From Parcubacteria group bacterium (GTDB lineage Bacteria; Patescibacteriota; Patescibacteriia; Magasanikbacterales; GCA-002688135), in contig NZCD01000069.1 in the NCBI GenBank assembly GCA_002688135.1, forward strand, positions 1-45,604: 45,604 bases of DNA, read 5' to 3'. The position numbers and the translations under genes were made by a program. Shown here one piece after another: positions 1 through 45,604 of the stretch (its first letter is position 1; each line of letters opens with the position of its first letter). The notes beneath the pieces were generated by a model. The model was not told where the DNA came from and did not search any database. It saw nothing but the letters and a program-made list of their open reading frames with translations.

Positions 1-867
1 TCCTGACGCGATTGCTACAATTGTACTCGAACCGTCTACTAACAGCATTGGAGATCTAGCACCTCCGTCGTACCCGAGATGAACTGTTCCTGATGCATAT
101 ATATCGTTGTATGACAGCGAAGCAGAACCAAGATCAGATGAATTATTTGAATGAGGCATAATGTTACCCGCAATATTCATGGTGCCAGATGCAAAAATAT
201 CGCCATCTTCATCAACTCGAAATTTTTCTGTGCCGCCGACTGCAAGTCCTAGCAATGTGTAATCTGCTGTTGCGGATGAAGGGTTTATATATAAAACTCC
301 ACCAGCAACTTCTGTGCTTGTTGGGGTTCCTGTAAATACAAAATCTCCGTTATCTAGCGCAGCGGGAATGTATGCTCCGGTGCCGCCTGCAGTAGAAGTA
401 GCTAATCCAGAAAGATATAACGCGTTGTATGCAAAGCCTACGTTGTTTAATTGTTTGCGTGGTGTCATTTCTGAATCTGATTCAACTGTAACACCGAGAA
501 AAAGATTGTTTGATTGAAAAATCGTGGGGTCAATTGTGTTTGTATCTGATCCATCCCCTAGGTTTACTGAAAAAATTCCTCCTGTGACAGTTACAGATAC
601 TGCTGTTGGCGTACCACATGTTCCTGAAGCTGTATAAAGACATGAACCACCTGTTGAGGTGTCGTAAATTGAAAATATTATGTTGTAGGTGCTATCTGAA
701 ACCGTTGTTCCTGAATTATCTGATAATTTTCCTTGATAAGTAATAATCCCATCAAATGCGTGTGCGGGTGTTGCATATAGCAGCAATGCAACGCTCGCAA
801 AAACAAAAATCACCACAGCAGATGTGATCTTAAAAATCCATTCGGCTCTTGACAAGAATGGGGGCAT
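1..867 (-). CDS. Large secreted/surface protein, 5' part only (runs off the window start)
   Basis: Not in the ORF track. Manual translation from ATG 867 gives MPPFLSRAEWIFKITSAVVIFVFASVALLLYATPAHAFDGIITYQGKLSDNSG..., open to position 1. Signal peptide ends AHA; YQGKL...EMTPR N-terminal module followed by a Gly/Ser/Thr-rich beta-type region. Confidence 0.75.
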   Translation of the reverse strand, partial: MPPFLSRAEWIFKITSAVVIFVFASVALLLYATPAHAFDGIITYQGKLSDNSGTTVSDSTYNIIFSIYDTSTGGSCLYTASGTCGTPTAVSVTVTGGIFSVNLGDGSDTNTIDPTIFQSNNLFLGVTVESDSEMTPRKQLNNVGFAYNALYLSGLATSTAGGTGAYIPAALDNGDFVFTGTPTSTEVAGGVLYINPSSATADYTLLGLAVGGTEKFRVDEDGDIFASGTMNIAGNIMPHSNNSSDLGSASLSYNDIYASGTVHLGYDGGARSPMLLVDGSSTIVAIASG

Positions 868-1007
868 AATCTCCTTCGAGGTTCTTTATTACCTCCGTCT
901 TATTATAACATAAAAAGATATATTTTTTTATACTTTTTATTTGCTTTCTGTGTATAAAATATACATTGTGTCTTTCCAAATTTAGAGTGAAAAATACTTT
1001 TTAATCA

Positions 1008-1032
1008 GAAAAAACGCCGCTTAGCGTTTTTT
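1008..1032. terminator. Probable intrinsic terminator
   Basis: aaaaaacgc-cgctta-gcgtttttt just past the 1057 stop codon. Confidence 0.55.
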
Positions 1033-1056
1033 CTACTCACTACAAACTACTCACTC

Positions 1057-4000
1057 TTAGGATCCTTTCCCCTCACCAAAATATCCATCTGATTTTGGTA
1101 GTGGTGGCAACTTTGGTGGCGTCACATCTTCCTCATCTTCGTGTGCTCCGAATATGTCGTCTGGATCCTTTTTGTCCTCTGATTTCTTTGGTGGTTCTAC
1201 TGGTAGCGGCGTTGGAGTTGTGAATGCACGTTTTGGTGGAGCAGATTGCGTTTTTTCGGCTTGCACAACTGGTTTTGGAGCAGGTACTGGTTGTTGCGCT
1301 TGTTCTTGTGGTGCTGCTTGCGGTTCTTCTCCACGACCTACCCCTCGCTCTAGCATCACCTTTTCTCCAATGATTGTAGGTTCTTTTTTATCTGTTAGAT
1401 CAAAAACATCACTCTTCTTCTTCATGAACCCTTTCTTTTCATACGTCACATAGTACGTACGTTGAGAAGCAAGAAAAGCATACCTTCCTTTTGCGTCAGT
1501 AAGTTGTGTATCTAGAAGCTTGTTGTATTCGGTGTCGAAAATGCGTGCAACAGTGTAACGCAATGGTTTTCGTACAAATGCATCGAATACGATACCCCAT
1601 TCTTTTGGTTTTTTCGGATATGCAAGTCGTCGAATGAGGAAAAATAATGCAATGTGTGCGAATAATATGAAGATTGTCTTTCCTGATGGAACGATTATCA
1701 CAGACGCAAGCGCCAGTACAATTCCGAGCATTGAAATTCCAACTTGTACTTTTCGGCCAACCGCTTTCATGATTAGTTTCTTGATTGATAAATCATCGGC
1801 TTTTACCGGGTCCAGCGGAATGTTTGGTGCGATTCGATGTGCTTCATTTTCTACTATAATCTCCTCGTTGTGATAAATTTCAGCATACCTTCCATCAAGC
1901 TGCTCATCTTTCACGTATTCTGATGGAAATGAGAATTTATTTTTTGATGCCTCAAGTCGATATGTTCCTTTATCAACGAAAAATGCATAGCGGCCAAGTT
2001 TGTCGGTGATTTTGGTTCTGATAATTCGCCCCTTGTTCACATCAATCAGACGCACGTATGCGAGATCCACTGGATTTTTTGTGAGTGAGTTGTATACAAC
2101 TCCCCAACCTTTTCGCTTGCGTCTGCTGAATAGTAAGAGTGGTTGTGTAAACATGAATTGGAAATAGTGCAACATCGATGGCAAGCCTGTTGCTGCAACT
2201 GTGTTTACTGCAACTGCTGTTGCAACGGTTGGCGCGACAGTTTGCTCTGTTGCATCCTCAACTTCAGGATTTTGTACAAATTTAATAGTTTCGCGCACTG
2301 CAATCTTGGATCCATACGCAACTTTTTCTCCTACGTTTTCAGTCACATTTAATACGTTTTCTAACATGGGCGCTTCCGGGTCGATCACATCTGCTATCTT
2401 TTTTGGAACTCGGAACAAATCAAATGATCTGTTGATTACATTATTTTCCACATCAAATGTAGTTGTTTCAGTTCGATGCCCTGCCTCACTTACTTCTATT
2501 TTGTATCTTCCATTTGGAATCATGAATCCGTACAATCCGTTTCCTGATGTTGAAGTAGGATTTTTTTGACCATATGAAGTCACATCAATATTGTTTCCGT
2601 CTGTGTCCATCAATCTGATTGAAGCCCCTGGAAGTGCAGATAGTGTTCCATCGGTTTTTGATGAGACTAGCCCATATAGTGCTCCACCTATTGTGAAGGA
2701 TGTTGCATCCTCACTGCCATCTGAATATGCAACACGCAAGAATGATGATTCTTGGCCTGCTTTTTTCATCAGAGTTGTGTGATATGATTTGTCACTTTCT
2801 TTAAGCGTGAACGTTTGATCTCCTGTTACTAAAGTAACTGATTGAACCTGCTTGTCTTGCTGCAAATTCTTTTTTGGAACGACAACACTCAAGTCAAAAC
2901 CCGTAAGAACCGTGACTGTGTTTCCTATTGGGTGTAGTTTAATTTCATAAGATGCTGTTGCAAATGACAAGTCATTTATGTCGAAAATATCTTCTTCTTC
3001 CTCACCCCCCAATCCGATAAAGTCCAGTGCATTATCAATTATACCTTCTTCTTCAGGCTCCTCGTCTTCTAATTCTTCTGCAGCTGCGTCAGCTTCAACA
3101 CCCTCGCCCTCACCCTCTTGAGGTGGTGTGAATGGAATATCATCTGGAATACCTGGCTCTATATCATCTGTTTCTGGGAATGCATCTTCATCACATGCAT
3201 CCCCAACCCCATTGGCATCCTTATCAATTTGATCGGGATTGTGTACAAATGGGCAGTTGTCTTCGTCATTTGGAAATCCATCGTTATCTTGATCTGCTGC
3301 AACAGGTTCGTCCTCCAGAGTTGGCTCTATTAAATCACCTTGCGCTAGTGATCCTGATGAAAAATTTCCGGATGTGTCCTCAGTGAATGCAACAAAATAT
3401 ACTACCTTTGGAAACTGCTCTTCTTTTGGTACTGAAACTATGATTCCTGATGATTCCTCTGTTGTAGAAACTAGTGATAATCCGTCTGTAACGCTGTTAG
3501 GTTTTGTGCCGATGTTATAACGAATAATTGTTTTTTCGAAATCAGGTACGTCAGGATTTTTCCACGAAAGAAGTGCTAGCCATGAATAATTGTTTTCACC
3601 AATTGGTTCTGGAATGAGAGTTGCAGCAAAGTTAATTACATTTGGTGGCGCAACAGCATCTTCTAATGTATCAAAGGTTTTTGTTTCAAGTGTTCCGTTT
3701 GATTGTGCGTCTGCAACATAGACCTCGGCCTGATGAGGGGCATTTGATATAAGCCCTACGAATGTTGCGGTGTGGGAGGTGCTTAATCCCTCTGGGTTCT
3801 TTGTGTGTGGTTCAATGGTTTCCTGATTCTGATTTATTACTTGAATAATACTACTGGTTGGCTCGTCTGTAGTTACTGTAATTGATGCAGTTGTTTTTGT
3901 AATGTCAGTAATTTCAAAAGATGTGATGGCTGGTGGTGTAGTGTCTGGTGTTTGGAATGTGCCAACGTCGTGGACAGTTGTACCATAATCTCCTACCGCT

Positions 4001-5016
4001 CGTACTACATAATAATATGTTGTGTCGGGCGATAATTCCGTTAGTGTGACCGCGTGGTTGATTATCTCTGGTTCAAGACTGATCACAATCTCATCATAAG
4101 GACCTTCAGCGATAGTCGACACTCCGACATGCGATCCAACAGCCTCGTCAGTCTGCCAACTCAAAATCCCGCTCGTGTCAGTTACTGATTCATAAGAAAT
4201 ATCGCTAATCACCGGAGGAATTCCAGTTGTGGTTGCACTTGATTCAAATTCTTCTGATTCTGTGTCGGCTACAGATGTAAGTTTGAAAAAATATTCTGTT
4301 AGAGGCTCTAGTTGTGTGACACTAACTCCATGCTCTGTTACTAATTCTCCTGAATATGACACACCGATTTCATACGCCACTGTTTTTCCTAATTCGAGTT
4401 TTGTATCAGACAGCTTATTTGTAATCCATGAGACAACAAGCGTTCCTGCTGTGTCAGTATCTGTTTCAACATTTGATATTATCAGTGGTGTAAAATCTGC
4501 TGCTGGTGTTGTTATAACCACCTCTTCTTGAATTGCTGTTTCCGTATCTGTTGCTGAAGAAATTTTTCCGAAATATGTCACTTCTGGTATCAGGTCTGTT
4601 AAAACCATGATGTGATCGACCAATTCATTTGGATCATATTTTGAACCCAGCTCGTAGTTGAGTGTTGTCCCCCATTCCACCTGCGAATCCGATGCTTTGT
4701 TAGTTACCCATTCAACCTTCATGGATGTACCTGACAACGGCGTTACCAAGACATTTGAAACAGCCAATGCAGCCGGCTGATCTGGATCTGGAGGATCTTG
4801 ATCTGGAGGTTCTGGGTCTGCAGGCGGATCTGGTTGACTTGGTGCACCTCCACCACCAGCAGGCACTTCAGCTTCTACTGTTACATTTCCTGTGCTGGTT
4901 GAAATAATTTGCGAATGAGCATCCTGCACTCCTGTGTTCATCATCGCCAAGAATCCCAGCGTGATTGCTGCTAATACTATGTATGTTTGAATGCTCTGTG
5001 TTAATCGTTTGATCAT
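1057..5016 (-). CDS. Large membrane-anchored surface protein (FN3-like repeats, thrombospondin type-3 repeat, carboxypeptidase-regulatory-like domains)
   Basis: Signal/TM N-terminus; repeated WxTN/D..S.V.[WY]G...H...L..L.P...Y units; [34 protein letters not shown]; TDxxGRYAF repeats flanking TM helices. Confidence 0.8.
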
Positions 5017-5019
5017 AAA

Positions 5020-5931
5020 CTACAATCGTATTTTTCTTATGATTACCCAACCCGCACCCAGCAACAGCATGACCCACAATAAGGGTGTATAGATAATGAA
5101 TCGAGATGATGCTCCTTCGCTCTCACTAAAACCATTTAGCTGCAACTCTGCTTCGTATAATCCAATCGCAAATGGATTGAGTGTTTCATACCATTTTGAA
5201 TTTTCTTTCCAATACTGGGTAATGGTGCGATGCGAGCGAGGCAAAACTTTGTTTAAATCGTCGTTTACTGTGACGACATGCTTTGTTTTTGTAAATAAAT
5301 TTGTAATGGATATGATTCCTTGGGGCGTTGTGTGAATTGATCCGGTATTATTCATGCTGAATGAAAGTTCGACGGGAAAACCTACGATGGTTTTTGGCTG
5401 CGCATTAAACTCACTAATCTCACGCGTTGTCCTCATCTCCCCTTCTATAGTGATGAAATGTAATACACCTACTTCATTTGAATTTCCGATTGTGGCATTT
5501 TCAGCTGGTCTTGTTTTTGCAAATACTGCTGCGTAATATCCTCCTGGTTGTGCATCTGGCGGTGTTGTAATCGAAATAGGAATGAGTTTTGTTTCCCCTG
5601 GTTCTAGAACGATCTCATTTGAAGGCACCTTAAACCATCTTACAGGAAGTGCGTTTTCATTATTGATGAACTCTGGTACTCCTTCTATATTTCCAGCCTC
5701 AAAAGCTTGTGCGCGGAATGTGATTAATTCGATAAAACTTTCCTGATTGCTTACTTCAATAGTAAATTCATGTACTGATCCAGCCTCCATTACAATATCA
5801 TTTAGAAATGGCTTCACTCCAAGCGCATCCACTTTGGTTGCTATCATTACCACCATCATCGCCACCATCCATATAGCACTACGTAATAAACTCACGAATT
5901 GACTGTATTTTTTTTGCTTCAAATTTATCAT
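5020..5931 (-). CDS. Cell-surface protein, DUF916/WxL-interacting-like, with C-terminal TM anchor
   Basis: Signal peptide; LEPGETKLIPISITTPPDAQPGGYYAAVF; NTGSIHTTPQG; C-terminal hydrophobic stretch plus basic tail. Confidence 0.65.
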   Translation of the reverse strand: MINLKQKKYSQFVSLLRSAIWMVAMMVVMIATKVDALGVKPFLNDIVMEAGSVHEFTIEVSNQESFIELITFRAQAFEAGNIEGVPEFINNENALPVRWFKVPSNEIVLEPGETKLIPISITTPPDAQPGGYYAAVFAKTRPAENATIGNSNEVGVLHFITIEGEMRTTREISEFNAQPKTIVGFPVELSFSMNNTGSIHTTPQGIISITNLFTKTKHVVTVNDDLNKVLPRSHRTITQYWKENSKWYETLNPFAIGLYEAELQLNGFSESEGASSRFIIYTPLLWVMLLLGAGWVIIRKIRL

Positions 5932-5979
5932 AAATCCGTAGCTTCATCCCTCCTTTTGCTTTGATTCATCTACTCTTAA

Positions 5980-6627
5980 TTAAAAATTCGATACGGTAGA
6001 AAATGTGACGATGTGTGAATATGAGCCAGCAGTGGTTGAACCTGAAATTGCGGCCTTAAAATACACAGCCGTAGACTCTGATGTCACTGGATCACTGGCG
6101 CTTGCTATTATAGTTAAGGCTGATGAAATTCCAACATCTGAACTATTATACTGGCCTGATGTTCCCGCAGTACCTAATCCGTATTCCTCGGAACCTATTG
6201 TTACCTCCCCATCGGCCACCGCATCAATGGTTGCAGCTCCATCACTTAACGGCTGATCCTCACTTGCTCTGATGGTGTATCCAGACATGGCATCCGACGT
6301 GACAATGATTTCGATTCTACCCTGCGTTAAAGTAATGGTTGAAAGTGTGCCTAAATCTACCGAACCTGCTGACACTGATGCACTTAATACCCCATCCTGA
6401 AAGGCACCAACTATCCCATCATTAACCTGATAATTTGTACTTGTTGAGGTGTCACTTCCTATCACTCCGATATCATCTTTCAAAGAATAATTCGTTGATG
6501 TTGAGCGTGCACCCGAACCAAACGAATCAAGTTGCATGTGATAGTTTGTTGATGACATTGTTTCTGCCCATGCCGCATATGGCATGAGTAACATTGCTGT
6601 GAGAAGTATGTATATTCTGCATTTCAT
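5980..6627 (-). CDS. Secreted Ser/Thr-rich protein, WxL-like C-terminus
   Basis: Signal peptide AWA; duplicated STSTNY motif; terminal AGSYSHIVTF resembles a WxL-type last strand. Confidence 0.55.
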   Translation of the reverse strand: MKCRIYILLTAMLLMPYAAWAETMSSTNYHMQLDSFGSGARSTSTNYSLKDDIGVIGSDTSTSTNYQVNDGIVGAFQDGVLSASVSAGSVDLGTLSTITLTQGRIEIIVTSDAMSGYTIRASEDQPLSDGAATIDAVADGEVTIGSEEYGLGTAGTSGQYNSSDVGISSALTIIASASDPVTSESTAVYFKAAISGSTTAGSYSHIVTFSTVSNF

Positions 6628-6638
6628 AATCGGTCCTA

Positions 6639-7421
6639 TTATAGCACGAATTTTTTAAATGACTCACTACTTGATGCTTCCCACAAAACATTCCACAAAG
6701 ACTTGAGTTGTCCAACCACCATTGCATCCGTCATGTAGGTTACATGATACTGACCTGATTTTCTGTACAAATATATAACTGTTGATCCTAAAATAATGCT
6801 ATTTGTAGGAAATAGTTCTGTACCAGACCACTTTCTTACGTGCAGAGGTGGTTGGTGAATTGTGATGTCTGGCTGTGTAATTTCTTTTGAAAAAGATAGG
6901 ATGTGAATCGGGACATCGATGTTGTGTGTAAACGCAAGGTCTTGGAGAATATCGATAAAAGGAACCGTTGTTCTTCTGTCTGCGTATGCCCAACCTTTGA
7001 GCGCGGTGAGTGTGTCGATTTGTACTAGTGAATCAAATTTTTCTGAAATGTGTGACACCGCGACTTCGAGTGATTCAAATTGGTGGCGCGAGGCGTATTC
7101 ATAATCATCTTCAGCGTGGAGCTGCTCAATAACTCGTTGGGTAGCTTTTTTCTTTTCTTTTACTCGAGCTGCTTCTTTTTGAACGATAGATTCTAATACA
7201 TGTGGTGACTGTGGTGTAAACGACGTTCCGTTTGTATGCGTTGTGACGGAAATAAGTCCTTTTTTCGACAGCTCCTTAGTTGCACTATATACAGTGGTTC
7301 TGTTCACTCCTGTTGCTGATGAAACATCATTTGGCGTCGCTGTACCTGAATCGAGCAGCCAAACATAAATGGCTGCCTCTGTTTTTGTGAGTCCTACAGT
7401 GAGTAGATCTTGTTCTAACAT
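6639..7421 (-). CDS. TrmB-family transcriptional regulator
   Basis: LLTVGLTKTEAAIYVWLL...TGVNRTTVYSATKELSKKGLI winged-helix N-terminus. Confidence 0.85.
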   Translation of the reverse strand: MLEQDLLTVGLTKTEAAIYVWLLDSGTATPNDVSSATGVNRTTVYSATKELSKKGLISVTTHTNGTSFTPQSPHVLESIVQKEAARVKEKKKATQRVIEQLHAEDDYEYASRHQFESLEVAVSHISEKFDSLVQIDTLTALKGWAYADRRTTVPFIDILQDLAFTHNIDVPIHILSFSKEITQPDITIHQPPLHVRKWSGTELFPTNSIILGSTVIYLYRKSGQYHVTYMTDAMVVGQLKSLWNVLWEASSSESFKKFVL

Positions 7422-7549
7422 GATTGGGTATGAACCAGTTAGTTTTCGGTTTTTCCCTATTTATATGGTTCCGGGTCGAAGGTTGATGCCAATTGAACCG
7501 CACTTTTCCTCCGCTACGCTGCGGGAGGTTGCGCCGCTTCGCCACTATT

Positions 7550-7600
7550 GTCATCCCGGCACTATCGCTTCGCTCCAGCACAGGCTCCGGCCGGGATCCA
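7550..7600. repeat. Nested palindromic repeat (GTCATCCCGGC...CCGGGATCCA); related copy in opposite orientation at ~8699-8750
   Basis: Reverse complement tggatcccggccggagcctgtgctgg...agtgccgggatgacaa aligns with tctcggccggagtttatgctgg...agtgccgggatgacaa. Confidence 0.7.
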
Positions 7601-7773
7601 TAATGAGGATTCGTGGTACGTCGCTGCCGCTCCAATGGATAGGGATCTTATAGCTTAGAAGTTTGCTTCTCCGAAGCAAATTCATGACTTATAGTAACGG
7701 CAAACTATATTCCGCTATCGCTACATATAGGTTTGCCTAAGTGCTATTGCTGTGCGTGGTAAACTGGCAAAGT

Positions 7774-7879
7774 TGTTGAAGGTACTTCAACAGGTATTTG
7801 AAGCTAAATTTAGTATAGCAAAGTGTAAAATAATGTCAAATTGTTGAAGGTACTTCAACACGAATTACTCTAAATTTAG
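7774..7879 (-). promoter_or_regulatory. Leftward sigma70 promoter flanked by two identical palindromic operators
   Basis: Minus-strand TTGACA-16-TATACT (7839-7812); TGTTGAAG-GTA-CTTCAACA at 7774-7792 and 7842-7860, each followed by CTAAATTTAG. Confidence 0.7.
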
Positions 7880-8036
7880 CGACGGGTTGTGAAGTAAATG
7901 CAATAACTACCATAACACCGAGACTCGGAGTTGAAGTCGATTCAACATGAAAAAGCTTCACATGAAACACCTAATTTGAATGAATCAAATAAAAAATCCG
8001 ATATATTATCGGATATTAGACTTCAAGCCTTAAATA

Positions 8037-8624
8037 CTACGTTCCGCGTGAAACATCACCCTGACCAGCTAATGTTTTGTGGATTTTATGAATTACAGAA
8101 GCATAATCGATGTTTTCAGGGAATGTTGTGTCTACCTGCAGAACTTCCCCCTCAACTTCCAGCACAGGAGCTTTATTTATCTCGAATCTGGCGAATATCT
8201 CATCTTCGGCAAGTTCATCTCTGTGTCCTGGATGCCTTTGGCCCTCTGAAACCCTGCTTTGAAATCTCTTCATTAATATTCTCTTTTCCGCCCAACAAAC
8301 AATCTGTAATACTCTACATCCGGTATTGACCATAATCTCTTGTACTTTTTCTGAATCTACAGATGGATCGAAGTTACTTTCAACAATAATCCATGCTCCT
8401 GATTTCATCAGAACTTCGATTACAGTGTAGACCATCAAGTAACTTGCGGCGCCGACCTTCTTTGACCAATCTCTGTCTCCTGTTCCCATTTTGTCGAATA
8501 GGCCCTCTTTTATTTCGTCCCTACTGATAAGCGGAACCTGCATTGTTTCTGATATTCGCTTGGCGAGTGTCGATTTTCCGCTTGCTGAAAGCCCGCCGAC
8601 TAGTACTAGAACACCTTGTGTCAT
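8037..8624 (-). CDS. P-loop kinase/AAA_33-like protein
   Basis: Walker A GGLSASGKST; ISRDEIKE; IIVESNF; RHPGH. Confidence 0.8.
   Translation of the reverse strand: MTQGVLVLVGGLSASGKSTLAKRISETMQVPLISRDEIKEGLFDKMGTGDRDWSKKVGAASYLMVYTVIEVLMKSGAWIIVESNFDPSVDSEKVQEIMVNTGCRVLQIVCWAEKRILMKRFQSRVSEGQRHPGHRDELAEDEIFARFEINKAPVLEVEGEVLQVDTTFPENIDYASVIHKIHKTLAGQGDVSRGT
8040..8055. promoter_or_regulatory. parS-like site (further candidates at 7954-7969 and 9006-9021)
   Basis: CGTTCCGCGTGAAACA, AGCTTCACATGAAACA and TGTTTCACGTGTAACT versus the consensus TGTTNCACGTGAAACA; all near the origin. Confidence 0.65.
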
Positions 8625-8894
8625 TTTATCTCCTTTAAGTGACTGTCTCCCGATTGGACTTTTGCCAATATTTCATATTGATGTTCAAATTTTCATGCAT
8701 CTCGGCCGGAGTTTATGCTGGCGACGCCAGTGGCAGTGCCGGGATGACAACCCTTTGCCTTAGCTCTCACTAAAGTTTCAAAACTAAAAGGGTGAATTTC
8801 GCCCTATCGGATGACCGCCCGATAGGGTGGGATCACTCAATCTGAAAATTTATGACTAAAAGCCTATCGTGCGACAACTCCTTTATTACCCCTA

Positions 8895-8967
8895 TGTCCC
8901 CAAGAGGAGTCGAACCTCTATCTCCACCTTAGGAGGGTGGCATTCTATCCGGTTGAATTATGGGGAC
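8895..8967 (-). tRNA. tRNA-Arg(CCT)
   Basis: GTCCCCA...CCACC-CTCCTAA-GGTGG...GGTTCGACTCC...TGGGGAC-A cloverleaf; CCA not encoded. Confidence 0.95.
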
Positions 8968-8976
8968 TTAACGTAG

Positions 8977-9090
8977 TGTGGATATTTTGTGGATAGTGTG
9001 GATAATGTTTCACGTGTAACTTTTTATCTCAATAAATTTAAGCTTTTTATTCCGTACTCTTATGCACAGGTCTGGATGGCTAGTGGATAA
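8977..9090. promoter_or_regulatory. DnaA-box cluster remote from dnaA
   Basis: TGTGGATAT 8977, TGTGGATAG 8988, TGTGGATAA 8997, AGTGGATAA 9082; AT-rich tract at ~9130-9175. Confidence 0.65.
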
Positions 9091-9217
9091 TCTTCTCAAA
9101 ATACTATGTGTGAAACAATATGTGAAACAATTGTATTGATTATTTTAAAATAAGTAAAATAATATTTTTATTTCGTACACACGTCATGAAACGCAGCTTG
9201 TGTTATAATGATGCCCT

Positions 9218-10195
9218 ATGAATACTCTATCAATTATCTTTGGTGCTGTCAGCTTGCTTGCTATTGGACTTCTTTTATATGTTCTTCGAGAAATTCGCGC
9301 ACTTCATCATTCTCATATGTCTGATAAATCGTCTGAATTACTAAATCAGAATGTGCAGAGCATGCATCAACGATTGGATGCAGCCACAAAAATACTTAAT
9401 GAACGTCTTGATGCTTCACATAAAACCATGCTTAACAGTCATGAGTCAATGTCTAAGGTGATGGGAACTGTCGGACAAGAATTAGGAACAGTTAAGGAAA
9501 TCGGACATCAATTATCAAAGTTTCAGGAATTTCTGAATTCTCCAAAACTTCGCGGAAACTTAGGGGAACATATTTTATACGATTCTCTCGCAAAAATCTT
9601 ACCGAAAGATGCTTTTACACGCCAGCATACATTCAAGACAGGAGCATGTGTAGACGCGCTTATTATAACAGATAAAGGCCATATTCCTATTGATTCTAAG
9701 TTTCCGATGGAGGATTTTCAGGCTTTGGCTAAGTGTGAGGATGAAAAGGAAATCGCGCGATTGCAATCTGCATTTAATCGAAGTTCTAAAAAACATGTTG
9801 ATGCGATTAGCAATAAATATATCTTGCCAGCAGAAGGGACTGTGGACTTTGCATTGATGTATGTTCCTGCAGAGCAAGTTTATTATGAGATGGTTAGCGG
9901 GGATCATGGAGTTGCTGCATATGCTCAACAAAAGAAGGTGATTATGGTTTCACCAAACACATTCTTCCATTTCCTTCGTGTGGTGTTGATGGGACTTGAA
10001 CGATCCAAAGTTAATGACGAGGCCGAGAAAGTTTGGAAAATGCTAACCTCGCTCCAGCATGATTTCACCAAATTTGGTAAACAAATCGACATCTTGCAGA
10101 AGCATATCTCCCATGCCAGCTCTGCCGTTGAAGGCGTTTCATCTGACTATACAAAGATTGGCTTGAAGTTTGACAATATCAAGCAATTAGATTAG
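9218..10195 (+). CDS. rmuC: DNA recombination protein RmuC family
   Basis: N-terminal TM helix, coiled coil, PKLRGNLGE, IPIDSKFP, KYILPAEGTVDFALMYVPAE. Confidence 0.92.
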   Translation: MNTLSIIFGAVSLLAIGLLLYVLREIRALHHSHMSDKSSELLNQNVQSMHQRLDAATKILNERLDASHKTMLNSHESMSKVMGTVGQELGTVKEIGHQLSKFQEFLNSPKLRGNLGEHILYDSLAKILPKDAFTRQHTFKTGACVDALIITDKGHIPIDSKFPMEDFQALAKCEDEKEIARLQSAFNRSSKKHVDAISNKYILPAEGTVDFALMYVPAEQVYYEMVSGDHGVAAYAQQKKVIMVSPNTFFHFLRVVLMGLERSKVNDEAEKVWKMLTSLQHDFTKFGKQIDILQKHISHASSAVEGVSSDYTKIGLKFDNIKQLD

Positions 10196-10222
10196 AATTG
10201 TCTGGAATTTGATCATCCACTT

Positions 10223-10285
10223 GTCATTCCCGCGAAGGCGGGAATCCACAGAAGGAACCTGGATTCCCGCCTTCGCGGGAATGAC
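10223..10285. repeat. REP/dRS3-like inverted doublet (ATTCCC-N8-GGGAAT)
   Basis: gtcattcccgcgaaggcgggaatcca...tggattcccgccttcgcgggaatgac; single arms at ~19633, 24013, 24771, 24819, 27452, 28811 and 39609. Confidence 0.9.
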
Positions 10286-10351
10286 ATATTATTGAGTATT
10301 GGATGAACTTTACTGTGTCTCGTAAATTTCACACAATATTTAAACAAATCT

Positions 10352-10630
10352 ATGGCAAATACATCAGAAAGAAAGAGTGCAGGCCTCAAAGCTGTCCGCT
10401 CTGACAAAAAACGTGCTGCACGCAATGCCGCTCAAAAAGGCGCAATAGAAGTACAAGAGCGCATGATGAAAAAAGCAATCGTTGCAAAAGATTCAGAAGC
10501 TATCAAGAAAATCCAACTCGGATTGCAGAAGCTCTACGACAAAGCAACAAAAAATAACATCATGCATAACAAAACTGCGGATCGTAAAAAATCTCGATTA
10601 GCAAAACGTGTTGCAACCACAACAAAATAG
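10352..10630 (+). CDS. rpsT: 30S ribosomal protein S20
   Basis: MAN...KSA..KAVR...RAARN; DKATKNNIMHNKTADRKKSRL. Confidence 0.9.
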   Translation: MANTSERKSAGLKAVRSDKKRAARNAAQKGAIEVQERMMKKAIVAKDSEAIKKIQLGLQKLYDKATKNNIMHNKTADRKKSRLAKRVATTTK

Positions 10631-10633
10631 TTT

Positions 10634-10659
10634 AAAAAATCGCCTTTCGGCGGTTTTTT
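10634..10659 (+). terminator. Intrinsic terminator after rpsT
   Basis: aaaaatcgcc-tttc-ggcggtttttt. Confidence 0.75.
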
Positions 10660-10716
10660 ATTTGATTTTGTCTATGATGAGCCTTATACTTTGTATCTAG
10701 ATATCACAATCATTTT

Positions 10717-11541
10717 ATGAAAATTGGAGCACATGTTTCTATTGCGGGTGGGATTGATAATGCGCCTGGGCGGGCGGCTGAATTGGGTTGTGAGGTTTTT
10801 CAGATTTTTTCTCGTTCTCCTCAAGGTGGGCCGGCTCCGAAATTGACTTCTGAATTAGTTGATAATTTTTTGGCGGAATGTGAGAAATATAAGATGGAAG
10901 AGTGGGTTGTGCATACGCCGTATTATATTAATTTGGCGAATGCGAAAGAGCTGACACGGAAAAATTCTGTGAGGATTATTCGTGAGGAATTGGAACAGGC
11001 GAGTGTGATTGGCGCTGCTTATGTGATGACACATATCGGAAGTTCGCGTGATGCTGGCCCGAAAGAAAGCTTGAAGTTGTGTGTTGAGGGTATAAAGAAA
11101 ATTATGGATGGATATGATGGTTCTGCGAAATTTTTAATTGAGATTGCTGCTGGTTCTGGACATGTTATTGGTGGAACATTTGAGGAGATCGCTGAAATAA
11201 TCGAAAAGTCTAGTACTGATGTGAATGTTTGTTTTGATACACAACATGCATTTGGCGCAGGATATGATTTATCTACAAAAGCTGGTGTGAAGAAAACACT
11301 CGACCATTTCGATGCGACTGTTGGGTTAGATAAGCTCAAAATTTCACATTGTAATGATTCAAAAGTAGAACTTGGATCGCAGAAAGATCGACATGAGCAT
11401 ATTGGAGAAGGATTTATTGGAGTGAAAGGATTTGAAGCGTGGTTTGCTGATAAACGCACAAAAGATATTAATCTCTATTTGGAAACAAAACACGACGCAG
11501 TTGAAAAGGATTTGAAATATTTGAAGAAGCTCCGCGGCTGA
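10717..11541 (+). CDS. nfo: Endonuclease IV
   Basis: IGAHVSIAGG, HTPYYINLA, CFDTQHAFGAGY, HCNDSK, DRHEHIGEG. Confidence 0.96.
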   Translation: MKIGAHVSIAGGIDNAPGRAAELGCEVFQIFSRSPQGGPAPKLTSELVDNFLAECEKYKMEEWVVHTPYYINLANAKELTRKNSVRIIREELEQASVIGAAYVMTHIGSSRDAGPKESLKLCVEGIKKIMDGYDGSAKFLIEIAAGSGHVIGGTFEEIAEIIEKSSTDVNVCFDTQHAFGAGYDLSTKAGVKKTLDHFDATVGLDKLKISHCNDSKVELGSQKDRHEHIGEGFIGVKGFEAWFADKRTKDINLYLETKHDAVEKDLKYLKKLRG

Positions 11542-11548
11542 CCAATGT

Positions 11549-11671
11549 GTCATCCTGAGCGTTTGTTCTTAAGATCGTTTCATTTGAGCCTGTCCTCGCG
11601 AAGGCGGGGGAAGGATCTCGAGAGTATACTGAAACCAGACGGGATCCTTCGACTAAAACGCTCAGGATGAC
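11549..11671. repeat. Nested palindromic repeat (GTCATCCTGAGCG...CGCTCAGGATGAC)
   Basis: Terminal inverted repeat, inner gaaggatc/gatccttc pair, and an embedded cctgtcctcgcgaaggcgggg unit. Confidence 0.8.
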
Positions 11672-11745
11672 ACGTTTAGTGGCGCAGGTTGACCAATCAT
11701 TCAGTTTGTCCTAGTATTTCTGCAGATCATTTAGAAAAGGATGGA

Positions 11746-12141
11746 ATGATGAGCGTGAGACTGAAGATCAAAACACCCCGACAAACCTTTGAGCGGATCT
11801 TGACTCTGGTAAATAACGATACGCGTGTACATACGCGAAACCCTGAACTTCGAGAGATTTCGTGTGGTGAGTTGAGTGATGAAATTCTTGGGCGCGTTGT
11901 GGCTCTTGGTGGGGCAGTCAACAAGGAAGATCCTTTTGATTGGGAAAACACGGATAAATTCATTCACTTTGAGTTTGATGGTCGGCATTATGGTGCAAAG
12001 CGTGGAGAATTTCTTAAAACCGGTTCTGTGCTCTTGCCCGAAGGTTTTGTAGTGCGTGTTAACAGCTGGAATGAGACCGAACCACCGACACCACGAACAT
12101 GGTCTGTTGTTCCGATGGCGAAAGCGTTTCTGCTTCCATAG
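11746..12141 (+). CDS. Hypothetical protein
   Basis: ORF 11689-12141; ATG at ~11746 after aaaggatgga is the likelier start; no recognised motif. Confidence 0.55.
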   Translation: MMSVRLKIKTPRQTFERILTLVNNDTRVHTRNPELREISCGELSDEILGRVVALGGAVNKEDPFDWENTDKFIHFEFDGRHYGAKRGEFLKTGSVLLPEGFVVRVNSWNETEPPTPRTWSVVPMAKAFLLP

Positions 12142-12156
12142 CATTTAGGACATACC

Positions 12157-12429
12157 ATGCATCGATATTACAGAGAGCAACACATGCGATCTGTTCAGGC
12201 GAAGTGGGAGGAATCTACTTTTCTTGATTGGGTAGCTCGTGTGTTTCATTTGGATCGTTCGTTGATTTCTCTTGATACGGTTGTGCCGTCTACATCTTCA
12301 ATAGATGTGATTATCGACCATCTTGTGTGGGATCAATGTTCGACCGACAGAAGTCTTCTCCCAAGCGATCGCCTTCCTACATTCAAAGAAGTACGCAATG
12401 TTTTCTATAACATTTCTGGTGGAGATTAA
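12157..12429 (+). CDS. Hypothetical protein
   Basis: AGGA RBS then ATG; closely follows the previous ORF. Confidence 0.5.
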   Translation: MHRYYREQHMRSVQAKWEESTFLDWVARVFHLDRSLISLDTVVPSTSSIDVIIDHLVWDQCSTDRSLLPSDRLPTFKEVRNVFYNISGGD

Positions 12430-12502
12430 TTCCTCCACACTTCCCGCAATGCGGGATTTTTTAATACTTAGTTTCAAAAAATCCGACCGTAGTCGGAGAT
12501 GT

Positions 12503-13171
12503 CTAGCGAAAGAATAGTTCCTGTGGATGGAGCCTGTTTGTTCGCAGTTTTTTCCACCATTTCACTCTGTGGGGTGGGGCGGCGGTGTATTTCCAATATG
12601 CCGTGCCCGCGAGGTTTGGTATTGCGGGTATGTATGGTCCGATTTTATCCGTTCTTGCGCCGAGGCTCTGGTATCGAGGATTTTGGATGGTTCCATTCTC
12701 ATCGATTTCATCGGTATTCATACCAAGAGTCGACGTGATGCATCTAGAGCAAAACGGACTCATGTATCCCTTAGGATTTCTCCATAACTTGCAGTTTGTG
12801 GCACCACATTTTCCACATCGATAGCTATCTGGCACACCAATTTCTGTGAATTCGACAGCCTCATCTGCTTTATCTGGAAGTCGACACCACCAGCCCACTG
12901 CTTCGTCTGGTGATTCGCCATATTCCCAATAACCTAGGTTGTTGTCATATGGAATTGCTGCCATATACCAAACCTTTCCTGATCTGCGTGCATTTTCTAT
13001 TCCATCATTACTGTTTTCAACTACAACACCCTGCTTTCCATCAACACAGTTTACACACAACAACTTTACGGTCCTTGACCAATCATACTCTCGAAACAAC
13101 TTGCAATTCGTTTTACCACACTCCAAACAGATATAATTATCTGGAACTTCATTCTTACTGTAACTCAACAT
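12503..13171 (-). CDS. Hypothetical protein with two CxxC...CxxC...PAIP...WWxxL domains
   Basis: Internal duplication visible in the translation; AGGAG RBS. Confidence 0.8.
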   Translation of the reverse strand: MLSYSKNEVPDNYICLECGKTNCKLFREYDWSRTVKLLCVNCVDGKQGVVVENSNDGIENARRSGKVWYMAAIPYDNNLGYWEYGESPDEAVGWWCRLPDKADEAVEFTEIGVPDSYRCGKCGATNCKLWRNPKGYMSPFCSRCITSTLGMNTDEIDENGTIQNPRYQSLGARTDKIGPYIPAIPNLAGTAYWKYTAAPPHRVKWWKKLRTNRLHPQELFFR

Positions 13172-13183
13172 CAGATTTTTCTC

Positions 13184-13882
13184 CTATTGAAAGAATGCTT
13201 CTTGTGGATGCGATTGATCTTCGGGGAGTCGGTTCCACCAATCAAGCATTTCTTGTTTTACTTCATAGATAAATATGATATCACCAGCAAATCTTGATCC
13301 CGGAATTGCTGGAATCCAGTCTGTTACACGGAGTCTTATTTTCATCACTACTACCACAACACCCTCCTCGTTATTACCGCTCTCACTCTTATCAACAATG
13401 ATTTCGGGTTTCACAGCACAGGCAGTACAGTGCATCTCATTTTTTTCATTTTCCCATAATCGGATTCCCGCTTGTTCGCACCTGCTGCATGTGTACCAAT
13501 CAGGAAAATCTGAAGATGAGTAATCGAATGCGTTTTCAGCTATTTCTTCTGAGTCGATGACGCCTAATTCACGAAATGCTGGAACTAGTTCTTTTGGTAG
13601 CTTCCAATCTTGAATATTCTCTTTAGCATATTGATATCCAAAATGAAATCGACACCGTGCACCTTTTCTTTCTGGATCCTTTTTTCGATCCATCGCATAA
13701 CATCTACCAGCAGGTCCTCCAAGGAAATTACTACAGTCCTCCGGGCGCGCAATGGTCTTATCATCTTCACGACGGACTATTCCAATACTTATTTTAAGTC
13801 CTCCATCTGTAAGAACTGTGTTGCCGTCAAAATCACAGCCCTTGCACGCCACCACTACTTCTCTTTTTATTCTTACCGTCAT
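13184..13882 (-). CDS. Hypothetical Cys-rich protein, paralogous C-terminal domain to 12503-13171
   Basis: PDWYTCSRC...HCTAC...WIPAIP...WWNRLP; AGGAG RBS. Confidence 0.75.
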   Translation of the reverse strand: MTVRIKREVVVACKGCDFDGNTVLTDGGLKISIGIVRREDDKTIARPEDCSNFLGGPAGRCYAMDRKKDPERKGARCRFHFGYQYAKENIQDWKLPKELVPAFRELGVIDSEEIAENAFDYSSSDFPDWYTCSRCEQAGIRLWENEKNEMHCTACAVKPEIIVDKSESGNNEEGVVVVVMKIRLRVTDWIPAIPGSRFAGDIIFIYEVKQEMLDWWNRLPEDQSHPQEAFFQ

Positions 13883-13948
13883 TTACCCAATCTCCTTATT
13901 ATGAAAGAACCTTTCTAATATATGGTATTTTACTTGTTTTGTCAATAG

Positions 13949-14197
13949 TTAAGCCGGGTCATTCCCGCCTTTATTCCAGGGGTTGCAGCGGAGGATTCTG
14001 TAGAGTGTTTTTATAGATCCTTTTAGTAATCCGTGTTTTTTTATTGATTCGTATCCGTATTGCGAGCATGTTGGATTGAATCTGCAGTATCCGTGTGGGA
14101 AGAATTTTTTGAGTGGGCCGTGGTCTGGGGAGAGTGTTTTTTGATATATGCAGACTAAAAACATTCCGACGTGACGAGGTATATGTAGAATGTTCAT
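13949..14197 (-). CDS. yidD: Membrane protein insertion efficiency factor YidD
   Basis: YQKTLSPDHG, CRFNPTCSQY, RILRCNPWNKGGNDP; start moved to ATG 14197. Confidence 0.93.
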   Translation of the reverse strand: MNILHIPRHVGMFLVCIYQKTLSPDHGPLKKFFPHGYCRFNPTCSQYGYESIKKHGLLKGSIKTLYRILRCNPWNKGGNDPA

Positions 14198-14207
14198 GAG
14201 AATGAAG

Positions 14208-14345
14208 TCAAAAGTAAAAGCTAAAAAGTAAAAACCACAATTCAAAGTTCAAAACAAACGAGCATAGCGAGTCATCCCGTAGTCGTACGGAATCCATTAT
14301 GAAGATACCACGAACGGCATGGATCCCGTACGACTACGGGATGAC
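14208..14345. repeat. Composite element: A-rich ~7-mer tract plus GTCATYCCGTAGTCGTACGGAATC inverted doublet
   Basis: Near-identical composites at 14864-15004 and 19398-19538; variant at 23666-23806. Confidence 0.85.
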
Positions 14346-14353
14346 AGTTGGTG

Positions 14354-14734
14354 TTAATTTAGTTTTGAGATGAGTTGCTTCATGTTTTCCATGACATCCT
14401 TATATGAAGCTGCGCGTTCTGGAGGGGTTTTTTGTCCTTCTACTTTTGCTTTGGTGTATGTGATAGATGCGGTTCGTGCTTGAATTACTACATCATAACC
14501 TTTTGGTACTGTTTCAAGGATTTCTCGTAATGATTCTCGTACGCGTCGTTTTATTAGATTACGAACTGTAGCGCGTTTTGCTACTTTTGTGCTTACTACT
14601 ACTGCGAAGCGTGTTTGTTCTGCGTTTGTTTGTAGAATTTGGAAACGAAAAAGCGGCGTCATCATGCGCCGCCCTTTTTTGAATACTTTTTTTATATCCT
14701 TCTCTGCTCTTAGCCTGTTTGCTTTTGGGAGCAT
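14354..14734 (-). CDS. rnpA: Ribonuclease P protein component
   Basis: MLPKANRLR, RFAVVVSTKVAKRATVRNLIKRRVRE; synteny with rpmH and yidD. Confidence 0.96.
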   Translation of the reverse strand: MLPKANRLRAEKDIKKVFKKGRRMMTPLFRFQILQTNAEQTRFAVVVSTKVAKRATVRNLIKRRVRESLREILETVPKGYDVVIQARTASITYTKAKVEGQKTPPERAASYKDVMENMKQLISKLN

Positions 14735-14785
14735 ATTTGTACTTTTTATCTTGGTTTTTACAAAATTTAAATTTTCGGTTACTTA

Positions 14786-14860
14786 TTAACGCAAACTATA
14801 TTCCGTTTCACTGCATATAGGTTTGCTTTCAGCTCGTAGCCGATTTTGTTTCGGGAGCAT
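14786..14860 (-). pseudogene. Truncated duplicate of the rnpA 5' end (MLPKQNRLRAE) fused to a hairpin element
   Basis: 10 of the first 11 aa match RnpA, then the frame enters gcaaacctatatg...atatagtttgc and stops. Confidence 0.8.
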
Positions 14861-15010
14861 GTTTCAAGATTAAAGATAAAAGCGAAAAATGCAAAACTAC
14901 AGATCAAAATTCAAAGATGTTGTTCACTGTCATTCCGTAGTCGTACGGAATCCATGCTGTTTTGTGCCGTATATTTGATGGATCCCGTACGACTACGGGA
15001 TGACAAATGA

Positions 15011-15148
15011 CTACGCTGCCAATGATTTTCGGCCTTTTGCTCGGCGTCTTTTTAGGATGTTTCGTCCTCCTGGAGTGTTGGTTCGTGCACGAAAACCATG
15101 CTTTCTGGCACGTTTTTTTACTTTTGGTTGATACGTTCGTTTGGGCAT
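15011..15148 (-). CDS. rpmH: 50S ribosomal protein L34
   Basis: [22 protein letters not shown]...[10 protein letters not shown]. Confidence 0.97.
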
Positions 15149-15269
15149 ATATTTAGGATTGAGAGGTGAGGGGTGAGGATTGAGTCCCTGCATTCAGGTT
15201 TTGTGGGGGTATACTAACATTGTGGTTTATGTTTGGCAAGAGATGGGATATAAACTTAAAATTGTGCTC

Positions 15270-15420
15270 GTGTGGACAAAGGTTGACAGAATCCACAGCT
15301 CGCGATAGGCTTAAATTCTAGCTATTGTTAGCGAATTAATATATTTTTAAAAATATATTCACACCTGTTTTTAGTATTTATCCACACTATCCACAGGTTT
15401 TCCACATGGTACACACATAT
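15270..15420. promoter_or_regulatory. DnaA boxes upstream of dnaA (oriC part 1)
   Basis: TTATCCACA at 15379, CTATCCACA, TTTTCCACA, TGTGGACAA. Confidence 0.8.
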
Positions 15421-15610
15421 CGTAAACAGTTGACCCTTTTCAAAGAATATTTTGTGATGTATCATCGAAAGACTTATGATTTCATAAATGAAATCAGTAA
15501 TGCGTAAGGAGTAATGCGTAATGAGAGAAAGCCTTCGGCTTTTGCCGCCGACGGCGACCGCTTTACGCCTTACTAATTACTCTTTACTAAAATGTGATAA
15601 TGACCTCTTT

Positions 15611-17008
15611 ATGATGACGAACGAATCAATCTGGCAAGCAGTACTTGCTGAACTCGAACTTGAACTCTCAAAAGCGAATTTCACCACGTGGTTTCGCAAT
15701 ACTTCGTTGTCTTTAATGGAGAATAATGAGGTTTCGGTTTATGTTCCAAATAACTTCACCAAATCTTGGTTGGAGAAAAAGTATCACACATCTATATTAA
15801 AAACTCTCGAACAGGTTTTGGGGGCTCGAATTCAGAAGGTTGCGTATTGCGTTGAAAAAAATCCGCAAAAGACTCAAGCCTCTTTTATCACACAAGGTTT
15901 CACTTTCAATCACGATTCTGCAGACAATTCACTTACTGTTGGCCCACAGACTCCTGTGGTTCAGCAAAATCCAAATGCGCGCGGCTTACACCCGCGTTAT
16001 GTTTTTGATAATTTTATTGTGAGTAAAAGTAATGAGTTGGCACATGCTGCAGCGCAGGCTGTTGTATCGAATCCTGGTGCTTCTTATAACCCCCTCTTTA
16101 TATACGGAGGAGTTGGTCTTGGGAAAACTCATTTAATGCAGGCAATTGGACACTCTGTGTTAACTCAGAATTCAGAGGCTAAAGTATTGTATGTATCTTG
16201 TGAAACATTCACGAATGATTTTATTCATGCGGTTCGAAATGGTGTTGCTAAGGAATTTAAAGATCGATATCGAAATGTAGATGTTTTGATTGTTGATGAT
16301 ATTCAATTTATTACTGGTAAAGAGGGGACGCAGGAAGAATTCTTTCACACCTTTAATGCGCTTCATCAGCAAGACAAGCAGATTATTATTTCATGTGATC
16401 GTCCACCAAAAGCAATTCCTGCTTTAGAGCAACGATTACTCTCTCGTTTTGAGTGGGGGATGATCGCAGACATTTCATTTCCTAATGTTGAAACACGTGT
16501 TGCTATTTTGGAAGCGCGTTGCAGCGAGCGTGGTATTAAAGTGCCATCAGATATTTTACATACGATTGCGAATCACATTCAAAATAATATCCGAGAGTTA
16601 GAAGGTGCTTTGAATAAAATTATTGCTACAATTGAAATGCATAAGACTGAACCAACGAAAGAAATGGTTGAGCAGGTTTTGGGGAGCATTAAGGCATCGC
16701 GTACTATTCATTCTGTGTCGCCTAAGGAATTGATTAGAGTTGTTTCTGAATATTTTGATGTAGGTATTGATGATATGGTTGGTAAGAGCCGTGAGAAGCG
16801 TATTGCGTTTCCTCGTCAGATTATTATGTATTTGTTGCGTAAGGAGATGAAGAACTCATATCCGTCGATTGGTGCTGAATTGGGTGGACGAGATCATACT
16901 ACAGCGATTCATGCGTATGAGAAGATTCGAAAGGCGGTTGAGGTTGATAATAAGTTGAAGGCGGATATTCAGTATATTAAGGAGCGGTTGTATACGCCGG
17001 CGGCTTAG
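15611..17008 (+). CDS. dnaA: Chromosomal replication initiator DnaA
   Basis: YNPLFIYGGVGLGKTHL, DDIQF, QEEFFHTFN, GGRDHTT; start set at ATG 15611 because the upstream extension is repeat DNA. Confidence 0.98.
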   Translation: MMTNESIWQAVLAELELELSKANFTTWFRNTSLSLMENNEVSVYVPNNFTKSWLEKKYHTSILKTLEQVLGARIQKVAYCVEKNPQKTQASFITQGFTFNHDSADNSLTVGPQTPVVQQNPNARGLHPRYVFDNFIVSKSNELAHAAAQAVVSNPGASYNPLFIYGGVGLGKTHLMQAIGHSVLTQNSEAKVLYVSCETFTNDFIHAVRNGVAKEFKDRYRNVDVLIVDDIQFITGKEGTQEEFFHTFNALHQQDKQIIISCDRPPKAIPALEQRLLSRFEWGMIADISFPNVETRVAILEARCSERGIKVPSDILHTIANHIQNNIRELEGALNKIIATIEMHKTEPTKEMVEQVLGSIKASRTIHSVSPKELIRVVSEYFDVGIDDMVGKSREKRIAFPRQIIMYLLRKEMKNSYPSIGAELGGRDHTTAIHAYEKIRKAVEVDNKLKADIQYIKERLYTPAA

Positions 17009-17049
17009 TGAGGTGTAAGGTTTTAGGTGTAAGGTGTAAGGTTTTGCAC

Positions 17050-17295
17050 TTGTTGTTCACAGGGTACGCACATGTGATTAGACTGTTAGGGAGGTCGAGT
17101 AAGGTGTGATTAACAATTGAGTTGTTCACAGAAAAAAATAAGGGGTTAAGTTCATACACAATTCGTACACATGGCATTTCACAGTTGGTGTGTACAAATT
17201 ATTGTCTAAAATTAAAACAAAAAGTGAGTTGTTAGACTTATCCCGTGCCTTATTATTACTATTAGTTTAATTTATATATAAATATAATATAATAC
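17050..17295. other. oriC unwinding region (degenerate DnaA boxes, GC patch, DnaA-trios, AT-rich tract)
   Basis: TTGTTCACA twice, TCATACACA; ttatcccgtgccc-ttattattactattag-tttaatttatatataaatataatataata, laid out like the B. subtilis dnaA-dnaN origin. Confidence 0.75.
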
Positions 17296-17347
17296 ATTTT
17301 CAGAAATGAGAGAGAAGGGGGAGTTATAAACCTAAGAAAGGAAGAAT

Positions 17348-18472
17348 ATGAAGTTCTCATGCACAAAGGAGAATTTACTCAAAGCGTTAACATGTACTGG
17401 ATACGTATCTGGTAAACAAGTGAACTTGCCGATATTGCAAAATGTGTTGATATCAATGAAGAACACAGAAACGAAGATTGTATCGACTAATTTGGAGATT
17501 GCGGTTTCAGCGCAGTTGCGAGCGAAGGTTGAGACTGATGGAGAGTTTACTGTTCCGGCGAGAGTATTTTTGGAATATATGTCGAATGTTCCAGGGGATC
17601 GTGTTGATATTGAATTGCATGATTCTGGATTGGGTGTTCAGATGGGGCATTCTAAGACTGTGTTGAAGGGGATGGAGGCGACGGAGTTTCCTCTGATTCC
17701 AGGAATAGAAGGTGATGTTGTATTTGAATTAGATGCGAAGGTTTTGTTGAATGCGTTGCATCAAGTTTTATTTGCAGCTTCTAAGAGTGATGTTCGTCTG
17801 GAATTGTCTGGTGTGTTATTTCATTGTAATCCACCTGAAGGAAAACAAAATTTAGTATTGGCGGCGACAGATAGTTTTCGGTTAGCTGAAAAGAAAATTA
17901 CGTTTAAGAGTGGTGGAACTGAAGAGAAGCGTGTGATTGTTCCATCTAGAACTGTTGCTGAATTGGTTCGTATTATAAATGTTTCTTCAAAAGAAATTGA
18001 TAGTGTGACGATGCGTGTTTCTGATCATCAGATTGTATTTGTGTGTGGTGGTGTGCAAATTACATCGCGATTAACTGAAGGGAATTATCCGAATTATGAA
18101 CATATTATCCCCAAAGAATCGAATGTTGAAATGAGTGCTTTGAAGGATGATGTTGTGAAACAAGTTAAGGGTGCGAGTTTGTTTACTACGAAGGGGATTG
18201 GTGCGGTGCGGATGAAATTTGTGGCAGCTGAAAATAAAATAAATATTACATCGACGAATGCGCAGACGGGGGAACATGCTGGGAGTGTTGTTGCGGAAGG
18301 AAAAGGTGATGAAGTTGAGATGTATTTGAATCATCGATATATTTTGGATGGGTTGGGTGTGATTGATAATGAGCGGGTTGTTTTTTCTGCGCAGTCTACT
18401 GATGCGCCGTTAGTGATGCGCCCACAAATGGATAAAGATTATCTGTACATGATAATGCCGATTAAACAGTAA
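17348..18472 (+). CDS. dnaN: DNA polymerase III beta clamp
   Basis: LPILQNVLI, STNLE, ATDSFRLAE, GNYPNY, YMIMPI. Confidence 0.97.
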   Translation: MKFSCTKENLLKALTCTGYVSGKQVNLPILQNVLISMKNTETKIVSTNLEIAVSAQLRAKVETDGEFTVPARVFLEYMSNVPGDRVDIELHDSGLGVQMGHSKTVLKGMEATEFPLIPGIEGDVVFELDAKVLLNALHQVLFAASKSDVRLELSGVLFHCNPPEGKQNLVLAATDSFRLAEKKITFKSGGTEEKRVIVPSRTVAELVRIINVSSKEIDSVTMRVSDHQIVFVCGGVQITSRLTEGNYPNYEHIIPKESNVEMSALKDDVVKQVKGASLFTTKGIGAVRMKFVAAENKINITSTNAQTGEHAGSVVAEGKGDEVEMYLNHRYILDGLGVIDNERVVFSAQSTDAPLVMRPQMDKDYLYMIMPIKQ

Positions 18473-18543
18473 TTTTAGGTGCTAGATAAAACCACACAGA
18501 TTGTGTGGTTTTTGTGTTGTAATACTTTTTGTGATTTTGAAAA

Positions 18544-19392
18544 TTATTTAAGCGTGGTGTTAATTGTTTTGAGGAGGGGATGTTTGAGATTAATATGCGA
18601 TGTTTTTGTTGTGAAAATTCCGACAGTACGCGATATTTTAAATGAAATTTTTGTTTTGTGAAGAGATTTATTTTTTAGTTCGTCTGTGATTTGATGTTGT
18701 GGGAGAAGTGTTACGCCAGCTCCAGATTCTGCCATCTCTAGTAGAAAGTTTGGGTTAGTTGATTCAATGAGAATTTTTGGTGTGTAGTTGTTTTTTTGAA
18801 ATGTTGTGTCGATGTATGATCTTGTTGTTGATCCTGCATCATAAAGAATGAACGGGATTTCTTTTTTTGGATTCCATTTTTTTCCTGAAACAGGGATGAG
18901 TTCTTCGTCGTATGTTTTGAGGATTGTGATATTGTGGGGAGGCTTGTATTGTTGTGGGACAACACAAATACATATATCGAATAATCCTGCTTGGAGCCAT
19001 GAGAGCAAGTTTCTTGAATTATCGATTTTCATTTCGAAATGATACTCGTTTGTGTCGAGATTTTTTTTGAGAAAGTGGATTAGTTTGAGCGCTGCGGAAT
19101 CGTATAGACCGAGAGAAATAATTTGAGATCCACGAAGATTCGTCAGTTCGCTGGCGTTTTGTATTTTTTCCCAATTGTCGTTCATTCTTCTGGCGAGCTG
19201 GTATACGATTTGGCCTTCTTTGGACAGCTGTGGTGTTGGGGTGAGGGATGTGAACAGATTTAGCTGTAGGTGCTCTTGAAGGCGTTTGAGAGACTGTGAG
19301 ATGGCTGGTTGGGATATGTTGTGGGATTCGGCTGCTTTGGTTACGGAGCCTTTATGTACTATTGAGATGAATCGCTCCAGTTCGAGTAGCAT
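18544..19392 (-). CDS. LysR-family transcriptional regulator
   Basis: GSVTKAAESHNISQPAISQSLKRLQEHL HTH; C-terminal GAGVTLLP. Confidence 0.92.
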   Translation of the reverse strand: MLLELERFISIVHKGSVTKAAESHNISQPAISQSLKRLQEHLQLNLFTSLTPTPQLSKEGQIVYQLARRMNDNWEKIQNASELTNLRGSQIISLGLYDSAALKLIHFLKKNLDTNEYHFEMKIDNSRNLLSWLQAGLFDICICVVPQQYKPPHNITILKTYDEELIPVSGKKWNPKKEIPFILYDAGSTTRSYIDTTFQKNNYTPKILIESTNPNFLLEMAESGAGVTLLPQHQITDELKNKSLHKTKISFKISRTVGIFTTKTSHINLKHPLLKTINTTLK

Positions 19393-19548
19393 ATTTTTCA
19401 AGATCAAATATTAAAGCGAAAAGATTAAAACCACAGATCAAAATTTAAAGATTTTGTTCGTTGTCATTCCGTAGTCGTACGGAATCTATGTTGCTTTGTA
19501 TTGCTGACTTGATGGATCCCGTACGGCTACGGGATGACAATTATGTGG

Positions 19549-19563
19549 ATAAGCTGTGCTTAT
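19549..19563. promoter_or_regulatory. LysR-type T-N11-A box overlapping a DnaA-box-like TGTGGATAA
   Basis: ATAAG-CTGTG-CTTAT between the divergent lysR and ino1 genes. Confidence 0.6.
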
Positions 19564-19672
19564 AGTGGATAAGTATCATTAATTTGGATTATATATGAGT
19601 ATGGTATATAGTTCAAGCGTTCTTTACTTAACTGGATTTCCGCCTTTGCGGGAATGACAAAAGGAGAGTTTT

Positions 19673-20812
19673 ATGAGCACGCGAACTATCAACGTAGCGA
19701 TTGTCGGCGTAGGTAACTGCGCTTCTTCATTCGTGCAAGGTCTGGAGTATTACAAATATTGTGCTGATGAGCATATTCCTGGATTGATCAACACAGATTT
19801 GGGTGGGTATCGGATTGGCGATATTCGTGTGGTTGCTGCTTTTGATGTAAATGCAAATAAGGTTGGGCGGGATTTGTCACGAGCGATTTTTTCTGCGCCA
19901 AATAACACAACGAAGTTTGCTGATGTTCCTGAAGTTGGTGTGCGTGTGTGTAATTCGAGGCGCATGGATGGTATTGGTGAATACATTGATGGTGTTTTTC
20001 CGCTTTCTGATGCGGAGATTCCGGATCCGATTCAAGTGCTGCGTGATTCAGGTGCGGATGTGTTGGTGAATTATCTTCCGGTTGGTTCGCAAAGGGCTGT
20101 CGAGTACTGGGCGCAGGTTTGTTTGGATGCTGGTGTTGCGATGGTGAATTGCATGCCGGTGTTTATTGCGAGTGATCGCGCGTGGGAACAGAAGTTTTCT
20201 AAAGCAGGTATTCCGATTGTGGGAGATGATATCAAGTCACAGTTCGGAGCGACGATTTTGCATCGTGCGCTTATCAAGTTGATGGCTGATCGTGGGATGC
20301 CGGTGGACACAACGTATCAATTGAATTTTGGTGGAAATACTGATTTTCAGAATATGTTGGAACGCAAGCGACTTGCCAGCAAAAAGCTTAGTAAGACGCG
20401 CGCCGTTACTTCGCAAGCCGATCGTGATCAGAGCTTGTCGCATGATGATGCGACACATATTGGACCTTCTGACTATGTTCCGCACTTGAAAGATAATAAG
20501 ATTGCCCAGATTCATCTAGAAGGTCGTCATTTCGGTGATGTTCCGATGAACGTGGAAGTTCGATTGTCTGTTGAGGATTCTCCGAATTCCGCTGGTGTTG
20601 TTGTTGATGCGGTTCGTTGTGCGAAGATTGCTTTGGATGCGCGTGTTGGTGGCGCACTTCTTGCACCGAGCGCGTATTACATGAAATCTCCGATTCGTCA
20701 GATGGAGGATTCTGTTGCGAGGGATGGTGTGTTGAGGTTCGTGCACGAATGTCAGGAGATGATTAGTAGTCCGTCGCTGTCGGTGATGCAACCGACCGTG
20801 AGTCGAGCGTAA
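19673..20812 (+). CDS. ino1: Myo-inositol-1-phosphate synthase
   Basis: AIVGVGNCASS, NYLPVGS, GDDIKSQFGAT, GGNTDFQNM, DSPNSAG. Confidence 0.95.
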   Translation: MSTRTINVAIVGVGNCASSFVQGLEYYKYCADEHIPGLINTDLGGYRIGDIRVVAAFDVNANKVGRDLSRAIFSAPNNTTKFADVPEVGVRVCNSRRMDGIGEYIDGVFPLSDAEIPDPIQVLRDSGADVLVNYLPVGSQRAVEYWAQVCLDAGVAMVNCMPVFIASDRAWEQKFSKAGIPIVGDDIKSQFGATILHRALIKLMADRGMPVDTTYQLNFGGNTDFQNMLERKRLASKKLSKTRAVTSQADRDQSLSHDDATHIGPSDYVPHLKDNKIAQIHLEGRHFGDVPMNVEVRLSVEDSPNSAGVVVDAVRCAKIALDARVGGALLAPSAYYMKSPIRQMEDSVARDGVLRFVHECQEMISSPSLSVMQPTVSRA

Positions 20813-20813
20813 T

Positions 20814-20847
20814 AAAAAACCTCCGAGATTTCTCGGAGGTCATTTTT
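20814..20847. terminator. Bidirectional terminator between ino1 and the PBP gene
   Basis: aaaaaacctccgag-attt-ctcggaggtcattttt. Confidence 0.7.
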
Positions 20848-23663
20848 TATTTACTGACGAAGAGAGGGAGGGTTTGGGAGGTTGTGGTTTGATTTCCGTC
20901 GTAAGAAGCTATAAAAGAAAATTCGTAGAAGCCTCCTTCTTCTGGAATGTTTTCCCAAGTGTGTGTCATGTTTGATGAGAAGTCTCCATCAAAAATTATT
21001 GTTTCTAATAATTCTCCGCCTTTCTTTTTGATGTATAGGGTAACCTTGTTGATGCGCGATGGCATGGTTGGACGGAATTCGAATGTGAATGGGAAATCGT
21101 TTTGTGTGATGGTTACATTGGCTGGTGGGTAGTTCCATAAAACTGTAGGAGTATCAGATTGTCCTGTGAGGTTTATGGTGAAGGATTGTGATTTAACATT
21201 GAAGTCTACATCGTATGCGCGAGCTTCAAATGTATGGAAGCCGCTGACGAATTGTCCGAGGTTGAGTGTTGCGGCGTATTCTTCTCCGGAAAATACTTCA
21301 CCTACTTGAACGCCATCCACGAAATATCTAACCCTTTTTATTCCTTGTGGAGCAGATGCTTGAACGCGAGCAGTCATAATTCTGTTCACTGTTTGTTTTT
21401 TTGTTGGTTCAAGAATAGAAATTGATGGCGTGAATTCTGGTTTATGAATATCGTCGTATTCGGTTGGTGGTTCTGAAATTTCGATTGGTTCTTTTTCTAA
21501 TTCTTCATCGGTTTTTTTCGCCCATTCTTGAATTCCTTTTTCCCATGATGCAAATTGTGCATCACTCTCTGGATTTTTTGGTGGTTTTCCTTGTGGGTCA
21601 TTTTTATCGATGTGATACAAAATTGAATGTCCTGCAAAGAACTTTTTCTTTTCTTTTGTTTCTTCAGGAGTAAATTCTGTGGCGAGTTTTCCTGAAACTG
21701 TATCAATTTCAACTTCTTGTAATCCAGGGTCTTGTCCAGTTAACACGGGCTTATTTGTTTTTGGTTCTTCTGGTGGTTCGAATTGTTCGATTTCAGTTCC
21801 TTCTAGTGCGCGTAACATAAATGCTTGCCAGATTGGTCCAGCTGCAGTTGATCCACCAGAGCCTTGTCGCATTGGCGTGTTGTTGTTATTTCCAGCCCAT
21901 ACTCCTGCCGCAAATGATGGTGTGTATCCCATGAGCCATCCGTCACGATAATCATTTGTTGTTCCTGTTTTTGCGGCGACTGGTCTTTCTCCTAATTGTG
22001 CGACAGAGTTTAATCCAAATGCGTATGCGCGTGCGTTGTTATCCGAGAGGATATTTGAAAGTTGTCGAACTGCGTTTTTATCAATTGCTTTTTTGCCTCG
22101 TTTTTTTTCATGTTCGAAAAGCACTGTTCCATCATCATCCTCTACTTTCAAAATAGAAACTGGCGCGATGTATGCACCTTCGCGGGCAAATGTTGCGTAT
22201 GCGGTTGTGTGTTCAAGTAATGTTACTTCTCCGCCACCCAACACGAGTGATAATCCGAAACGAGATCTGTCTGAAAGTGTTGTATAGCCGATTTTTTCTG
22301 CAACATCTAATACATGACTAATTCCTGCTAAATAAATCATTTTTACAGCCGGAATATTTAGTGATCCTTGAATAGCTTTTCTGATCGTAACGGGTCCGCG
22401 TTCTTTGAAGTCGTAGTTATTTGGTTCATATGGTTTTCCGATTGCATTTGAGAAAGCAGTTTTTGCATCGTAGAGAATAGTTTTGGGGGTGTAGCCTTTT
22501 TCAAATCCTGCGACGTATACAAGTGGTTTGAAGGATGATCCTGGTTGGCGCGGTGCGAGCGCGACATTAAATTGACCATCGTATTCTTTGTCGAAGAAAT
22601 CTCGAGACCCTACCATTGCTCGGATTTCTGCGGTTTTAACATCGATCGCAACGAGTGCTGCATTTTCTGCTTTATTGTGTTCTCGATTGTGTTCTACTCC
22701 TTTTTTTATTTCTTCCTCTGCGATTTCTTGTAGATCATAATCGAGTGATGTGGTGATTTTGAGTCCACCTGTTTCAACCAATTTTTCTCCGAGTGTTTGC
22801 GAGAGTTGTTCTTTTATCATCATCACAAAGTGAGGTGCGCGAATGGAGTTGTCGACATTTTGTTTAAGTTCGACATCTACATTTTTTGCGGTTTTCGATT
22901 CTTGCTCTGTGATAAATTGTTGTTCTACCATCAAATCTAAAATGAAATCTCGTCGATCTTGTAATCGTGTGAGATTATTGAGATAGCGTGTTGGCGCTTG
23001 TGGGAGTGCGGCGAGTGTTGCTGCTTCGGCTATTGAAATATCTTCAACTTTTTTCGCGAAGTAGCTTTGTGAAGCTGCTTCGATTCCGTAGTTTGTTGAT
23101 CCGTATGGAATTTCATTGAAGTAGAGTTGGAGGATTTCTTTTTTGGTGTATTTTTTTTCAAGTTGTGTTGCGAGGATTGCTTCTTTGATTTTTCGAATAT
23201 ATGAATGGTCGTCTCCAACGATTGCATTTTTGATGAGTTGTTGTGTGAGGGTGGAGGCACCACCTTGCCCAGATTTTTTTCCGAGTAAATTTGAAATTGC
23301 GGCGCGTGCAATACTTTTGTATGCAACACCTTTGTGATTGTAGAAATTTTTATCTTCAACGGCGAGTGTTGCGTTTACTGCGTATTCAGGAATATCTTCG
23401 AGTGCTACAAGTGTTCGTTTTTTTTCATTGAAGATTTCAAATAATAAAGTTTCTCCGGTTCGGTCATAAATTTTTGTAGTTTGTCCGAGTGATCGTTCTG
23501 AAAGTTTTTCTGGATCTGGTAAATCTTTTGCGATTGATGCAATCCATATCGTCAACAAAATGAACATCAATAATCCTAGGCCCAATCCCCATTTAACAAG
23601 TTTCCAAAAGAAGCGCTTTTTGGCGCGACGTTTTTTATATGGTTTGTGGTAACGTTTGTCCAT
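20847..23663 (-). CDS. Class A penicillin-binding protein (transglycosylase-transpeptidase) with C-terminal Ig-like domains
   Basis: EDKNFY, GASTLTQQL, RKIKE, RQPGSSFKP, SLN, KTGT. Confidence 0.95.
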   Translation of the reverse strand: MDKRYHKPYKKRRAKKRFFWKLVKWGLGLGLLMFILLTIWIASIAKDLPDPEKLSERSLGQTTKIYDRTGETLLFEIFNEKKRTLVALEDIPEYAVNATLAVEDKNFYNHKGVAYKSIARAAISNLLGKKSGQGGASTLTQQLIKNAIVGDDHSYIRKIKEAILATQLEKKYTKKEILQLYFNEIPYGSTNYGIEAASQSYFAKKVEDISIAEAATLAALPQAPTRYLNNLTRLQDRRDFILDLMVEQQFITEQESKTAKNVDVELKQNVDNSIRAPHFVMMIKEQLSQTLGEKLVETGGLKITTSLDYDLQEIAEEEIKKGVEHNREHNKAENAALVAIDVKTAEIRAMVGSRDFFDKEYDGQFNVALAPRQPGSSFKPLVYVAGFEKGYTPKTILYDAKTAFSNAIGKPYEPNNYDFKERGPVTIRKAIQGSLNIPAVKMIYLAGISHVLDVAEKIGYTTLSDRSRFGLSLVLGGGEVTLLEHTTAYATFAREGAYIAPVSILKVEDDDGTVLFEHEKKRGKKAIDKNAVRQLSNILSDNNARAYAFGLNSVAQLGERPVAAKTGTTNDYRDGWLMGYTPSFAAGVWAGNNNNTPMRQGSGGSTAAGPIWQAFMLRALEGTEIEQFEPPEEPKTNKPVLTGQDPGLQEVEIDTVSGKLATEFTPEETKEKKKFFAGHSILYHIDKNDPQGKPPKNPESDAQFASWEKGIQEWAKKTDEELEKEPIEISEPPTEYDDIHKPEFTPSISILEPTKKQTVNRIMTARVQASAPQGIKRVRYFVDGVQVGEVFSGEEYAATLNLGQFVSGFHTFEARAYDVDFNVKSQSFTINLTGQSDTPTVLWNYPPANVTITQNDFPFTFEFRPTMPSRINKVTLYIKKKGGELLETIIFDGDFSSNMTHTWENIPEEGGFYEFSFIASYDGNQTTTSQTLPLFVSK

Positions 23664-23914
23664 GACAAAAGATTAAAGCGAAAAATTTAAAGCCACAATT
23701 CAAAATTCAAAAGTGACGACCGTAGTGAGTCATTCTGGAGCTTGCGATAGAATCCAGAAATTCAACGCGAAAGTGTTGGATTCTATCTCTTTGTTCCAGA
23801 ATGACGCGATGCGTCAGTTTGTTGAACTATTTATACCGTTTTTGGTAGTTTAGAGCAATGTTTTTTTGTTGTAAATATGTTGCATCATAAGAAAATTAAT
23901 CCACATCAGAGTAT

Positions 23915-23943
23915 TGACTTTTAGGGTAATTCGTGCTATACTA
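23915..23943 (+). promoter_or_regulatory. sigma70 promoter for the 3D-domain gene
   Basis: TTGACT-N17-TATACT with extended TG. Confidence 0.6.
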
Positions 23944-24048
23944 TTGGCGTCTTTGAAGAGTCTTTCAAAGGCTTTTTTATTCGATATATATAGAGGAAAT
24001 AGAGGATTCTGATGGATTCCCGCTTTCGCGGGAATGACAATTTATACT

Positions 24049-24534
24049 ATGATTACTGACTTTATTATTCAGGCAACAGCTAAGGCATTAATGATTACTA
24101 CTGCCGCTTCAACGCTTCCTGTTGCTATTAATTCTACCCCTTCTGCGGTACAAGATGTGTCGCGTAGTTTTGGTATTGGGCAGCGCGTGCCCGATCCACT
24201 TCCGATTTCGGAAGAACGTGGCTATACCACATGGGTTGGTACGACTGCGTATTCATCTTCACCAGATCAAACTGACGATTCCCCATTTATTACAGCGAAT
24301 CAAACCGTTGTGCGTGATGGGATTGTTGCGGCAAATTTTTTACCATTTGGAACTCGTGTGAAAGTTCCAGAGTTGTATGGTGACAAAGAATTTGTTGTGG
24401 CGGATCGAATGAATGCGCGTTATTACAAAAAAATGGATTTTTGGATGCCTACTCGTGAGGCTGCGATGGCGCATGGGTATAAGTACGTCGAAATCGAAGT
24501 ACTTCCTCCGGCGCATAATATTGCGCGACAGTAG
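24049..24534 (+). CDS. 3D-domain (Asp-Asp-Asp) protein
   Basis: TAYSSSPDQTDDSPFITA, VAANFLPFGTRV, VADRM, MDFWM; the 24034 ATG lies inside a repeat. Confidence 0.88.
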   Translation: MITDFIIQATAKALMITTAASTLPVAINSTPSAVQDVSRSFGIGQRVPDPLPISEERGYTTWVGTTAYSSSPDQTDDSPFITANQTVVRDGIVAANFLPFGTRVKVPELYGDKEFVVADRMNARYYKKMDFWMPTREAAMAHGYKYVEIEVLPPAHNIARQ

Positions 24535-24663
24535 CCTTATAATTTATTTAGAAAAACGGCTAACGCCGTTTTTTGGTTTATTTTTATTTCATTATTTTTT
24601 ATTATTATTGTACTCTATGAAAGCTTTATTTTGTCACAGTAAATTTCTTGCATTGCTTTTTCA

Positions 24664-25060
24664 AAAAAGCAACAAAAACCTCGCGCCACGTTCTGTTTTG
24701 GGCTCACCTTGTTTTTTCAGACTAATTTTCAAACTCACTCTCGGGCCTAACACACACAAAACTTTGACCAATCCCCGCCTACGCGGGGATGACAATCTAT
24801 AATTGAGGCTCGTCTTTATGGATCCCGGCCTACGCCGGGATGACAATTTTTAGTAGCTCTCGCTAAAGTTTCAAAACTTATTTGAAGAATTGATCACTCA
24901 ATCTGAAAATTTGTGATCAAAAGTCTTGTGCGCGCTAGACCCTGCGTTCAAACAGTGAAAATTAGTATCTGAAAAAACTGCGTTTCGCTGATCCAAAACG
25001 CCACTATGCGCGGCGGCTATCGCCGACTTATATGCTGCTATCGCAGATTTTTATTGTTTT
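24664..25060. repeat. Large imperfect inverted-repeat element with nested REP units
   Basis: Arms gttttttcaga/tctgaaaaaac, ctaattttca/tgaaaattag, gttttgg/ccaaaac; core shared with 8761-8865 and 43298-43370. Confidence 0.7.
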
Positions 25061-25142
25061 TATATGGTTTGGTTGACAAAGGGAGGTTTTGTGCTTACAG
25101 TTAATAGTGCTCGTTGATAATTGATTTTTTTAGGAGGGTAGC

Positions 25143-25502
25143 ATGGGCCAATCGGGTCCGTGGAAGAGGCGTCATACTGGTTTGAATGAGCTGAATCAGC
25201 GATCGGATGAATTTCGTCATCGTTCTGATTCTGCTTTAATTTCATTACATCAAAGATGTGATACTCGTTTGGGACGCATGAAAACGCGTTTGAAATTGGT
25301 ATTGATTATTTTGCTGTTAGGTGTGATTGGTTCTGTTTCCTTATTTCGTGTTGTGACATGGCTGGCATATATTTTTGTTGGCGTGTCTGTTATTGCGGGG
25401 TTTGTGGGTTTGCATGCAATTCACATTAAGGAAAAATGCTTCACAATGTTGGCCGTGATTTCTGTTGAATTGAAGGCGAGAGGCGTGAATCATCGGTTGT
25501 AG
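25143..25502 (+). CDS. Hypothetical membrane protein (2 TM)
   Basis: AGGAGG RBS; two hydrophobic helices. Confidence 0.65.
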   Translation: MGQSGPWKRRHTGLNELNQRSDEFRHRSDSALISLHQRCDTRLGRMKTRLKLVLIILLLGVIGSVSLFRVVTWLAYIFVGVSVIAGFVGLHAIHIKEKCFTMLAVISVELKARGVNHRL

Positions 25503-25557
25503 TTGACTTTTCACGAGTGCTTCAGTACATTGTGCCCAGGTCTTTACAGGAGGGCAT

Positions 25558-25942
25558 GATGAAGAGGTCTGACTTTGAATCTGAACATGCATTTATGCAT
25601 GCTCGGTCGTTGCGCATTCATGATATGGCTCGGAAGTGCATTTCTGCGGTTAGTGAAAGAGAGCAGCTTGAATATAATCGCTTGAATTTGTCGCGATATA
25701 TGTGGGCTGTGTGGTCGCTTGCTAGTTGGATTTTATTGGGTTTGTTTGCGAGACGTGCGTATATGTCTGATTTGGCGTATCATTCTTCGCTGGTCAGCGT
25801 GCTTAGTGGGTGTTTGCTTGTCGTGCTAATTCTTTTTGTGAAATCACGTCTTTATGCGAATCGAGTTTTTGAACTTAATGATATAATTCGGCCTCTTGCG
25901 GATTCTGCTGATGCTATATCGAAGACCTTCGAAGTGAAATAG
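25558..25942 (+). CDS. Hypothetical membrane protein (2 TM)
   Basis: AGGAGG RBS before ATG 25558; two hydrophobic helices. Confidence 0.65.
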
Positions 25943-25945
25943 TGC

Positions 25946-26191
25946 ATGATGCAGCTTGTGTTTGGCGCGGGGATGGTGAGTGCATTGATTGGGCTATGTG
26001 GAATCGTTGGTGTGTTGTTTTTTGTGGCTCGCGTACGGTATCTGCAGTCGCATCAATCTCAGGATGATGCTAAGATTGCACAATGGGACATGTATGCATT
26101 GCAAGGAATTCTTTCTGAGTTTGCTGCAAGTTTGTTTGCTCTTCTGTTGGGTGTAGTCTTGATTGTTGTTTCGCATTTGTTTGGCGGGTAA
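25946..26191 (+). CDS. Small hypothetical membrane protein (2 TM)
   Basis: Starts directly after the previous stop codon; hydrophobic. Confidence 0.55.
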   Translation: MMQLVFGAGMVSALIGLCGIVGVLFFVARVRYLQSHQSQDDAKIAQWDMYALQGILSEFAASLFALLLGVVLIVVSHLFGG

Positions 26192-26250
26192 GTCCCGTCT
26201 TTTTTATACTTGATTTTTGTGAGTGATTTCTATATGATACATCTCGCTGT

Positions 26251-26658
26251 GGCCAGGTAGCCAAGTGGTAATGAAGGGGCCTTCAACCCTCTTAGTTGCT
26301 CAACTTACAATACTGGCAAGCTGCACCTGTTTTCACTCGTCGTTTGATCGACGTACTACAACGTACGCCTCACTGCACGACTCGTTCCAAACAGGCACAT
26401 CTTATCCAGTCTTGAAAGTTGCTCGCGTCCGTGGAAATTAAAATGTGGCCAGGTAGCCAAGTGGTAAGGCAGGGGCCCACTTCACCCTCTATTCTCTATT
26501 GCTCAACATCCGATACTGGCAAGCTGCACCTATCTTCACTCGTCACTTATTCGACGTACGGAAATGTACGTCTCATTGCGTGACTCCCTCCAGATAGGCA
26601 CATCTTATCCAGTCTCGAATGTCGCCGATGTTCGTGGTCTATTGGAAATAAACACTTG
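26251..26658 (+). repeat. Two ~200-nt units, each a tRNA-Cys 5' half plus a long structured hairpin
   Basis: GGCCAGGTAGCCAAGTGGTAA at 26251, 26447 and 26659; homologous hairpins with compensatory changes. Confidence 0.9.
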
Positions 26659-26730
26659 GGCCAGGTAGCCAAGTGGTAAGGCAGGGGCCTGCAAAGCCTC
26701 TATTCGTGGGTTCGATCCCCGCTCTGGCCT
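26659..26730 (+). tRNA. tRNA-Cys(GCA)
   Basis: GGCCAGG/TCTGGCC acceptor stem, GGGGC-CTGCAAA-GCCTC anticodon arm, GGTTCGATCCC, U discriminator. Confidence 0.95.
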
Positions 26731-26822
26731 TATAAAATCCATCACGTATGTGGTGGTTTTTATGTTGACAATTTTTTTAGTGAATGCTATGGTTTTGCTG
26801 TTCTTTAATAAGGGGGTTAGTT

Positions 26823-27221
26823 ATGAGTGAAGTTGCAAAAGATTGTGCTCCGGTTGTGATTGTTGATCAGCATGGGAAATACATGTTGCAGTTTCGGGAT
26901 GATACTCCGGGAATCAACCATCCTTTGATGTGGGGATTTTTTGGAGGTCAATGTGAAGATGGTGAGACTCCGGGGCAATGCGCGTCTCGTGAGTTGCATG
27001 AGGAGTTGGTAGTTGAATTTATGGCGTTTGATTTTGAGGAGTTAGCATCTCTTCCAAAGGATAATGGTAGTATGCGGCATGTTGTTCGTTTGTGTTTTCC
27101 GATTGTGTGGGGAGAGTTTGCGTTATGTGAGGGGGCTGGTGTTGGATATTTCACTAAGGATGAGGCTTTGAAGTTGAATCTTGTTCCGGGTGCTCGTGTG
27201 ATTTTTGAGGAGGTTCTGTGA
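26823..27221 (+). CDS. NUDIX hydrolase
   Basis: Nudix box GGQCEDGETPGQCASRELHEEL; LQFRDD...PLMWGFF. Confidence 0.92.
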   Translation: MSEVAKDCAPVVIVDQHGKYMLQFRDDTPGINHPLMWGFFGGQCEDGETPGQCASRELHEELVVEFMAFDFEELASLPKDNGSMRHVVRLCFPIVWGEFALCEGAGVGYFTKDEALKLNLVPGARVIFEEVL

Positions 27222-27357
27222 GTGACACGAAGAATTATGCTGGGTTTTTTATTCGAAATGCGGCTGGTTTGTATCTTTTGTAGTTTCGTATGACGTGTCC
27301 TGTTTGCAACCGATTTACTATGGTGCTCGCGAGATGTTTCGTAGATTTGCAGAATAG
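27218..27357 (+). pseudogene. Remnant of a tandem NUDIX paralogue
   Basis: GTGA overlap and GAGGAGG RBS; VSDTKNYAGFFIRNAAGLYLL*FR aligns to ...GKYMLQFR; later YGAREMF resembles PGARVIF; Nudix box absent. Confidence 0.55.
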
Positions 27358-27497
27358 TTTATAAGGGCTGATGAGCCCTTTTTTTATTTTGTTTGAGGTG
27401 GTAATATCAGTGAGTAGTTTATAGTGAGTAGTGAGTAGAATTTTAATAATGTGGATCCTGGATCATGTCCGGGATGACAGTTTCTATCGGCTCCGAT

Positions 27498-45604: not shown

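Follow-up and report, generated by a model that had tools for sequence, protein, structure and literature searches.

Several families of palindromic repeats in bacterial genomes, namely REP/REPIN/BIME, ERIC/IRU, Correia (NEMIS) and RUP, are intergenic, non-coding and multi-copy, and they are often co-transcribed. Single-strand transposons of the IS200/IS605 type and their PATE derivatives also bear hairpins and insert beside a short motif without duplicating it. Partial duplicates of tRNA genes, on the other hand, are reportedly found at the sites of tyrosine integrases, where they form attL and attR; the repeated att segment is said to be the 3' part of the tRNA, with the crossover located in the anticodon loop, the T-loop or at the 3' end. 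The tRNA-Cys array described here contains both a hairpin repeat and repeated tRNA fragments. As recognized in the original prediction, the latter are 5' parts and hence atypical as integration scars. The array lies between a NUDIX gene and polA in the window, i.e. the whole stretch of 45,604 nt that was analyzed, which belongs to a small marine genome of 1.05 Mb (G000). A full-text literature search yielded no account of tRNA self-fragment arrays or of this hairpin family in CPR bacteria.

The features of the array are listed in Table 1. Its predicted anatomy was recovered in full: a promoter is followed by two units, each composed of tRNA-Cys nt 1 to ~46-53, a 128-nt hairpin (H), YCGTGG and a spacer, and then by the intact gene. 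The two units are 79% identical across 180 nt. The hairpin starts at about tRNA position 46-50, the border of variable loop and T-stem, close to the variable-loop position that had been proposed. The first dead copy (psi-1) contains the acceptor 5' strand, the D arm and an altered anticodon loop (cttcaac), and adjoins the ancestral promoter and leader; the distance between this promoter and the first tRNA or tRNA-like 5' end is the same in the related genomes G001, G002 and G004. In the second copy (psi-2), the anticodon loop is changed to ccacttcac, and the copy extends to the variable loop (ctattc). The CCGTGG behind the first hairpin is probably the start of the T-stem of the dead tRNA copy. 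ARAGORN assigns the intact gene to 26658-26731, and Rfam assigns it to 26659-26730 (RF00005, 60.6 bits, above the gathering score), whereas the upstream units do not match RF00005 even at E<=10. They are tRNA fragments, not tRNAs, and should be annotated as dead fragments rather than as split or unusual tRNAs. A reading of unit 1 as a UGA-decoding tRNA (loop c-t-TCA-a-c) was ruled out, as no 3' half follows the hairpin. Pfam gave no match for either of the two small ORFs that overlap the array (26265-26441 and 26419-26583). Inside the array, a scan of the plus strand found neither promoter-like nor terminator-like sites. Since the only promoter-like site is located upstream and no internal terminator was detected, the array is predicted to be transcribed together with the tRNA, in which case the units must belong to the 5' leader of tRNA-Cys.

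Table 1 Features of the tRNA-Cys array (positions refer to the window)
Feature	Position	Strand	Remark or basis
Terminator-like hairpin + T-run	26183..26199	+	ends upstream 81-aa membrane ORF
Promoter-like TTGATT-17-TATGAT (9/12)	26210..26238	+	sole promoter-like site upstream of array
psi-1, dead tRNA-Cys 5' copy	26251..26296	+	tRNA nt 1-36 at 92%
Hairpin H1, full-length member of the H family	26297..26425	+	model R1, 138.5 bits
CCGTGG after H1, a YGTGG motif	26429..26434	+	sequence
Spacer, unit 1 to unit 2	26435..26446	+	sequence
psi-2, dead tRNA-Cys 5' copy	26447..26499	+	nt 1-31 at 100% to gene
Hairpin H2	26500..26628	+	model R1, 139.1 bits
TTCGTGG after H2	26631..26637	+	equals tRNA-Cys nt 45-51 (variable loop/T-stem); YGTGG instance
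Spacer, unit 2 to intact gene	26638..26658	+	without promoter-like site
Intact tRNA-Cys(GCA)	26659..26731	+	sole tRNA-Cys found in genome
Terminator-like hairpin + T-run closing the tRNA transcription unit	26739..26756	+	sequence scan

An assembly artefact behind the array is unlikely, because contigs of a public DNA run bridge its junctions and because these junctions recur in a second genome. The run, which may be the source sample, covers 91% of the window; its contigs span 26350-26476 and 26448-26688 without differences and leave 26265-26349 uncovered. No joints and no variants in unit number were seen in these contigs. The congener G001 carries one unit with junctions identical to those in G000. 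In one RNA run, a contig was found on the NUDIX gene only and none on the array, which has no bearing on expression or its absence.

H is a hairpin with a conserved asymmetric apex, conserved asymmetric internal loops and arms that vary but stay complementary. Between H1 and H2, six model pairs are changed on both sides and remain Watson-Crick, among them the three compensatory examples named in the original prediction, and one pair is changed on one side only. The conservation of the structure holds for the family at large: 91.7% of cells are paired in an alignment of 32 copies, and 33 of the 36 pairs show changes on both sides. None of 500 shuffles reached the observed level, and slid controls gave 31-45%. 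Among orthologous hairpins, double and single changes number 2 vs 2 (H2 and its G001 counterpart) and 13 vs 6 (at an orthologous locus, site A). Covariation for a single structure is thus present, as in a structured ncRNA, whereas the strand signature and the constant orientation of such an RNA are lacking. The 1110 pairing cells comprise 993 Watson-Crick pairs, 25 G.T/T.G and 26 A.C/C.A; relative to local transcription, about 14 copies are in sense and 10 in antisense orientation. Because G.T and A.C are about equally frequent and both orientations occur, the pairing statistics point to H being a DNA foldback repeat rather than an oriented RNA. An exception to this strand symmetry is one helix in the cross-phylum set (23 G.T vs 2 A.C), which may be RNA-like and specific to one strand, or may reflect the misalignment of a conserved motif. 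The conserved internal loops and the compensated orthologous changes would also fit a selected function, RNA included.

These counts bear directly on the proposal that the hairpins act as RNA, either as a tRNA-leader module freed as an ncRNA by RNase P or RNase III or through a cis effect on the folding, stability or processing of the pre-tRNA; for example, the hairpins could prevent base-pairing between the decoy 5' halves and the 3' strand of the tRNA. Co-transcription with the tRNA is suggested by the single promoter and the lack of an internal terminator, three tRNA genes have H in their leader, and the strong covariation and conserved internal loops would be expected of an RNA. When the whole transcript is folded at minimum energy, the 3' acceptor strand of the tRNA is taken up by the first decoy 5' half, so the structure of the leader could matter. 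However, G.U is not in excess over A.C, H has the sense orientation in the leader of tRNA-Cys but the antisense orientation in those of tRNA-Ser and tRNA-Leu, the majority of copies are not close to tRNAs, and the congeners G002 and G004 manage without H at tRNA-Cys. No Rfam family matches the copies in the window, the other copies of the genome or the cross-phylum copies; the sole hit, to a plant miRNA precursor model, is far under threshold. Taken together, the RNA proposal is improbable, and in particular the leader-processed, oriented ncRNA of the original prediction is disfavored. The covariation of H is no evidence for an RNA gene, and compensated changes alone can mislead unless the balance of G.U and A.C and the orientation are checked.

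Model R1 finds six strong copies of H in the genome of the window. Among 61 related small genomes, five contain 6-9 copies each and the other 56 contain none. The copies are mostly located behind genes, and at least ten loci have H without any tRNA fragment. A tRNA gene or fragment is present within 35 nt of 8 of the 19 copies in the genus, but of none of the 12 copies in G004 and G005 and none of 80 loci that were selected in other phyla by the apex motif. At tRNA-Ser(GCT) and tRNA-Leu(CAA), as at tRNA-Cys, H is preceded by a strong promoter-like site and followed by the tRNA. The element specifically targeting tRNA genes that had been postulated is therefore not borne out as such. Of the 80 cross-phylum loci, 32 match R1, most of them at full length, and 88.8% of cells pair in 20 aligned copies; in viral contigs, the apex motif occurs at 27 loci with just two weak R1 matches.

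An apex conserved across phyla with freely varying arms, strand-symmetric pairing statistics and old, diverged copies that are still ~90% paired are properties that a host-useful DNA site might show, in which the hairpin or cruciform is bound by a conserved protein (e.g. in replication, supercoiling or recombination) and the tRNA-Cys location is incidental. Such a role is improbable, slightly more so than an RNA function: H is patchy among close relatives and was found in none of the 56 other genomes of the order, no constant neighboring gene of H was found, and no candidate protein was found either.

The presence of H is in conflict among the congeners. G000 and G001 have H at tRNA-Cys, G001 and G002 have it at site A, where the G000 allele is empty, and a copy on the trmD side was detected only in G000 and G002. 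H accordingly occurs in multiple copies that are present or absent at orthologous sites depending on the genome, as is typical of MITE-type elements. The copies within the three congeners are old, with identities of just 49-58%, and give no sign of recent mobility. YGTGG occurs in the 30 nt behind 9 of the 19 genus copies, a count that includes non-independent kin and corresponds to about 6 of 12 separate loci; on the upstream side the count is 1 of 19, and among random 30-mers the rate is 4.3%. At an empty site in G000 (contig C49, ~1019), TTGTGG is already present, and the G001 counterpart consists of H and TTTGTGG; at site A, the second empty/filled pair, the empty allele has no YGTGG motif. 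The YCGTGG of the array had been noted as a match to the ttcgtgg of the tRNA; the motif also stands behind many copies at non-tRNA sites and existed beforehand in an empty site. Judged from these positions, H tends to prefer a location just 5' of YGTGG in the genus, often in tRNA leaders. Neither of the two empty/filled pairs shows a target-site duplication; a possible 5-nt repeat (ttcgt) is seen in G001 only.

No mobilizing enzyme for H was found. In G005, the H copies end in terminal repeats of 26 bp (38 matches vs 0 in the control), whose pairs are ~160-180 bp apart. Two long intervals between terminal repeats were checked for an autonomous parent, and no transposase was detected: the 3-kb interval on C56 contains pilin-like membrane genes and the one on C54 contains rsmH and mraZ. 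The genome of the window encodes a single Y1 (RAYT-like) transposase, a gene found in 4 of 41 relatives. It was rejected as the mobilizer of H, since it has a 37-nt flanking palindrome of its own and a distribution that does not follow H; it was not found in G001, G002 and G005, all of which carry H.

The comparison of unit numbers across relatives, as suggested with the original prediction, gave two units in G000, one in G001 and none in G002 and G004, where the same promoter directly abuts the intact tRNA-Cys gene. The hairpins at tRNA-Cys group together as a single clade: H2 and the G001 hairpin are 91% identical, the other two comparisons give 79% and 78%, and identity to all other copies is at most 62%. 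The three hairpins are thus each other's closest kin and share their junctions, which argues that the array grew by duplication in place and not by the serial insertions originally envisaged. The search of relatives turned up neither a dead 5' copy of tRNA-Cys without H nor a copy of the unit that is free or at a second site. A metagenome scan with the 29-nt 5' end of tRNA-Cys returned ten loci, none with H or a second copy. One of these ten loci equals that of G002.

In the explanation that we favor, to which we give a slightly better than even chance, H is a non-coding foldback DNA repeat, a dead tRNA-Cys copy hosts it, and the resulting unit was duplicated in place. H would come and go between species of the genus and would settle 5' of YGTGG where its insertion is harmless, i.e. 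after the stop codon of a gene or within the 5' leader of a tRNA. In the case of tRNA-Cys, the dead partial copy would have arisen first and the hairpin second, with H placed in the dead copy just 5' of that copy's own TTCGTGG (nt 45-51). The block of dead 5' copy, H, TTCGTGG and spacer would later have been duplicated in place, and unequal recombination between direct repeats of 31-49 nt may add or remove units, leading to the numbers 2, 1 and 0. Transcripts from the single promoter would read through the array to the intact tRNA, and the leader of ~400 nt would presumably be removed by RNase P. The complementarity of the arms could be kept by arm-to-arm copying or by selection on a DNA or ssDNA hairpin; either fits.

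The dead 5' copy at tRNA-Cys is one case of a pattern of tRNA self-fragments found throughout the genus. In three congeners, about a quarter of all tRNA genes are accompanied by such fragments with small cassettes (10 of 40 in G000, 8 of 32 in G001 and 7 of 32 in G002), many on the 5' side and outside the textbook integrase model. The fragments are either 5' parts upstream or 3' parts downstream, and genome-wide all 5' fragments begin at tRNA position +1, within 1-3 nt. At tRNA-Ser(TGA), an exact 57-nt 5' copy is followed by a 38-nt spacer without a hairpin. D-loop-type cassettes at tRNA-Val and tRNA-Ala have a -10-like box just ahead of the new 5' part. Classical-looking 3' fragments with a shared ~95-nt T-loop cassette are present at tRNA-Phe, two tRNA-Gln and tRNA-Thr genes, and also at the tRNA-Cys of G002. 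Because of these 3'-fragment cassettes, of which the one at tRNA-Phe is missing in G001, tRNA genes are regarded as real insertion hot spots here.

Alternatively, in line with the original prediction, the founding event may have been an insertion in which a miniature cassette of H, spacer and a new 5' half, itself without an integrase, entered tRNA-Cys at the variable-loop/T-stem border, displacing the old 5' half and restoring the gene, as a mirror image of the classical elements that replace the 3' part of a tRNA. This would account for the promoter and native leader that adjoin the upstream-most dead copy in G000 and abut the intact gene in G002 and G004. It would also explain why all 5' fragments begin at +1, which is expected if only the part that rebuilds the gene is carried. 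The -10-like box of the tRNA-Val and tRNA-Ala cassettes and the 3'-fragment cassettes, with the tRNA-Phe one absent in G001, are consistent with it. We nevertheless consider this course of events unlikely. H occurs at loci without a tRNA fragment, YCGTGG is a motif associated with H or its target and is not needed by the model, and the unit, at 195-215 nt, makes a very small substrate for a recombinase. No integrase is encoded near the array; the two PF00589 matches of the genome are on other contigs (C59 and C62). The descent of the three hairpins from one copy requires at most one insertion, and the unit has turned up nowhere free or at a second site.

A broader proposal, speculative and in our estimate also rather unlikely, is that tRNA genes are colonized by small cassettes that contain no genes, namely H and three or more further families. 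Insertion by partial tRNA duplication, carried out by a putative enzyme, would spare the gene; it would include a mode with 5' parts starting at +1 that strands the old 5' part at the promoter, and it would be reversible through the direct repeats. The tRNA-Cys array would be the record of two such steps, and the apex of H would be the recognition site of a putative partner. So read, the gene-sparing mode of insertion would have no described counterpart among integrases or transposases. Should the duplication prove to be a component of how the cassettes insert, mobile DNA would have a new means of landing safely in essential single-copy genes of tiny genomes.

Compared with the described systems, H resembles the REP, ERIC, Correia and RUP repeats in its location mostly behind genes and in its variable presence between close relatives. 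It differs from REP-type repeats in being one long 128-nt hairpin with an asymmetric apex, shared by long hairpins of many bacterial phyla, and without a GTAG/CGTC tag. It also lacks a correlation with the RAYT-like gene and a known partner enzyme, and neither a target-site duplication nor an autonomous parent was found; in particular, H copies are not tagged palindromes that flank and co-occur with a RAYT gene. Ssn-related motifs (SRMs, related to NTS) are CGTC-tagged inverted repeats of 20-50 nt that are cut by GIY-YIG ssDNA nucleases (PMC11893778). Like the motifs described there, H is an oriented DNA hairpin repeat spread across phyla. An assignment of H to the SRMs was rejected, as its apex, judged by eye, misfits the published degenerate SRM pattern. 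SRM-like units (gtcattgcgag...) occur beside some tRNA arrays of the genome. Integron attC sites and domain V of group II introns were dismissed as well, as the terminal motifs are not common to other H copies and the helix layout differs. With IS200/IS605 elements and PATEs, H shares the hairpin and the adjacent motif without a visible duplication, a resemblance that serves as a lead only: H has no pair of small left-end and right-end hairpins, and the only Y1 gene of the genome has other flanking palindromes and another distribution than H. The array as a whole is similar to integrase att duplicates in that direct repeats of a tRNA segment flank an insert, one intact gene is kept and arrays can accumulate at one gene. 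In contrast to these, the array repeats the 5' part (nt 1 to ~49) on the upstream side, its break lies at the variable-loop/T-stem border, and its inserts of 150-165 nt are non-coding, with no integrase gene inside or beside them. Fragments of the 3' type that resemble integrase duplicates occur in the same genome.

The original prediction had placed an array of tRNA-Cys 5' halves and long hairpins ahead of an intact tRNA-Cys gene. All of its features are present on the + strand, with coordinates that were off by a few bases at most. Each of the two units consists of a dead 5' copy of the tRNA, a 128-nt foldback hairpin (H; copies H1 and H2), the motif YCGTGG and a spacer. The units are 79% identical, and neither matches an Rfam tRNA even at E≤10. 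A scan of the array interior for promoter-like or terminator-like sites on the + strand found none. A NUDIX gene and polA, both ordinary genes of the chromosome, flank the array. An assembly artefact is unlikely, since contigs of a public run, which covers 91% of the window and may be the source sample, span 26350-26476 and 26448-26688, and the unit junctions are identical in the congener G001.

Features of the tRNA-Cys array, and tRNA-gene cassettes elsewhere in the same genome (G000) and in two congeners (G001, G002)
Feature	Position	Remark
Terminator of 81-aa membrane ORF	26183-26199	
Promoter-like site	26210-26238	TTGATT-17-TATGAT, 9/12
First dead 5' copy of tRNA-Cys	26251-26296	
Hairpin H1	26297-26425	covariance model match
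CCGTGG	26429-26434	
Spacer	26435-26446	12 nt
Second dead 5' copy of tRNA-Cys	26447-26499	nt 1-31 identical to gene
Hairpin H2	26500-26628	covariance model match
TTCGTGG	26631-26637	
Spacer	26638-26658	21 nt
tRNA-Cys(GCA), intact	26659-26731	
Terminator	26739-26756	
~165-175-nt cassette	G000 C24:18605-18835; G001 L062:1270-1490; G001 L072; G002 L106	L072, L106: upstream of tRNA-Arg(GCG)
D-loop fragments with 85-95-nt cassette	G000 C20:8457-8560; C22:37800-37905	alike in G001, G002 (Val, Thr, Ile-GAT)
~95-nt T-loop cassette	G000 C22:39591-39720; C58:4976-5100; C60:7344-7470; C60:10080-10194; G002 L036:1633-1752	C22: downstream of tRNA-Phe

In unit 1, the anticodon loop (26278-26290) is altered to c-t-TCA-a-c, which would decode UGA in an intact tRNA; those of unit 2 and of the G001 unit read cc(c/t)acttcac. 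The tcaccc variant also occurs in a 3' pseudo-fragment of G002, which hints, at the sequence level, at a diverged tRNA-Cys-like ancestor shared by this fragment and the units. In the minimum-energy fold of the presumed transcript (26240-26740), the 3' acceptor strand of the intact tRNA is paired with the 5' acceptor strand belonging to the first dead copy, so the decoy halves could compete in folding.

A BLAST search of the units against the whole genome (1.05 Mb, 71 contigs, 41.6% G+C) returned two diverged hairpin copies that are not beside a tRNA. A covariance model was built from four H copies, in which 19/34 pairs are compensated and none is changed on one side only. The model gave six strong matches in this genome and 6-9 matches per genome in five of 61 related genomes, namely this one, two of the same genus, one from a second genus of the family and one from another family; the remaining 56 gave no match. 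The hairpin matches no Rfam family. In 32 aligned copies, 91.7% of the cells pair and 33/36 pairs are changed on both sides, a level reached by none of 500 shuffles (slid controls, 31-45%). Between H1 and H2, six of the 36 model pairs are changed on both sides and still Watson-Crick, and one is changed on one side only. The predicted conservation of structure extends to the aligned family. Mean identity among copies is 49-58% within the three congeners, whose copies are judged to be old. It is 83% in G004 and 73% (maximum 94%) in G005, two further relatives whose copies look recently multiplied. The G005 copies have an additional 26-bp terminal inverted repeat (38 matches, none in the control). 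Upstream of tRNA-Leu(CAA), where H stands in G001 and G002, the present genome has a hairpin (C36:34418-34545) with an H-like apex and arms of TAG-containing heptamer repeats, that is missed by the covariance model.

Structure selected in a one-strand RNA is expected to tolerate G.U but not A.C. Watson-Crick pairs make up 993 of the 1110 paired cells in H, G.T/T.G 25 and A.C/C.A 26, a balance consistent with complementarity maintained at the DNA level. In addition, H is oriented to local transcription in a ratio of ~14 sense to 10 antisense. A non-coding RNA processed from the tRNA leader, one of the two readings proposed originally, is therefore not evident. Double and single changes between orthologous copies number 2/2 for H2 and the G001 hairpin, 2/0 at tRNA-Ser and 13/6 at site A (filled in G001 and G002, empty in G000), and these compensated changes indicate that complementarity is actively maintained. 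For the mismatch balance, either selection acting on the hairpin as DNA or ssDNA, or copying from arm to arm, would fit. The internal loops TGCACC/GGCACA, TTCA, CTCA and TCCAG are conserved and asymmetric, which counts against H as a purely structural palindrome.

YGTGG lies ≤30 nt downstream of 9/19 H copies in the genus and upstream of 1/19 (random 30-mers, 4.3%); as orthologous copies are not independent, the association amounts to ~6/12 loci. Two pairs of empty and filled sites were recovered. In the first, TTGTGG is already present in the empty G000 allele and the G001 hairpin lies immediately 5' of it. In the second, the hairpin is located between a stop codon and the ribosome-binding site of the next gene, and the empty allele has no motif. 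At tRNA-Ser(GCT) and tRNA-Leu(CAA), H separates the tRNA from a strong promoter-like site and runs antisense to the gene; at tRNA-Cys it is sense. A distance of ≤35 nt to a tRNA gene or fragment applies to 8/19 copies in the genus, to none of 12 copies in G004 and G005 and to none of 80 motif-selected loci elsewhere. The proposed link to tRNA genes thus holds within the genus only, and the covariance-model scan found H itself dispersed. H is read as preferring, or surviving in, harmless places such as those behind stop codons or in tRNA leaders, which are removed anyway. One orthologous intergenic slot holds H in G002 (L030:1501-1628) and a different 200-bp palindromic element in G000 (C26:11470-11673). 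This element has the termini CCCACGAA...TTCGTGGG, the heptamer also present after H and in tRNA-Cys, and contains units resembling the Ssn-related motif (SRM; PMC11893778).

The number of units at tRNA-Cys differs among relatives, as predicted: two in G000, one in G001 and none in G002 and G004. The same promoter is found 12-16 nt before the intact tRNA-Cys in G002 and G004, before the single dead copy and hairpin in G001, and before the first of two in G000, so the upstream-most 5' copy adjoins the ancestral promoter. In place of units, G002 has a 3' pseudo-fragment downstream of tRNA-Cys with a ~95-nt cassette in the T-loop. A metagenome scan found no further array variants. The three tRNA-Cys hairpins are mutual closest relatives (H2 and G001, 91%; H1 and H2, 79%; H1 and G001, 78%; all others ≤62%) and have both junctions in common; the units therefore arose by duplication in place and not by independent insertion events. 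In G001, one unit was either lost or never acquired. Serial insertion of a tRNA-specific element was not borne out; H is a foldback DNA repeat with dispersed copies, and at this locus it was duplicated in place inside dead copies of the tRNA. The original interpretation is corrected on this main point and otherwise partly supported. TTCGTGG after the hairpin corresponds to tRNA-Cys nt 45-51, and on the simplest reading H would lie inside a dead tRNA-Cys copy (nt 1-51), directly 5' of the copy's own target-like motif.

Duplication on the 5' side of a tRNA is indeed atypical. Partial self-copies adjoin 10/40 tRNA genes in G000, 8/32 examined in G001 and 7/32 examined in G002. All are oriented like the gene, with 5' parts upstream from +1 and 3' parts downstream. 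Upstream of tRNA-Ser(TGA), an exact 57-nt 5' copy and a 38-nt spacer occur without a hairpin. Dead upstream copies of tRNA-Ile(TAT) and tRNA-Arg(GCG), extending to tRNA nt 66-69, are broken by a related ~165-175-nt cassette (core gcgatacaa..gtatcg) at the border of variable loop and T-stem, the position of H in tRNA-Cys. Since dead copies exist without H, a two-step origin of the tRNA-Cys units is supported, in a presumed order of events. At Val, Ala, Thr and Ile(GAT) genes, the break of the fragments is in the D-loop: next to 5' fragments of 15-19 nt stands a related cassette of 85-95 nt, which ends in a -10-like box before the intact tRNA. In the 3' fragments of Phe, Gln and Thr genes, the T-loop holds the ~95-nt cassette (core gccatctcactc..ttcactcgg..aaagctatcgctttt..cgttcgytcgtcc), which is conserved in 3' pseudo-fragments that follow five different tRNA genes. 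In the case of tRNA-Phe, the 3' end and terminator (50 nt) are exactly repeated, and G001 lacks the insertion. The nested array at tRNA-Pro(TGG) (G000 C55:5150-5470) has two upstream 5' and two downstream 3' fragments, each layer flanked by matching inverted repeats, so leader and trailer could pair. SRM-like and heptamer-armed hairpins were also seen beside tRNA arrays in this genome. A full-text literature search found no description of either tRNA self-fragment arrays or the H hairpin in CPR bacteria.

Candidates for a mobilizing enzyme were two PF00589 matches, both on other contigs, and one RAYT-like Y1 transposase gene (G000 C62:13490-14216; L050 1200-1945). The latter has its own 37-nt palindrome on both sides, the upstream copy 4 nt from the 5' end of tRNA-Ser(GGA), and is present in 4/41 relatives; it was not found in G001, G002 or G005. 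Two long G005 intervals between terminal repeats contain no transposase. No enzyme that moves H was found among these candidates and intervals.

A scan for the apex motif in one genome per species gave at least 121 loci, roughly the number expected by chance, and loci were therefore tested with the covariance model. Of the 80 retrieved together with their flanks, 32 match at E≤0.01, most across the full 128 positions. Those listed include Syntrophomonas, several Deltaproteobacteria/Desulfobacterales, Nitrospira, Acidobacteriota, Saccharibacteria and Neomarinimicrobiota. In 20 aligned copies, fitted to the H model and selected by apex motif, 88.8% of the cells pair and 31/36 pairs are changed on both sides. 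The helix beside a conserved GCCTTG/GCCTAG motif in these hairpins (L127-L206) has 23 G.T and 2 A.C pairs, against 14 and 14 in the other helices, possibly a strand-specific feature. Neighboring genes are unrelated housekeeping genes. In a control of viral contigs, the apex motif occurred at 27 loci, with two weak model matches only. H is therefore one of a class of long hairpin repeats that share a conserved apex across phyla.
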